Assembly: GCA_965218425.1 (NCBI GenBank)
Contig: OZ244621.1
Span: 3,200,001-3,264,000 of the forward strand
Source of the DNA: an uncultured Candidatus Binatia bacterium
GTDB lineage: Bacteria; Desulfobacterota; Binatia; UBA9968; CAXXLF01
DNA length: 64,000 bases
Direction of reading: 5' to 3'
The notes beneath the pieces are model-generated. The model did not search any database, was not told the origin of the DNA, and saw only the letters and a program-made list of their open reading frames with translations. Position numbers and translations under genes: made by a program. Every line of letters begins with the position of its first letter. Position 1 is the stretch's first letter. Below are positions 1-64,000 of the stretch, one piece after another.

Positions 1-1
1 G

Positions 2-712
2 GGACCTTCGGAGCGGGCCAAGAAGGTTCGTCAGGCTTTAACCATGGCCATTGATCACCAGGAGATTCTCGATACGATCCTAAATGGAGTTGGGACGCGG
101 GGTGCTGTTCCCTTCTTTTTCCCGGGAGAGCCTTGGACCGACCCCGGGTGGAAGCCCTCCTCATATGATCCTGAAAAGGCCAAGCGGCTGTTGGCGCAGG
201 CGGGATACCCGAATGGTTTTGAGGTAGAGCTACGTCTGGTTCCACTGGCGGGGCGTCCGGAATTACCGGAGATTGGCAAGGCAGTGGCCCTATACTGGGA
301 GCAGATCGGCATGAAAGTCAAGCAGGTGCCCATGGACTGGGGGAGGATGGTGCCTGACATCAGGAAGCGCAATATGGTTGGAGTGGTTTGGGTCTACGCG
401 GGGGTTCGGTATGATGAGCCGGTCTTTGGCCTGAAGATTTTCGGTCTCAGCCGTTCCCCCTGGAGCTTCATTGCAGAGGACAAGACCTTTGACAAGCTCA
501 TTGACAAGGCTCTGACCGAACTTGATGATCAGAAGCGGCTTGCCATTCAACGGAAGCTAGGCAAGTATATGTACGATCAGCACTTCACGGCGACCATAGG
601 TACCATGAGCGCCGTCTTTGGCGTTTCCCGGGTGATCAAGCGATGGCCGCTGGTTCAGGGTTATCCTTATCCTCTCAATTATGAGTACTTGGAGCTAGGA
701 AGCACGAAATGA
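2..712 (+). CDS. ABC transporter substrate-binding protein, family 5 (peptide/nickel); 5' end outside the window
   Basis: Frame is open from the window edge: KKVRQALTMAID, YDPEKAKRLLAQAGYPNGF motifs; followed by dppBCDF-like genes. Confidence 0.9.
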   Translation, partial: GPSERAKKVRQALTMAIDHQEILDTILNGVGTRGAVPFFFPGEPWTDPGWKPSSYDPEKAKRLLAQAGYPNGFEVELRLVPLAGRPELPEIGKAVALYWEQIGMKVKQVPMDWGRMVPDIRKRNMVGVVWVYAGVRYDEPVFGLKIFGLSRSPWSFIAEDKTFDKLIDKALTELDDQKRLAIQRKLGKYMYDQHFTATIGTMSAVFGVSRVIKRWPLVQGYPYPLNYEYLELGSTK

Positions 713-1626
713 GCGGCTTTCTCCTTTTCAGGCTGACACAGAGCTTGCTTTCGATCCTAGCCGTCTTGACCCTGGTCTTCTTCCTGGTGCGTGCGAGCGG
801 GGACCCACTTGAGCTTCTGGTTCCTCCCGAGGCCGACGAGAAAGACCGGGAGGAAATTGCTGCCTCTTTGGGATTTGATGCACCACTCCCCATTCAATTC
901 GTGCGCTATATGGCTCAAACTCTCCGAGGAGATTTGGGAGAGTCCCTGTTCAGTGGCCGACCTGTCATGACAGAGATCCTCCAGCGTCTTCCTGCCACCT
1001 TACAGCTTGGAGGTGCGGGCATCCTGATAAGCCTTCTAGTGGCCCTCCCGCTGGGCGTGTACTCGGCAGTGCATCGAGGCCGACCGCTCGATTGGATTGG
1101 GCGGGGGTTTGCCTTTCTAGGACAGTCTTCTCCCAGCTTTTGGGTTGGGATCATATTGATCCAGTTGTTTGCAGTGGTCCTGGGTTGGTTTCCGGCCGGG
1201 GGACGAGGAGGTTTGTGGCATCTTGTCCTACCGTCCTTCACCATGGGTTGGTTCGTCAGCGCCGGGATCCTGCGGATGACCCGCTCGAGCATGCTGGAGG
1301 TCCTGGGGAGTGAATATGTGAAGTTGGCCAGAAGCAAAGGCCTCAACGAATCCGTTGTGGTATGGAAGCATGCCTTTAAGAACGCGTTGCTGCCGATCAT
1401 GACATTTTCATCCATGCTCTTCGTTATCATGTTGACAGGCAGCATCGTAACAGAGACGGTTTTCGCCTGGCCCGGCGTCGGACGCCTGATCTTCGATGCT
1501 ATTTACAACCGGGACTATCCTCTGGTACAAGGCTGCGTTTTATTGCTGAGCGTGCTTTATATTGTAGCTAACTTCTTTGTGGATATAATGTATGCCTGTG
1601 TCAATCCCAAGATCCGATACCAGTGA
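709..1626 (+). CDS. Peptide/nickel ABC permease (DppB/OppB-like)
   Basis: GDLGES, RLPATLQL, EAA loop ARSKGL, ETVFAWPGVGRL, NRDYPLVQG; ATGA overlap with the upstream stop. Confidence 0.93.
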   Translation: MSGFLLFRLTQSLLSILAVLTLVFFLVRASGDPLELLVPPEADEKDREEIAASLGFDAPLPIQFVRYMAQTLRGDLGESLFSGRPVMTEILQRLPATLQLGGAGILISLLVALPLGVYSAVHRGRPLDWIGRGFAFLGQSSPSFWVGIILIQLFAVVLGWFPAGGRGGLWHLVLPSFTMGWFVSAGILRMTRSSMLEVLGSEYVKLARSKGLNESVVVWKHAFKNALLPIMTFSSMLFVIMLTGSIVTETVFAWPGVGRLIFDAIYNRDYPLVQGCVLLLSVLYIVANFFVDIMYACVNPKIRYQ

Positions 1627-2533
1627 TTCGGCGGTAGCTGGTGCGACTGTTGCGACACGAGAGCTCACTGCGATCCTGGTAGAGAAGGGCCCTAGCTGGC
1701 GGTGCGGTACTCTCCTCATGCCCGGTCTCCCCATCACTTTAATCGCTCTACTTTTTACTGTGGCGATTTTTGCCCCTTGGATAGCGCCCCATTCACCCTA
1801 CAAAGGGGGCCTGCGATACCGCCTTACACCGCCGGCCTGGATGGAAGGAGGCTCTATTGCTCACCCTCTGGGGACGGATCGTTTAGGGAGGGATCTTTTG
1901 AGCCGTATTATTCATGGAAGCCGGTTCTCGCTAAGCGTCTCACTGATTGCCATCTTGCTGTCCGGGTCTGTGGGTACAGTCATTGGGTTGGTCTCGGGCT
2001 ATAAGGGGGGTTGGGTGGATGCCTTTCTCATGCGCTTAGTTGATGTTTTTCTGTCCCTTCCTCCTCTTTTGGTTGCCATTGTGATGGCTGTGACCCTGGG
2101 ACCGAGCTTTCGCAATGTAGTTGCGGTGCTCTCAATACTACTTTGGCTCCGCTACGCGCGGCAGATACGGGGCGAGACCCTTAGCGTTCGGGAGCAGGAC
2201 TTTGTTGCGCTGGCACGTGTGGCTGGCGCGTCGGGCTCACGGATCCTGTTCCTGCACATCTTTCCAAACGTGCTCCCTTCACTTCTTGTTTTGCTTACCT
2301 GGCAGGTGGGTTTTGTAATTATTTTGGAGGCAACGCTCAGCTTCCTCGGCGTTGGCATTCCACCGCCCCACCCTTCCTGGGGACTTATCGTTGCAGAAAG
2401 CCGTGATCTCATAGCCAAGGCGTGGTGGCTTCCTCTTTTCCCTGGAGTGGCTATATTGCTCACCGTGTTTTCCTTTAACCTGTTGGGTGATTGGCTTCGG
2501 GATCGTCTCGACCCGATGCTCCAGAACCTATAA
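1592..2533 (+). CDS. Peptide/nickel ABC permease (DppC/OppC-like); start uncertain (alternative ATG 1718)
   Basis: HPLGTDRLGRDLLSR, EATLSFLGVG, NLLGDWLRDRLDP. Confidence 0.9.
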   Translation: MPVSIPRSDTSDSAVAGATVATRELTAILVEKGPSWRCGTLLMPGLPITLIALLFTVAIFAPWIAPHSPYKGGLRYRLTPPAWMEGGSIAHPLGTDRLGRDLLSRIIHGSRFSLSVSLIAILLSGSVGTVIGLVSGYKGGWVDAFLMRLVDVFLSLPPLLVAIVMAVTLGPSFRNVVAVLSILLWLRYARQIRGETLSVREQDFVALARVAGASGSRILFLHIFPNVLPSLLVLLTWQVGFVIILEATLSFLGVGIPPPHPSWGLIVAESRDLIAKAWWLPLFPGVAILLTVFSFNLLGDWLRDRLDPMLQNL

Positions 2534-2547
2534 GACCGGGAAACTCA

Positions 2548-3531
2548 ATGGGAAGTTCCCTCCTTGATGTTAGAGATCTGCAGACGCTCCTTACTACAAG
2601 ACGGGGAACGGCCACTGTAGTTGATCGGGTGAGTTTCACTATCCGTGAGGGAGAGACCCTTGGTCTGGTAGGAGAATCGGGGAGTGGCAAATCCATGACT
2701 TGCCTCTCCATCATCCGTCTGCTTCCGGACCCTATAGCGCAGATCGCGGGGGGCCAAGTGCTGTTCGAGGGGCAGGATCTTCTCAAGATGACTCGCCGGG
2801 AACTACGTCGCATCCGCGGGGGAAAGATTTCCCTAATTCTCCAAGATCCCCTCAGCTCGCTCAATCCAGCCTTTACCATTGGACATCAGGTGGCGGAATC
2901 TGTACGGCTTCACCGTCGCCTGACTCGAGCTCCCTTGTGGAATCGGGTGTTTGAGGTCCTCGCCCACCTTAGAATCCCGTCTCCCTCTCTCCGGGCTAAG
3001 CACTATCCCCACCAGCTAAGCGGAGGGATGCGCCAGCGTGTTGTGGGTGCCATCGCTCTGTCATGCGAGCCTCGTCTGCTCATTGCCGATGAGCCCACCA
3101 CCTCTCTCGATGTAACTATTCAGGCCCAGTACCTGGATCTACTTCGGGAGATCCAGCAGGCCACGGGCCTAGCCATTCTCTTTGTGACCCACGACTTCGG
3201 CATCGTTGCCAGGCTGTGTGATCGGGTTGCCGTTATGTACGCTGGGAAGATCGTAGAAGAGGCGCCCGTTCGGGACCTCTTCACCCACACTTCCCATCCC
3301 TACACGGAGGCTCTGCTGCGCTCCGTGCCTCCGCTAAAGAAGACCCCGACGGAGCTTTCTTCCATCGCTGGCCAGCCACCCAGTTTACACGAACTCCCTT
3401 CTGGATGTGCTTTTTCACCGCGCTGCCCATATGTCATGGCGCGCTGCCACCAAGAAGTACCGCCCTTTTTCACCATTACACCATCCCACCGAGCAAGCTG
3501 TTGGCGGCTGGCGGCTGATTCCAATGCTTGA
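2548..3531 (+). CDS. Oligopeptide ABC ATPase (DppD/OppD-like)
   Basis: Walker [24 protein letters not shown]-terminal GCAFSPRC. Confidence 0.93.
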
Positions 3532-4498
3532 GGTGGTTGGTCTCCGTAAGGAGTTTCGCGCTTCCAGTGGTGTATTGTTTGCACACCATCAGGGCTGGGT
3601 CCGGGCGGTAGATGGTGTCTCATTCAACATTAACCGTGGGGAGACCTTCGGCCTGGTTGGAGAATCGGGCTGCGGCAAAACAACCACGGCGCGTCTGATT
3701 CTTCGGCTTGAGGTGCCTACTGCAGGAACCATACGCTTTCAAGGACAAGAGATTACCTCCCTTTCCCGTCCCGAACTGGTTTCCTTCCGGCGCTCAGTTC
3801 AGGCTGTATTCCAGGATCCCTGGAGTTCCCTGAACCCTCGCATGCGCGTTGGCTCCATCATCGCCGAACCCATGCAGATCAATCTGAATCTCTCAGGTCA
3901 CACAATCCGAGAGCGGGTGGGCGCACTTCTGAACCGTGTTGGCCTTAACCCTGATGATGCCTCGCGTTACCCGCACCAGTTCAGTGGCGGCCAGCGCCAG
4001 CGGATTGTTTTGGCCCGTGCCCTGGGGCCTCAACCCCAGCTTATTATCCTTGATGAGCCGGTCTCGGCGCTGGACGTCTCAGTGCGGGCGCAGATTATGA
4101 ACCTATTGAAGTCTCTGCAGAGTACAGACTCACTCAGCTACCTCCTCATCGCTCATCACCTCTCGACGGTCCGCTATCTGTGCCACAGAGTCGGCGTCAT
4201 GTACCTTGGACGGCTGGTGGAAGTCGCGGGTACTGAGACTCTCTTTGAGGAACCTCTGCATCCTTACACTCAAGGGCTTCTCGCTGCGGCCTTGCCGGTT
4301 GACCCGGATATGGCACAAGAACAGCCCATACCTGCCGGCGAGATTCCATCACCGATGGCTCCACCGCCGGGCTGTCACTATCACCCCCGTTGCCCCTTCG
4401 CCTTTGAGCTATGCCGGCGCATGGAGCCATCTCTGCAAGAAGTCAAGCCTGGCCACCGAGTGGCTTGCCACCTTTACAATCTACCGGACAAATGCTGA
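3524..4498 (+). CDS. Oligopeptide ABC ATPase (DppF/OppF-like)
   Basis: [35 protein letters not shown]...VACH. Confidence 0.93.
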
Positions 4499-4790
4499 CG
4501 ATCCGCGCGGTAGGACATGAGCCCACCTGCCTTCACAAATCCACTCGGAGCATATATCGTAGACAGCCGTCTCTTGGCCGTGAACTCAATGATCCGTGAT
4601 CGATGATCTAGGGATGAACGCGGAATGTGCAACCAAAAGTGTATCAGGGGTCTCCTGGATGATGGCAGAGAAGGCGCTCTCAAGACCGTCCCACACATCC
4701 AGGGGTTGAATCTGAACACCCAAAGCCTGTCGTGCGGCCTCGATTTTTTTCATCCCATGTTCTATCTAGTTGATATTCGGTTCAGAGGAT
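4490..4790 (-). pseudogene. Internal fragment of an ABC_sub_bind (Trp/Tyr-type) substrate-binding protein, frameshifted
   Basis: Minus-strand frames read ALGVQIQPLDV...ESAFSAIIQETPDTLLV and HRSRIIEFTAKRRLSTIY...FVKAGGLMSY; boundaries approximate. Confidence 0.65.
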
Positions 4791-4846
4791 AGCCGCACAA
4801 GAGATTCCTGGAAACGCCTCTTTGAGTAGCTCTATGACGCCCTCAC

Positions 4847-5464
4847 CTATTGTTTCTTTCTTTTTTCCGCGTCTCTTACTGCCTCGTTAAACACCTTGAG
4901 CACAGGTCTCATGGAGATCCGTTGCCAATTCTCAGTATTTATATACTTGACACCCTTCTGAGGCAGCCGTGAAGGCATGATGATGTCTTTCGGGATGTCG
5001 ATCCGGCGCGAATTTGTTGAACCGCCTCCTACCGATTGCAGCGCGATCTGTCCCTCGCGTGAGAGTACCCAGTTGATGAAGACCTTCGCCGCGTTAGGGT
5101 GGCGCGGCCTATTGACAAGGCTTATACCGCCCCCGCTGACAATCAACCCCGCCCCTTCTTTCATCAATCCAAAGCCTTGTACCGGAAGTCCCTGAGCTTT
5201 GCCTGTTTGTATCCGCGTGTGGTTACAGAAAATGCAAATCGGGTATTTGCCGGTGGCAAGCCAATCTATTCCCTGTCGTTGATCGCGGAAAAGGGTGATA
5301 TCCATTTCGCCGAACAGACGCCGGATGAATTTAGGGCCCAATTGAGGACTGTAATAGAACATTCTCATGGTAACGCTGCCTGGGCCTGGGGATCGGATAT
5401 CTCGCGCCGACATTTTCCCTTTCAGTTCGGGACGGAGAAAATCCCAGAAGGATCGAAAGTCCTT
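4847..5464 (-). pseudogene. C-terminal half of an extracellular solute-binding protein (Fe3+/thiamine-type); N-terminus lost
   Basis: SFWDFLRPELKGK...PRHPNAAKVFINWVLSREGQ; a stop codon lies immediately upstream and there is no signal peptide. Confidence 0.75.
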
Positions 5465-5594
5465 TTACCCAGGACGCAACTCAAGAGCTAATTCATAGCG
5501 TCTTGAGGCAGTTGGGTTGTTCAGGGGCGGATGATCACATCACCTCCAACAAGCTCTGCTCCAGCTATTGGCACAAACGTGCGTCCATCAAATA

Positions 5595-5852
5595 TTACCC
5601 CTTTCCTTCCAGGGCCATGCTGAAGGTATCCTGGGCCGCTGCCCCCCCGTCAGCCGCCTCCACTTTGAACTGATATACGGCGTTCTCGACGATCTTCTCA
5701 TTCACCGTCGTAATGGACCAGGCTTGTTCAATTATGGTGACGCGGTTGTTGACCACCTTCATAGGCGTCAAGTCCACTCGGGCCGTGCTCACAACCGCAT
5801 AATTTCTTCAAATGGCCCGGGAATTCATCACTTCCATGTCGGATCTGGTCAT
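5595..5852 (-). pseudogene. Short degenerate ORF of unknown function with one in-frame TGA
   Basis: MTRSDMEVMNSRAI*RNYAVVSTARVDLTPMKVV...; coding-like codon usage only. Confidence 0.25.
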
Positions 5853-5992
5853 ACGATACCTGTGAGAAGTGGTCTGTAGACGAATCTCACGGACCAAATC
5901 ATAAAGGAAGTCTTTGAAAAATGTTCATAAGGTGTTTACATGAGAAGGAGGCCGAATCTAGGGAACCGGCTAAGTCTATGAATTTGCAGTGA

Positions 5993-6082
5993 GGAGGGGT
6001 GGGTGAGCGGTTTAAACCACCGGTCTTGAAAACCGGCGACCATTTGCGTGGTCCGCGAGTTCGAATCTCGCCCCCTCCGCCA
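5993..6082 (+). tRNA. tRNA-Ser (anticodon TGA)
   Basis: Acceptor stem GGAGGGG/CCCCTCC + G-CCA; anticodon arm CCGGT-CTTGAAA-ACCGG; long variable arm; T-loop GTTCGAATC. Confidence 0.97.
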
Positions 6083-6194
6083 ATTTGTCTGTCCCACCAA
6101 AAAACCACGTGCCGGCAGGAATTCCCCTCCACCCCACCGTATCCAGGTAGAACTCTATTCTTGTCCTCGAAGGGGAGGTGGGCCCACAGAGAAT

Positions 6195-6440
6195 TTACTC
6201 CACACATGGATGAATCATATGATTTAGGAAGAGACGGCTCGGTGTGTGCGGTAGGAGGTTACTCGAATTGTTTCTAACCTGTTCAAAGGCTTTGAGCAGA
6301 TCCGTGGAAATAACGATCCCGCAGACTTGGTCGCCATCATCCACCACAGGTAAGCAGTTTATTCGGCGCGTAAGAATTTCCTCTACAGCGACTGAGAGAG
6401 GGGGATTGCGTTTTACTTTCACTACATTTTGCGTCATCAC
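6195..6440 (-). pseudogene. Single CBS-domain fragment
   Basis: MTQNVVKV...RRINCLPVVDDGDQVCGIVISTDLLKAF; only one CBS repeat. Confidence 0.6.
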
Positions 6441-6536
6441 TTAGCTAGGGTATAAAGGTCGAGGAAAGATTCAATTAGAATGGTTTACATTCCAGATTTT
6501 ATGAGGGAAAATAGCCCTTGGAAATACTTTTTCGTG

Positions 6537-6941
6537 ATGGAAACGCTTTACCAAAAAATCGGCGGCGAGGACAAGCTGAAGCAGATCATCGACACATTTA
6601 TCGAACGGGTCTTCGATGACAGGATGATTGGTTTCTTCTTTCGCAACGTCGACAAGGCGCGGATCAAGGAAATGGAGTATCAATTGACTGCAAAATTCCT
6701 GGGTGCCGAGATTGAGTATAAAGGAATGCCCCTTGATGAGGTCCACGCAAAGCACCCCATTATGGGAGGGCAGTTCATGCGCAGGTTGCAAATATTGCGT
6801 GAAACCCTCGAGTTTTACAAGGTCCCTGATGAAGTTCGTGACGCCTGGCTCTCACACACCGAAGGACTCCGACCACTGATTACCCAAGACGCTGGCTCAG
6901 ATTGTGATCCCCAGCAGGCAAGAAAAAGAATACTCGGGTAG
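6537..6941 (+). CDS. Group 1 truncated hemoglobin (GlbN-like)
   Basis: TLYQKIGG, IGFFF (CD1 Phe), LGA..YKG, proximal His in EVHAKH. Confidence 0.85.
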   Translation: METLYQKIGGEDKLKQIIDTFIERVFDDRMIGFFFRNVDKARIKEMEYQLTAKFLGAEIEYKGMPLDEVHAKHPIMGGQFMRRLQILRETLEFYKVPDEVRDAWLSHTEGLRPLITQDAGSDCDPQQARKRILG

Positions 6942-7034
6942 AGATCAAACGGCGGTTCCTGTAGGAGAGTCTCCTCACATTTTTGTGGTAAGTCCTATCC
7001 CCACTCCTCTTCTCCGGCGAAATCTTTCATTCCT

Positions 7035-8333
7035 ATGACGGTGATGAACCCCTCTGGACACAGTCGGCTGATATCAGTCTTTAGGGTGCTGTTCAGTAGC
7101 CGCATGATTGTGGCGCTCCTCATGGGATTTTCCTGTGGCTTGCCTTTGTTGTTAACTATTTCCGTACTACAGGCCTGGATGAAAGATGAGGGGGTTGATC
7201 TGAGCGTCATAGGGTTGATGGCCCTGGTGGGGCTTCCGTATACCCTCAAGTTTCTCTGGGCGCCGGTTTTGGATCGTTTTACCTTGTCTTTGTTGGGGCG
7301 GCCACTTCTGGGTCGTCGAAGGGGCTGGCTGTTGGTGATTCAGACTGCATTAATGCTCTCCATCTCAGGTTTGGGCTTCACCCGTCCCTTGGAAAGCCCA
7401 TGGATGGTAGCTTTTGTGGCCTTTCTCGTAACCTTTTTCAGCGCCAGCCAGGATATTGTGGTGGACGCCTACCGTCGAGAGGACCTTGCAGACGAGGAAC
7501 TGGGGCTCGGCTCATCGCTTTACGTCAATGGCTACCGTGTGGGTATGTTAGTGGCCTCGGGGGGCGGGCTGATCCTGGCCGATCAAATATCTTTTACATG
7601 GGTGTATCAGATTATGGCCGCGGGGATGCTGGTGGGAATCGTCACAACGCTACTCGCCCACGAACCCCAAGTTGCTCAAGGCACGCCTCGATCAATGAAA
7701 GAGGCGGTGATTGCCCCCTTTGCGGATTACTTTGCACGCAAAGAGGCATGGGTCATCCTTGCCTTCATTTTGCTCTACAAAATCGGTGACACCATGGCGA
7801 GCGCCATGACCATACCTTTCTATCTTGATATCGGTTTTTCGAAAACCGAGATCGGTACCGTGGTTAAGCTTTTTGGATTTTGGGCAACCATCGCCGGCAG
7901 TGTCCTGGGCGGCCTCATGATGTTGTCCCTTGGCATCTACCGGTCCCTCTGGGTATTTGGCTTTCTTCAGACCATATCCACGGCTGGTTTTGTTATTCTA
8001 GCTCAACTGGGTTACAACCTGCTGGGTCTGGCCGGTGTGATCGCCTTCGAAAATCTAAGTGGTGGGATGGGGACCTCGGCCTATGTGGCCTTTATGGCGA
8101 GCCTCACCAACAAGAAATTCACCGCCACCCAGTATGCATTGCTCACTGGACTGATGGGTGTGCCTAGGGTGCTGGCATCCGCACCCACGGGATACCTTGC
8201 CGAGATCATGGGATGGAAAGGGTTTTTCACTCTCTGTACGCTTATCGCCATCCCTGGGCTGTTGCTGCTGCTGCGCCTTTCTCACATGCATGCGGATGGT
8301 CGAGACACCGGCCGTGCTGTGGAATCCGCATAG
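7035..8333 (+). CDS. ampG: AmpG-family muropeptide MFS transporter
   Basis: GFSCGLPL, LKFLWAP, GRRRGW, SASQDIVVDAYRRE, TATQYALL. Confidence 0.92.
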   Translation: MTVMNPSGHSRLISVFRVLFSSRMIVALLMGFSCGLPLLLTISVLQAWMKDEGVDLSVIGLMALVGLPYTLKFLWAPVLDRFTLSLLGRPLLGRRRGWLLVIQTALMLSISGLGFTRPLESPWMVAFVAFLVTFFSASQDIVVDAYRREDLADEELGLGSSLYVNGYRVGMLVASGGGLILADQISFTWVYQIMAAGMLVGIVTTLLAHEPQVAQGTPRSMKEAVIAPFADYFARKEAWVILAFILLYKIGDTMASAMTIPFYLDIGFSKTEIGTVVKLFGFWATIAGSVLGGLMMLSLGIYRSLWVFGFLQTISTAGFVILAQLGYNLLGLAGVIAFENLSGGMGTSAYVAFMASLTNKKFTATQYALLTGLMGVPRVLASAPTGYLAEIMGWKGFFTLCTLIAIPGLLLLLRLSHMHADGRDTGRAVESA

Positions 8334-8432
8334 AAACCGACCCTGGGATTTTTTTGGCCTCGTTTTGCATTTCGTGTGTGGATTCGTAACCCAGTCAGTT
8401 TCACTTTGCTACTACAGTGTGGAGTCGTAACC

Positions 8433-8462
8433 TTGACAACCTCCACCTTTGGAACCTATACT
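8433..8462 (+). promoter_or_regulatory. sigma70-type promoter for the 8532 gene
   Basis: TTGACA-18 bp-TATACT; AGGAGG RBS before ATG 8532. Confidence 0.6.
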
Positions 8463-8531
8463 CCCCTGCAGTTTTAATTTTTGCTAGTGCCATCATGGAG
8501 AGCAAGGGTCCATCCCTAGGAGGTCAGAATT

Positions 8532-9329
8532 ATGCCGAATCCCTTACCGGATCTGGAGCTCGGAAAGAAAATGAGAGAGCAGGAGGCCAAGGAGTACGTG
8601 GACGTGCTCTATCAGAACATGCATGAGCGCTGGGAGCAAAAGGTCAACCAGGGTAATTTCATGCGTGAGGTTATCGCCGGATCCCTACCCATGGAAGGCA
8701 TTCGCCTCTTCTGGCAGAACTGGTCCTACTATGTGTTCGAAGTCAACAACATCATCGCATCCACCTATCAAAAGCACATCGGGTTTTTCAAAAGACATCC
8801 GGACCTCCTGGCAAGTTTTAGCGCGAAGGTCGCTGATGAGTATATTTACCCCCGTCCCCCGGGACATGTCCTTCTGGTATTGGAACAGGGGAAGGTCTTC
8901 GGACTAACCGAGGAAGACATGATCGCCTGCGAGATGATGGCGGATTGCAGGGGAATTCTTGAGTTCAAACGGGGGCTCCTGCACGAGGGAACGATCCTGG
9001 AATGGTGGTCTTCCGTGGCCACGGAAGAGCCCATTGGCCATTGGGCCGGGAAGTGGAAAGAGTCGCTAACCAAACGGTATGGTTTGCCCCTGGCTCAGGC
9101 GAAATATTTTCAGACCCATGAGGAAGCCGATCTCGAGGAACATGAGGGTGTTTTGGGCCATGGTGATTTCAATCGAGCCGTATTGCAGCGTTTGCTTCAA
9201 ACCGGAATGGTTGACTTGAGGCCCGGTTTCTCGCCGCAGTACGTGGTTGATGTCTCCGTTGATTTTTACGGCCTTTTCTTTGAGGGTGTCTACCAAGCGG
9301 TGAAAGAGAAAAAAGTAGTTGCCGCGTAA
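8532..9329 (+). CDS. Heme-oxygenase-like / TenA-PqqC-CADD family iron-containing redox enzyme
   Basis: All-helical pattern with DE...GH, E, YFQTHEEAD...H metal-ligand spacing. Confidence 0.7.
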   Translation: MPNPLPDLELGKKMREQEAKEYVDVLYQNMHERWEQKVNQGNFMREVIAGSLPMEGIRLFWQNWSYYVFEVNNIIASTYQKHIGFFKRHPDLLASFSAKVADEYIYPRPPGHVLLVLEQGKVFGLTEEDMIACEMMADCRGILEFKRGLLHEGTILEWWSSVATEEPIGHWAGKWKESLTKRYGLPLAQAKYFQTHEEADLEEHEGVLGHGDFNRAVLQRLLQTGMVDLRPGFSPQYVVDVSVDFYGLFFEGVYQAVKEKKVVAA

Positions 9330-9453
9330 CGCTGTTAACGGGTGAGGCGTCGACGAGACAAGGGCACTACTGCACGCGAGGATTATCCGGCTGGCGGACC
9401 CGTGAATCTGCCCATGATCGGTTGGTGCATAGGGCTCATCAGAGGGTGTGTCC

Positions 9454-12156
9454 TTAGGTCGAACCCTTCAAGAGTAGTTGGCGCAGCACGAATTCCAGGA
9501 TGCCCCCGTTACCGTAGTAATCCAGCTCCGCCGGTGTATCGATACGGCAGGTGACTTTAAATTCCTTAACTTTTCCGTCATCGCTCTGCGCATTAACCGA
9601 TAGTTCTTTTCCCACCTTGAGTCCATCCTGAATTCCCGTGATCTCATAGGTCTCGAACCCCGTGAGACCGAGGGATGCGGCGTTTTCTCCCCCCTTGAAC
9701 TGCAATGGAAGAATTCCCATGCCGATCAGATTGCTGCGGTGGATTCTCTCGTAGCTCTCTACGATGGCGGCTGTGACCCCCAGTAGTCGCGGTCCCTTTG
9801 CCGCCCAGTCCCGCGAGGAACCGGACCCATATTCCTTCCCGGCAATCACAATGAGCGGAACTCCCTCTTTTTGGTACTGCATTGCGGCATCGTAAATGAA
9901 CATCTGTTTTTTCTCCGGGAGGTGGACCGTCCAACCGCCTTCGATGCCGGGAGCCAACTGGTTTTTGAGGCGTACATTGGCGAAGGTGCCCCGCACCATC
10001 ACCTCATGGTTTCCCCTTCGCGCGCCATAGGAGTTGAAGTCCTTGGGTTGAACTCCGTGATCTTTAAAATATCGGGCTGCGGGTCCGTCCTTCTCAATGG
10101 ATCCAGCCGGAGAGATGTGGTCAGTGGTGATGGAGTCGCCCAGTAGGGCCAGGGTACGGGCCCCTTTGATGTCCTGCGGCGCCCTCGGCTCCCGGGGTAA
10201 GTCAATAAAGTAGGGTGCCTCCCGCACATAGGTTGAATGTGCATCCCAGGAAAATATCGTGCCCTGAGGGACGGGCAGTTCCTTCCAGGTTCTGTCTCCT
10301 TCAAATACTTCAGCATATTGCTTTTTGAACATGTCAGACTGGAGGGAGGTTTGAATGGTCTCCTGAACCTCCTGTGGGGTGGGCCAAATGTCTTTTAAGA
10401 ACACAGGGCCACCCTTTGAATCCTTTCCCAGCGGGTCTTTGTAGAGGTCCAGGTCCATACTTCCGGCCAGGGCATAGGCCACCACAAGGGGAGGGGAGGC
10501 TAGATAGTTGGCTCTCACCCTCGGATGAATTCGTCCTTCAAAGTTACGATTGCCGGACACCACCGATACCGCCACCAGGTCACCCTCCTGAACGGCGGCA
10601 TCGACGGACTCGGGTAGGGGTCCGCTGTTACCGATGCACGTGGTGCATCCGTAACCCACGAGAAAAAAACCGAGTTCTTCCAGGTAGCGGATGAGACCGG
10701 TCTCCTTGAGATAATCCGTCACCACTTTCGATCCCGGTGCGAGGCTGGTTTTGACCCAGGGCTTCGCCTTGAGACCTCGTTCCACCGCCTTCTTGGCCAG
10801 CAGCCCGGCGCCAATCATGACGGATGGGTTGGATGTGTTCGTGCAGCTGGTGATGGCGGAGATGACCACGGAACCATGACCGAGGTCGAATTTGTCTCCG
10901 TTGGATGCTACGGGGACGCTGTGAGTCGGGTTACTGCTCTTCAGCATACCGGGAAGAGATTCCTGAAAGGCCTGCTTGGCTCGGGAAAGGGGCACCCGGT
11001 CCTGAGGCCTCTTTGGCCCCGCCAGGCTCGGTTCCACAGTGGCGAGATCCAATTCCAGGCTGTCACTGAAAATCGGGTCTGGGGTGGAATCGGTTCGGAA
11101 AAGCCCCTGTTCTTTGCAATAGGCCTCGGCCAGTTGGATCAGTTCCGGATCACGGCTCGTGAACTTGAGGTATTTCAAGGTCTCGTCGTCCACTGGGAAA
11201 AACCCAATGGTGGCCCCGTACTCCGGACACATGTTCCCGATGGTAGCCCGGTCCGCCAGGCTGAGGTTGGAAAGGCCAGGACCGTAGAACTCCACAAACT
11301 TTTCCACAACGCCTTTCTTACGGAGCATCTGGGTTACTGTAAGGACGAGATCCGTGGCGGTGGCTCCCTCGGGCATTCGTCCATGGAGCTTGAAACCGAT
11401 CACCTGGGGAATCAGCATGATGAATGGTTGCCCCAGCATGGCCGCTTCCGCCTCAATTCCTCCTACGCCCCAGCCCACAACGCCCAGTCCGTTGATCATG
11501 GTGGTATGGGAGTCAGTGCCGACGAGGGTGTCGGGATACGCAACGTCTTTTCCGTCCTGGTTCGCCCTAAAGACCACCTGACCTAGATACTCCAGGTTGA
11601 TCTGATGAACGATTCCCGTATCCGGCGGGACCACCCGGAAGTTATGAAATCCCTTTTGCGCCCACCGCAAGAAGGCGTAGCGTTCACCGTTTCTCTCCAA
11701 CTCGAGTTGAGCGTTGTGTTGGAAAGCCTGTGCAGAGCCGAATTGATCCACCTGAACGGAGTGATCAATAATCAAGTCCACCGGTTGAAGGGGATTGATG
11801 AGGTCCGGTTTGCCTCCCATCCGCTCCATGGCGTTTCTCATGGCGGCCAGATCAACGATGGCCGGGATTCCCGTAAAGTCCTGCATGAGCACTCGAGCCG
11901 GCATAAACGCAATTTCCTTGTCCTGCTTGGCTGTGGGGTTCCAGCCCGCGAGGGTCTCTATATCGTTCTTTGTGACGAGTTTACCGTCCTCTAAGCGCAA
12001 CAGGTTTTCCAGCAGAACTCTGATGGAGACGGGCAGTCGGGAGACGTTTTTAATACCAGCCTTATCGAGACTGTCCAGGCGAAAAATGTCGTAGTTTCGA
12101 TTGCCAACCTTGAGGGTTGAACGAGCGCCAAAACTATTTAAATTGCTGTTTGCCAT
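9454..12156 (-). CDS. acnA: Aconitate hydratase A
   Basis: [54 protein letters not shown]; 900 aa. Confidence 0.98.
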
Positions 12157-12347
12157 TGCACATCTCCCGAAGAAAATATTTCAATTTTCTGAAGGTTCAA
12201 TCGTCGTTGCTATTAATACAACAAGGGCCACCGCATCACAAGGTGCGCCAAGACCGATTTTCCTTCCCTAAGGAATGACGTCGTAATCCGCGGAAGTGCT
12301 AATTCATTGGTTGAATTGACTTCAAGAAGTGTGTTTTCTGGCCGGGG

Positions 12348-13550
12348 CTAGATCACTTTGTCTCGTCGCAGGTCGCCAATGGTCTTGGAATCGTAACCCA
12401 GTTCCTTCAGGATCTCCTCGCTATCCTCGCCCAGGTCAGGAATCCGGTCGTAGCGGGCTGGACTGTCCGTTAAACGTAGCGGGGTGCCGATGACGGGGAC
12501 GGGACCCACAGGGGACTCTACTTCGCGAATGAGCTTGCGGGCCAGCACTTGAGGATGGGCAAGAACCTGTGCGATGCCTCGAACCTCTCCGTGGGGAAGC
12601 TGGGCTTTCTTGAGACGCTCCAACCATTCGCCATGGTCCCGCTCAAGAAATGCCGCTTCGATGGTCTCTTCCAGCACGGCGCGGTTTTGCCTTCTCTTCT
12701 CAACCGTCGAAAAACGTTCGTCGGAGAGGAGATCCGGGCGTTCTATCACCTCACGGCAGAAAATCTGCCAGTCCTGAGGGGTCGCCACGGCTAGATTCAC
12801 GTACTGGCCGTTTTTGGCAAGGTAAGGTCCGTAGGGTGTCACGTAGTGGTGGCGCATTCCCACGCGCTCGGGTTCCTCCCCCTGGTGCCAGTAGTGATGC
12901 GGAAAATATCCGAGCCATGAGATCAAGGACTCGAACATGGAGATATCCACGGCCTGCCCACGTCCAGTTCTCTCCCGCTGCAGCAAGGCAAGAGAGATGC
13001 CTAGCGCCGCATACATGCCTGCCGCGATGTCCACAATGGCGATGCTCGCCTTGGCTGGTTTGTCCGGGTAACCGGTGGTTGCGATCAGCCCCCCTTCGCC
13101 TTGGATCAACAGGTCGTAGGCCTTGACGTCGCGATAGGGGCCATCCTGCCCGTAACCGGAGAGGGAACAATAGATCAACCTCGGGTTTAAGGCTGAAAGT
13201 TCTTCGTAGCCCAGACCCACCCGCTCCGCCACTCCGGGGGAGGCATTTTCGAAGAAGACATCGGTTTTTTTCACCAGGTCATGAACCACTGCCTGACCTT
13301 TGGTCTGCTTTACGTCTACGGTAAGGCTTCGTTTGTTGCGATTGAGCCACACGTAGCCGGAGGAAAGACCCCTGACGGCGCTGTCCCAATGACGAATCAG
13401 GTCCCCCGTGCCGGGCTTTTCTATTTTGATGACCTCGGCTCCCATGTCGCCCAAGAGCAGCGTGCAGAAGGGACCGGAGAGAACCTGTTCAAACGCGACA
13501 ACGCGGATCCCGGAAAGAGCTGCCTCGGCAGCGGGCTTACTTGGACTCAC
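12348..13550 (-). CDS. CaiB/BaiF family III CoA-transferase (possible itaconate/citramalate CoA-transferase)
   Basis: SGPFCTLLLGDMGAEVIKIE, NRNKRS, SGYGQDGPY, YD; GTG start with GAGG RBS overlapping the MaoC stop. Confidence 0.92.
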   Translation of the reverse strand: MSPSKPAAEAALSGIRVVAFEQVLSGPFCTLLLGDMGAEVIKIEKPGTGDLIRHWDSAVRGLSSGYVWLNRNKRSLTVDVKQTKGQAVVHDLVKKTDVFFENASPGVAERVGLGYEELSALNPRLIYCSLSGYGQDGPYRDVKAYDLLIQGEGGLIATTGYPDKPAKASIAIVDIAAGMYAALGISLALLQRERTGRGQAVDISMFESLISWLGYFPHHYWHQGEEPERVGMRHHYVTPYGPYLAKNGQYVNLAVATPQDWQIFCREVIERPDLLSDERFSTVEKRRQNRAVLEETIEAAFLERDHGEWLERLKKAQLPHGEVRGIAQVLAHPQVLARKLIREVESPVGPVPVIGTPLRLTDSPARYDRIPDLGEDSEEILKELGYDSKTIGDLRRDKVI

Positions 13551-14046
13551 TCTTAACCTCCGGGAAGAGATCCCGTTTAGGGGCGTGGGCACGCTTCCAG
13601 ACCATGACCGAGCGAGAATAGTCGATCACCACCGTACCATCCTGCTTGATGCCACGGGTTCGGACCTTGATGATTCCCCATTGCGGCTTCGATTTTGACT
13701 CTCGCTTGTCCAGGACTTCGGATTCCGAGTAAACCGTATCCCCCGCGAATACCGGGTTGGGTAGCTTGATCTCATCCCAGCCAAGGGCGAAACCGTTCTC
13801 ACTCACGTCGGCGACTCCCAGGCCCGCGACGATGGCCAGGGTGAGTGCGCTGTTGACCAGACACTTTCCAAACTCAGTCTGCTTACCGTACTCGTTGTTG
13901 AAGTGTATTTGATTTGTGTTGTTGGTGAGCAAAGTAAACGAGATATTGTCGGCTTCCGTAATGGTGCGTCCCAGGCGACAGCGGTAAACGTCACCCACTT
14001 CGAAGTCCTCGAAAAAACGGCCTTCCCAGCCAGGTTTCACGGCCAT
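13537..14046 (-). CDS. MaoC-family dehydratase/hydratase
   Basis: GRFFEDFEVGD, RTITEADN...TNNTNQIH, PVFAGDT. Confidence 0.9.
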   Translation of the reverse strand: MAVKPGWEGRFFEDFEVGDVYRCRLGRTITEADNISFTLLTNNTNQIHFNNEYGKQTEFGKCLVNSALTLAIVAGLGVADVSENGFALGWDEIKLPNPVFAGDTVYSESEVLDKRESKSKPQWGIIKVRTRGIKQDGTVVIDYSRSVMVWKRAHAPKRDLFPEVKSESK

Positions 14047-14176
14047 GATCGGTTCCTCCCCGTCGAGTTTATCGTATCATACAATGAGGAATGAAAAGTG
14101 CAAAGCATGGAGAAAATTGAATTTTGCATTTCCATGCCTGGCCGATATACTACGCACAGTGGTTTAGGAGAAATTC

Positions 14177-15337
14177 ATGGACTTCAATTTGACCCAGGAC
14201 CAGATGCAGATTCAGGAAGAGATCCGCAAGGTTTGCCATGAGTTTCCTGATTCCTACTGGCGCGAGCTGGATGGCAAGGGAGAATATCCGGACTCCTTTG
14301 TGCGCAAGCTCACCGAGCTGGGATGGCTTGCGGCCCTGATTCCCGAGGAGTTTGGCGGAAGCAATCTGGGCATAACAGAGGCGAGCATCATACTGGAGGA
14401 AATCAATCGCTCGGGTGGAAACTCTACCGCTTGCCACGCCCAGATGTACACTATGGGAACCCTTCTCAAACATGGGAGCCAGGAACAAAAGAAACGCTAT
14501 CTGCCGAAGATCGCTCGCGGCGAATTGCGCCTTCAGGCCTTCGCGGTCACCGAACCCGACGCAGGCTCTGAAACCACCCGAATTCAAACCCGGGCGGAGC
14601 GCAAAGGTGAACATTATCTCATATCCGGCCAAAAGATTTTTATCTCTCGTGTGCGCCAATCCGACTTGATGCTTCTTTTAGCCCGCACCACTCCCTATGA
14701 TGACTTGGAAGACAAAACACGGGGGCTGTCGGTTTTTATCGTAGACCTCGCTGAGGCGGAAGGTAGTCTGGAGGTGAAGCCCCTGGACCTCATGATCAAC
14801 CACCACACCAATGTTCTCTTCTTTGATGGACTCAAGGTCCCGGCGAAAAACCTCGTGGGTAAGGAGGGGATGGGTTTTCGTTACATCATCGACGGGTGGA
14901 ATGCGGAGCGTATTTTGGTGGCTTCGGAAGCCATCGGTGACGGTCGCTGGTTTATCCAACGGGCGGCCAAGTACGCCACGGAGCGTGAGGTCTTCGGCCG
15001 GGCCATTGGTTCCAATCAGGGAATTCAGTTTCCCATCGCCCAGGCCTACTCCCGCATCGAAGCCGCCAATCTCGTGCGCTTTCAGGCGGCCACGAAGTTC
15101 GACCGGAAGGAAAAGTGCGGGGCCGAGGCCAACATGGCAAAACTATTGGCCTCAGAGGCTTCCTGGGAATCAGCCAACATCTGTCTTACCACCCATGGGG
15201 GGTACGGGCTGTCAGTGGATTACGACGTGGAGCGAAAATTCCGAGAGACGCGATTGCTCACCATTGCCCCCGTGAGTAATAATCTGGTGCTTGCCTACCT
15301 GGGGCAACATGTATTGGGAATGCCGAAGTCGTATTGA
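14177..15337 (+). CDS. Acyl-CoA dehydrogenase
   Basis: FAVTEPDAGS, GQKIFIS, WNAER, REVFGRAIG, HGGYG, ERKFRE. Confidence 0.95.
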   Translation: MDFNLTQDQMQIQEEIRKVCHEFPDSYWRELDGKGEYPDSFVRKLTELGWLAALIPEEFGGSNLGITEASIILEEINRSGGNSTACHAQMYTMGTLLKHGSQEQKKRYLPKIARGELRLQAFAVTEPDAGSETTRIQTRAERKGEHYLISGQKIFISRVRQSDLMLLLARTTPYDDLEDKTRGLSVFIVDLAEAEGSLEVKPLDLMINHHTNVLFFDGLKVPAKNLVGKEGMGFRYIIDGWNAERILVASEAIGDGRWFIQRAAKYATEREVFGRAIGSNQGIQFPIAQAYSRIEAANLVRFQAATKFDRKEKCGAEANMAKLLASEASWESANICLTTHGGYGLSVDYDVERKFRETRLLTIAPVSNNLVLAYLGQHVLGMPKSY

Positions 15338-15400
15338 GCGACAGGGACCGAGATAGGGAGAGAGACGGAGAAGCGGACAAGGACTGCACAGGAGAAACAC

Positions 15401-16291
15401 GTGGACCTTAAACGTTCCTGGATGTTTGTGCCGGGTCACCGGCAGCGCATGATTGATAAGTCAATGGGGCTCGGCACTGATGCAATCATGTTGGATATCG
15501 AAGACGGCGTGGCTCCGAGCGAAAAAGACACCGCCCGTAAACTGATCGGCGAGGCCTTGGGGCGTGAACACTCTCCCGATTCCCCCACGCGTTTCGTTCG
15601 CATCAATGCCATTGGACATGAGCGTATGGATTCGGATCTGGAAGCGGTCCTTCGGCCCGGGCTGGACGGTTTGGTTCTCCCCAAGGTGGAGACGTCACAG
15701 GAGGTGCTCCAAGTGGATGGCATCGTCACCGAGCGAGAAACTTCACTCGGGATGGAGCGCGGGATAGTTCGGTTCCTCATAGCAATCGAAAGTCCCAAGG
15801 GGCTGCTCAACGCAGCCGCCATTGTCTCATGTTCCTCCCGGGTCATGGGGTTGATGTTCGGCGCGGAGGACTTCAGCCGGGAAATGGGGCTTCCCCTGGT
15901 GCGTGAAGGAGAGGCGCAGGATTTGATCTACGCGCGGTCGGCCATGGTCACGGCTGCCGCATCGGCCCATGTGCAGGTGGTGGACGGGGTTTGGGTGGAC
16001 CTTAACAACGCGGACGGTCTATGGGGATTCGCCCGGCAGTCACGGCGACTGGGATTCACCGGCATGTCGTTGATTCACCCATCCCAGATCGATCCCATTA
16101 ACGGTGTCTTCAGCCCGACTCAGGAAGAGACGGATTACGCCCGGAAGGTAATCAAGGCCTACGATGAAGCCGTAGCTAGAGGGGACGGTTCCGTTTCCTT
16201 CGGCGGCCAACTTTTGGACCGCCCCATTGTGGAGCGGGCCCGTCGCACCCTAGTGCTGGCCAAGGCCCTGGGGATTGGGACAAGAACATGA
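15401..16291 (+). CDS. CitE/HpcH-family CoA-ester lyase (citramalyl-/malyl-CoA lyase-like)
   Basis: RSWMFVPG, LDIEDGV, FVRIN, LPKVE, IESPKG, FGAED, IHPSQI. Confidence 0.92.
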   Translation: MDLKRSWMFVPGHRQRMIDKSMGLGTDAIMLDIEDGVAPSEKDTARKLIGEALGREHSPDSPTRFVRINAIGHERMDSDLEAVLRPGLDGLVLPKVETSQEVLQVDGIVTERETSLGMERGIVRFLIAIESPKGLLNAAAIVSCSSRVMGLMFGAEDFSREMGLPLVREGEAQDLIYARSAMVTAAASAHVQVVDGVWVDLNNADGLWGFARQSRRLGFTGMSLIHPSQIDPINGVFSPTQEETDYARKVIKAYDEAVARGDGSVSFGGQLLDRPIVERARRTLVLAKALGIGTRT

Positions 16292-16353
16292 GCCGATAAG
16301 CAGGGTCTTTGGTATAGTTAGTCGCAGCCAGCCCGGAAACAGCGATAATCCGC

Positions 16354-19251
16354 ATGGCACAGATCCCCGCAGAAGTCCTGACCCTGGTTGAACGATTCGA
16401 CAGGAACCGGGAAGCCTACCAGAACCAAGCCTATAATGAGACGCAATTGCGTCAGGAATTCATCAATCCATTATTTGAGGCTTTGGGTTGGGATGTTGCA
16501 AATAAATCCGGCTATGCCGAGGCATACAAAGAAGTCATCCATGAAGATGCAATCAAGATCGGCGGGGCGACCAAGGCGCCGGATTATTGTTTCAGAATTG
16601 GCGGGGCACGGAAATTCTTCGTTGAAGCCAAGAAGCCATCAGTCTCCATCAAAGAGAATGTCAGTCCTGCATATCAGCTCCGCCGTTACGCATGGAGCGC
16701 AAAGCTCCCTCTTTCCATTTTGACAGACTTTGAAGAGTTCGCTGTTTACGACTGTCGTTTACTCCCAAAGCCTTCGGACAAACCGAGTATGGGTAGAATC
16801 CTGTACTTGACCTATAACGATTACGCGGACCGTTGGGACGAAATTGAGACGGTTTTTTCACGGGACGCCATACTTAAAGGGTCATTCGACAAGTACGCTG
16901 AGTCCAGCAAGGGCAAGAGAGGGACCGCAGAGGTAGACAAGGCTTTCCTGAAGGAAATCGAGGCATGGCGTGAGGCTCTGGCTCGTAATCTGGCGCTCCG
17001 GAATCCGAAGCTAAGCGTACGGGATCTTAATTTTTCCGTTCAACGCACTATCGACCGGGTCATCTTCCTCCGCATGTGTGAAGATCGAGGTATCGAGATT
17101 TACGGCGAGCTCCGGAGTCTTCTAAACGGCGAAAATACCTACAAGCGATTGCAATACGTTTATGGACTCGCGGACGACAAGTACAATTCAGGCCTGTTTC
17201 ATTTCAAGGAAGAGAAAGGTAGGAGTGAAGAGCCTGACAAGTTGTCCCTTGCCCTAAAGATTGATGACAAGATTCTGAAAGACATCATACGCCGGCTCTA
17301 TTATCCTGAGAGTCCTTATGAGTTTTCCGTTCTGAGCGCCGATATCCTCGGGAACGTCTACGAGCAGTTTCTGGGCAAGGTCATCCGGCTGACCTCGGGC
17401 CACCGTGCCGTTGTGGAGGAAAAGCCCGAGGTCAAAAAAGCCGGAGGCGTCTATTACACTCCCACTTATATTGTCGATTACATTGTAAACAGCACCGTCG
17501 GAAAACTTTGCGAGGACAAGAACCCAAAGCAGCTAGAAAAGCTTAAAATCCTCGACCCTGCCTGCGGGTCGGGCTCCTTTCTCATAGGCGCCTATAGATA
17601 CCTTCTGGACTACCACCGAGATTGGTATGTCAGTAATATCCCCCTGAAGCACACGAAGCAAATTTACCAGGGTCGCGGCGGCCAATGGAACCTTACTACC
17701 CAAGAAAAGAAGCGAATTCTGCTTAACAACATCTATGGAGTTGACATCGATAGCCAGGCAGTGGAGGTCACTAAGCTCAGCCTCCTGTTAAAAGTGTTGG
17801 AGGGTGAGAGTGAAGAGACGATAAACAAGCAGCTCAAGATCTGGCGCGAACGCGCCCTCCCTGACCTTGGCCATAACATCAAATGCGGCAACTCCCTCAT
17901 CGGTCCGGAGTATTATGAGAGGCAACAGGCAAATCTGTTTAATGACGAGGAAACTCATCGAGTGAACGCCTTCAATTGGATAGCCGAATTTCCGGAAATT
18001 ATGAAGGCCGGTGGGTTTGATGTGGTGATGGGGAACCCCCCGTACGTATTTGGACGTGACTGGCAGGCCCTTAACATCGGGGATGATGTTAAAGCTTACC
18101 TTGGCGATAAGTATAAAAGTTCGCCGTACCAACTTGATTTGTTTTCCATTTTTATGGAGAAAGCGTGTCAGCTCTGCCGACGTTCAGGATATGTCGGTCA
18201 AATTGTGCCGAACGTGTGGCTTACAAACACCTACTCTTCGACCACACGTGCATTTATTTTAGCCCAAGCAAACAACCTGACAATTACGACGCCGCCATCA
18301 AACGTTTTTCACGGCCTAACAGTTGATACAGTAGTTTATACTTTTCAGAGGACAGATCGACCTGGAAACACGTTTACGATTAATGCAATGCGCAATGGTA
18401 ACCTCGTTGAAATTGCCGATTGTAATAGGAAGCAATACATCGACGGGCATCGCCCAATATCAATGTCTCTCGACCAAGCAAGCGCTGACTTAACTCATCG
18501 GCTTAAAAAAGGTAACTTAGAAGTTCAAGATTTTGCCTTAGTCACGCGAGGAGTCCATCCATACCGAACCGGAGGCTATGGACAAACCGCCTTTGGCATA
18601 GGGCCACAGATAATCCGTGACGTTAGGGAACGTCCTTATCACAGCAAATCTAAACAAAAAGGATATCGACCCTTCATTTATGGACGTGATTTACAGCGAT
18701 TTTCGCCGCCAAAGGCGACTGAGTTTTTAAAATACGGTCCATGGCTTGCTGAGCCGAGACAAGCTGACTTCTTTCAAGGTGAGCGTGTTTACTCTCGAAA
18801 AATTCTGGGTGACCGGTTAGTGGTGACCATCGAAGTTACAGATTCTATTGCAGACCAACAAGTATACATTGCTCGGCCTAAATCAGGTGATGTTGGTGCA
18901 TACTATCTTGGCGGAGTTCTCGGCAGCCGAGTCATAGCCTTCTTTATACGAGGATACTATGACGAGGTGAATGATGCATTTCCACAAGTTAAGGTGACTC
19001 AGCTAAAGTCGCTTCCAATACCCGCTATCAATAGTTCCGAAAAGAAGATGATGCATGACCACATCTGCGAGCTTGTAAGGCGCATGGTCGGCATGAATAA
19101 GCAGTTTTCTGCTGCAAAGAATCCGAACGACAAAACGCGCCTTCAGCGTGAGATCGACACCGCTGATCGCCAAATTGACCAACTCGTGTACGAACTTTAT
19201 GGGCTGACAGAAGAGGAAATCAAGATTGTAAAGGAGGCCAATAGCTCATAA
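16354..19251 (+). CDS. Type IIG restriction-modification enzyme (endonuclease + N6-adenine MTase + TRD in one chain; Eco57I-like)
   Basis: N-terminal PD-(D/E)xK nuclease (PDY...FFVEAKK); YYTP; motif I LDPACGSG; motif IV GNPPY; TaqI-C-like TRD; C-terminal IDQLVYELYGLTEEEI. Confidence 0.93.
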   Translation: MAQIPAEVLTLVERFDRNREAYQNQAYNETQLRQEFINPLFEALGWDVANKSGYAEAYKEVIHEDAIKIGGATKAPDYCFRIGGARKFFVEAKKPSVSIKENVSPAYQLRRYAWSAKLPLSILTDFEEFAVYDCRLLPKPSDKPSMGRILYLTYNDYADRWDEIETVFSRDAILKGSFDKYAESSKGKRGTAEVDKAFLKEIEAWREALARNLALRNPKLSVRDLNFSVQRTIDRVIFLRMCEDRGIEIYGELRSLLNGENTYKRLQYVYGLADDKYNSGLFHFKEEKGRSEEPDKLSLALKIDDKILKDIIRRLYYPESPYEFSVLSADILGNVYEQFLGKVIRLTSGHRAVVEEKPEVKKAGGVYYTPTYIVDYIVNSTVGKLCEDKNPKQLEKLKILDPACGSGSFLIGAYRYLLDYHRDWYVSNIPLKHTKQIYQGRGGQWNLTTQEKKRILLNNIYGVDIDSQAVEVTKLSLLLKVLEGESEETINKQLKIWRERALPDLGHNIKCGNSLIGPEYYERQQANLFNDEETHRVNAFNWIAEFPEIMKAGGFDVVMGNPPYVFGRDWQALNIGDDVKAYLGDKYKSSPYQLDLFSIFMEKACQLCRRSGYVGQIVPNVWLTNTYSSTTRAFILAQANNLTITTPPSNVFHGLTVDTVVYTFQRTDRPGNTFTINAMRNGNLVEIADCNRKQYIDGHRPISMSLDQASADLTHRLKKGNLEVQDFALVTRGVHPYRTGGYGQTAFGIGPQIIRDVRERPYHSKSKQKGYRPFIYGRDLQRFSPPKATEFLKYGPWLAEPRQADFFQGERVYSRKILGDRLVVTIEVTDSIADQQVYIARPKSGDVGAYYLGGVLGSRVIAFFIRGYYDEVNDAFPQVKVTQLKSLPIPAINSSEKKMMHDHICELVRRMVGMNKQFSAAKNPNDKTRLQREIDTADRQIDQLVYELYGLTEEEIKIVKEANSS

Positions 19252-19461
19252 GAATTGTTACAGGAAGTGAGAAAGATTCTATTGAATGCTGACTCATCGT
19301 GGTTCTGGAATGGCTATGGTGAGAATACGAAACGGCTGAGATTTTCTGTTGATAAGCTCTGATGTATCACACCGATCTTCTTGGCGGAAATCCGATCGGC
19401 ATAGCTCTGTCGAGAATAGAGATAGGGGTGGCTAATTTCAAGGACTGAAGAGGAGCGACAT

Positions 19462-19579
19462 ATGAATTGGGGGACTATCGCTGCAATCGTGATGAGCATT
19501 GTCGCGTTAGGAATATCTCTCCGTAGGATTCTTAGTGAGAATCCGACTAGGGAGGGCCTGATAATCGAAACCGAATCTA
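19462..19579 (+). pseudogene. N-terminus of a membrane-anchored protein truncated by IS5
   Basis: GAGGAG RBS, then MNWGTIAAIVMSIVALGISLRR...; frame runs into the IS5 left end. Confidence 0.5.
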
Positions 19580-20394
19580 AGGTGTGTTTACACTAAGTAG
19601 AATTTTTATGGTGTGCTTAGGTGTATGGGAATCACCGAGGCGCAGTCCCAACGAATCTCACACAGTCTTCCGCGGTAGTGGGACAATGTTAGTCTTTCCG
19701 ACTTACAAGTGCTCAACGCGTTGTTGTGCGTAGCTGAGCATGGGTGCAAGTGGCACGGACTGCCGAAGCGTTTTGACAACTGGCACACTATCTACACCCG
19801 TATGAATCGCTGGTCCAAGAACGGCGTGTTGAATCACGTCTTTGAGCAGTTGCAGCGCGAGCATATCGTGCGGATCAAAATCGAGGGGTCAAACTGGACT
19901 CGACCACCGTCAAGGTGCATCCGGACGGCACCGGCGCTTTAAAAAAACGGACCGCAGGCCATGGGAAAATCCCGGGGAGGGTGGACTACCAAGATTCATA
20001 AGGTTGCCGCGGATGCTCGAACGGCGATAACCTTTGCTCTCTTGCCGGGCCAAGCCTCCAATGCGGTCCAAGGCCGCGAACTTCCGGGCAGCATCGGATC
20101 GCTGCTGGCACCATTGTATCTCATCATGGACCGTGCCTATCAAGGACAATAAGACTCTCCAACTGGCTCCAGACTCCGGCTTCCTCCCGGTGGTTCCGCC
20201 CAAAAGCACCCGCCTGCAGCCCTGGCGGTACGACAAGGCCATGTACCGCAAGCGCAACGAGATGGAGAGGCTCTTCCGCAGACTCAAAGGCTTCCGCCGC
20301 ATCTTCTCCCGCTTCGATAAACTCGACGTCGTTTTTCTCGCTTTCCTCACCTTCGCTCTGACCGTCGAGGCCTTCCGATAATGTTAACACGCCC
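19580..20394 (+). mobile_element. IS5-family (IS427-group-like) insertion sequence, degenerate
   Basis: Imperfect terminal IRs AGGTGTGTTTACACTA / TAATGTTAACACGCCC, flanked by TA; 815 bp. Confidence 0.85.
19625..20381 (+). pseudogene. IS5-family transposase pseudogene
   Basis: GCKWHGLP..NWHTIYTRMNRW, LDSTTVKVH, A7 frameshift site, SRGGWTTKIH, MDRAY, YRKRNEMERLFRRLK; one TAG and two extra frameshifts. Confidence 0.9.
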
Positions 20395-20397
20395 TAG

Positions 20398-20697
20398 CTG
20401 GAAGGCTGGCTAACAGGGTCCAATTGACCACGGACGGCCACAGGTCTTATCGCGGAAAGGAACAACTTGACCATGCGTATGAGCATGAGGCGATTTACTG
20501 GGCTCACAAACGCTTTCAGCAAAAAACTGGACAACCTACAAGACGCCGTGGCACTGTATTTCATGTATTACAATTTCTGCTGTATCCATAAGACCTTGAA
20601 GGTGACACCCGCGATGGAAGCTGGAGTCTCTGACCATGTATGGGGGATTGGGGAGATTATAGATTTGTTGGACGTGGCCGAAAAGAACGCGGCCTAA
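20398..20697 (+). pseudogene. IS1-family-like DDE transposase C-terminal remnant with an internal deletion
   Basis: RLANRVQLTTDGHRSY joined to NLTMRMSMRRFTGLTNAFSKK...YNFC.IHKTLKVTPAMEAG. Confidence 0.8.
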
Positions 20698-21476
20698 TAG
20701 TTTGGTTGTGAGTTAGAGACTAAAAACACTGAAGCCGGTCCTTTTGGGAACCGGCTTCGCACCCTACCCCGCAGGATAGGGGAGATTACCAGACTCACTA
20801 TCTCAGATAGGTACAACGTTGTCAAGGGATGATTATTGAAAAACCTGTGTAACGGACCAACAGCATCTGTTAATTCTGTCTTCTTTTCATCGGTAAAACG
20901 TACAATAGAGACGTAATCATTCAGTTTGATAGTCTGGACCTCTGTTTCAAAATTGTAGATTGGTGCGTAAGTGGGACCAGTAGATGCTTTTCCCTGCCAG
21001 ATCTTGATGTATTCATCCAGGCAGGTCAAAACCTGCCGCTTTGAAAAATGAATACGGCTATACCCCCTGATCAAATGACGTATTGGATCAATGAGTTCAA
21101 AAATTATACGAGGCCGAAGCTGCTCGAAGCTCGGGTTCTTTACTTCTGACAGTTTAATTTCGGATGCGAGACCAGATTCAAAGAACGCCTTTGCGCAATT
21201 CTGTGAGTCCGTTTCCTGAAACACATCATCATCCGAAGAAGTGGGAATGAACATCTCATACGCTACAACATACTGGGGGACAACAGCCCCATTGCCACCA
21301 CCAAACAGAAAACTATTCACCAGGAATTCTCTGGAGCCGTTTTCCTTGTGTCGCTGGCCTATCGCTTTGAGAATGAGTTTCGAAAACTTCAAATATTGTG
21401 TTTTGAAATTCTCGAGTTCTAGTGAAATACCCATTTTTTGGTTCATGCTGCTCATTTTGTCCCTAACCTCTCCCAT
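20694..21476 (-). CDS. Low-GC hypothetical protein, probably C-terminally truncated; possible defence-gene remnant
   Basis: 260-aa AT-rich ORF; its last ~45 codons run through the structured RNA element. Confidence 0.5.
   Translation of the reverse strand: MGEVRDKMSSMNQKMGISLELENFKTQYLKFSKLILKAIGQRHKENGSREFLVNSFLFGGGNGAVVPQYVVAYEMFIPTSSDDDVFQETDSQNCAKAFFESGLASEIKLSEVKNPSFEQLRPRIIFELIDPIRHLIRGYSRIHFSKRQVLTCLDEYIKIWQGKASTGPTYAPIYNFETEVQTIKLNDYVSIVRFTDEKKTELTDAVGPLHRFFNNHPLTTLYLSEIVSLVISPILRGRVRSRFPKGPASVFLVSNSQPNY
20722..20796 (-). ncRNA. Candidate structured small RNA
   Basis: TTGACA(20825-20820)-17-GATAGT promoter; hairpins CCTATCC/GGGTAGG and GAAGCCGG(T)TCC/GGACCGGCTTC, then a T-run. Confidence 0.45.
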
Positions 21477-21746
21477 TACTTGACCGACTTGACTGAAGTG
21501 TTAGCCAGATCCAGAACGGATGTGGCATCATGTGTGGCCGTAACTGGTAATTCCAGATACCACTCATGCGTTACATGCTGATTATAAGTCTTTTTCCCAA
21601 GTGCCGCGGGGCAACGTGGCTACTTCCAGCAGCAACCGGTGCACAAATGCCTGGGAAAGGAAATTGCTAAACTTCGGTAACAGACATTGTCTATACAGGG
21701 ATCATCGCCATGAGACTGGAAACCACATCACACCCTATTTTACTGA

Positions 21747-21775
21747 TTGACAGGAGCGTTCTTAATAGATATAAT
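21747..21775 (+). promoter_or_regulatory. Perfect-consensus sigma70 promoter
   Basis: TTGACA (21747-52), 17-bp spacer, TATAAT (21770-75). Confidence 0.85.
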
Positions 21776-21781
21776 ATACTT

Positions 21782-21875
21782 AACCTGATTTAGCTGATCG
21801 GGAATTGAGGTCTTTCCATTAACAAGATGAAAGATTCACAAAATAAAACGGGTGGCCTTTGGGCTGCCCTTTTTT
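21782..21875 (+). ncRNA. Candidate ~94-nt small RNA or attenuated leader
   Basis: Bounded by a consensus promoter and an intrinsic terminator; two internal hairpins. Confidence 0.55.
21850..21875 (+). terminator. Intrinsic terminator, possibly bidirectional
   Basis: GGGTGGCC-TTTG-GGCTGCCC-TTTTTT, preceded by an A-tract. Confidence 0.8.
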
Positions 21876-22227
21876 ATCGTTCATATGATCCAACGAACAA
21901 CACCATGTGTCTCCCATCCAAGCATGGGCTGGGAAAATTGGTGACACCTCCGCCTCTACACAGAGGTATCGGAAAGCAACAGGCGAAACAAGCTCTTGTC
22001 TAAAACCCATCGGAGAGGACTAAGATACATCGGTCGGCGGGATCTGGAAAGCTACGCAAACGGCTTGAAGAGATCGAGGTACATATTCTCAACCGGCAAA
22101 CGTGGCCTTGACCCCTTGCCATCATGCGGCAAGGGATTAAACCGCTCCGGAGCCTGCTGCGTGTCATTGGGGGCCGGAAGACCGCTACCGCTATGCGGAC
22201 GCGCGTGGACGGCAGGAGGATAACGAT

Positions 22228-23073
22228 ATGCGCAAGTCGTTGACGCTGTCGCTGGCCTTAGGGACGGCGTTCTGTCTGGTGAGCAACGGCGTTGGCGCGG
22301 CGCCCGCGGCCGACCCGTGGCCACGGTGGCAGGAACACGACCCTGGCAGCACACGGGCCGTCGACCATTCGCGGTGGCAGGCGTTTCTGAAGAAGTACAT
22401 GGTGGAGACCCATCCTTCCGGGGTCAATCGGGTCCGCTACGGTGACGTCACCGCGAATGACAGAGCCGCACTGGCCGGCTACGTCGCTCGGCTGCAGGAA
22501 GCGCCCATATCGACCTATAACCGCAGCTCACAGAAGGCCTACTGGATCAATCTCTACAACGCCCTGACGGTCAAGGTCGTACTGGAGCATTTTCCGGTGG
22601 GATCCATCAAGGACATCAGCTTGTCCTCCGGTTTCTTCTCAGGGATCTTTGGCGGCGGCCCCTGGCGGGCGAAGCTGGCCGCCGTGGAGGGCGAAGGCTT
22701 GTCTTTGGACGACATCGAACATCGAATCCTGCGCCCGATCTGGCGCGATAATCGAGTCCATTACGCCGTCTGCTGCGCGAGCGTCGGCTGCCCGAACCTG
22801 CAGCCGGAGGCCTTTACGGCGCAAAACCTGGAGCGGCTTCTGACCCACGGCACGCGGGCGTATGTCAACCACCCGAGAGGCGTCTCGCTCCTGAATGGGC
22901 GGCTGCGTGTGTCGAGCATCTATGACTGGTTTCAGCAGGACTTCGGCGGGAGCAGGCGGGCCGTTGTGCAACATCTACGAGATTACGCGAACTCGGGGTT
23001 GCGGGAAAAGCTCGACGGCTATGACGGTAAGCTCGACTATCACTACGACTGGAGCCTGAACGGCCCCCGTTAG
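22228..23073 (+). CDS. DUF547 domain-containing exported protein
   Basis: Signal peptide; AYWINLYNALT, LSLDDIEHRILR, RVHYAVCCASVGCPNL, YDWSLN. Confidence 0.9.
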   Translation: MRKSLTLSLALGTAFCLVSNGVGAAPAADPWPRWQEHDPGSTRAVDHSRWQAFLKKYMVETHPSGVNRVRYGDVTANDRAALAGYVARLQEAPISTYNRSSQKAYWINLYNALTVKVVLEHFPVGSIKDISLSSGFFSGIFGGGPWRAKLAAVEGEGLSLDDIEHRILRPIWRDNRVHYAVCCASVGCPNLQPEAFTAQNLERLLTHGTRAYVNHPRGVSLLNGRLRVSSIYDWFQQDFGGSRRAVVQHLRDYANSGLREKLDGYDGKLDYHYDWSLNGPR

Positions 23074-23126
23074 CGAGACGAGCCGGGAACCTGAAGCGAA
23101 CGGAGCGACTGGAGGAAACGTCGTTT

Positions 23127-23825
23127 ATGAGTCAACGGATCGTCAAAATAGCACTGGTGGTTCTCGTAGCGGCCCTGGTGGCCGGCTTTTTCATCTTCGA
23201 TCTCGGCAGGTACTTCGACCTGGAATTCATAAAAGCTCAGCGGGATGCTTATCAAAGCTACTACGAGCAACGTCCGTCCATTGCCATACTGGCCTACGCC
23301 GCCATCTATATTGCGGTGACGTCGCTTTCGCTTCCAGGCGCCGCGATCCTGACGCTCCTCGGGGGGGCCCTGTTCGGAGTGGTTACCGGCACCGTCGTCG
23401 TTTCATTCTGCAGTACCATCGGCGCGACGGTTTCGTTCCTGGTGGCCCGCTTCCTTTTGCGGGACGCCATTCAGAGCAAGTTCGGAGACAGACTGGAGAC
23501 CATCAACAACGGGATCGCCAAGGAAGGCATATTCTATCTCTTTACCATGCGATTGATTCCGGTGATCCCCTTTTTCGTAATCAATCTCGTGATGGGACTG
23601 ACGCCCATCCGTACGGCGCAATTCTTCTTCGTCAGCCAGCTCGGAATGTTTCCGGGAACGATCGTCTACGTCAACGCCGGGACCCAACTGGTCCAGATCG
23701 ATTCTCTGGCCGGCATCCTTTCACCCCAGCTCATCTTTTCCTTCGTCTTGCTCGGGCTGTTTCCGCTCATCGCAAAAAAATTCGTCGCGCTCGTCAACAG
23801 GAGGAAAAATGCAAAGACGCCGTAG
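23127..23825 (+). CDS. TVP38/TMEM64 (DedA/VTT) membrane protein
   Basis: SLPGAAILTLLGGALFG, RLIPVIPFFVIN, SQLGMFPGT. Confidence 0.92.
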   Translation: MSQRIVKIALVVLVAALVAGFFIFDLGRYFDLEFIKAQRDAYQSYYEQRPSIAILAYAAIYIAVTSLSLPGAAILTLLGGALFGVVTGTVVVSFCSTIGATVSFLVARFLLRDAIQSKFGDRLETINNGIAKEGIFYLFTMRLIPVIPFFVINLVMGLTPIRTAQFFFVSQLGMFPGTIVYVNAGTQLVQIDSLAGILSPQLIFSFVLLGLFPLIAKKFVALVNRRKNAKTP

Positions 23826-23911
23826 AATACCCGAGAACCGGACGCGCCGCCATTGCCGCGAGGGTCTCCTCACGACGCCGTGCTATTTGGAAAGACTGGG
23901 GGAACGGACTT

Positions 23912-25438
23912 ATGCGTAATATTCCACAGTTGTGGCCGCAGGACGAATACAACGGGGTGCTCGCATCGAACACCCATCCGGCGGATTGGACCAATCCCAC
24001 ACCGGCCGACCGCTACAACCTGGTGGTCATAGGCGCTGGGACGGCCGGTTTGGTCACCGCAGCGGGCGCCGCCGGGTTGGGCGCAAAGGTCGCTTTGATC
24101 GAACGCCACTTTCTCGGAGGAGATTGTCTGAACGTCGGATGTGTCCCGTCCAAGTGCATGATTCGCTCTTCCAGAGTGATTGCGGATATGCGCGAGGCAA
24201 CGCAGTTCGGAATACGCCGGCCGGAAGCGGTCGGGGCGGATTTCGGTGCGGTCATGGAGCGCATGCGCAAAATTCGCTCGCACATCAGCCACCACGATTC
24301 GGTGAAACGCTTTGCCGACCTGGGAATCGACGTGTTCCTCGGAGACGCCCGGTTCTCCGGCCCGGATACCGTGGACGTGGACGGCCAGGCCGTGCGCTTC
24401 AAGAAGGCCGTCATTGCCACCGGGGCCCGGGCCGATCAACCCCGCCCGCCAATCAAGGGTCTCGCGGAAACCGGCTACGTCACCAATGAGACCGTTTTTT
24501 CACTGACCGAACGCCCCGAACGGCTCGCCGTTGTCGGGGCCGGTCCCATCGGCTGTGAATTGGCGCAAACCTTCGAGCGTCTGGGTTGCGAGGTGGTCCT
24601 TTTTCACAGCGGGGGCCACATCCTGAACCGTGAAGACGCCGATGCCGCGGCCATCGTCCAGCAACAATTCCTCCAGGAGGACATCCGGCTGGTTCTTGGA
24701 AGCGAGATCAAGCGGGCAGCAAAAGAAAACGGCCGGAAGGTGCTTTATTTCGAGTCTGCCGGACGGGAAGATTCGGTGGCCGTGGACGAAATACTGGTGG
24801 GGGCTGGTCGTGCTCCAAACGTCGACGGCCTGAACCTCGAGGCCGTGGGAGTCCAATACGACAACCGACGCGGTGTCGTGGTCAATGACTACCTGCAAAC
24901 CACCAACCCGCGAATCTTCGCCGGCGGTGATATCTGCATGGACTGGAAATTCACCCATGCAGCCGATGCGGCCGCCCGCATCATCATTCAGAACGCCCTG
25001 TTCTACAAGAGCAGGAAGCTGAGCTCCCTCATCATGCCCTGGGCCACCTACACGGACCCGGAGATCGCTCATGTCGGGATGTACGAGCATGACGCTCAAA
25101 GTCAAGGGATTGCCATCGATACCTACGTGCGGGAGCTCAAGGAGGTAGACCGGGCCCTGGCGGACGGCGAAGAAAAGGGGTTTGTCAAAATCCACGTCAA
25201 AAAGGGCACCGACAAGATCGTCGGAGGAACCATCGTGGCTCGTCATGCCGGAGAGATGATCAGCGAGATCACCCTGGCCATGGCGGGAAACGTTGGCCTT
25301 GGGACGATTGCCAATGTGGTCCACCCCTATCCCACGCAAGCGGAAGCCATCAAGCAGACCGGGGATGCGTACAACCGAACCCGGCTGACGCCCCTGGTGA
25401 AGAGGCTGTTCCAACGCTGGCTGGCTTGGAACCGCTGA
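23912..25438 (+). CDS. Pyridine nucleotide-disulfide oxidoreductase (mercuric reductase / lipoamide dehydrogenase-like)
   Basis: GAGTAG, GGDCLNVGCVPSK, GAGPIG, HPYPTQAE; no NmerA domain and no C-terminal Cys-Cys. Confidence 0.9.
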   Translation: MRNIPQLWPQDEYNGVLASNTHPADWTNPTPADRYNLVVIGAGTAGLVTAAGAAGLGAKVALIERHFLGGDCLNVGCVPSKCMIRSSRVIADMREATQFGIRRPEAVGADFGAVMERMRKIRSHISHHDSVKRFADLGIDVFLGDARFSGPDTVDVDGQAVRFKKAVIATGARADQPRPPIKGLAETGYVTNETVFSLTERPERLAVVGAGPIGCELAQTFERLGCEVVLFHSGGHILNREDADAAAIVQQQFLQEDIRLVLGSEIKRAAKENGRKVLYFESAGREDSVAVDEILVGAGRAPNVDGLNLEAVGVQYDNRRGVVVNDYLQTTNPRIFAGGDICMDWKFTHAADAAARIIIQNALFYKSRKLSSLIMPWATYTDPEIAHVGMYEHDAQSQGIAIDTYVRELKEVDRALADGEEKGFVKIHVKKGTDKIVGGTIVARHAGEMISEITLAMAGNVGLGTIANVVHPYPTQAEAIKQTGDAYNRTRLTPLVKRLFQRWLAWNR

Positions 25439-25699
25439 GGATGTCCATCCGAAGTCGCCGGCCTGGTCGCGTCACGGCGTGCCGGCGGCTCGCTGCCTGT
25501 CGATAGCAGACTTCCGCGCCCTGCCAGCGCAAACGGATCGCCCCCCAAGCCCCATTCCTCGTAACCGCTGTCCCCATGCGCTAATAGCCCCCGACCCTGT
25601 ATCTCCGCCTTCAATCCCGACGCCGCAGTAGGGGTCACTAGGTTTTTCGGTTAACGCAATATTTCAATAGCGATAACTTGGCCGTAGCGAGGTCCACCA

Positions 25700-25775
25700 A
25701 CGTCACGTCCACCGCGGATCGAGTGCCCAGGTGCCTACTACCACATCATGAGCCGCGGAAGGGTGCGCCAGGGGG
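25700..25775 (+). pseudogene. N-terminal remnant of a REP-associated tyrosine transposase (Y1/RAYT)
   Basis: (ACG)SRPPRIECPGAYYHIMSRG matches the RAYT N-terminus MARPLRIEYPGAxYHVxSRG; start codon mutated. Confidence 0.75.
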
Positions 25776-26224
25776 TGAAAGAGAAGAACTTTATTTCTAA
25801 GTGGATTAGTCTTGCCTCACGTGATGATTTGCTGGGGTATAGAGAAACAGCAAATGTCCATTTGATTCCGTCAACGTCGGTTGCACTTTCAGAATTCCTT
25901 ATAGAGTGGCAAGCTTCAAAGATGACAAACTGAAGCTCTCAGGTTATCGGAAAAGAGTCCGCGGTAGCTTTGGCGAAGTGATTTTGCGAGACCTCTGCAT
26001 AACACTATAATTTGAAGGGATTGGTCGACAGAAGGGTTTAGGGGAAGGGTTTTCTCGGGCTGTTGCTGTGCAAGGGCTTTGTTTGGGTGGATTTCAGGCT
26101 GTTCAGGCCTGATTTTCCAATATCCGGGCGCACTTATTCCCCATATGCCGCCTCCCGCAGACCATAAAGACGCAGGAACTTGGCGTCATGGAGGCGTTCC
26201 GGTTTTGTTAGCCGGCCTAATGGT

Positions 26225-26959
26225 TCAGTCTCGTGGGCCAGTCCTGATGTTCAGGCGACCGTCCTTTAGATTGACCAGCTGCCCCGAGACCTCCATGCCA
26301 GCCTCGGCTGCCAACAGGAAACGGTCGCCCATATCTGCGGGGGACTTCATGCGCCTGCGCGCTTCCTCGGGTGCATCCTCCGTGGCGAAGGGACCTTCCG
26401 GGGCCACGATGACAACGCATATATTGGACTCGTGAACCTCATCGGCTACCATGCGGGTAAAACTACGGATGGCCTCCTTCGTGACCACGTAGGCGCAAGC
26501 CCCGGGTTCGCTCCCACCGCCGTGGACGTTTAGGATATGCCCGGACCGCCGTTTTTCCATATAGGGGATTACATGTTTCGTGCAGAGAAAGGTGCCACCC
26601 AAAGTGGTTTGGATGGCTCTTTCCCAAAATGTTTTTTCCATGTCACGGATCAAAGCCCACTTTGGCACTCCCCAATTAAAGTGGGGGACGATTGCCGCGT
26701 TATTGACTAGAACATCAATCTGTCCAAAGCGGCTGGCCACTTGAGCGATGAACTCGCGGACTTCGTCTTCGTTTCTGACGTCCACCCTGGCGCTCAGCGC
26801 GCCCGAGGTCATGCCCTCAAGCTCCTTGCCTGTTTGTTCCAGTCGGGCGGTGTCGATGTCGGCGATGGCCACCTTGGCGCCTGCCTTGGCAAACCCATGG
26901 GCGATATAGCGGCCGATGCCTTTGGCTCCCCCCGTTACTATGGTTACCTGTCCTTGCAT
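26225..26959 (-). CDS. SDR family oxidoreductase (tandem copy 3)
   Basis: TGGAKGIG, NNAA, YVVTK; GGGAGG RBS. Confidence 0.9.
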   Translation of the reverse strand: MQGQVTIVTGGAKGIGRYIAHGFAKAGAKVAIADIDTARLEQTGKELEGMTSGALSARVDVRNEDEVREFIAQVASRFGQIDVLVNNAAIVPHFNWGVPKWALIRDMEKTFWERAIQTTLGGTFLCTKHVIPYMEKRRSGHILNVHGGGSEPGACAYVVTKEAIRSFTRMVADEVHESNICVVIVAPEGPFATEDAPEEARRRMKSPADMGDRFLLAAEAGMEVSGQLVNLKDGRLNIRTGPRD

Positions 26960-27006
26960 TTTGTCCTCCCTTTCCTGGTCAGAGGGGGTCTCAATTGCCC
27001 GCGTAT

Positions 27007-27732
27007 TTAGGGTTCCCTGACCTTCAAACTGCCGTCCGTAAACGTGAGCAGTTTCCCTGACATCTCCATGTCGGCCTGGGCAGCCAGGTTGAAGCGATTG
27101 CCCAACGATTCCAATCCCGGGAGTCGCTTGCGCGCTTCCTCCGGCGCGTACTCCGTGGCCACTGCGCCCTCCGGGGCATGAGCCACCACGCAAATGTTCG
27201 CCTCCCGTACCTCCTCGGCCACCATACGAGTAAAGGCGCGAATGGCCTCCTTCGAGACGACATAGGCACAGGCACCGATGTCACGCCCGCCGCCGAACAG
27301 GTTCACGATATGCCCGGATCGCCGCTTTTCCATGTAAGGGATTACGTGTTTGGTGCAGAGGAAGGTGCCGCCCAGGTTGGTCTCGATAACCCGGTCCCAG
27401 AAGCTTTTGTCCATGTCTCGAATGGCAGCCCACTTCGGTACTCCCCAACTAAAGTGAGGAACTAAAGCTGCACAATTGACCAGGACGTCGATCTGCCCGA
27501 AGCGGCTGGCCACTTGATCGATATACCCACGGACCTCGTTTTCACTCCTGACATCGACTCTGGCACTCATCGCCTGGGATGTCATGCCATCCAGCTCCTT
27601 TTGCGTCCGTGCCAATAGCTCCGTGTCGATGTCGGCGATGGCCACCTTGGCGCCCGCCTTGGCGAATCCATGGGCGATATAGCGCCCGATGCCCCTGGCA
27701 CCGCCGGTCACTATGGTTGCTTTGTCTCGCAT
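27007..27732 (-). CDS. SDR family oxidoreductase (tandem copy 2)
   Basis: TGGARGIG, YVVSK; GGGAGG RBS. Confidence 0.9.
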   Translation of the reverse strand: MRDKATIVTGGARGIGRYIAHGFAKAGAKVAIADIDTELLARTQKELDGMTSQAMSARVDVRSENEVRGYIDQVASRFGQIDVLVNCAALVPHFSWGVPKWAAIRDMDKSFWDRVIETNLGGTFLCTKHVIPYMEKRRSGHIVNLFGGGRDIGACAYVVSKEAIRAFTRMVAEEVREANICVVAHAPEGAVATEYAPEEARKRLPGLESLGNRFNLAAQADMEMSGKLLTFTDGSLKVREP

Positions 27733-27752
27733 TTTGTTTGTCCTCCCAAAAA

Positions 27753-28481
27753 CTACCAAGGGTCAATTATGTTCAAGCGCCCATCCTTTAGGTTCACCAG
27801 TTTCCCTGACATCTCCATGCCGGCCTGTGCGGCCAAGACGAACCGATTGCCCAGGGATTCCACCCCCGGAACCTGCTTGCGTGCCTCCTGCGGGGAATAG
27901 TCGAAGGAGACTGAATGCTCGGGTGATACGGTGACAACGCATATGTTGTCTTCGCGCACCTCTTCAGCCACCATACGGCTAAAGGTCCGTACGGCTTCTT
28001 TGGTAACCACGTAGGCGCAGGCCCCGATATTTCCCCCGCCACCGTGCATGTTCACGATATGACCCGATTTGCGTTTTTCCATGTAGGGAATCACGTGTTT
28101 GGTGCACAGAAACACGCCCCCTAGATTGGTCTGGATGACCCGGTCCCAGAAGGATTTCTCCATGTCCCTTATGACGGGCCATTTGGGCACACCCCAACTG
28201 AAGTGGGGAACGATTCCCGCACAGGTGACCAAGATGTCGATCTGGCTGAAGCGATCGGCAGCACGGGCCATAAGATCCTTTACTTCGTTCTCATTGGTTA
28301 TATCGGCCTTAACACTGAAAGAATCCGAGGTCATGCCCTCCAGCTCCTTTTGCGTCCGTGCCAATAGCTCCGTGTCGATGTCGGCGATGGCTATCCGAAC
28401 ACCTTCCCTGGCTAACCCCTGGGCAATGTAGCGCCCTACTCCTTTGGCCCCGCCGGTTACCACGGCTGCTTGTCCGCGCAT
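27753..28481 (-). CDS. SDR family oxidoreductase (tandem copy 1)
   Basis: TGGAKGVG, YVVTK. Confidence 0.9.
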   Translation of the reverse strand: MRGQAAVVTGGAKGVGRYIAQGLAREGVRIAIADIDTELLARTQKELEGMTSDSFSVKADITNENEVKDLMARAADRFSQIDILVTCAGIVPHFSWGVPKWPVIRDMEKSFWDRVIQTNLGGVFLCTKHVIPYMEKRKSGHIVNMHGGGGNIGACAYVVTKEAVRTFSRMVAEEVREDNICVVTVSPEHSVSFDYSPQEARKQVPGVESLGNRFVLAAQAGMEMSGKLVNLKDGRLNIIDPW

Positions 28482-28523
28482 ATTATCTTCCTTTCCTGTT
28501 CCTCACCGCCTCAGGTTTCGTCC

Positions 28524-29585
28524 TCATAAGGCGTAGAGCCGCTTTGCGTTGTCGTACAGAATCTTGTCGATGATATCGGGTGCCACAGTGCCCTTGGTTC
28601 TAAGATTGCGCAACGCCTTGAGCTCAGCGGAGGTGTCGTTGTGTCCGTAGTCTGAGCCGATGACGATGTTATCCTCACCCGCACACTCGAGAATATTGGG
28701 CAGGTCGTCGGCAGTCTGGCATGCCACGAACATGCGGTTCTCTTTCAACAGGTCGGCCCCGGGCCATCGGATGCCGCGTTTGCGAAACCGAATCTCCAAG
28801 TCATTCATTGCGTATGGTATCCACTGTGCGCTGACTTCTATGAATCCCCATCTGAGATCCGGGAACATGGCGGGGACTTGTTTCATAATCAGGTCATGGA
28901 AGGCCCCCACCACCGGGAGTTTGAAGGTGGAAAAGCCTGAATCCTGGCCGAAGATCTCGTGCATGGCAAAGCTTCCTGAGGTGGCATGAACACAGGCGGG
29001 CATATCGAGCTTCTCGGCCTCTTGGTAAAGCGGGAAGAAGTAGGGGGTAGAGAGACGGCGATCGCTCTCCACACCATGCAACATGAAGGCGCAGGCGCCG
29101 TGCTCCTTTGCCCAGCGCAGCTCCTCGAGGGATTTGTCCATACTCAATAGGGGAAGGACGGCCGCCCATCGGAGGCGTCCCTTCCCTTTCCGCCAGATAT
29201 CTCCCATCCAACGGTTGTAGCTCCGGTGCAGGGCCACCTCCACCTCGGGCCGGCGGGTCAGCGGGCTCAACAGGCTTGGGTAGAGGACGTGGATGTCGAC
29301 ACCCAATTCGTCCATGTGGGCAAGGCGCGCCTCGATGTCCGAAGCCTCCCGGGCCCCCGGTGACATCTCGTTGCTCACGAAACCGGACTGCTTGGAATAA
29401 ACCCTACCGTCGATGATCCAAAACTCCTGGATCTCACGAGCAGTCCCTGTGAACCCCGTAAGGCTTACGGCGCGGCCGTGTTTCGGAACCACAACTACCG
29501 GCCTGAAGGCCTGTTCTTCTTCCGCTATAAAATCCCAGGTGTGCTCGTTTTCTATCACATGGGCATCGGCATCGATGATCTGCAT
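28524..29585 (-). CDS. Amidohydrolase_2 family protein
   Basis: IIDADAHV, RLAHMDELGVD, PACVH, IGSDYGH. Confidence 0.9.
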   Translation of the reverse strand: MQIIDADAHVIENEHTWDFIAEEEQAFRPVVVVPKHGRAVSLTGFTGTAREIQEFWIIDGRVYSKQSGFVSNEMSPGAREASDIEARLAHMDELGVDIHVLYPSLLSPLTRRPEVEVALHRSYNRWMGDIWRKGKGRLRWAAVLPLLSMDKSLEELRWAKEHGACAFMLHGVESDRRLSTPYFFPLYQEAEKLDMPACVHATSGSFAMHEIFGQDSGFSTFKLPVVGAFHDLIMKQVPAMFPDLRWGFIEVSAQWIPYAMNDLEIRFRKRGIRWPGADLLKENRMFVACQTADDLPNILECAGEDNIVIGSDYGHNDTSAELKALRNLRTKGTVAPDIIDKILYDNAKRLYAL

Positions 29586-29701
29586 AGGTAGAGGCCCTCC
29601 CTGTCACTTTAGTGTGAGTTAACCCCTATGCAATACCGATATTTCTGTTAGAATGTCAATGGGTATAAGGTAGGCGAAGCCATAGGAGACATGGGACCAT
29701 C

Positions 29702-30514
29702 ATGGCACAACCATTGGACAATATTCGTTGGTTCACGGCGGCAAATCCGGGACCCATGACCCTTGAGGGAACGAACCAATACGTTCTGGGTCGTGACGCC
29801 ACCACTGTGATTGACGTGGCGCTGCCCTCGTCGGGGAACATTGATGGCATCCTTGAAAAGGTGGAAGCCATGGGCGCGAAGAAAGTGGAGCGTATCCTTA
29901 TTACCCATATCCATCGAGATCACTGCGGAGGGGCCCTGGCGTTAAAAAAGAGGTGCGGAGCGAAACTGGGTATCTCTAAGACCCGTGCGGGGCACCTGGG
30001 AGGAGAAGACTTTCAATACGGGGAGGGAGACCGGATCCCCTATGACGGTGGCGAGCTCAGTGTGGTGCACACACCGGGTCATGAGTCAGGGCACTGTTGC
30101 TTCTATGAGAGTCGCCAGGAGGTTCTTTTTACCGGAGATCACATCCTTGGTCGGGGGACCGCAGTCATCGGCCCTCCCGATGGTGACATGGCTCACTATA
30201 TGCAATCCCTCGAAAAGCTTTTGGACCTAAAAATTCAAGTGTTACTACCCGGTCATGGCCCCCATATGGACGATCCCTATGGGAAAATACGAGAGTATAT
30301 CGAGCATCGTCGGATGCGCGAACAACAGATACTTGGGTGCATGAAAGACGGGCGTTACACCGTTGATTCCATGGTGGAGGACATTTACCAGAAGCTCACT
30401 CCCGTGCTCATCCCTGTGGCGGGTCGCTCCGTGGAGGCCCACTTAATAAAACTGGTCCGGGAAAAGAGGATTGTCCAGCAGGGCAATGAATATTTCCTGA
30501 GACCAGCTCCCTGA
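29702..30514 (+). CDS. MBL-fold metallo-hydrolase (LACTB2-like)
   Basis: NPGPMTLEGTN, THIHRDH, TPGH, GDH, PGHG, C-terminal winged helix. Confidence 0.9.
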   Translation: MAQPLDNIRWFTAANPGPMTLEGTNQYVLGRDATTVIDVALPSSGNIDGILEKVEAMGAKKVERILITHIHRDHCGGALALKKRCGAKLGISKTRAGHLGGEDFQYGEGDRIPYDGGELSVVHTPGHESGHCCFYESRQEVLFTGDHILGRGTAVIGPPDGDMAHYMQSLEKLLDLKIQVLLPGHGPHMDDPYGKIREYIEHRRMREQQILGCMKDGRYTVDSMVEDIYQKLTPVLIPVAGRSVEAHLIKLVREKRIVQQGNEYFLRPAP

Positions 30515-30529
30515 CCGCCGCCGATCTAA

Positions 30530-31315
30530 TCAATCTTCCATGATGATGGTGGGGATTCCTTCCCTCGCCAGCCGGCGGGCCTGGTCCTGCGCTGCGCGGC
30601 GCTTGGAAAAGGTGCCCGTTTGAACTCTATAGTAAATGGAGTCGTTGCTCCGGAATAGCACGATGGTGACGGGTTTGGCCCAAGGATAGTTCTTATTTAA
30701 CCAACCCTTCAGTTCCAAGGCATTTTCTACTTGAACGAAGGATCCTAGTTGCAACGTATAATCGAGATTCGCACGAATCATCCGAATTCTGTGAATACCT
30801 CGTTCCACCAATTCAATTTTTACAGGGATCGTCCCTGGTTCCACCATCCCCAGGGCATTGGCGGCAGCATAGGAAAGGTCAATGATCCTTCCCTTCATGA
30901 ATGGGCCACGGTCATTAATGGTGACCTCAACCGATCTGCCGGTTTCCAGGTTAGTGACCATGACATGGCTACCCAAGGGCAGGGTTTGGTGAGCTGCAGT
31001 GAGTTCAAACTGATTATAAATGACGCCACTTGCGGTGGGCAGGCCGTGAAATCCAGGACCGTACCAGGAAGCGATGCCGGTTTGACTGGCACCTCCTGGA
31101 ATGGCATGTGGACCGGGCAACTCAACCTTTGCGGGAGGTAGTGAGCAAGCGAGGAGAAAAGGGAGGAGAACTGCGGGGAACCTTCCCAATCTCCAAGCTG
31201 TGGCCCGAACTTTTGAGCGTTGATACGATGAAAGAATTGGCTGGAGCATTAAAGCGCTTATTATACAAGATTGGACCTCCGGATGGAAGATCATTTGGGG
31301 ATGGAGGCGGACCAT
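30530..31315 (-). CDS. rlpA: Septal ring lytic transglycosylase RlpA with SPOR domain; start uncertain (alternative 31249)
   Basis: Lipobox LLAC; GIASWYG, TAAHQTLP, INDRGPF, IIDLS; QLGSF SPOR domain. Confidence 0.9.
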   Translation of the reverse strand: MVRLHPQMIFHPEVQSCIISALMLQPILSSYQRSKVRATAWRLGRFPAVLLPFLLACSLPPAKVELPGPHAIPGGASQTGIASWYGPGFHGLPTASGVIYNQFELTAAHQTLPLGSHVMVTNLETGRSVEVTINDRGPFMKGRIIDLSYAAANALGMVEPGTIPVKIELVERGIHRIRMIRANLDYTLQLGSFVQVENALELKGWLNKNYPWAKPVTIVLFRSNDSIYYRVQTGTFSKRRAAQDQARRLAREGIPTIIMED

Positions 31316-31410
31316 TTACCCACGACCCATATTATGTTAAGAAGAGGGTGCTGTAATTCCTCACCCTAAGCCTGCTACTCTGATGAGTATTATTGAGAGA
31401 GGTTTCGGTT

Positions 31411-32157
31411 ATGTCAGGCCATTCTAAATGGAGTTCCATCAAGCATAAAAAAGCCGCCAAGGATGCCAAACGTGGAAAACTCTTTACCAAGCTTATCAAG
31501 GAGGTCACGGTGGCAGCCCGTATGGGTGGCGGCGACATCGATAGCAACCCCCGACTGCGCACTGCTGTACTAACCGCGAAGGCGGCCAGTATGCCTACGG
31601 AAAACATCGATCGTGCCATTAAGAAGGGCACGGGGGAACTGGAATCGGTTACCTATGAGGAGGTTAGCTACGAAGGCTACGGTCCGGGGGGAGCGGCCAT
31701 GATGGTCCACGTGCTCACGGACAATAAAAACCGAACCGTCTCGGAGATCCGACGTCTGTTCACGAAATACGGTGGCAATATGGGGGAGAGCGGATGTGTG
31801 GCCTGGATGTTCGACAGGAAGGCCTTGATCACTGTGGATAAGACCCGGATCGAAGAGGAACGTTTAATGGATGTGGCTTTGGATGGCGGAGCCGAGGATG
31901 TGCGCGAAGAAGACGGCCATTTTGAGATTGTCGCTCAACCTGAAGACCTTGAGAAACTAAGGGAACGCCTGGACCGAGAGAAAGTTCCCATGGTAACGGC
32001 ACAGATCTCCATGATTCCCAAGAACACGGTGGCCCTGGATGCTAAACATGCTGAACAAGCGCTCAAGCTTGCGGAAGAGCTTGAGGACCATGACGACGTC
32101 CAGGCCGTTTCAGCGAGCTTCGACATCCCGGATGAATTTCTCGATAAGACCGGTTAA
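31411..32157 (+). CDS. yebC: YebC/PmpR family protein
   Basis: MSGHSKWSSIKHKK, YEGYGPGG, TDNKNRT; precedes ruvCAB. Confidence 0.96.
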   Translation: MSGHSKWSSIKHKKAAKDAKRGKLFTKLIKEVTVAARMGGGDIDSNPRLRTAVLTAKAASMPTENIDRAIKKGTGELESVTYEEVSYEGYGPGGAAMMVHVLTDNKNRTVSEIRRLFTKYGGNMGESGCVAWMFDRKALITVDKTRIEEERLMDVALDGGAEDVREEDGHFEIVAQPEDLEKLRERLDREKVPMVTAQISMIPKNTVALDAKHAEQALKLAEELEDHDDVQAVSASFDIPDEFLDKTG

Positions 32158-32198
32158 CGGGTCATGGACGGGTTCATAATCTTCGTGCCCAATGGTTA

Positions 32199-32747
32199 AT
32201 GGAAATTAACGAAGAGAGGACTTTGGGGATCGATCCAGGGACCGTTCATACGGGGTGGGGGATCATTGAACTCCACCGCGGGTCCCTGATTCACGTGGCC
32301 CACGGAACCATTGGGTCCTCATCCAACCAGGGGCAGGGGGTTCGATTAAAACGCATCTATCGTGGACTCCAAGAAGTCATGCAACGCTATAGGCCCAAGA
32401 TCATTAGCGTGGAAAAGGTCTTTTTTGCCCGTAACGCTCAAAGCGCGTTGAAGTTAGGGCAGGCCCGCGGTGTGGCGCTGCTGGCCGGGGCCGAGAACGA
32501 CCTGAACCTCCAAGAATACACCCCGGTTGTAATCAAGCAATCGGTGGTGGGATACGGTCATGCCAGCAAGCTCCAAATGCAAAAGATGGTTACCTCGCTT
32601 CTTCATCTTACCGAACCCATTTCCACAGATGCAGCTGACGCCCTCGCCGCGGCCATCTGCCATCTCCATCAACGGACCTTTCAATCGCGTGTCGAGGCAG
32701 CCACGCCACCGCGGCGCCAGGTGGTGCGTCCATGTTCAGGTCGATAA
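32199..32747 (+). CDS. ruvC: Holliday junction resolvase RuvC
   Basis: LGIDPG, VEKVF, LGQARGV, DAADALAAAICH. Confidence 0.96.
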   Translation: MEINEERTLGIDPGTVHTGWGIIELHRGSLIHVAHGTIGSSSNQGQGVRLKRIYRGLQEVMQRYRPKIISVEKVFFARNAQSALKLGQARGVALLAGAENDLNLQEYTPVVIKQSVVGYGHASKLQMQKMVTSLLHLTEPISTDAADALAAAICHLHQRTFQSRVEAATPPRRQVVRPCSGR

Positions 32748-32762
32748 GGATGTGTCACACCC

Positions 32763-33353
32763 ATGATAGCAAAGATAAACGGCTCCCTCGCCCATAAGGA
32801 ACCCGGCGAGGTGGTCATCGACGTTGGGGGTATTGGGTATCAACTCTTTATCTCCCTGGGCGTGTTCTACCGTTTACCGGAAATTGGTAAACCGGTGAGC
32901 CTTTTCGTTCATACCCATCTACGGGAGGACGCCCTGCAGTTGTTTGGATTCCTCGAGCACGAGGAGAAGCAGACATTTTTGATGATGAATGGAGTGTCCG
33001 GGATCGGGCCAAAGTTGGCCATCGGTATCCTTTCGGGGATTCCATCAAAGGAACTGGTTCGCGCCCTCAGGGAGGGGGACCAGGTGCGCCTCGTTTCGAT
33101 TCCGGGAGTTGGGAAAAAGCTCGCGGAGCGTATGATTGTTGAGTTGAAAGACAAACTGATGGCCTTGCCCGACGAGAAGCAGATGGGTAGACAGGATGGC
33201 AACTCGCAATTGATGCGGGATGCGGTTTCCGCCCTTGTGAACCTGGGATACCGGCGTGGAGAATCGGAAAGTATCGTACGCGAAGTGGTTAACGGTGAAG
33301 CGGGGAACCTGGAAGTGGTTTTGAAAGAAACCCTGCGCAGGTTGAGTCAATAA
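32763..33353 (+). CDS. ruvA: Holliday junction DNA-binding protein RuvA
   Basis: [33 protein letters not shown]. Confidence 0.96.
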
Positions 33354-33366
33354 GGATACAAAACTC

Positions 33367-34458
33367 ATGGCACAACGAGGGGTCATTGAGCCCAAGGGGA
33401 CTTTGGCATCACCCATGGAGGTTAGTCCCAGTGAGATCTCTGTAATACCGACTGAAGAGGATCTAAAATTCGAGATGGGCCTAAGGCCCCGTGCCTTCGA
33501 CGAATATGTAGGACAGGACAAGGTCAAGGAGAACCTCAAAGTTGCCATTGCCGCAGCCCGAGGACGAAACGATGTCCTTGACCACTTCCTCTTCCATGGC
33601 CCGCCGGGGTTGGGGAAGACCTCATTGGCCTATATCATTTCTAGGGAGATGGGAGTCAATATTAAAGCCACCTCCGGCCCTGTGGTGGAGCGACCCGGAG
33701 ATCTGGCTGCGTTGCTCACCAACCTGGAGGAAGGCGATATCCTCTTTATCGACGAGATCCATCGTCTCAACCATGTGGTGGAGGAGGTTCTCTACCCGGC
33801 CATGGAGGACTACCAGATCGATGTCATGATCGGCCAGGGACCTTCTGCCCGATCCATCAAGCTGGAACTCAAGCGCTTCACCCTCATCGGCGCCACCACG
33901 CGATCGGGACTCCTCACACCTGCGCTGCGCAACCGGTTTGGTGCCGTCTTTCGTCTCGATTTCTATTCCCCCGAGACGCTGGTTCAGATTTTGCAAAGAT
34001 CCGCTTCCCTTCTGGGGACGAAGGGAAACCATGAGGGCATGGCAGAAATTGCACGCCGTTCCCGTGGCACCCCCAGGATCGCCAATCGTCTGCTGCGCAG
34101 GGTGCGGGATTACGCTCAGGTGAAGGCGGGCGGGGTGATTACCAAGGAAGCCACTCAGGGTGCCCTGGAGATGCTTGAAATTGACCACATAGGACTCGAT
34201 AAGATGGACATCATGATCCTGTTAACCTTAATTGATAAATTTGGCGGAGGTCCCGCGGGGCTAGAGACCCTTGCCGCCGCCATTGGAGAGGAAAAAGACA
34301 CCATCGAGGACGCCTATGAGCCCTACCTGATACAGGTGGGTTATCTTAACCGCACACCCAGGGGACGCGTGGCCACTCCTTTAGCCTATGAGCACTTTGG
34401 CCGGAGTAAGGAAACCATGCCGCCAAATGCGGGTGGGAAGCAACAGAACTTGCTTTGA
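33367..34458 (+). CDS. ruvB: Holliday junction helicase RuvB
   Basis: [34 protein letters not shown]. Confidence 0.97.
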
Positions 34459-34479
34459 GGAAGGGCAAAAAGTACAGTC

Positions 34480-34692
34480 ATGGGGGATTTGGGAAAGGTC
34501 CTTGTTCTCGTTGGTGTACTGCTGGTGGTTCTGGGAGTTATTTTCTCCCTGGGAGCTAAGATCCCGTGGTTGGGGCAGCTCCCCGGTGATATAACCTTCA
34601 GGAGGGGCAACCTTGCCTTCTATTTTCCTTTGGCTACATGCCTGCTTATCAGCGTAATATTAACCCTTGTCCTTTACTTCTTCAAAAGATAG
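34480..34692 (+). CDS. DUF2905 family small membrane protein
   Basis: LGQLPGDI...FYFPLATCLLIS. Confidence 0.85.
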   Translation: MGDLGKVLVLVGVLLVVLGVIFSLGAKIPWLGQLPGDITFRRGNLAFYFPLATCLLISVILTLVLYFFKR

Positions 34693-34737
34693 AATCTTTC
34701 CACTTTCCGTGACGGTCCACGGAGGGTCCGGTAGCTT

Positions 34738-36978
34738 ATGGCCTCGCAGGACGGGTCAAAAGGAATAGAAGACGGCCTCAGGCAAGAGGAGGCTAAGGGG
34801 AGAAAGCGCGAAGGGATGGTGATGCTTGTCGCCACCCTGATGGTGCTGCTCTTTGCCTTCTTTGAAGTGCTGATCCCGGAACTCTCCACTGAATACTCCT
34901 TCACCAACAATATCGCATTCTTTCTCCTCGTTAACATCAACATTATTCTTCTCGTTTTGCTGGTGTTCCTGGTGGTGCGCAACCTGGTCAAGCTCCTGTT
35001 CGAGAGAAGGCGGAAGGTACTGGGATCACGCCTTCGGGTGCGGCTGGTCCTTGTCTTTGTTGGACTCTCGCTCATCCCCACCTTACTGCTATTTTTTATT
35101 GCTGGAGGATTCGTAACGAAGTCCTTTGAGAAATGGTTTGGGGTACAGGTGGCCAATGCGCTGCGCGGTTCGCTGGAAATAGGTGAGACCTATTACCAGA
35201 ACTCAGCGAATAACGCCCTGTTTTATGCCCGCCAGCTCAGCCAGCGTATCACCGAGGCGGGGCTGTTTGATCCCAAGTCTATGGACGGTCTGAAGGCCTT
35301 CGTGAAGGCCAAACAGCGCGAGTACAATCTGGGAACGGTGGAAGTCTTCTCCCCTGATCGTAAGCCCCTGGTGGTGGCCTTCAATGACAAAGTGCCCACG
35401 GGCATCACGGTCAAACCCGAATCCGAATTCCTCGATCGTGCGTTGCGTGGACTAGAGGTGACCCGGACTCAAGGGTTTGGAGAGGGAGACATTATCCGGG
35501 GAGGAGTCCCCGTAAAGAGTCAGGACGGAAAAATCCTGGGGGTCGTGGTGGTGGACTACTTTGTCCCCAGGAGTGTCACAAAGAGGGCACTTCAGATCAG
35601 GCGCTCCTATGATGAGCACAAGAACATGGCCATCTTTAAAGAGGATATTAAAAATACTTACCTGTTGACCCTGATCCTCTTTACTCTTGTGATTATCTTT
35701 TCCGCCACCTGGTTCGGCCTTTACCTGGCCAAGGGTATTACCGGTCCCATCCAAAAGCTTGCCGAGGGAACCCATGAGGTGGCCCACGGGAATTGGGACT
35801 ATCAGATCGACGCCAGCGGCGATGATGAGATTAGTATGCTCGTGGGTTCTTTCAACCAGATGACCCGCGATCTCAAGCAGATCAACGCGGAACTGGAACA
35901 GAGACGACGTTATATGGAGACCCTGTTGACCAACGTTACGGCAGGGGTGGTATTCGTGGATCGCCAGGGAAAGGTCCAAACCATCAACCGAGCTGCAGAA
36001 CAGATCTTGGGTCTGGATGCGGGTGAAGTGCTGGGACAACGATACGACAAGGTTTTTCAGTCTGATTCCCTTGTGGTTCTAGAGGAGATCATCGATCGTG
36101 TGCAGGGCGGCAGAGGCATCAAGCGCGAGGTCAGGGTTTCGAGAAGCGACCGGATCCTGACCTTGCTGGTGACCGCCGCTATCTTAAGGGATGATGGTGA
36201 ACAAGTGTTGGGAGTCATGATGTTTGTGGAGGACATCACCGAGATCCAGAAAGTACAACGGATGGGGGCATGGCGCGAGGTGGCCCGGCGCATTGCCCAC
36301 GAGATCAAAAATCCTCTCACTCCCATTCAGCTTTCCGCTCAACGTCTGAGGAAACGCTACGAGCATCTTCTGGAAAGCGACGGTGCAGTACTGGAAAAGT
36401 GCACTTCTACGATCATTAAACAGGTGGAGGAGCTCAAGAACCTGGTGAACGAATTCTCTAACTTCGCCCGTCTACCAACGGCGGAGCTGGCCCCCAATGA
36501 TCTCAACCAGGTGGTTAAAGAGGCTCTCTTTCTTTTCAAGGAGGGACACAGGGATTTGGAATTTCGCTTTGACAAGCGGGGAGACCTCCCGCTGCTCGAT
36601 CTGGACCGGGAACAGATCAAACGTGTCTTGATGAACCTGCTGGACAACGCGGTGGCTGTGGTGGGAGATGGCGGAAAAATCGAAATCTCCACCGAGTATG
36701 ACCCCTCCTTGCGTATCGTTCACCTGGAGGTTGCGGACAACGGTTGTGGATTGTCTCCCGAAGTGAGAGAAAATATTTTCGAACCTTACTTTTCTACCAA
36801 GAAAAACGGGACGGGTTTAGGTCTGGCCATCGTGAGCACCATCGTGTCGGATCACCGGGGTTATATACGGGTACGTCAAAACGAACCCACGGGTACGCGG
36901 TTTATCGTTGAATTGCCCGTGACGGCCCAGGACCAGCCCGTGGAATTGACAAAGCGAGAGCACGGACTTTCGATCTAA
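34738..36978 (+). CDS. NtrY-like membrane sensor histidine kinase (HAMP-PAS-HisKA-HATPase)
   Basis: N-terminal TM helices, GSRLRVRL, HAMP, PAS, AWREVARRIAHEIKNPLTPIQLSA, NLLDNA, DNGCG, GTGLGL. Confidence 0.93.
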   Translation: MASQDGSKGIEDGLRQEEAKGRKREGMVMLVATLMVLLFAFFEVLIPELSTEYSFTNNIAFFLLVNINIILLVLLVFLVVRNLVKLLFERRRKVLGSRLRVRLVLVFVGLSLIPTLLLFFIAGGFVTKSFEKWFGVQVANALRGSLEIGETYYQNSANNALFYARQLSQRITEAGLFDPKSMDGLKAFVKAKQREYNLGTVEVFSPDRKPLVVAFNDKVPTGITVKPESEFLDRALRGLEVTRTQGFGEGDIIRGGVPVKSQDGKILGVVVVDYFVPRSVTKRALQIRRSYDEHKNMAIFKEDIKNTYLLTLILFTLVIIFSATWFGLYLAKGITGPIQKLAEGTHEVAHGNWDYQIDASGDDEISMLVGSFNQMTRDLKQINAELEQRRRYMETLLTNVTAGVVFVDRQGKVQTINRAAEQILGLDAGEVLGQRYDKVFQSDSLVVLEEIIDRVQGGRGIKREVRVSRSDRILTLLVTAAILRDDGEQVLGVMMFVEDITEIQKVQRMGAWREVARRIAHEIKNPLTPIQLSAQRLRKRYEHLLESDGAVLEKCTSTIIKQVEELKNLVNEFSNFARLPTAELAPNDLNQVVKEALFLFKEGHRDLEFRFDKRGDLPLLDLDREQIKRVLMNLLDNAVAVVGDGGKIEISTEYDPSLRIVHLEVADNGCGLSPEVRENIFEPYFSTKKNGTGLGLAIVSTIVSDHRGYIRVRQNEPTGTRFIVELPVTAQDQPVELTKREHGLSI

Positions 36979-37018
36979 CAGCTGGTCAAATGGAGTTAAA
37001 GGCGGAGGAGAACGCGGA

Positions 37019-38341
37019 GTGAAAAGGAACGAAAATACTATTTTAGTTATCGATGATGAGGACGGTGTCCGGGAGACCGTAAGGGAGATCCTCACGGACG
37101 AAGGCTATCAAGTGGTGGAGGCAAAAAATGAGGCCATGGTGCAGGATTTGATCCGCAAGGAGCTGCCCCATCTCGTCTTGCTGGATATCTGGATGCCCAA
37201 CGTGGATGGTATCGATCTTTTAAAACAGATCAAGGAGCAACACCCGAACCTTCGGGTGATTATGATCTCAGGTCACGGCAACATCCACACTGCTGTGACG
37301 GCGGCCAAACTAGGTGCATTTGACTTCTTGGAGAAACCGCTTTCCCTGGAAAGTTTATTGGAAACGGTTCAGCGGGCCTTGGAGGGGCAACCTGCCGTAA
37401 AGACGGCGGCAGAAGTAAAGAGAACCAAAACCACCCAAGGACAAGGGCGTCCTAGGGCGGTGACATCCAAACGATCACGCAAGAAGACCCTGCATCAGAG
37501 GACCCTGAAAAAGAGTGTGGTGGGTGCCGGCCATGGACTTCACTCCGGGGTGAAAACAGGCCTCATCCTCCATCCATTGCCTCCCAATAGCGGCATTCTT
37601 TTCTCCAGTATTTCGGCCGATGCCACGGTTCCCGCCCATCTCCACTACGTGCTCTCCACCGGGTATGCCACCTCTCTTCAAAAAAAGGGCATCATGGTCA
37701 AAACAGTGGAGCATTTTCTCGCCGCCCTGCACTCCTATGGAATTAGCAACCTGCTGGTCAAGATGCATGGAGAAATTCCCATCATGGATGGATCTGCGTT
37801 GGAATTTTGCCGCCTCATCGAAGAAGCCGGCATTGAGGAGCAGGATGCCCAGTGGTCGGAGATTGTGGTGGATAAGCCCTACCGAACGGAAACGGATGGG
37901 GGGGAATGGATTACTGTAGAGCCAGCAGACACCTTTGGGGTCCGCTATATTCTAAACTATCCAGCTCCCGTGGGCACCCAGGAGCACACCTATATCTACT
38001 CCGGTGCGGATTCCTTTCGAGAGGAGATTGCGGGGGCTCGTACCTTTGGATTTGTGAAGGATATCGAACATCTGGAAAAAATGGGACTGGCCAATGGAGG
38101 CCGCCTTAGCAATTGCATCCTGATTGGTGATGAGAAGATCATCAACACGGATCTTCGTTTCCCCGATGAATTGGCCAGGCACAAAATTCTGGACATCGTA
38201 GGCGATTTTTATTTGTTGGGGAAGCCCATTCGAGGCATGGTGACGGCTTGCATGACCGGACACTCGGACAATATTGCTTTACTCAGAGAGATGAAAAGGG
38301 GCATGGCCCTGGAAGAGGAGCCTCGGGTCAACCCTAGCTAG
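37019..38341 (+). CDS. lpxC: Receiver-domain (NtrX-like REC) fused to LpxC (UDP-3-O-acyl-GlcNAc deacetylase)
   Basis: aa 1-122 REC (DD, D56 in LLDIWMP, ISGHG, EKP); basic linker; from aa 160 LpxC (QRTL, GLHSG, TVEH, PIMDGS, ARTFGF, HKILD, GH). Confidence 0.92.
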   Translation: MKRNENTILVIDDEDGVRETVREILTDEGYQVVEAKNEAMVQDLIRKELPHLVLLDIWMPNVDGIDLLKQIKEQHPNLRVIMISGHGNIHTAVTAAKLGAFDFLEKPLSLESLLETVQRALEGQPAVKTAAEVKRTKTTQGQGRPRAVTSKRSRKKTLHQRTLKKSVVGAGHGLHSGVKTGLILHPLPPNSGILFSSISADATVPAHLHYVLSTGYATSLQKKGIMVKTVEHFLAALHSYGISNLLVKMHGEIPIMDGSALEFCRLIEEAGIEEQDAQWSEIVVDKPYRTETDGGEWITVEPADTFGVRYILNYPAPVGTQEHTYIYSGADSFREEIAGARTFGFVKDIEHLEKMGLANGGRLSNCILIGDEKIINTDLRFPDELARHKILDIVGDFYLLGKPIRGMVTACMTGHSDNIALLREMKRGMALEEEPRVNPS

Positions 38342-38344
38342 ATC

Positions 38345-38785
38345 ATGGCAAACTTCCAACCCTTTCCTCGTCTTTTCACTGTGGCCGAGGCGAGGTCCCT
38401 TCTTCCTACTTTGCGTCCTTTGATTGAACAGGTATTTCAAAGCCTCGAAGTTATGAAGAGCAAGAGCGAGGCGCTGATTCGCAGGGAGGGGCTCAACCCC
38501 GACAGCCCCGATTTACAAAAGAAGCTCGAAGCGGACGATACAGTTGCCGGCGTCATACGCCGGGTGGAAGGATTAGTGGAGCGGATCAACGATCTTGGCT
38601 GTGTCTGCAAGGGAGTGGAGCAGGGTCTTGTGGATTTTCCCTGCCTCTTGGGAGATGAGGTAGTGTTTCTCTGTTGGCAGTATGGCGAAGAAGACGTTAA
38701 CCATTGGCACAGTATCCATGATGGGTTTACGGGGCGCCGAACTTTGCTCGATCTAGATGAAGAGAAAAAGACTTCCTATCACTGA
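38345..38785 (+). CDS. DUF2203 family protein
   Basis: FTVAEARSLLP, GLVDFP, FLCWQYGE, WH...GFTGRR. Confidence 0.88.
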   Translation: MANFQPFPRLFTVAEARSLLPTLRPLIEQVFQSLEVMKSKSEALIRREGLNPDSPDLQKKLEADDTVAGVIRRVEGLVERINDLGCVCKGVEQGLVDFPCLLGDEVVFLCWQYGEEDVNHWHSIHDGFTGRRTLLDLDEEKKTSYH

Positions 38786-39507
38786 TGGGAACCCTTCCTG
38801 AGGGTCCTCCTCGCCTTGAGCACCGGAATCGCGTCAATTTTCTCCTGAGAGATCATAGACCAATAGATTCCGCGTGGTTTGCCCTTGCTGGGACCAAGAG
38901 CCAGGACCTTTTCCGGGGTAATGATTGCGTTGATCGGTATGTCATGTTCGGTCATAGGTATCTCCGAATTGAGGAGTTGCAAGGGGTGGATGGTGGTGAC
39001 GATTGGAGTACTGGCGTCCACTTGCCCTTCTTCCCTGAGCAGAGCATATTCCAGGTCTGAATAGCCTCCTCCCTTGCCCACCCGCGCTCCTTTCCCATTC
39101 ACCGCCACGGATCCGCAAACAATGAGATGGATCTTTTTTATCTTTTCCATGGCCACTGGGCGTCCGTACTTTGTAGCCCCTTTGATGGAGGAGGCGTGGA
39201 AAGGGGAGACTTTCAAGTGTCTTGGGTCCAACTCGATGAATGGCTTCATGCTTTGAAGTCTCGGCACCGCCATATAAACGATCTTACCTTCCTCAAGAGC
39301 CCTTTGACGTACGGCCCTTTGAGGGGAATCCGGGTTGGCTTTGATCCTTTTGGCTTGCTGCCAGGAGGGTAGCTGACTGAGAAGATGAGCACACCTTTCG
39401 GAACCCACGAAGTTGGGAATCCTTCCCTGGGGGCCAGGGAAGCGGGCCACCTGCTTTTCTTTCATGATTTGCCAGATCCCCGCGCGAATGTCGTCCTTTC
39501 TCTCCAT
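38779..39507 (-). CDS. 5-formyltetrahydrofolate cyclo-ligase family (MTHFSD-like)
   Basis: GRIPNFVG, NPDSPQ, GSVAV..GARVGKGGGYSDLEY, HD. Confidence 0.88.
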   Translation of the reverse strand: MERKDDIRAGIWQIMKEKQVARFPGPQGRIPNFVGSERCAHLLSQLPSWQQAKRIKANPDSPQRAVRQRALEEGKIVYMAVPRLQSMKPFIELDPRHLKVSPFHASSIKGATKYGRPVAMEKIKKIHLIVCGSVAVNGKGARVGKGGGYSDLEYALLREEGQVDASTPIVTTIHPLQLLNSEIPMTEHDIPINAIITPEKVLALGPSKGKPRGIYWSMISQEKIDAIPVLKARRTLRKGSHQ

Positions 39508-39551
39508 GGCGAGCGCCTGGTCTAATGGAATTGAGTGTTGGACAGTTACGG

Positions 39552-40628
39552 CTAGCCCTGGGAAAGCAAATTACTCAAATCGATGATACCGGCATTGGCG
39601 CGGGAAATATAGGATGACATCACCAGCGAGTAATTTGCAGTGAAGCCGAAATCCGCTCCGTTGAGAACCATTGGGCTCCATACTGTTCGTTGCGTTGCTT
39701 CCAATTCTCGGATGATCTGTTGGACACTTCTCATGGCATTTTTTTTCTCAAGAACTTCCTTGAAGTCGACCTCCACAGCACGTAGGAAAAGGATCAAGGC
39801 CCAACAGGTTCCTCGCGCCTCGTAAAAGACATCATCAATCTCCAGCCAGGGTGTTTTTATCCCTACTTCGAAGTTCGGCAGGGTGGATTGCTGTGCCTCA
39901 GCATCCCCTGCCAGGTCCGTGTTGATACGAATTTGTCCCACACTGGCGCTCAAGCGTTGGGATAGGCTCCCCAGACGATTGGCCACCACCTTGAGCCAGT
40001 CGCGAAGATTATCCGCACGGGAATAAAATTGCGTGCCCGTATTCGCAGTGTCCGCCACCCCGGCTAGATAACCCTTTAACGCCTCAATTCCCTTGCGGTA
40101 TTCGGTCTCTGCAGAAGGGAACAGCCATGCCTCGTTATCTACGTTGAATTGCGGCTCTGCCTTGGCCAGATCCACGTTCTCCTTTGATTGGGTTTGACCG
40201 CGGCTGATGTCGTTTCGCAACACGCGTGTAAGATCTCGTACCTGGACTAGAGCACCGTATTCCCAGCCGGGCATGTTATCCATGAATACGCCGGGCGGCA
40301 GCACGTCGTTGGTCAAATAGCCACCGGGTTTGTCCAGTAAATTACTTGCCACCTTGATTAGCGTGCTGGTGGTAACATAGCCCGTCACCAGATTTTCGTT
40401 GCGGTCTGCGGCCTGATACTCGGCCACTTGCTGAACATCGAAAAGATTCGGCTCGTTGCTCCAGTAGACCACCACGGTGAATAAAAGCAAAAAAATCAGT
40501 ACCAGGGTGAGGCCTACGGCCCGCATTCTACCCCGGAGTTTCAAATTCCGCGGATTCAATCGTGACAGGATTCGCTTTATTGGATTTTGAGGTTGAATGG
40601 TTTCTGTCTGGATATCGGGAACAGCCAC
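39552..40628 (-). CDS. DUF2333 family protein
   Basis: TM + YWSNEP, LLDKPGGYLTND..PPG..MDNMP.WEYG, FYSRADNL, ANYSLVMSSY. Confidence 0.88.
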   Translation of the reverse strand: MAVPDIQTETIQPQNPIKRILSRLNPRNLKLRGRMRAVGLTLVLIFLLLFTVVVYWSNEPNLFDVQQVAEYQAADRNENLVTGYVTTSTLIKVASNLLDKPGGYLTNDVLPPGVFMDNMPGWEYGALVQVRDLTRVLRNDISRGQTQSKENVDLAKAEPQFNVDNEAWLFPSAETEYRKGIEALKGYLAGVADTANTGTQFYSRADNLRDWLKVVANRLGSLSQRLSASVGQIRINTDLAGDAEAQQSTLPNFEVGIKTPWLEIDDVFYEARGTCWALILFLRAVEVDFKEVLEKKNAMRSVQQIIRELEATQRTVWSPMVLNGADFGFTANYSLVMSSYISRANAGIIDLSNLLSQG

Positions 40629-40970
40629 AAACTCTCTCCTTCGAATTCATTCGCAAAATGGCATAGGGTGCCCACATTCGGGACCAAAACCAAACCGTCG
40701 TGTGCTCTTTACAATACTCGATTCCGGCGCGGAAAGCGATCTTGATCCTTGTCCCATGGCCAAATTGGGTATGGCGGCTGGACGCTGCCCTCTGACTCAT
40801 GGTATAGCGAGACATAATCCTATGCCATTGCATCACTTTCGTTTTGTGAGGGAGATCACCCCGATCCCCCAACTCTGGAGATCCCTCTGAGCCCACCGAC
40901 TTCCGATAAAGACGAGTCTTCGCCAGAGCCAGCGGCCGCTCGGAAACGCCACCGGGTACTCCAGGCAGTA

Positions 40971-42197
40971 TTGCGCAACCGCGCCTTTGAGGTGATTGGG
41001 TTCCCCGAGTTTCGTTTGCTCTGGTTCGGGCAATCCCTCATGGGCATGGCCACCTGGATGGATCAGGTTGCCAGGGGTTGGCTCATGTATGAGCTAACCA
41101 ATTCACCGGTTCAGCTTGGGCTCGTGCGGGGAATCCAGGCTATCCCGATCCTTTTGTTGTCGCCATTGGCTGGCAGCGCCGCCGACCGCTATGACCGAAA
41201 GACCCAGCTGATGATTGTGCAGATACTGGACTTCTTAATGTATGGCGCAGTCGCCTTGCTCGTATTCACGGATAGCATTCGGCCATGGCATGTGTACGTG
41301 ACTGCGGTAGGGATGTCTACAGTCCAGTCGTTTCAGCATCCCGCCCGCGCTTCCATGGTCGCCGACTCTGTGCCCACGAGCCATCTGACCAACGCCATCG
41401 GTCTAAATTCTGTTGTCTTTAATGTGAGCCGGAGCACCGGCCCAGCGCTGGCAGGTCTCCTCATCGCCATGTTCGGCACCGGCAGCTCCTATGCCGTCCA
41501 GGCCGCTTTTTGCATACTCGCAACTGCTTATACAGTTCAGCTCCGTATAAGCTCGCCTTCTTCTGTCAGCTCTCAGGGGCACGGCACGAAGAGAACGTCC
41601 CTAGGCCGGAGCATTCTAGACGGATGGGAGTTCAGCTGGAGGACCGAAAATGTTCGCATTGGGCTACTCATTACATCCCTTGCATCGCTGTTCATCATTC
41701 CCTTCTCAACTCTCCTGCCAGTGTTCGCAAAGGACGTTCTTGGAGTTGGTGCCACCGGACAGGGTTTGCTTCTCACCGCTATGGGTATCGGTGCCTTGAT
41801 GAGCTCCGTCCTCATCGCTTCACTTGGGGACAGATTAGCCAGGGGCGTTGTCATGCTGGGTGGGGTAGCTCTCTACGGGGTCAGCGTCATCGCCTTCGCC
41901 TGGTCTCCATGGTTCAAGCTCTCCTTCCCATTGATGATTTTGGTGGGCCTCTTTCATGTTGCCTCACACGCCCTGGTGCAGACTGTGGTCCAATCCTACT
42001 CTCCCTCGGAGTTCCGCGGCCGGGTTATGGCCATCTACCATCAGACCCACTTCGTTCACACCATGGGTAGCGTGCTCATTGGGGCCTTGGCCTCAATCTG
42101 GGGAGCGCAGTGGTCGGTTGCATCCATGGCTGCAATGGGTGCGCTGTCCATGGTCATCATCCATGTGACAATGCCCCGTACTCGGCTCATTCGGTAG
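40971..42197 (+). CDS. MFS transporter (MFS_3/DUF894-like); true start may be further upstream
   Basis: FRLLWFGQ, WMDQVARGWL, NAIGLNS..FN.SR..GPALAG, EFRGRV. Confidence 0.88.
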   Translation: MRNRAFEVIGFPEFRLLWFGQSLMGMATWMDQVARGWLMYELTNSPVQLGLVRGIQAIPILLLSPLAGSAADRYDRKTQLMIVQILDFLMYGAVALLVFTDSIRPWHVYVTAVGMSTVQSFQHPARASMVADSVPTSHLTNAIGLNSVVFNVSRSTGPALAGLLIAMFGTGSSYAVQAAFCILATAYTVQLRISSPSSVSSQGHGTKRTSLGRSILDGWEFSWRTENVRIGLLITSLASLFIIPFSTLLPVFAKDVLGVGATGQGLLLTAMGIGALMSSVLIASLGDRLARGVVMLGGVALYGVSVIAFAWSPWFKLSFPLMILVGLFHVASHALVQTVVQSYSPSEFRGRVMAIYHQTHFVHTMGSVLIGALASIWGAQWSVASMAAMGALSMVIIHVTMPRTRLIR

Positions 42198-42395
42198 GCG
42201 AACCACGACCCCATACCACAGAGTCAAGTGGACGACAGCCCCCGGCCCATGGTATATAGAGTGAGGTTGTTCTGAGCCACGGTTTGGTTTCATTGTTAAA
42301 GATCATCCCCACAGCCCAGTTCTGGAGACTCCCGGAATTCAACTACCACTGGAAAAGAAGGATCCGCCGCGAGTGCAGGTACAACCCCTGAGCCG

Positions 42396-42581
42396 ATGAC
42401 AACTGAACCCACCTCCCGCCTCTTGCGGGCCTTAAGTCGGGTTAGAGCCTTTGAAGCCCTTCGCTACTATGAGTTCCGTTTGCTCTGGCTGGGGCAGCTG
42501 TCCACAGCCATGGGTACCTGGATGGCTCAGGTGGCGCGGGGTTGGCTCATATGTCAGCTCACCAACTCAACTGAAGGTTGA
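42396..42581 (+). pseudogene. N-terminal fragment of a third paralogous MFS transporter
   Basis: EFRLLWLGQ...WMAQVARGWL..LTNS, then stop. Confidence 0.75.
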
Positions 42582-42643
42582 TTACTGACGACTCTTTTCA
42601 CTTAACCCATTCTTTCCTACACCCTATACCCAACCCCCTCCAC

Positions 42644-42720
42644 ACTCAGAACTCAGCACTCGTTACTCGTCACTGACTTAGTCGCCTTGCGCCATGCTGT
42701 TCTCGCTTTGCGCTTCTGCG
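42644..42720. repeat. Degenerate ~7-mer tandem repeats (ACTCAGA/ACTCAGC/ACTCGTT/ACTCGTC)
   Basis: Seen directly; a similar run lies at 44356-44380. Confidence 0.5.
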
Positions 42721-42772
42721 GTAATATTATTAAAGGAATTTCAACTGCCTTTGGTAGGGGCCGGCAAAAGTC

Positions 42773-43858
42773 TCAGACATTGAACAGAAAATGGCTCACG
42801 TCGCCGTCGTGAAGGACGTAATCCTTGCCTTCCAGCCTCACCCGTCCCTGCTTCTTTGCTGAAGCCATGTTACCCGCATGAACCAAGTCCTCAAAGGCCA
42901 CCACCTCGGCCCGAATAAAACCCCTCTGAATATCAGAATGTATGACCCCTCCGGCCTCAACAGCCACGGTGCCTTCGGGGATGGTCCAGGCCCTCACTTC
43001 GTCTTCACCTACGGTGAGAAAACTGATTAGACCTAACAGGGCATAGGATAGGGCAATGATCCGATCCCTAGCCAGCTCATGAATTCCAAGGGATTCCATG
43101 AACTCCTTCGCGTCCCCCTCGTCCAGTTGGGCCATCTCCGCCTCAATCTTCGCACTGAGGGACGCCACGCGACGTTTGGTGGAGGAAAGCTCTTCCAATG
43201 GGCAAGGTTGGGAGAGCTGGTCTTCCCCTATATTGACCACCACGAGGCAAGGCTTCATTGAGAGGAACGTGAAGCCCCGAAGTAGTTTCTCCTCCTGGGG
43301 GGTGAGCTCCATTTGACGAAGGGGTTTCTCCTCCTCCAGGTTGCCTTTGAGACGGGACAAGAGATCACCTTCTACGGTCCTCGACTCTCGTTCTTGACCC
43401 GAAAACTTTTTTATCTCCTTCTGCAATCGATCCAGCCTGCGCTCAATGACCAGGAGATCCGAAAAGATCAGTTCAAGCTCCAGCAAGGACAGATCACGCT
43501 GTGGATCCACTGATCCCAGGGGATGGGGAACGTCGTTATGCTCAAAGGCCCGGACCACGTGAAGCAACGCGTCGGCGGTCCCAATATAACTAAGAAGTTC
43601 GGGGGATAATTCCTTTTCCCGTGCCTCCCCGCCCTTGAAGCCGCCCACGTCCACATATTGGACCTCGGCGGCCGTGACTTTGCGGGGCTTATAGATCTGT
43701 GCCAGGGTCTGCAGTCGCCGGTCCGGGACCTTCACGGCGGCTATATTGGGTTCCAGCTTTGCGGAACTGAAGGATGCGGTTTCCACCGTTTGACCAGTCA
43801 AGGCATTGAAGACGGTTGTCTTGCCACAGTTAGGGAGTCCTATGATTGCGATCTTCAT
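42773..43858 (-). CDS. ychF: Ribosome-binding ATPase YchF
   Basis: GLPNCGKTT, VPDRRL, HVVRAF, EVRAW, IHSDIQRGFIRAEV, RLEGKDY. Confidence 0.94.
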   Translation of the reverse strand: MKIAIIGLPNCGKTTVFNALTGQTVETASFSSAKLEPNIAAVKVPDRRLQTLAQIYKPRKVTAAEVQYVDVGGFKGGEAREKELSPELLSYIGTADALLHVVRAFEHNDVPHPLGSVDPQRDLSLLELELIFSDLLVIERRLDRLQKEIKKFSGQERESRTVEGDLLSRLKGNLEEEKPLRQMELTPQEEKLLRGFTFLSMKPCLVVVNIGEDQLSQPCPLEELSSTKRRVASLSAKIEAEMAQLDEGDAKEFMESLGIHELARDRIIALSYALLGLISFLTVGEDEVRAWTIPEGTVAVEAGGVIHSDIQRGFIRAEVVAFEDLVHAGNMASAKKQGRVRLEGKDYVLHDGDVSHFLFNV

Positions 43859-44000
43859 TTTTGATTCACGGTACCTCAGGTAGAGTATAGCCGCTCAGAT
43901 TAAGGTTGGCAAAATAGCGGAGGGGATATAGCAACTACAGATTCTTCATGGCCGTTACTAAGGGTTTCTGGAACTTCGTTGGCTTTCCTCGGAGAAAGGG

Positions 44001-44059
44001 TCTTCAAGCTGCGGGCAACACTCCAGTGAATATTTAAAGCTGAACGTTCGATGCCCACG
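44001..44059. repeat. ~60-bp direct repeat, copy 1
   Basis: TCTTCAAGC...CAACACTCCAGT.AATATTTAAAGCTGAACGTTCGATG.CCACG. Confidence 0.85.
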
Positions 44060-44255
44060 GCCTCCTGTCGCACTCCCCTTCGTCACTTCTCCGGTTTGGG
44101 GCGTAGGGGGCTTGCACCGAAGAAAGGGAGACGTCCGATACCAGAGGTTCAAGCCATATTGGCATGCCAGATTAAATGACGGAGCCTCGAGGTATAGACC
44201 TGTCGGCTCCCGCTGAGGGCAGGCCCCCGAGCCCCTGCTCTTCTCGGGGAACGCG

Positions 44256-44314
44256 TCTTCAAGCCGCGTACAACACTCCAGTTAATATTTAAAGCTGAAC
44301 GTTCGATGTCCACG
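44256..44314. repeat. ~60-bp direct repeat, copy 2
   Basis: Same sequence 255 bp downstream with a few substitutions. Confidence 0.85.
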
Positions 44315-44529
44315 CCCTTCATCCTCATTCCCCTCGTCGACGTTTCCTATTCCCCACTCAGCACTCATTGCTCATTGCGCACTTCAGGGCAATCCCAGAG
44401 CCGTCATCTCCCCGGGCAGCGGGTTTCGGGATTCAAAGAAACGAGCAGTCTTGATTTTTGGCGGTTTGAGGTGGTACCAAAGAGTTCATCTGTTCATAGT
44501 GATTTTAAAGGCGAAAGAAGGAAAAAAAC

Positions 44530-45060
44530 ATGGAGAGGGAAAGAGTCAGAGAAAAGGAACCCGCGCAACGGGACGAAGGGGAGCACTATGAAGAGACCCT
44601 CAAGCGCCACGCGGCTACCAGGAATCGTGCCAGAACAGGCAAGATTGTGCTCAGGGGCAAGGAGATTCCTTGGCGGCAGGGTAGACAAGCGTTATCGAAA
44701 TCCTTTCTCTCCTCCCATGGAAGCGACGACACAGCCGCAGAGGATTGGGTCTGTTTCATCCATGATGTCAAACGTCAATCTGGGAAGCACCGGCACCAGG
44801 GGGGCATTCAGTTGTTTGTCTTGAATGGAGAAGGCTACACTGTGGTGGATGGGAAAAGGGTGGATTGGGAGAAGTGGGACCTGATTGTTCTGCCGGTAAA
44901 GCCCGACGGATGCGAGCACCAGCACTTCAATGAAAAGGGAAAGAGGGCCAGGTGGATGGCCTTCCGCTACAGCCCCTTTACAAAGGTTCTGGGGAGCATG
45001 TTTGAGCAAGTTGAGGACTCACCCGACTGGAAGAGTGCTGGAAAACCGCCTGCCTCTTAG
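44530..45060 (+). CDS. Cupin domain protein
   Basis: GKHRHQGG, GEGYTVVDG, EHQHFN. Confidence 0.85.
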   Translation: MERERVREKEPAQRDEGEHYEETLKRHAATRNRARTGKIVLRGKEIPWRQGRQALSKSFLSSHGSDDTAAEDWVCFIHDVKRQSGKHRHQGGIQLFVLNGEGYTVVDGKRVDWEKWDLIVLPVKPDGCEHQHFNEKGKRARWMAFRYSPFTKVLGSMFEQVEDSPDWKSAGKPPAS

Positions 45061-45083
45061 GTGCGGCGCGCTCGAAATTCCAA

Positions 45084-45857
45084 TCACGAATTTGCCGGAG
45101 AATCCACAGACTCCTGCTTTCCCTGCCAATCGCGCGCACGGGTGTCCCACCGGCGTCCCCAGTAGATGAAGGGCGTGTCCAGCGCCGCAATGACAAGCTT
45201 GATTAAATACTTCGATACCCCCAACTCGATGGCGGTATCCAGGTCCACGATCCCCCACCACACCACCAGCGAATAGATCAACGTGTCGGCTCCCTGGGAA
45301 ATCATGGTGGATCCGTTGTTTCTCAGCCATAGATGGCGGCGCCCGGTGCGATTACGAATGGCGTGAAAGAGAAAGACGTCCAAGTTTTGACTGATATAGT
45401 ACGCCGCGAGGGAGCCGAGTACGAAACGAGGCGTAAAGTCGAACAGGGTGGCAAAGGCCTCATGGACGGCCCGGGAAAATCCCCCAGTTTCGGGGTTTGT
45501 TGACGGCTGGAACATCAGACTGATGGAGATCATCACCAAAATGATACAGCTCACGAGAAACCCGATCATCACAGCGCGGTTTGCCTCCCGCTTGCCGTAC
45601 TTTTCGCTCAGCATGTCGGTGGCAAAATAGATTCCCGAGTAGATAATGACACCCATGCTCGTCTGCATCCCCAGGATGATGATGAGTTTCGGGCCCTGCA
45701 GGTTGGCAAGCAGGATGGATAGCACCACGGAGGCATAGAGCCCCATCTTGCCAAATAGTCGGTACATGAGAAGGGCCGAGCCAAGGTCTAAGGCAACCGT
45801 CGCAAGCCACAGCAACTCCTGTCGGCCGGCAAAATATTCGGTGAGAAATTGGAGCAT
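45084..45857 (-). CDS. yhhQ: Queuosine precursor transporter (YhhQ/Vut_1 family)
   Basis: TDMLSEKYG, GSLAAYYISQNLD, LWLRNNGSTMISQ..DT, LDTPF. Confidence 0.88.
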   Translation of the reverse strand: MLQFLTEYFAGRQELLWLATVALDLGSALLMYRLFGKMGLYASVVLSILLANLQGPKLIIILGMQTSMGVIIYSGIYFATDMLSEKYGKREANRAVMIGFLVSCIILVMISISLMFQPSTNPETGGFSRAVHEAFATLFDFTPRFVLGSLAAYYISQNLDVFLFHAIRNRTGRRHLWLRNNGSTMISQGADTLIYSLVVWWGIVDLDTAIELGVSKYLIKLVIAALDTPFIYWGRRWDTRARDWQGKQESVDSPANS

Positions 45858-45890
45858 GGATATTTGAGTTGAGATCTGAACCTAAATCTT

Positions 45891-46133
45891 TCAACTAACG
45901 ATACGCAAAGAGAGATAGGGTACCAGGTTGAAAAAGAGGATTCCTATTTTAAAAATCGTGATACCCGCATAGTGCAGGGTATCGAACCGATCCAGAGCTA
46001 TGTTGTACCACCGACTGTGCATTCGAAAGGTCCAATCGTGGGCAAACGTGAAAAATAAGAACCACCAAAGGAGCAATCCAAAATTAATGAGGGTACACCA
46101 CCCCAGGGCATCACGAATAATTTCAAGCGTCAT
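45891..46133 (-). CDS. Small membrane protein (DUF6868-like)
   Basis: LGWCTLINFGLLLWWF...FD..HY.GI..FKIGI..FNLVPY; GAGGAG RBS. Confidence 0.75.
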   Translation of the reverse strand: MTLEIIRDALGWCTLINFGLLLWWFLFFTFAHDWTFRMHSRWYNIALDRFDTLHYAGITIFKIGILFFNLVPYLSLRIVS

Positions 46134-46342
46134 GTTTACTCCTCCTCTTTTGGTCTCTTGCTTAGATTAACAAATTGATGGGTCCAGCGCGACCTCCAAT
46201 CCTTGCCGTCATCCGAAGAACTAACGCAAATCAAATTGTATGGGGTTTCTTGTCTGAACCTGGACGCTCTCCCTGACTCGTGTTATAGCTTACAAAACTA
46301 AAGCGAGCCATTCCGTCGGCAGGTCGTTGGGAACCCTCGTTT

Positions 46343-47680
46343 ATGGAGACTGATCTGCATACCGACCACACTGAAAGAGAGGACCCAGCCCTCGGGCACA
46401 GTGGAGCCGCGCCATCCGCTGCGGCTGAAGAGCCCCGGGGTTATCTAAAGGTCCTGTTGCGATTTCCCATCTTCGAGGGCTTTCGCTCTCGTGAGTACCG
46501 GTTACTCTGGTCAGGGTTTGTCTGTATGGCCATGGGGCTTTGGATGGACCAGGTGGCGCGCGGCTGGCTCATTTACGAGTTGACGAATTCCACGGTTCAG
46601 CTAGGGCTGGTTCGAGGAGTCCAGGCCATTCCGGTCCTCTTTTTGTCCCCTGTGGCGGGGAGTATGGCTGACCGCTACAGCCGTAAGATGCAGTCACTGA
46701 TTGCCCTGGTACTGGACGGGTTGATGTATGCCGCGTTGGCCGTCCTTATTATCTCAGGCCGGATCGAACCCTGGCATGTGTACGTGACTGCCTTTGGAGC
46801 GGCCATTGTTCAGACCTTTCATCATCCATCCCGGGCTGCCATGGTCGCGGATTCTGTGCTAAAGCAGCACCTGACCAACGCCATCGGGCTCAATTCCATC
46901 GCCTTCAACGTCAGCCGCAGCACTGCACCGGCACTGGCCGGCCTGTTGATCGCCAAATTCGGCACCGGAGGCGCCTATGCAGTCCAGGCTACGCTTTACT
47001 TCCTGGGAACCTGGGCAACCGTGCTCCTCGGCATTGGAAGAGGGTCCCCATCTGGGACTCCTGGTCACGTTAAACGAGAGGCCTTCGGTCGGAGCATTAT
47101 CGAGGGGTGGAAGTTTAGTTGGCAAAATGAGAAGGTGCGCGCTGGTTTGCTTGTGGTAATGTTGGCGTCGTTGTTCATTACCCCCTTCAGCACGCTTCTC
47201 CCCGTATTCGCCCGCGACATCTTAAGGGTCGGAGTGACGGGGCAGGGCCTGCTTCTGACGGCAATGGGCCTGGGTGCCCTGTGCAGTGCCGTTCTCATCG
47301 CCACTGTGGGCGATCGGCTGCCCAGGGGCATGATTATGCTGGTGGGAGTGGCGCTGTACGGGTTCACTATCATCGCATTCGCGGTTTCCCCATGGTTTGA
47401 GTTGGCCATGGGCTTAATGGTGTTCACAGGTCTGTTTCACGTGACCTCCCATGCCCTGGTACAGACCGTGATCCAGGCTTACTCGCCTTCGGAGTTCCGC
47501 GGCCGCACCATAGCGGTCTTTCAACAAAATCACTTCATGATGACCGTGGGAAGCATGCTCCTTGGGTTTATGGCTTCCCTATGGGGTGCCCAGTGGGCCT
47601 TGGCTTTGATGGGGCTAGTGGGTACGGTGTCAATGCTAATGATATACTTGACTCTCCCCAGTGTCCGGCATATCCGCTAA
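46343..47680 (+). CDS. MFS transporter, paralog of the 40971 gene
   Basis: WMDQVARGWL, NAIGLNSIAFNVSR, EFRGR; shared DNA patches with the 40971 gene. Confidence 0.9.
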   Translation: METDLHTDHTEREDPALGHSGAAPSAAAEEPRGYLKVLLRFPIFEGFRSREYRLLWSGFVCMAMGLWMDQVARGWLIYELTNSTVQLGLVRGVQAIPVLFLSPVAGSMADRYSRKMQSLIALVLDGLMYAALAVLIISGRIEPWHVYVTAFGAAIVQTFHHPSRAAMVADSVLKQHLTNAIGLNSIAFNVSRSTAPALAGLLIAKFGTGGAYAVQATLYFLGTWATVLLGIGRGSPSGTPGHVKREAFGRSIIEGWKFSWQNEKVRAGLLVVMLASLFITPFSTLLPVFARDILRVGVTGQGLLLTAMGLGALCSAVLIATVGDRLPRGMIMLVGVALYGFTIIAFAVSPWFELAMGLMVFTGLFHVTSHALVQTVIQAYSPSEFRGRTIAVFQQNHFMMTVGSMLLGFMASLWGAQWALALMGLVGTVSMLMIYLTLPSVRHIR

Positions 47681-47720
47681 GCAAAACGAAATAAAATGCT
47701 TCAGAGTATCATTAGGGGGC

Positions 47721-47751
47721 TTGACAGGATAGTTTAGTTGCTATATATAAT
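47721..47751 (+). promoter_or_regulatory. sigma70 promoter with overlapping putative MarR operator (ATAGTTTAGTTGCTATAT)
   Basis: TTGACA...TATATA/TATAAT directly before the marR ATG. Confidence 0.65.
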
Positions 47752-47758
47752 TGGGTGT

Positions 47759-48241
47759 ATGGATCCAGAGGCGGCCAGCAGGGAGGTAATGGAGCTCTTC
47801 ATCAAGGCGGTGAACCGGTATAACTCCCTGGAGAGGTTTCCGATGAAACAGCGGGCAAGGCTCCATCTCTACCATTCGGAGCGTCATATGCTGGATCAGA
47901 TCGCGGACCATCCGAACTTAAACGTATCTCAGTTAGCCGCCATGGTTGGAGTGACCAAGGGTGCCATCTCGCAAGTCGTAAAAAAGCTAGAGGCCAAAGG
48001 TGTGGCTCAAAGGTACAGGAAGAGCAGCAATGACAAGGAGGTTTTTGTGGAGTTGACCAGAACGGGGAAAGACCTGTATCGAAAACACCAGGCCATCAAC
48101 CATGAGACCGTCAGGACATTGTCCAAGGAGCTGGGGAGGTATTCCGATGACAAGGTGGAGTTCCTGGTCAGGATGTTCCACTGGTTCAATTCGTTCCTGG
48201 ACCATAGCAGCAAGAAAATAAAAGGACACTCGCAGGGCTAG
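47759..48241 (+). CDS. MarR family transcriptional regulator
   Basis: SE.HML..I, QLAAMVGVTKGAISQVVKKLE.KG, NDKEVFVELT..G. Confidence 0.92.
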   Translation: MDPEAASREVMELFIKAVNRYNSLERFPMKQRARLHLYHSERHMLDQIADHPNLNVSQLAAMVGVTKGAISQVVKKLEAKGVAQRYRKSSNDKEVFVELTRTGKDLYRKHQAINHETVRTLSKELGRYSDDKVEFLVRMFHWFNSFLDHSSKKIKGHSQG

Positions 48242-48260
48242 GACAAATTTTTTTGATTTT

Positions 48261-48278
48261 ATAGTTTAGTAACTAAAT
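48261..48278. promoter_or_regulatory. Second putative MarR operator
   Basis: ATAGTTTAGTAACTAAAT; inverted repeat TTTAG-N3-CTAAA. Confidence 0.6.
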
Positions 48279-48286
48279 GAAATGAG

Positions 48287-48523
48287 GTGAAAGCTGTGCA
48301 GATATTTGACAGCCGTGGATGGGGAAGGGGCCTGCAAGGTAGAGGGCACAAGCTGATGGGCTCCCTTTTGACAACCATAGGGTTCTTTTGGCTGGCCCAC
48401 AAGGCTGGTTGGATTCCGGTGTCGGATGGTGGTTCCGTGATCTTTTGGCCGTCGGTCATTATGGTGCTCGGATTGATCGTCCTCTTTGGTTCCGGGCGCG
48501 GGCAGATCAGAGACCACGGGTAG
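48287..48523 (+). CDS. Small two-TM membrane protein (LiaI/LiaF-like)
   Basis: G.LL..IG.FWL...GWI.....FWP..I..LG pattern; start uncertain. Confidence 0.55.
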   Translation: MKAVQIFDSRGWGRGLQGRGHKLMGSLLTTIGFFWLAHKAGWIPVSDGGSVIFWPSVIMVLGLIVLFGSGRGQIRDHG

Positions 48524-48593
48524 GAGTGCGCGCAGGTGAGGGACAGGCGAAAAACTTGTCCACTCTTTTTTGTCTTACCGGCCTTCATCCAAT

Positions 48594-48932
48594 TCACAGC
48601 AGTTTCAGTGCTCCGGTCAACTTGTCCAGTTCGTCGTCATCGGCCGGTCCCAGGCCCAAAGCCGTAATGGTCCCAGCGGCCAGCACGGTTTTTCCCGCGT
48701 CGGTGATGAGCGATACGGGGATGCCCTGTTTACGGGCTGCATCTTCGAGACGTTTCAATTGGTCTGCGTCCCGAGCCTTAACCACGATCTTCGGCATCCC
48801 ATTGGATTGCCATGCGCGTCTCGCTCTAGCGCCGGCGGTGATAAAAGCGGCCACCGCTGCATGGGCCACCTAAGCCGCCAGTTTCCCACGTGGTAATTTG
48901 AGTGAAGCGTCTACTACGATGATCTGTTTCAT
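48594..48932 (-). pseudogene. pth2: Peptidyl-tRNA hydrolase Pth2 with an in-frame TAG at 48870-48872
   Basis: MKQIIVVDASLKLPRGKLAA*VAHA, KIVVK, DAGKT, GLGP, DKLTGALKLL. Confidence 0.88.
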
Positions 48933-48974
48933 TGCGTTAAGGACTGTCTAGCCCTCCATGGGTTGTTCCATCCC

Positions 48975-50171
48975 CTATGATTCAAGATCCGGGCGCCCCC
49001 CCCGGCGGCTTCGGCTAAATATGCCAAAGAGTAATAGCCCTGAGGTTACCACTCCCGCAGCCACGCCGTACATGGCAGAGAAGTTTTTGCCCACTAGGTC
49101 CAAGAAGTTCCCCAAGGCCACTGCGCCCAGAGCGTTTCCCAGATCATGAAAGGTTTGGAACTGGGCCATGGAGAGACCCCGTCGCTGGGCGGGTACCAGG
49201 TCGATGGCCAGCGCCATGAGGGGAGGGTGTGCAAGAGCAAGGCCCAGTCCAGTGACGGCTCCCGCGGAAAACAGGACGGCTGCAGAGGGGGCCTTTGCAA
49301 TAAGAATGAGGCCAAGAATCTGAAGCACAAAACCGGGGAGGATAATGGCACGACGGTTGATTCGGTCGGATAGGGGACCCACGATGGGCCGGCTGATCAT
49401 GACGGAAACCGACTCCACCACGAAAAAATAAGCGGGATTGCCGAAATCCTGCTGCAGGATGTAAAGAGGTATGAAAGTCGCGGTGCCGGAGTGACCGAAA
49501 GCGATAAAGGCCATTGCCACCGCGGGCAGGAGTGACTCCCGCACCACGAAAAGCTCCCACCAGGTCATGAGAGGTCCTTCTGTGGCTTTGAGTCTTTGGG
49601 ATTCCTTGATGGGGAGGGAAAAGAGTAAACCCACAAGGACCACTCCGAATACCGTCAAGAACATTCCGTGAAAGCCGAGGTGCTGATATGCGGCAAAACC
49701 TGCGATGGGACCCAGGGCTGCGCCAAGATTACTGGCCAGACCAGCGTATGAAATGATGGTTCCCCGTTTGTTGCTTGGCGCGATATCGGCGGCCAAGGTG
49801 GCAACGGCTGTGGTGCCACAGGACCACCCCAGCCCTTGAGTGGTCCGAAACACAACGAGAGTCATGATAGTGGGGGCCCAGGCATAGCCCAGGGTCGTTA
49901 GGCCGAATATGCCCAGGCCCAGTAGCAAAAACACTTTTCGTCCTGAGCGATCCATCAGCATGCCGATGAAGGGACGACTCACTGTTGCCATAATCGTAAA
50001 AGAAGACATGACAAAGCCAATGAGCGTTCCTGATGCTCCAAGACTCGACAGGTATACGGGGAAGACCGGTTGTACCTGGCGATGGGAGAAGAACATGCAG
50101 AATCGCGAGATGGAGAGGAGGACGAAATCCCGCAACCATGTAGGATGTTTTGGCTCTTCTGATTCTACCAT
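48975..50171 (-). CDS. MFS transporter
   Basis: RPFIGMLMDRSGRK motif A; ~12 TM helices; overlaps the pcp stop (TGATG). Confidence 0.88.
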   Translation of the reverse strand: MVESEEPKHPTWLRDFVLLSISRFCMFFSHRQVQPVFPVYLSSLGASGTLIGFVMSSFTIMATVSRPFIGMLMDRSGRKVFLLLGLGIFGLTTLGYAWAPTIMTLVVFRTTQGLGWSCGTTAVATLAADIAPSNKRGTIISYAGLASNLGAALGPIAGFAAYQHLGFHGMFLTVFGVVLVGLLFSLPIKESQRLKATEGPLMTWWELFVVRESLLPAVAMAFIAFGHSGTATFIPLYILQQDFGNPAYFFVVESVSVMISRPIVGPLSDRINRRAIILPGFVLQILGLILIAKAPSAAVLFSAGAVTGLGLALAHPPLMALAIDLVPAQRRGLSMAQFQTFHDLGNALGAVALGNFLDLVGKNFSAMYGVAAGVVTSGLLLFGIFSRSRRGGRPDLES

Positions 50172-50719
50172 CAGGTTTGATTCCTGGTGAGCCGTTTATT
50201 CTGAGTAAGCTCAATGGTTTTGCCAATAACTTTCCGCAAAAATCGAATCGCCTTCCTGCAATCATAGTGGTGAGGGACGTGGATAAATCCGAATGGAACA
50301 TCCAAATGGCGTCCCTTGAGGTAATCTAATATGACGTACATAGAATAATTGCAGACATAATCGCCCGCGTCTTTCGAAAATTTGGTTTCCCTGCCTGGAG
50401 CCAATTTGAGGTTGGTTGAAAGCGTTCGCTTTCCCGCCGTTTTTATGGGCATGGATTTAGTTCTCGTATCATGCCGCCTCCTGTTGACCGCCTTGGTCTC
50501 AATCCTCAAGCGCCAGCCTCCATTGCACTGTCCCAACCCCAAAATCACGTCCGGATTCGTTTCCTTGACGACTTTGATAAACTGTCCATGGTGAAATCTA
50601 ACTGGGAAAACAACTTTTTTGACCCCTTTGTGCCTTGGGAGTCGCCGTAACACCCGCTCAGTGATGTTTTGGTGAAATTCTTGATACGGGCCAAAGCCGT
50701 AGATGAGAAGACGCATCAC
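50171..50719 (-). CDS. pcp: Pyroglutamyl-peptidase I (peptidase C15)
   Basis: GFGPY..N, LGLG, RIETKAVN, DAGDYVCN, FIHVP (Glu-Cys-His triad). Confidence 0.85.
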   Translation of the reverse strand: MMRLLIYGFGPYQEFHQNITERVLRRLPRHKGVKKVVFPVRFHHGQFIKVVKETNPDVILGLGQCNGGWRLRIETKAVNRRRHDTRTKSMPIKTAGKRTLSTNLKLAPGRETKFSKDAGDYVCNYSMYVILDYLKGRHLDVPFGFIHVPHHYDCRKAIRFLRKVIGKTIELTQNKRLTRNQT

Positions 50720-50755
50720 AATCGATGGAGATTCCAGAGCAATGGACTATGACAC

Positions 50756-51817
50756 CTAGGGTGATGCAGAGGAGTCTGTTGCCAGCAGGGGCATCACCTT
50801 TGTGGCGAACAATTCGATTGAGTGACTCACCTGGCCATGGCTCAAGCCGCCAAAACTGAACATTCCCACCAAGCTGTCAGGATGTGCGGCTTGGATCACC
50901 GCCCGGGCGTTTAGGGCCACGGTTTCCGGGCTACCGATGAGTGAGGTCTGCCACTCTCGCATCCGCTCCAAGGTTAGCCCTCCCTGGAAATAGGCAAAGC
51001 GCTTGGTAAATTGAGGAAGATCTCGAGTAGTGACCGGTTCCAGGCGCCAGACGTTGTCACTGGCCAGTTGCCAAAAGCGGGCGATCTCCGGGCCGGCTTC
51101 TGACCACGCCTGTTCGTCAGAATCGGTTACGTAGATATCCCGTACCAAGATCGCGTCGCCACCGTTGGATGAGTCCCCGAGGGCTACTCGTTCCGCCCGA
51201 TAAGATTTGATGGCCTGAGCGCAGTTGGCAAGGGGTTGACGCGAGACGGCTAGATTCCAGCCCCGGCCCGCCACCTTCGCCGGGCTATCAGGAGAGGTGG
51301 CGCCGTAGTAGATGGGTGGATGAGGTCGTTGGATCGGCGGTGGGCGGCACGAAATTTCATCATAGCTCCATGCCGTACCCGCGTAGCTGAAGGTGTTTTC
51401 GGTCCAGGCCTTAATCAGAATTTCGACTCCCTCTTCGAAACGGGCCTGAGCCGTATCACGATCGAGTCTGTGTTTGAGATCATCGCGTGGTACCCCTCGA
51501 CCCAGACCCACGTTCAATCGTCCACCGGTGAGTATATCCAAGATTGCACACTCTTGCGCCAGACGCATGGGATCGTGGAGAGGAAGAGCATTGACCAAGT
51601 TGCCGAAGCGGAGTTTTTTAGTACGGTCGGCAAGGGCGGCGATGATGAGATTGGGGGATGCCAACATTCCGTAGTCCGAGTGATGATGCTCGGCAAACCA
51701 GGCCTCGTCGAAACCGAGCCTTTCGGTTAGTTGGATCTGCTCCAACAGTTCTTCGAAGGCCTGGCGCTCCGGCACCCATGGTCGGGCCTGATTATAGCTG
51801 AAAGTTCCAAACCGCAT
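50756..51817 (-). CDS. LLM class flavin-dependent oxidoreductase
   Basis: LGFDEAWFAEHH, PLHDPMRLA, GRLNVGLGRG, QRPHPP, LFATKVMP. Confidence 0.93.
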   Translation of the reverse strand: MRFGTFSYNQARPWVPERQAFEELLEQIQLTERLGFDEAWFAEHHHSDYGMLASPNLIIAALADRTKKLRFGNLVNALPLHDPMRLAQECAILDILTGGRLNVGLGRGVPRDDLKHRLDRDTAQARFEEGVEILIKAWTENTFSYAGTAWSYDEISCRPPPIQRPHPPIYYGATSPDSPAKVAGRGWNLAVSRQPLANCAQAIKSYRAERVALGDSSNGGDAILVRDIYVTDSDEQAWSEAGPEIARFWQLASDNVWRLEPVTTRDLPQFTKRFAYFQGGLTLERMREWQTSLIGSPETVALNARAVIQAAHPDSLVGMFSFGGLSHGQVSHSIELFATKVMPLLATDSSASP

Positions 51818-52001
51818 GAGATAACCTCCCCAATGATTTCTCAGGCACGGCCGCATTTAACTCATTTTTCAGGGTTCTCAACAACCAATACTAATTTGCC
51901 AAGGTCACGGCAAACACTGAAATAGCAAAGAGCAAGGCGCAAAGCGTATTCCAAACTACTGGCCTTTGCTTCCTGCTATCATTTCCCGCGATCTTCTATC
52001 C

Positions 52002-52281
52002 TCAATCTTCCATTGAATTCCTTTTGATCTCGCTAAAGAGATATTCGAAAAACCCTTCGGTTTTGATGAGACCACCTCGAGAAAACTCGGCCGAAAAGGC
52101 CGTGACCCATTTCAATAGGTCAGATCGCTTCTCGATTACGTCGCGCCAGGTGTCGTCTTTTAGAATCAAATGGTTCTCAAGTCGTTCTTTGATCCTCTTG
52201 CCGGGAATGCCGGAGGCGTAAATGGCTCCCACCAGTGCCCCCATGCTGCTCCCGGCGACAATGCTAGGTTGGATGCCGAAT
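52002..52281 (-). pseudogene. Internal fragment of a patatin-like phospholipase
   Basis: GIQPSIVAGSSMGALVGAIYASG (GxSxG); no N-terminal GGG and no C-terminal DGG. Confidence 0.75.
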
Positions 52282-52668
52282 TGCGTGGCATTTCCAGGAG
52301 AGCTTCTAGAGTGTATTTCATTTTGCCTCCTTAACTAATTCGATATCCAAGGTTCACCTCCTCTTCTCCTCCCGGGTTGCCGCAAACTCGATAGGATAGA
52401 GACAAGTCTAGTGTTGCAATTGAGTAACGACAAGTCCGGAATTCGGGATGGGAGATGCCACCGAGGCGGCTAAAAGCACGACTCGCTTAGGCCGCCGGTG
52501 GCAGCGTCTTTAACTGCTTTGCCATGAGAGTCTTCATTATCTCCATGGCGAGGTGTTTCTCAGGTCCGGGTTTCGAACCTATGGATGGTTTCCTAAGGGT
52601 CAAAGGACCTGGGGGCGGACCCGCGGTCTCCGCGTGGAAAACACTCGGTTAACGGTCTTTGGCCGAAT

Positions 52669-53820
52669 CTATTGGTAAACCGATTCGGGCATACTAAATT
52701 CAGCCCCTTCTTTCGCTAGGGCTGAGAGAAAATCCTTTCGGATTTGAGGGTCTTCGTCTCGGTACTCAATGGTATTGCCGCCTTGGGATTGGTCGAGATT
52801 CCAGGTGTGCTCATCACCCGGAGCCCCTAATACTGGCCTGGGCCATCCCCCGAGAAAGGCAAGAACTCGGAAATTCCCCTTGTCGGTGCCAAAGTGGGCA
52901 TGGTACCAGTTATCGCCGCCTGGGGCTGCGCTGACGAGCCCCCCAGCTGTATAGTCTTGTCTTTTAACGAGGTGCCCTTTGCCGTTTTCCCACGGGCGGA
53001 TGCCGATGGAGGTCGGCCAGGTGATGGAGTATCCCTTTCCTTTTAGGCAGACAACCACTGGTCCCGATGGGTGGTAGTGGGCCTTGGAGTATCGACCGGG
53101 AGGGTACTCGGCCAGGAAACCATGAAAGGTGTTCCCGGAGAGACTCCAGCCAAAATGACGGTGACCTGCTCCCCGTTGGTTTTCCAAGGGCACTTCGCAG
53201 TTCAAAGTATCAGGAATGAGATTGCTGGGATTCAGGTATCGACCGGATAACGGGTTGGTGGCCAGCTGTTCAGCGGGTTTGAAGTAGTCGCTGTTGGCTT
53301 GGTAGCGGTCTTCAAACTCGTAGGGATTGTCGAAGATAAACCGGCGGCTCCGATAGAGGGCCATAATAGGAGGGGCGTTCGTTGCTGCCAACAATAACGC
53401 CGGACTCGATGCCGCATTCACCAAACGGTGGGCGGTATTCATTGGGGGGGCGAAAAGACTACCCTGCTGCCATTCGAATACCTGTTTCCTGTGAGGGTTA
53501 CTGTCGCTCCAGATTTCGGTGGTGCCCCGGCCTTCCACAACGTAAAAATTCTCCTCGTACATGTGTTTTTCGGGATTGAGAGCCCCGCCTGGCGGTATCT
53601 CCAAGATGAAAAGCCCCGACTTGCCCCCGACTCCGTTGAGTTCGAGATAGGCACCGCTGCCACCCGTACGTTTCCAGGGACCCAGGGTTACGTCTCTCAC
53701 GTCATATACCCCCAAACCGCGGACAATGGGGATCCCTTCCTCCTCGATGAAGGTCTCGTATACCGTGGGGGGACGGCTCCAGCGAAATTTACCGACTACC
53801 TCTAGATTTTCGTCAGTCAT
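52669..53820 (-). CDS. Bicupin-type cupin domain protein
   Basis: EIPPGGALNPEKHMYEE..GRG, YSKAHYH..G.GYS, WYHAHF. Confidence 0.85.
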   Translation of the reverse strand: MTDENLEVVGKFRWSRPPTVYETFIEEEGIPIVRGLGVYDVRDVTLGPWKRTGGSGAYLELNGVGGKSGLFILEIPPGGALNPEKHMYEENFYVVEGRGTTEIWSDSNPHRKQVFEWQQGSLFAPPMNTAHRLVNAASSPALLLAATNAPPIMALYRSRRFIFDNPYEFEDRYQANSDYFKPAEQLATNPLSGRYLNPSNLIPDTLNCEVPLENQRGAGHRHFGWSLSGNTFHGFLAEYPPGRYSKAHYHPSGPVVVCLKGKGYSITWPTSIGIRPWENGKGHLVKRQDYTAGGLVSAAPGGDNWYHAHFGTDKGNFRVLAFLGGWPRPVLGAPGDEHTWNLDQSQGGNTIEYRDEDPQIRKDFLSALAKEGAEFSMPESVYQ

Positions 53821-54068
53821 TTATTTCCCTCCAATTTGATTTGCGATTTAAGCATTAAGTTGCGGACCCATTGTGGACCCCAATCAGGGGATTCCCGGCG
53901 CCGCAAAAATCAAAAAAACCGACGTGACATTTATACCTATTGGCGGGAAAAGATCAATGGGCGGTTTTGAGGACTAAATGACCCGGTTGAATGCGGGTAG
54001 GTTCACCGGGGAGGGGTGTCCAAAGTGCCCGGATTCTCACGGAGTGAGCTTTTAGGCGCTGCATTCTC

Positions 54069-54473
54069 TCACTTCTGAAGCGGCATTGTATAGCGGACCG
54101 CACTGCCCTCAAGAACCACGGTGTTATCGACACCAATGACGCGCGTCTTGAGTTCCGTAATGGGCTTGTGGGTGCGGACCTTGGTCACCTCCACCTCGCC
54201 AGTAATGGTATCGCCGGGTCGGACCGGGGCCTTGAAACCCCAGTTGACCTGCAGGAACACTGTGCCCGGGCCGGGCAAGTTTTCGGCCACCACTGCGTTC
54301 ATGATCGCGCTGGTGACACCGCCCTGAACCACGATGCCGCCGAAACGAGTCGCCGCTGCGACTTTTTCGTCATAGTGAATGGGATTACGGTCGCCGCTTA
54401 TATCAGTAAACAGTTCGATATCGTGCGCCGTTACCTCTCTCGACCACTGCGCTTTTTAGCCAACTTCCGGCAT
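54069..54473 (-). pseudogene. MaoC/PhaJ-like hydratase with one in-frame TAA (54456-54458)
   Basis: MPEVG*KAQWSREVTAHDIELFTDISGDRNPIH...LPGPG...FKAPVRPGD. Confidence 0.85.
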
Positions 54474-54611
54474 AGCGTTCGGCTACACCTCGTTCTTTTT
54501 TGCCATGCCTACTTTTCTTTGAGGACGATCCCAGGTCCCACCTTTGATGCCAATTTCATGCCGGTTAAACGTTCCTTTTTGGTATCCACAATAGTAGTTT
54601 AAACCCAGCAT

Positions 54612-55115
54612 TCAAAATTCGGCTGCAAGACGCTTGATCCCCTCTGCGGTGACACGATGGACCGTCCATTCCTTCATGGGAGAAGCGCCAAGGGATCTGT
54701 AGAATTTCCACGCGGGCTCATTCCAGTCGAGCACCGACCATTCTAGCCGGCCACATTGGCGTTGCTTGGCTAGATTTGCCACGTAGGCAAGCATGACTTT
54801 CCCAAAGCCTCTCCTGCGCATCTCAGGCTTGACGAACAAATCCTCGAGGTAGATGCCGGCTCGGCCAAGAAATGTGGAATAGTTGTGAAAAAACAACGCA
54901 AAACTCACGGGTTCCCCCTTAAAATCTCCGAGGATCACTTCCGCCACAGGTCGCGAACCGAACAGCGAGTCACGTAGTGCCTCTTCCGTGGCCACCACTT
55001 CATGTGAAAGCTTTTCGTACTCTGCCAGTCCTTTGATCAACGACAAAACTACAGGTGCATCCTCCACCGTCGCTGGTCTAATCGTGAAATCCTTTATTCT
55101 TGTAGAAACTTTCAT
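54612..55115 (-). CDS. GNAT N-acetyltransferase (spermidine/spermine acetyltransferase-like)
   Basis: LAEYEKL, YSTFLG..GIYLEDLFV, RRRGFG, WSVLDWN. Confidence 0.92.
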   Translation of the reverse strand: MKVSTRIKDFTIRPATVEDAPVVLSLIKGLAEYEKLSHEVVATEEALRDSLFGSRPVAEVILGDFKGEPVSFALFFHNYSTFLGRAGIYLEDLFVKPEMRRRGFGKVMLAYVANLAKQRQCGRLEWSVLDWNEPAWKFYRSLGASPMKEWTVHRVTAEGIKRLAAEF

Positions 55116-55168
55116 TCATGTTCTCCATATTTGACGGTTCTCAGGTTTAATATAGGTCAAAAGCAAAA

Positions 55169-55599
55169 CTAAATGTCCTTGAGAAACACATGCTGTGTTT
55201 TCACAATTTTGTAGCCTTTTCTCTCGTAGAAGGGGCGAGCCTCCGTTCGCTTCATATTCGAATGAACGCACATAGTTGAAAGGTCCCGTTCATTAGCCCA
55301 ATTCTCACAGGCCGCAAGGAGGGCTTTTCCTAACCCCTGTCCTCGAGAATCAGCATCGACGACTAATCCGCCGATCTCCGCGTATGCGCGTCTGACTCCA
55401 CCAGCCGCACAACGTAAACGTGTATCCACCCCGCGACCCGTCCTTGCTCAGTTTCTCTCACAAAGGCAGCAAAGTCTGCTTCCTGTGTCATGGCGCCGAG
55501 ACGCTTTTTAATATCCGAAGCGGAAGAAGGATATCCCAACTGGTTCGATAGCAAAGCCACCTGCGTTGCATCGCTTTGAGTCATTTCACGCACTTTCAT
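55169..55599 (-). pseudogene. GNAT acetyltransferase split by a frameshift near 55385
   Basis: MKVREM..QLGYP...GWIHV in one frame; AEIGGLVVD..RGQGLG...FYERKGY in another. Confidence 0.82.
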
Positions 55600-55640
55600 C
55601 TCGGACCCTCCTGACCTGCCCCCAGGAGTGGTACCACCCT

Positions 55641-56537
55641 TTAAGTTAGAGCCGGAATTATCTGGAGTCCAGCCCATGGGGATGAATTCCCAGCCTGCGC
55701 TCTGGGCAGAAAGGCCTCCGGTGCCGGAGAACGATAGCCCAGGGCGCTGTGAGGCCGCCGCTGGTTATACTCTCTTCTCCATCTTTCGATCAGCACCTGA
55801 GCTTCCCTCAGGGTTTCAAACACCTCCCGGTTGAGCAGCTCATCCCTGAGTTTTCCGTTAAAACTCTCCACGTAGCCATTCTCCCAAGGACTGCCAGGCT
55901 CGATGTAGAGTGTCCTGACACCAATGGCCTTGAGCCAGTCCCGGATAGCCTGAGCCGTAAACTCGGGGCCATTGTCGGACCGAAGGGACTGCGGCACGCC
56001 CCGTTCCACGAATAGCTCCGCTAACCGTTCCAGCACATCCCGGTGATTCATCCGTCTGGCCACATCAATCGCCAAGCACTCCCGGGTGTATTCATCCAGG
56101 ATGCTCAACAGCCGAAAGGCCCGACCGTCTTCGGTTCGCTCGTGCACGAAGTCATAACTCCACACATGGTTTCGATGCGCCGGTCTCAGGCGAATGCAGG
56201 AGCCATCAGTCAACCGGAGCCTCCCTCGCTTAGGCTGACGGCTGAGGACTTTCAGCCCTTCCTGCCTCCAGAGCCTCTCCACTCGCTTGTGGTTGACCTT
56301 CCACCCCTCCCCACGCAGCATGGCCGTAATCCTCCGGTAGCCGTATCGCCCGTATTCGCTGGCCAGCTCCATCATCCGAGCCACTAGTCTTGCTTCCTCT
56401 TCCGGGATCTCTCGGACTCTTCGTTGCGTCGATCGCGGCTGTCCCAACACTTGGCAAGCCCGGCGTTCGCAGACTCGATCAGGTCCCAATCTTTCTCTGG
56501 CCCATATCACCGCTCGTCTCCTCTTCGCCGGGCCTAG
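55641..56537 (-). CDS. IS3 transposase OrfB (DDE), probably translated by frameshift
   Basis: [44 protein letters not shown]. Confidence 0.93.
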
Positions 56538-56812
56538 AAGTTTCCCGAGGACACTTCCTTCAGGATCTGGTTGTCCAGCGATAGATCCGCCACCAGCTTC
56601 TTCAACCGCGCATTCTCCTTGTCCAAGGCCTTGAGCCTCTTGGCCTGATCCATCTTCAGGCCTCCATATTCCTTCCTCCACCGGTAGTAGGTCTGCACGG
56701 TTACCCCCACCTGCTTGCACACCTGGCCCACCGCCTTCCCTTGGGCCAAGCTCACCTCCGCCTCACGCAGCTTGAGGATAATCTGCTCGGCCGTAAATCG
56801 CTTTCTTGCCAT
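56534..56812 (-). CDS. IS3 transposase OrfA (HTH)
   Basis: [32 protein letters not shown]. Confidence 0.93.
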
Positions 56813-56984
56813 CCTTGCCTCCTTCCTAAAATCAAAATCCCTAACATTTCACCTGGACTCGTTTTAGGGGGCAAGGTCACTCCTGATTGCTGGGGACAGT
56901 ATACTTCATTGCACTCCCTAGCAATTGAACTGGTTCTGCATGCGCGGCTGATCCAGTAAATTGTTTTCTACTGTCCTCATGAAA

Positions 56985-57220
56985 TTAACGGTGCGGGTGT
57001 AGGTGCTGCTCTCGGTGTTGGCGTAACAGGTCCTTGCCGTAATCGTTGCCGTTTGGCGTTCTCACGATGGTGTGTATGTGGTGGCGCGACGGTTTGTCGT
57101 TGTCCAGCACAATGCCGTTCTGGTGGTCAAATTCGATAAGGGCTACCGGGCTATGGATTCGGTAGTAGAACACGCTGTCCTCGGCAAACCCGCCCATCCA
57201 TGCGAAGTAGGTCTCTCCAA
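56985..57220 (-). pseudogene. DUF3500 protein C-terminal fragment
   Basis: TYFAWMG...[15 protein letters not shown]...[15 protein letters not shown]. Confidence 0.8.
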
Positions 57221-57235
57221 GACGTTGCCGCCTCT

Positions 57236-57370
57236 TTCTTCGGTTGAGTCTTCTTTGTCAACGGTGAGCCGTAGTGGAAGCCCTAGATATCTGACGCCGC
57301 ATTGCTGCAGCATGGAGGCCTCGGCTTCGTCCATGACTCCAGCGATTTGAATCAGGTTGTGATCAAGCAT
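57236..57370 (-). pseudogene. N-terminal fragment of a TrpF-like (PRA isomerase family) protein
   Basis: IQIAGVMDEAEASML..CGVRYLG.PLRL...EDSTEE; start overlaps the upstream stop. Confidence 0.5.
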
Positions 57371-58079
57371 GGGGCTCTGCGTCAAGAATTTCCTGCAGTT
57401 GGCCGGTGGAACCGTAGGCTTCACGGAAAATCGCGAGGGCTCCAATGCCAAGTTCATCTTGGGGCGTCCATACACAATCTTCCAGGATCATAGTTTTGAA
57501 TTGATGAATCGAAGCGCTTTTCGCAGTAGCAAAGACACACACATGGGTCTCCACTCCTACTATGATAACGGTCTGTACATCCTTCGTCTGTAAGAATTGC
57601 AGCAACTCCGTTTGGAAAAAACCATCAAAGGTGTGTTTTTCGATTACTTTTTCACTCGGGTGGGCGAGTTTGATATCTGCTAGCTGGGAAATAGGGTCAA
57701 TGAAGGCTGCACCCCAGCTATGGGGTCTACAGGGGTGATGTTCGCGAAGGGGCTCTCGCGTTAGAAAAGGAGGTAGGACATCGAATTGGCGGCTGTAGAC
57801 CGCTTGCAGATAGGCGACGGGTCCTTGCTTCATCCTAGCGTGTTTAATGACGGAGCAGACGTTGGCTACGATAAGTGCCAGAGACGTGGTTCGATAACTA
57901 AAGGTCGCCGGGGGAGCCACGCTTGGTTGACCCATCACACGGTTTCTGAAATCCATTGAGATTTTTCCGGTGCCAACCTGTTTGTCTAGGTCATCCCTTC
58001 GGGCGTAGTATCCACCCGTGGCCAGGAAATCATTTTGCATATCCACGACGATGAGACCCCAATCTTCGAGCCTATTCAC
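57363..58079 (-). CDS. Isochorismatase / cysteine hydrolase
   Basis: LIVVDMQNDF, K.TFDGF, GVETHVCV. Confidence 0.88.
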   Translation of the reverse strand: MNRLEDWGLIVVDMQNDFLATGGYYARRDDLDKQVGTGKISMDFRNRVMGQPSVAPPATFSYRTTSLALIVANVCSVIKHARMKQGPVAYLQAVYSRQFDVLPPFLTREPLREHHPCRPHSWGAAFIDPISQLADIKLAHPSEKVIEKHTFDGFFQTELLQFLQTKDVQTVIIVGVETHVCVFATAKSASIHQFKTMILEDCVWTPQDELGIGALAIFREAYGSTGQLQEILDAEPHA

Positions 58080-58262
58080 GTTAGCATCTCCATCTACTTA
58101 ATTGCCCCGACCATAAACATTTCTTCCGCCCAATCGCCTCACTTACACACTACACTGCTCTTGACCCCACCCGCAATAAGTGCAATACCGCTAGGCGAGG
58201 ACTGGAATAGGAAGGAAAAATTCTCAACCTCTTGTTCTCGGAATCTGATCGGGAGGAGAAAC

Positions 58263-59396
58263 ATGCAGCAGCAACGACGTACGGCAGCCATTAAGAACTA
58301 CTATGAAAATTGGATGATGGAAGAGGGGGTGCCCATCCATGAGGCCGTGGCCGGACTCGACGATGTCACCGAGCTGCCTCGAAAACCCTGGTCCCGCACG
58401 GGTGGTCTGGGAACCTTCATCCATATGCTGGGCCCCAAACAGGCGGAACGTGGCATCTACGTGGGGGAGATCCCGGGAGGGAAATCCCTGAATCCGGAAA
58501 AACACCTCTACCAGGAGGTTATTATCGTCCTAAAGGGACTAGGCAGCACCGAGATCTGGCAGGAAGGCATGGCAAAACAAAGCTTCGAATGGGGCGAAGG
58601 AAGCGTCTTTGCGCCTCCGCTCAATTGCTGGCACCGGCTCATCAGCGGCTCGCGGGAGCCCGCGCTGTTTCTTGCCGTGACCACCGCTCCCAAGGCCTTT
58701 AATCTTTTTTGCGGTGAGGAAGGTATCTATAACAGCGACCAACGCTTTTCCAATCACTTCAATGGGGAGACCGATTACTTTAAAGAGACCCAGAGGCGGG
58801 AGACGGTGGGAAGTTATTCAGAATCCATCTGGTATACTAATTTTATCGCAAACGCGAACACTGTCTTACTCGAGGATTTAGAGCAGAAGGTGGCTGGCGG
58901 ACAGCTGACGGGTTACAGGATGGCAGGGGGATTTCCTAGCGGACATGTTTCCGAATGGCCTTCCGGCAGGTATCACAAGGCCCATTTTCACGGTCCCGGG
59001 GCCATTCTGGTAGGCCTGGAAGGCCAGGGCTATGTTCTCGTATGGCCGTCAACGCTGGGGGTTCACCCCTACAAGGACGGTCACGGAGACAGGGTGCTAA
59101 AGGTCAATTGGGGGCCGCGCAGTATCTATAGCCCACCAGACGCGTGGTTTCATCAGCACTTTAACGTGGACAAAGGACCCGCGAGGCACCTAGCGGTCTA
59201 CAGTGGTACGGAGTCAACCGCTCCGGGTTACCAATACAGCTTTGGCGACGACTTCAGCGGTATGGTCAGCTTCAAAGACGGGGGCACCCTCATCGATTAC
59301 GAAGAAGAGGACCCGCAGGTGCGAAAAGATTTTGAGAAAACGATCGCCGAAAAAGGAATTAAACTCCAGATGCCGCCGGTTACCTATCGCCAATAG
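58263..59396 (+). CDS. Bicupin-type cupin domain protein, paralog of the 52669 gene
   Basis: EIPGGKSLNPEKHLYQE, YHKAHFHGPGA, WFHQHFN; GGAG RBS. Confidence 0.85.
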   Translation: MQQQRRTAAIKNYYENWMMEEGVPIHEAVAGLDDVTELPRKPWSRTGGLGTFIHMLGPKQAERGIYVGEIPGGKSLNPEKHLYQEVIIVLKGLGSTEIWQEGMAKQSFEWGEGSVFAPPLNCWHRLISGSREPALFLAVTTAPKAFNLFCGEEGIYNSDQRFSNHFNGETDYFKETQRRETVGSYSESIWYTNFIANANTVLLEDLEQKVAGGQLTGYRMAGGFPSGHVSEWPSGRYHKAHFHGPGAILVGLEGQGYVLVWPSTLGVHPYKDGHGDRVLKVNWGPRSIYSPPDAWFHQHFNVDKGPARHLAVYSGTESTAPGYQYSFGDDFSGMVSFKDGGTLIDYEEEDPQVRKDFEKTIAEKGIKLQMPPVTYRQ

Positions 59397-59475
59397 GGGT
59401 TTCCCCCGATTCTCGTCTTGAAGCGTGCGTCATGGATCAGTTCACGGCATGAGGCTTTCGGGCGGCGGGTTTGCA

Positions 59476-59688
59476 TCAAAAGGCAGCTTGGCCTTGGAAG
59501 TCTCTTTTTAACTTGTGGTAGTTGGTAATCTCGCTAGCATTGGAGTGCATGTTAAATAGTTTTTTCTGGTGAAGGCAAGTCATCACTGCAAAGACGGCAA
59601 GGACCGGAAAGAAAAGCGCGGAAAAATAGTTCCTGTTTTTCATAGCGAAAAATTCAGCGATCAGAACTACGGCAAAAACACGCCACAA
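59476..59688 (-). CDS. AT-rich small hydrophobic ORF (hypothetical or degenerate)
   Basis: Two hydrophobic segments; no family recognised. Confidence 0.2.
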   Translation of the reverse strand: MWRVFAVVLIAEFFAMKNRNYFSALFFPVLAVFAVMTCLHQKKLFNMHSNASEITNYHKLKRDFQGQAAF

Positions 59689-59860
59689 AAAAATAGTAAA
59701 AACTTAAACATTGGGTGGTGTTTGTAACAATAACCCTGTCTCCTTCTCGATGAATCTAAGTTCTTTCTTGAGTTGCGGTGAGATCTCGGTTTCCGGACGC
59801 TAGCCCTCCATCTGCTATTCCAGGGACTTGGCAAAGAGAACTTGAAGCCCATAAAAAGGG

Positions 59861-59889
59861 TTGACCCAGTATCCTCGCCGCAGTAGATT
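59861..59889 (+). promoter_or_regulatory. sigma70-type promoter, probably giving a leaderless mRNA
   Basis: TTGACC-17-TAGATT; ATG 6 nt downstream; no RBS. Confidence 0.5.
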
Positions 59890-59895
59890 GGCGGT

Positions 59896-60732
59896 ATGGG
59901 AAGCGACCACGAGTTCGAAGTACAGGAACAGGACGTTGAATATTTTAACCAGGGTGGAAAGACCCGGCTGGCTCGCGTCTATCAACCCAAAGGAGCCGGC
60001 CCTTTTCCCACCATCATCGACGTACATGGGGGCGCCTGGCACAACGGGGATCGGAAGAATAATGTTGGCATCGACCGCTCCCTGGCGGCCAAGGGTATGG
60101 TGGTGGCGGCCCTGGATTTCCGGCAGCCACCGGAGGCGGGCTATCCAGCTTCCATCTGCGACGTGAACTTGGGTATTCGCTGGCTCAAGGCCCACGCGAC
60201 CGAGTTCGAGGGGACAGCCACCGTTGGGGCCTTTGGCAATTCCAGCGGGGGGCACCAGGTGGTGCTCAGTGGTCTTCGGCCGAGTTACCCAAGTTATACT
60301 TCGTTGGAGTTACCAAAGCATCCCGAAATCAATGCTGGCCTGTCCTATATTATCGCCGCATGGCCGGTGATTGACCCGCTATTCCGCTTCCACTTTGCCC
60401 AGAAATCCGACCGTCAGGAGCTGATCAAGGCCCATCTGGAATACTGGAAAACAGAAGACGCCATGGCGGAAGGCAGCCCCCAGACGGCCGTGGAGCAGGA
60501 CAAACAAGTGGAACTACCTCCCGTGCTCCTCCTGCTGAAGGAAAACGATACCAACCATCCGCTGGAGATGCAGGAGCGCTTTATCGCTTCCTATGGAAAA
60601 CGGGGAGGTGACATCGAGGTGCATACATTTAGCAGCCTGGCGGAACACCGAATGGTCCCATCCCCCGACAAACCGGAATCCATACGCCTCATCGAAGCCA
60701 TCACCGCATTCGCCTATCGGCACACCGGCTAG
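59896..60732 (+). CDS. Alpha/beta hydrolase (HSL-like esterase)
   Basis: HGGAW, GNSSGG, C-terminal D and H. Confidence 0.88.
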   Translation: MGSDHEFEVQEQDVEYFNQGGKTRLARVYQPKGAGPFPTIIDVHGGAWHNGDRKNNVGIDRSLAAKGMVVAALDFRQPPEAGYPASICDVNLGIRWLKAHATEFEGTATVGAFGNSSGGHQVVLSGLRPSYPSYTSLELPKHPEINAGLSYIIAAWPVIDPLFRFHFAQKSDRQELIKAHLEYWKTEDAMAEGSPQTAVEQDKQVELPPVLLLLKENDTNHPLEMQERFIASYGKRGGDIEVHTFSSLAEHRMVPSPDKPESIRLIEAITAFAYRHTG

Positions 60733-60750
60733 TGTTCCAATTGTTTGCTG

Positions 60751-61314
60751 TCAGCCTTCTGAATACTGGTTATCCGTTGAATTAGGATTGTTGGAAGGTT
60801 CGCTGAATGGACTGATGGCTTTGCACGAGGCTTCAATTCCGTTGGCAGGCGGTTCTTCCTTGTGGATTAATCCAAGCTGAGCAAGGACAGAGGCCTGGTC
60901 CCAGTAGATTCGCTCACCGGCGATTTTTCCGTTTTCAAACCGTACGACTACCACCACGGCCACCTCAACCCTTTTGCTCGTGGGCGGTACTCCTGGAAGC
61001 ATTCACGGCATCTCGACTGTGTGGGTGAACTTATGAATGAGTTCGCCCACAAGACGGTCCTCTCCAACCGTGCGGGCCACCGGTGTGATTTCGGTGTCCG
61101 GCGGCTGGGCGGGAATGAAATAGGTGCTGTAGAATTGTTGGACTGCACTGCGTCCAACGCCACCTGTCATTAAGGCAACGTGATTCACAAAAGGGGCCGA
61201 TGTCATGGTCGCCATGGTTGCATCGACGCTTTTTTCTTCGAACTCGGCGGCCATGTGTCGCTCCCACGTTTCAACCATTTCCCGTTGCTGGGCGTTGAGT
61301 CCTTGATCAGCCAT
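60751..61314 (-). pseudogene. SnoaL-like ester cyclase with an in-frame TGA at 61003-61005
   Basis: WERHMAAEF..ATM..VNHV..TGGVG..HTVEMP*MLPGVPPT..ERIYWDQASVL; the stop replaces an expected Trp. Confidence 0.85.
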
Positions 61315-61346
61315 GGGTCTTTCTCTTCCTTTCAATCGTCAGTAAT

Positions 61347-61616
61347 TTAGGGTTTGCCTCGGAGCGGGTTAGATGAGCCAGCATGAGATGTCAGGCAGTA
61401 GGCTCCCAGGGTTACCACGGTGGTAACGGTGCCCACCACTGTGAAAGCGATGAGAATGGTAGCGGCCACAAGTCGCAGGGCTAGGGGCAGTTTGCGCGGC
61501 GATGTTTCAAAGGAATCAGGTGATTCCATGATCCCAACCGGATTGACCCGGGGAAGTTGCAGGATCCTTGTTGGGTTTTCCTGTGACATCATGTCGAAAG
61601 AATGCGGTCCTCCCAT
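61347..61616 (-). CDS. Small hypothetical membrane protein (start uncertain)
   Basis: One long hydrophobic helix; begins just downstream of the 61625 gene. Confidence 0.5.
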   Translation of the reverse strand: MGGPHSFDMMSQENPTRILQLPRVNPVGIMESPDSFETSPRKLPLALRLVAATILIAFTVVGTVTTVVTLGAYCLTSHAGSSNPLRGKP

Positions 61617-61624
61617 AAGCGTTC

Positions 61625-62320
61625 TCAGTCAGGGATGGTCCAAACGTCGTAAAGGAGCTCCATCCGTCGCAGCGTTACTTCCCGGGTCTGCTCTTGCAGC
61701 GGGGCCGTTGAGAGGTAGCGCAGAGCGATTTCTTCGGCCAAAGTGCCATGCTCTTCGTCGGCTTCGAAATGCACGGTAAAAAACCTCACCTGCTCAGGTT
61801 TCAGACCATAATTTTTAATCAGACCTTTTCCCAAGGCGGCAACTGCCGGAGGGAATGTCCCCTCCGCGCCCATTTGGGCGGCCATAACCACAAACCAGGG
61901 GAGGGTGTGAACGATGAGCTCCGCGTAGTAAAGATGGGCAGCCGTTGCGGGGCGAAGCGCCGCGGTCTCCAGCTCATGGCGGGTGACGCCGATGGATTCT
62001 GCGAATTCCACAAACATGTCCGGGTGCCCGATACTGCCGGCACGAAGCCCACGAGTCTCGTCTTGCACCACCCCGTAAATCCTGGGCTGGAATTCCGGGT
62101 CGGTGCAGGCCAAGTAGCGGAGCATGGAGATACGCGGGACTATGCGCCGGAACTGATAGTCCTGCAGTGCCCAGGCGCGGATTTGTTCCATGGATGCCTT
62201 TCCTTCGGAAACGGAGAGGACAAAGGGATGGTTGACACGCTGCTTTGGGGAGCTTTTGATCTCTTCTCTTAAGCTGCGTACAAAATCTTTTGATGAAAGG
62301 ACTTGGGATTGCTCGGGCAT
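61625..62320 (-). CDS. TenA/PqqC/CADD-like iron-containing redox enzyme
   Basis: HPF, WALQDY, DE..G....H, AEG, FFTVHFEADEEH. Confidence 0.85.
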   Translation of the reverse strand: MPEQSQVLSSKDFVRSLREEIKSSPKQRVNHPFVLSVSEGKASMEQIRAWALQDYQFRRIVPRISMLRYLACTDPEFQPRIYGVVQDETRGLRAGSIGHPDMFVEFAESIGVTRHELETAALRPATAAHLYYAELIVHTLPWFVVMAAQMGAEGTFPPAVAALGKGLIKNYGLKPEQVRFFTVHFEADEEHGTLAEEIALRYLSTAPLQEQTREVTLRRMELLYDVWTIPD

Positions 62321-62504
62321 CTCCTGATCCTCCTGGCGGCCGTCTCGGCCGGCGTCGATCCCAGCCGCCCCATGGTTTACAACCAGCCGTGCATGGAAAC
62401 CGGTCCTTCGCGCTTAAAGTTCGGCCGACCCTTCGGTCCTAGCGGGGCATGGCCTCTCTCCGTTATACGGTCCGGCACCAACGGTGGGTGGAATCGATAC
62501 TTAG

Positions 62505-62789
62505 CTACCGGGTACGATGATATTCGTAACTTTCCACCTCACCGGCTCCACCGCGCAGGTCGGGTCGTGCCTGTGGGCGCTTCAGTTGTTCATGGGCGTC
62601 CAGCGCTCCCTGGTCGGTCCAGCGTTCCAGCAGAATTATCTTGTCGGGGTTCACGATGCTTTGGAAGGCCTCGAAGTGTTCGCAGCCCGGCTCTTTCATG
62701 GTATCCGCACAACGATCCGGATAGACCTTTGCCAGTTCGGCGCCTTTGCCCTCTTTCGCATTTATCGTAACGATGATTCGAATTGCCAT
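62505..62789 (-). CDS. Antibiotic-biosynthesis monooxygenase / putative quinol monooxygenase
   Basis: EPGCEHFE, LLERW...ALDAH; GGAGG RBS. Confidence 0.85.
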   Translation of the reverse strand: MAIRIIVTINAKEGKGAELAKVYPDRCADTMKEPGCEHFEAFQSIVNPDKIILLERWTDQGALDAHEQLKRPQARPDLRGGAGEVESYEYHRTR

Positions 62790-62908
62790 AGTGCACCCTC
62801 CATGGAATTGACGGGAAAACAGATCGCGTCTCGGGGCGAATGTTCCACGGATGGATAACACCGCAGGTCAAAGGTTGTCAAGAATCCAAAGCTTTACCCC
62901 TTCCACGT

Positions 62909-63187
62909 CTATTTGGAGGTCAACTCCCGTATAATCCGTTCCGGTCCGCCTTCAGGCATCGTGGCGAATGAAGGAAGCTTCGGATCCACGTAGTCCCATG
63001 AGGGTGCGCGGCTGGTGTATAGGATCATCTGGGGCTTGACCCTCTCCGGATCATCCAGGCTCGAAGCACGTGGGAATACCATTCCTGGCATGCCGGAATT
63101 TTTGGAATAGATGGGCGAGCCACAGGTAGGGCAGAAGCCGCGACTCACCATGTTCCCGCTATCAGCGGGGCGATCGTAGAATTTCAC
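62909..63187 (-). pseudogene. GFA-family protein lacking its N-terminus
   Basis: RGFCPTCGSP, SLDDP, W; the N-terminal CxCG and CHC..C Zn ligands are missing. Confidence 0.8.
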
Positions 63188-63189
63188 TA

Positions 63190-63507
63190 TTGGATATTTT
63201 AGGCGACCGGTGGACCCTCGTTTTGGTGCGGGATCTGCTGACGGGAAAAAAACGGTTCGCGGAGTTTCTTGAGTCCCCCGAACGTATTACCACGAGCATT
63301 CTCAGCGACCGGCTGTTGCTGATGGAGAAAATGGGCCTGATTCGAAAGGTCCAGTATCAGAACAATCCCATACGGTTCGACTACAAACTGACTAAAAAAG
63401 GCCTGGGATTGCTTCCCGTTGTTCAAGAAATTTGCCGGTGGGCCAACCGCTTTATTCCCGGTACCTGGAAACCTCCTGAGAGTTTCCTGAAGCGCACGAT
63501 TAAATAG
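63190..63507 (+). pseudogene. HxlR-family winged-helix regulator lacking its first residues and promoter
   Basis: LDILGDRWTLVLVRDL..KKRF.EF, LSDRL, Y.LT.KG. Confidence 0.8.
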
Positions 63508-63558
63508 GGCTTTGCAGATCAAGGGCCGCATAAGAATGTTTCGGTCCGGCGCAACGAT

Positions 63559-64000
63559 TTATCCGGGTTTGGCGGGTGGTGGCGGAATGGGTTCATCCGC
63601 CGGTAGCTTGGAAATAATCTCTTCAGCGATACCCATTTGCTCCACAAGAAACTTCACTCTCTCCGTGCTTTTCATGAACTCACTGGTTGTCTGACCGTCT
63701 GCCCTTATGGTGATCTTCCGATCCGCAACGACTCCCGTGACCTGATCCTGAGTATTGCTCCTGGCATAGAGGAAATAGTTGAAGGGACTCCAGGCACGTG
63801 TACCCTGGTAGTACCGATCAAAGGTAGACGTAGATACGTCCATCGAATCGATGCGGCACCATATGCCTTCGAGGCGATGGAGAGGGCGCCAGAAAATTTG
63901 CCACTGTTCAGCACGTCTTTCGAGCTGGACCCGTGCGGCCGGATGCCCGGCCTCACTGGGGGAGCTATCCAGCAATGGGAGCGGATGCTCGGTTAGCATG
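63559..64000 (-). CDS. Arylamine N-acetyltransferase-like protein, C-terminal part; 5' end outside the window
   Basis: SPFN..L, ...FLVEQMGI pattern of NAT C-termini; catalytic residues not visible. Confidence 0.5.
   Translation of the reverse strand, partial: MLTEHPLPLLDSSPSEAGHPAARVQLERRAEQWQIFWRPLHRLEGIWCRIDSMDVSTSTFDRYYQGTRAWSPFNYFLYARSNTQDQVTGVVADRKITIRADGQTTSEFMKSTERVKFLVEQMGIAEEIISKLPADEPIPPPPAKPG

Follow-up and report, generated by a model that had tools for sequence, protein, structure and literature searches.

A receiver-LpxC fusion encoded next to an NtrY-type kinase suggests direct phospho-control of lipid A synthesis in a Candidatus Binatia bacterium

LpxC is the committing enzyme of lipid A synthesis and is normally essential. 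Several response regulators, including CheB, PleD, WspR, and RpfG, have enzymatic outputs, and the unphosphorylated receiver of CheB blocks the active site of the enzyme. A two-component system devoted to lpxC has been described in Desulfovibrio vulgaris, in which the lpxC gene DVU2917 is reported to be the single target of the kinase DVU2931 and the regulator DVU2934, in a sigma-54-dependent manner (PMC3333781). The same source places lpxC of Syntrophobacter fumaroxidans directly upstream from the orthologous regulator operon (PMC3333781). The NtrY/NtrX systems of alphaproteobacteria, including Caulobacter crescentus, offer a second comparison (bioRxiv 10.1101/2021.04.17.440287; PMC12444477). 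In Rhodobacter sphaeroides, loss of NtrYX raises the lpxC transcript about 8.8-fold, an effect reported to be indirect, and NtrX is a DNA-binding regulator with dozens of genes in its regulon (PMC7240162).

At the protein level, LpxC is reported to be controlled by FtsH/LapB proteolysis in E. coli, by MurA activation in Pseudomonas aeruginosa, and by Lon in alphaproteobacteria (PMC12444477). The parts of this 2025 review on which we draw ascribe LpxC control to proteolysis, MurA binding, or indirect effects on transcription (PMC12444477). Our literature search found no paper describing a receiver-LpxC fusion or LpxC as the output of a regulator. Both sources are consistent with an earlier note on the DNA analyzed here, whose author knew of no characterized system of this kind.

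Organization of the receiver-LpxC gene and its neighborhood

We analyzed a 64,000-nucleotide stretch of DNA from an uncultured Candidatus Binatia bacterium, hereafter the window. The earlier note had described a single open reading frame combining a receiver domain, a basic linker of about 37 residues, and a full LpxC, located 40 nt downstream from an NtrY-type kinase gene and 3 nt upstream from a DUF2203 gene. All of these elements were present and both gaps were confirmed by the coordinates of the open reading frames (Table 1); the linker following the receiver measured 35 residues, with a net charge of +10.

Table 1. Features of the kinase and receiver-LpxC locus (window coordinates).
Feature	Position	Strand	Remarks
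ruvA, ruvB	32763-33353, 33367-34458	+	Named by reading of the translations; conserved neighbors 5' of the kinase locus
DUF2905 small membrane protein gene	34480-34692	+	PF11146, E 2.5e-22; directly 5' of the kinase gene
NtrY-type sensor histidine kinase gene	34738-36978	+	746 aa; NtrY_N, HAMP, PAS, HisKA, HATPase_c
Spacer	36979-37018	+	40 nt; GGAGG ribosome-binding site 9 nt 5' of the GTG start codon; sigma-54-type promoter element absent
REC-LpxC fusion gene	37019-38341	+	440 aa, one open reading frame, GTG start; sole lpxC of the genome
Receiver domain, aa 8-117	37040-37369	+	Pfam; D12, D13, D56, S84, F103, K106
Disordered linker, aa 124-153	37388-37477	+	pLDDT <50; strongly basic in this lineage only
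LpxC domain, aa 160-425	37496-38293	+	E231-H232, T342-F343, H388-K389, D392, D396, H415
DUF2203 gene	38345-38785	+	PF09969, E 1.5e-32; 3 nt past the fusion stop codon

The junction, for which read mapping had been proposed, was identical in contigs from three studies, one of them possibly the source of the genome itself. These contigs span at least positions 36500-38304 and showed 0 differences and no indels. A check for a second, stand-alone lpxC gene had also been proposed. The fusion was the only LpxC match in the genome, a complete single-contig assembly of 4.46 Mb (97% complete), in which lpxA (two copies) and lpxB were also detected.

The receiver domain was recognized by Pfam (PF00072, E 1.6e-31, 109.2 bits) and modeled by AlphaFold as a confident (beta-alpha)5 fold over residues 7-122. 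The residues of the acidic pocket and of the switch were all present, S84 being part of the motif ISGHG. Among 54 representative fused proteins, D13 was retained in 53, D56 in 51, S/T84 in 54, and K106 in 53, and the switch residues D56, S/T84, F/Y103, and K106 were kept across the fused family. The absence of D56 from three of the 54 suggests that some members work without phosphorylation at this position. The closest relatives of known structure were 4d6x ('Bacterial regulatory, Fis family protein') and 5m7n ('Nitrogen assimilation regulatory protein'), with E values of about 1e-28. The top NCBIfam match of the receiver was NtrX (NF051870), which scored 138.5 bits (cut-off 600) and aligned over model positions 3-155 only. 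Pfam detected neither an AAA+ nor an HTH domain in the fusion protein. As judged from these matches, the receiver is of the NtrX/NtrC type and the protein itself is not an NtrX. Lacking an AAA+ domain, it is also, by predicted domain content, not a sigma-54 enhancer-binding protein. The locus thus resembles the alphaproteobacterial NtrY/NtrX systems in the architecture of the kinase and the affiliation of the receiver, and differs from them in that the protein has no DNA-binding part.

The LpxC domain matched PF03331 over 266 of the 268 profile positions (E 3.8e-83, 279.5 bits, cut-off 27) and TIGR00325, the NCBIfam lpxC model, with 250.9 bits (cut-off 187.25). The motifs EH (231-232), HKILD (388-392), and TGH (413-415) were invariant among 63 aligned family members, as were the individual residues E231, H232, H388, K389, D392, D396, and H415. 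The same motifs line up with those of the solved Pseudomonas-type LpxC, and the E-H, HKxxD, and GH motifs have zinc-binding and catalytic roles in LpxC. The tail following the TGHxxN motif comprised 13 to 22 residues (median 13) in 119 close relatives. From these motifs, both the LpxC and the receiver halves of the protein look functional.

AlphaFold predicted two confident domains separated by the low-confidence linker, with a pTM of 0.68, which gives no indication of a fixed contact between LpxC and the receiver. The net charge of the linker had a median of +8 in 120 close relatives vs. +1 in 41 wider representatives, in which its length ranged from 20 to 93 residues. Since the linker varies in both length and charge across the family, coupling of the two domains cannot rest on a linker motif. 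A conserved linker motif or a remnant of an HTH was considered and rejected, as the HTH region had no match on the short forms and the linker was not conserved.

The assignment of the kinase to the NtrY type held, all five Pfam families scoring above their cut-offs (NtrY_N, 34.4 bits vs. 23.2). The genome contained no further NtrY_N match and no NtrX (NCBIfam) above the cut-off, and its two other NtrC-type regulators each adjoin a kinase of their own. Upstream from the kinase gene, ruvA/ruvB homologues were found in six loci and DUF2905 in six. Downstream from the fusion, DUF2203 was found in 12 loci. The DUF2203 protein has conserved Cys and His residues. It had no sequence relatives in the PDB (best E 0.21) and matched only DUF2203 clusters in the Atlas; Foldseek gave nothing at E ≤0.001, and no clear fold relative was found with VIA-align (best Z 6.8, generic helical hairpins). 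Scans of the window for sigma-70 promoters (5 vs. 5.0) and terminators (10 vs. 9.3) remained at the level of shuffled sequence. LapB was not found in the genome with two queries, PF18073 (no match) and NF008757 (best 45 bits vs. a cut-off of 363), and the negative result is limited to these.

Distribution and origin of the fusion

The earlier note had named absence from relatives as evidence against the fusion. The fusion was present in all 41 genomes of the order, full-length in 40 and split over two contigs in the remaining one, and an additional partial lpxC was found in a single genome of the order. Fusions also occur in records named under several phyla, and both domains were present in all of the best 120 clusters at 90% identity. 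In the LpxC tree, a branch with an SH-aLRT support of 99 (107 rows) or 97 (57 rows) separated the fused LpxCs, together with four rows scored as stand-alone, from the other stand-alone and the FabZ-fused LpxCs. The LpxC of the window lies inside this clade, which was defined in the present analysis, as sister to one other member, P0121 (support 100 and 99). According to this phylogeny, the regulator-fused LpxCs have one origin.

Intermediate architectures comprised 15 REC-AAA+-(HTH)-LpxC and two REC-HTH-LpxC representatives. In the 15 long forms, Walker A was kept in 13, and GAFTGA and the Walker B 'DE' in none. The absence of GAFTGA is shared with NtrX, which itself lacks this motif. Of 55 fused genes, only two are preceded by a sigma-54-type element, one of the two cases being doubtful, and a motif scan of window positions 31001-37028 detected none.

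Unfused loci provided the counterpart. The gene order lpxC, NtrY-like kinase, regulator, which is the Syntrophobacter-type arrangement, was found in 22 of 24 unfused loci, and 20 of those 22 regulators contain GAFTGA or GSFTGA. A -24/-12-type element was located 37 to 81 nt upstream from lpxC in 14 of the 24, the pattern occurring only 22 times in the 431,808 nt of these loci. ruvA/ruvB homologues lie upstream from the unfused trio in four loci, and DUF2905 precedes the free lpxC in three; in locus L106, the order ruvB-DUF2905-lpxC-kinase-regulator reproduces the neighborhood of the window in unfused form. Replacement of an NtrX/NtrC-type transcriptional output by LpxC, as proposed earlier, is therefore well supported by comparison of sequences: the intermediates, the unfused syntenic trio, and the loss of GAFTGA, Walker B, and the promoter element all point in this direction.

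These observations suggest that the ancestral system was dedicated to lpxC, with an NtrY-like kinase acting on a sigma-54 enhancer-binding regulator and the latter on a sigma-54 promoter preceding lpxC. The regulator would then have been fused to LpxC and have lost the ability to activate sigma-54, and the AAA+ and HTH modules would have been lost altogether in the lineage of the window. The short-form label requires at least six changes on the starred branches of the tree. In the rooted tree, three short-form lineages branch off basally within the fused clade, so the long-to-short order is favored by the mechanism and is not resolved by the tree. Separately, apparent in-frame joins of kinase and fusion in three genomes (frames of 1007 to 1423 aa) were rejected, the kinase being in another frame and the long frames being stop-poor DNA.

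By its description, the D. vulgaris system resembles the window locus as a two-component system with LpxC as its single reported output. There, however, an intact sigma-54 activator controls lpxC at the level of transcription. In the window locus, the AAA+ and HTH parts of the regulator and the promoter element are gone, and receiver and enzyme form one covalent unit.

Synteny with NtrY, which the earlier note had proposed to check, applied to the window and did not extend to the family in general. Among the fusions listed in the phylum sample, seven of 28 short forms and six of 14 long forms were adjacent to the NtrY-like kinase gene. No NtrY-like kinase was found near acidobacterial-type loci. 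In four genomes in which the fusion is distant from the kinase, the latter has no adjacent regulator.

Proposed phospho-control of LpxC and alternative explanations

The window locus probably derives from an lpxC-dedicated two-component system that has been short-circuited into direct phospho-control of LpxC. The membrane NtrY-type kinase most likely transfers phosphate to D56 in the receiver attached to the sole LpxC of the cell, and the phosphorylation state of D56 would set LpxC output post-translationally by altering, across the flexible linker, either the activity of the enzyme or the stability of the protein. We infer both the role of the kinase as phosphate donor and the effect of phosphorylation on LpxC output. 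By analogy with the activator of the unfused loci, phosphorylation would be expected to increase this output. The fusion resembles CheB-type regulators in the succession of receiver, flexible linker, and catalytic domain, the output domains being unrelated, and blocking of the active site as in CheB would be the simplest model. Since LpxC is normally essential, a strict off state is unlikely and tuning is more plausible than switching. Phospho-control of this type would share with the known controls of LpxC both the target and the principle, the committed step being regulated via the protein itself. It would differ from control by FtsH/LapB, MurA, or Lon in acting in cis, through a covalently attached phospho-switch, in a genome in which the two LapB queries gave no hit.

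More tentatively, and with less confidence than in phospho-control itself, the phosphorylated receiver could allosterically activate or stabilize LpxC within seconds, replacing the older sigma-54 route and displacing control by proteolysis as known from E. coli. The fusion would then constitute a new class of response regulators with enzymatic output, and the link between NtrYX and the envelope in alphaproteobacteria would be a remnant of the old wiring.

We consider it unlikely that the receiver is only a tether that docks LpxC on the inner-membrane kinase, or dimerizes LpxC, altering location or partner and neither catalysis nor stability. Docking would bring the enzyme to the site at which its lipid substrate is made, and a long, disordered, and variable linker is compatible with this role. 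The basic linker of close relatives could lie on the anionic membrane, but this property is confined to them. In Neisseria, a LapB homologue has been suggested to localize LpxC to the inner membrane (PMC12444477). However, the complete set of switch residues exceeds the needs of a passive dock, and many fusions are distant from the kinase gene, although binding would still be possible in these cases.

Equally improbable is a neutral or expression-level fusion, in which the receiver acts as a phosphate sink or serves another partner and LpxC is constitutive, the two being co-expressed in a fixed ratio. Fusions of functionally linked neighboring genes are common, contact between the domains was not confidently predicted, and D56 has been lost in a few representatives. 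However, the genome has no lpxC other than the fused gene, and the fusion has been retained in the whole order and in several named phyla. If the receiver were without function in the fusion, it would be expected to degenerate like AAA+; AAA+ and HTH have decayed or vanished repeatedly and the receiver has kept its acceptor residues, which counts against neutrality.

There is very little likelihood that translation initiation within the gene, or cleavage of the linker, yields free LpxC, the fusion existing at the DNA level only. The disordered linker could be accessible to proteases. Nevertheless, ATG, GTG, and TTG are all absent where the LpxC domain begins, codons 157-159 being ACC CTG CAT; the first GTG codons (V166 and V167) come after the conserved QRTLKKS strand; and the reading frame is uninterrupted in 161 family members despite the variation of the linker in sequence and length. 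An assembly artefact, or a recent deletion confined to this genome, for which we found no supporting point, is already refuted by the identical contigs and by the conservation of the fusion in the 120 clusters and throughout the order.

Implications for the control of lipid A synthesis

Lipopolysaccharide synthesis has its control point in LpxC, which is also a target for antibiotics. The series leading from unfused loci with sigma-54-type promoters, through fusions with a dead AAA+ module, to the bare receiver-LpxC protein points to a further mode of control of this enzyme. A phospho-receiver on the only LpxC of the cell has been kept over whole orders and in records named under several phyla, and the comparative series provides genomic support for a specific and old link of NtrY-type kinases with the outer membrane. 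With direct phospho-control of LpxC, as proposed here, the bacterium of the window and many of its relatives would regulate lipid A synthesis by means of a signaling phosphate, without the detour through gene expression.

The fused gene and its neighbourhood

The earlier note had described, from the sequence, a single frame joining a complete receiver (REC) to a full LpxC, preceded by the gene for an NtrY-type sensor kinase. All the listed items were recovered by ORF, domain, and motif checks. The fusion scored 250.9 bits against the NCBIfam lpxC equivalog (cut-off of 187.25). The best NCBIfam match of its receiver was NtrX, at 138.5 bits versus a cut-off of 600 and over model positions 3–155 only.

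Features of the fused locus and of related loci (window positions, or genome and contig coordinates for G handles; G000, the window's own genome; L handles, gene loci)
Feature	Position	Strand	Remarks
REC-LpxC ORF, 440 aa	37019–38341	+	GTG start; GGAGG 9 nt upstream of start
Receiver domain	aa 8–117 of fusion	+	Pfam, E = 1.6e-31
LpxC domain	aa 160–425 of fusion	+	Pfam, E = 3.8e-83; 266/268 profile positions
NtrY-type kinase	34738–36978	+	NtrY_N, HAMP, PAS, HisKA, HATPase_c; ends 40 nt before fusion
DUF2203 gene	38345–38785	+	Starts 3 nt past fusion stop
YebC-like, ruvC, ruvA, ruvB, DUF2905	31393–34692	same as kinase	Five genes upstream of kinase, short gaps; DUF2905 by Pfam, other names from translations read by eye
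5-formyltetrahydrofolate cyclo-ligase family gene	38779–39507	-	Its end overlaps DUF2203 end by 7 nt
DUF2333 protein gene	39552–40628	-	496 bits
Lipid A cluster (lpxD-like match, lpxA, lpxB)	G000 C1:3109808–3114934		About 125 kb upstream of fused lpxC
Second lpxA over cut-off	G000 C1:1840756–1841511		Away from lipid A cluster
Fusion plus stand-alone lpxC in one genome	G074 C11:39482–40777, C33:20147–20962
Fusion plus stand-alone lpxC in one genome	G239 C52:6907–7761, C232:4649–5464
Unfused loci with -24/-12 element			L105, L107, L109, L110, L112, L113, L115, L116, L119, L121, L123, L124, L087, L092

Residues E231-H232, H388-K389, D392, D396, and H415, which we take to be the zinc ligands and catalytic residues, were invariant in an alignment of 63 family members 32–91% identical to the window protein, and the catalytic motifs lined up with those of solved LpxC structures. 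D56 was present in 51 of 54 representative fused proteins whose receiver was complete, D13 and K106 in 53 each, and S/T84 in all. The remaining three (P0145, P0150, and P0210) have N, S, or E in place of D56 and could represent pseudo-receiver variants. Judged by residue conservation, both halves look functional. The AlphaFold2 model (mean pLDDT of 83.5, pTM of 0.68) was confident for the receiver (residues 7–122) and LpxC (158–428), with pLDDT below 50 in the linker (124–153). The net charge of the linker was +10 in the window protein and +8 in median among 120 close relatives. In 41 wider representatives, the linker was not basic (median charge of +1) and spanned 20–93 residues. Since neither charge nor length is kept across the family, the linker behaves as a tether rather than as a conserved motif.

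The genome carrying the window is a single contig of 4,459,497 bases, 97% complete. A search of the whole genome for the LpxC family, including the second, stand-alone copy that the earlier note had proposed to look for, returned the fused gene only. The same genome gave two matches over cut-off for lpxA and one for lpxB. Thus, the lipid A pathway is present and the fusion is its only LpxC.

The ruvAB-DUF2905 genes are found upstream of the kinase gene in fused loci and upstream of lpxC in the unfused loci of distant relatives. On the other side of the fusion, DUF2203 is kept within the order and in Syntrophobacteraceae loci. In 12 aligned copies of this protein, C86, C100, C110, H122, W111, and W121 were invariant and C88 was conserved in at least 90%, a possible metal or redox site. 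Its predicted model combines a helical hairpin and a small beta domain; among solved structures, it has no clear relative. The DUF2333 and cyclo-ligase genes, which converge on DUF2203, were also both found in the genus-level relative (locus L003).

Distribution of the fusion and pairing with the kinase

Both domains were present in each of the top 120 clusters (90% identity). The window's order was covered by 41 genomes from 3 families and 11 genera; a full-length fusion match was obtained in 40 of them, the match being split over two contigs in the remaining one. Many of these matches contain a single stop, which is that of the gene itself, as the ORFs of the relatives extend to query residue ~431. 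An extra partial lpxC was detected within the order in one genome only (G018), at a contig end. Among the 150 LpxC matches listed for the 201 genomes sampled from the phylum, 28 were short fusions, 102 stand-alone, 14 lay in open frames of 690–837 aa, and 6 in frames of 450–497 aa. Two long frames (G046, G085) were checked and are REC-AAA+-LpxC; in the middle-sized frame checked (G145), REC and LpxC are joined by a longer linker. By record title, fusions occur in Syntrophobacteraceae, 'Deltaproteobacteria', Candidatus Binatia, Thermoanaerobaculia, Holophagae, Terriglobia, Thermodesulfovibrionia, Aminicenantes, Nitrospinota, and one Pseudomonadota MAG. Two genomes, G074 and G239, carry a fusion as well as a stand-alone lpxC, and in both the copy adjoining the NtrY-like kinase is the stand-alone one.

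The window's genome encodes a single NtrY_N kinase and no NtrX over cut-off, and its two other NtrC-type regulators, at C1:4053409 and C1:2482715, each adjoin their own kinase. In four genomes (G093, G196, G166, and G159), the short fusion lies away from the kinase, and the NtrY-like kinase has no adjoining regulator. This distribution fits the fusion as the receiver of the NtrY-like kinase. No NtrY-like kinase was found near acidobacterial-type fusion loci, to which the evidence for pairing thus does not extend.

Unfused counterpart and loss of the transcriptional route

NtrY_N kinases were present in 155 of the 201 phylum genomes. Cross-tabulating their coordinates with those of the 150 listed LpxC matches placed an LpxC gene within 6 kb of an NtrY-like kinase for 31/102 stand-alone genes, 7/28 short fusions, 6/14 long fusions, and 0/6 middle-sized forms. 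We examined 24 such unfused loci, of which the phylum contributed 22 and other phyla 2. The order lpxC, kinase, regulator was found in 22 of the 24, and 20 of these 22 regulators contained GAFTGA or GSFTGA. A -24/-12-type element, searched as GG[CT]A[CT]-N5-[CT]TGC[ATC] after the sigma-54 consensus, preceded the start of lpxC by 37–81 nt in 14 of the 24 loci. In total, the element occurred 22 times in the 431,808 nt of these loci, both strands included, so that 14 of the 22 occurrences are those in front of lpxC. The combination of element, NtrY-like kinase, and GAFTGA-bearing regulator points to a widespread sigma-54 circuit dedicated to lpxC. One study reports that Desulfovibrio vulgaris has a sigma-54 regulator with lpxC as its single target and that, in Syntrophobacter, lpxC immediately precedes the orthologous operon (PMC3333781).

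The gene order of unfused locus L106 (ruvB, DUF2905, lpxC, kinase, regulator) parallels that of the window (ruvA, ruvB, DUF2905, kinase, REC-LpxC), which identifies the window locus as the syntenic counterpart of the lpxC-dedicated system. Upstream of 55 fused genes, the element turned up in two cases only, of which one is doubtful, and the pattern scan found none in window positions 31001–37028. The fusion thus originates from a dedicated regulator and has lost the transcriptional route.

Intermediate forms were sought among 1.84 billion cluster representatives. Among the best 150 of 1,807 matches (E ≤ 1e-30), short REC-LpxC proteins (about 420–460 aa) were accompanied by long forms of 650–736 aa (REC, sigma-54-type AAA+, AAA lid, LpxC) and by forms of 491–505 aa (REC, Fis-type HTH, LpxC). 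The AAA+ domain of 15 long forms retained Walker A in 13 cases, the Walker B 'DE' in none, and a GAFTGA-like loop in none. Several harbored internal deletions within this domain, and the HTH region was still detected by phmmer in 8 of the 15. Together with the unfused syntenic loci and the loss of the element, these intermediates give good support to the proposal of the earlier note that LpxC has replaced the transcriptional output of the regulator.

In the LpxC-domain tree, all fused forms, with four possibly truncated 'alone' rows, fell on one side of one branch (SH-aLRT support of 99 with 107 rows, and of 97 in a 57-row tree with stand-alone LpxC at its root). Short and long forms were interleaved: P0140 (REC-HTH-LpxC) was sister to P0141 (long) and P0145 (short) was nested in a long-form clade, both with a support of 100, and the starred branches of the 57-row rooted tree alone forced at least six changes of the short-form label. 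Since three short-form lineages are basal, the tree is compatible with either form coming first; it would be mechanistically simpler for a decaying AAA+ domain to have been lost repeatedly.

Proposed working of the fusion

In the proposed mechanism, the kinase would phosphorylate D56 of the fused receiver and so tune the activity or the stability of LpxC. Coupling might follow a CheB-like release of inhibition or a phosphorylation-driven dimerization, two analogies for control of an enzyme by a receiver. By analogy with the unfused regulator, which is an activator, phosphorylation would be expected to raise LpxC output.

Alternatively, the receiver could serve as a tether, or the fusion could be neutral. 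A third explanation, production of free LpxC from an internal start, is opposed by the window sequence, in which no common start codon was found where free LpxC would have to begin. An artefactual fusion is refuted by the junction, for which the earlier note had sought read support: contigs from three studies, each with one sequencing run, of which one may be the source of the assembly itself, agree across receiver, linker, and LpxC (0 differences, no indels).

In two alphaproteobacteria, NtrYX is reported to lower the transcription of lpxC (PMC7240162; PMC12444477), by an indirect route in Rhodobacter sphaeroides (PMC7240162). The second of these articles, a 2025 review, mentions neither fusions, receivers, response regulators, nor domain architecture (PMC12444477). 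Searches of a full-text library, outside which most subscription journals lie, found no description of a receiver-LpxC fusion, in keeping with the earlier note, which knew of no characterized system of this kind. REC-LpxC belongs with the response regulators whose output is an enzyme; here that enzyme is LpxC, whose activity or stability the kinase would tune through D56.
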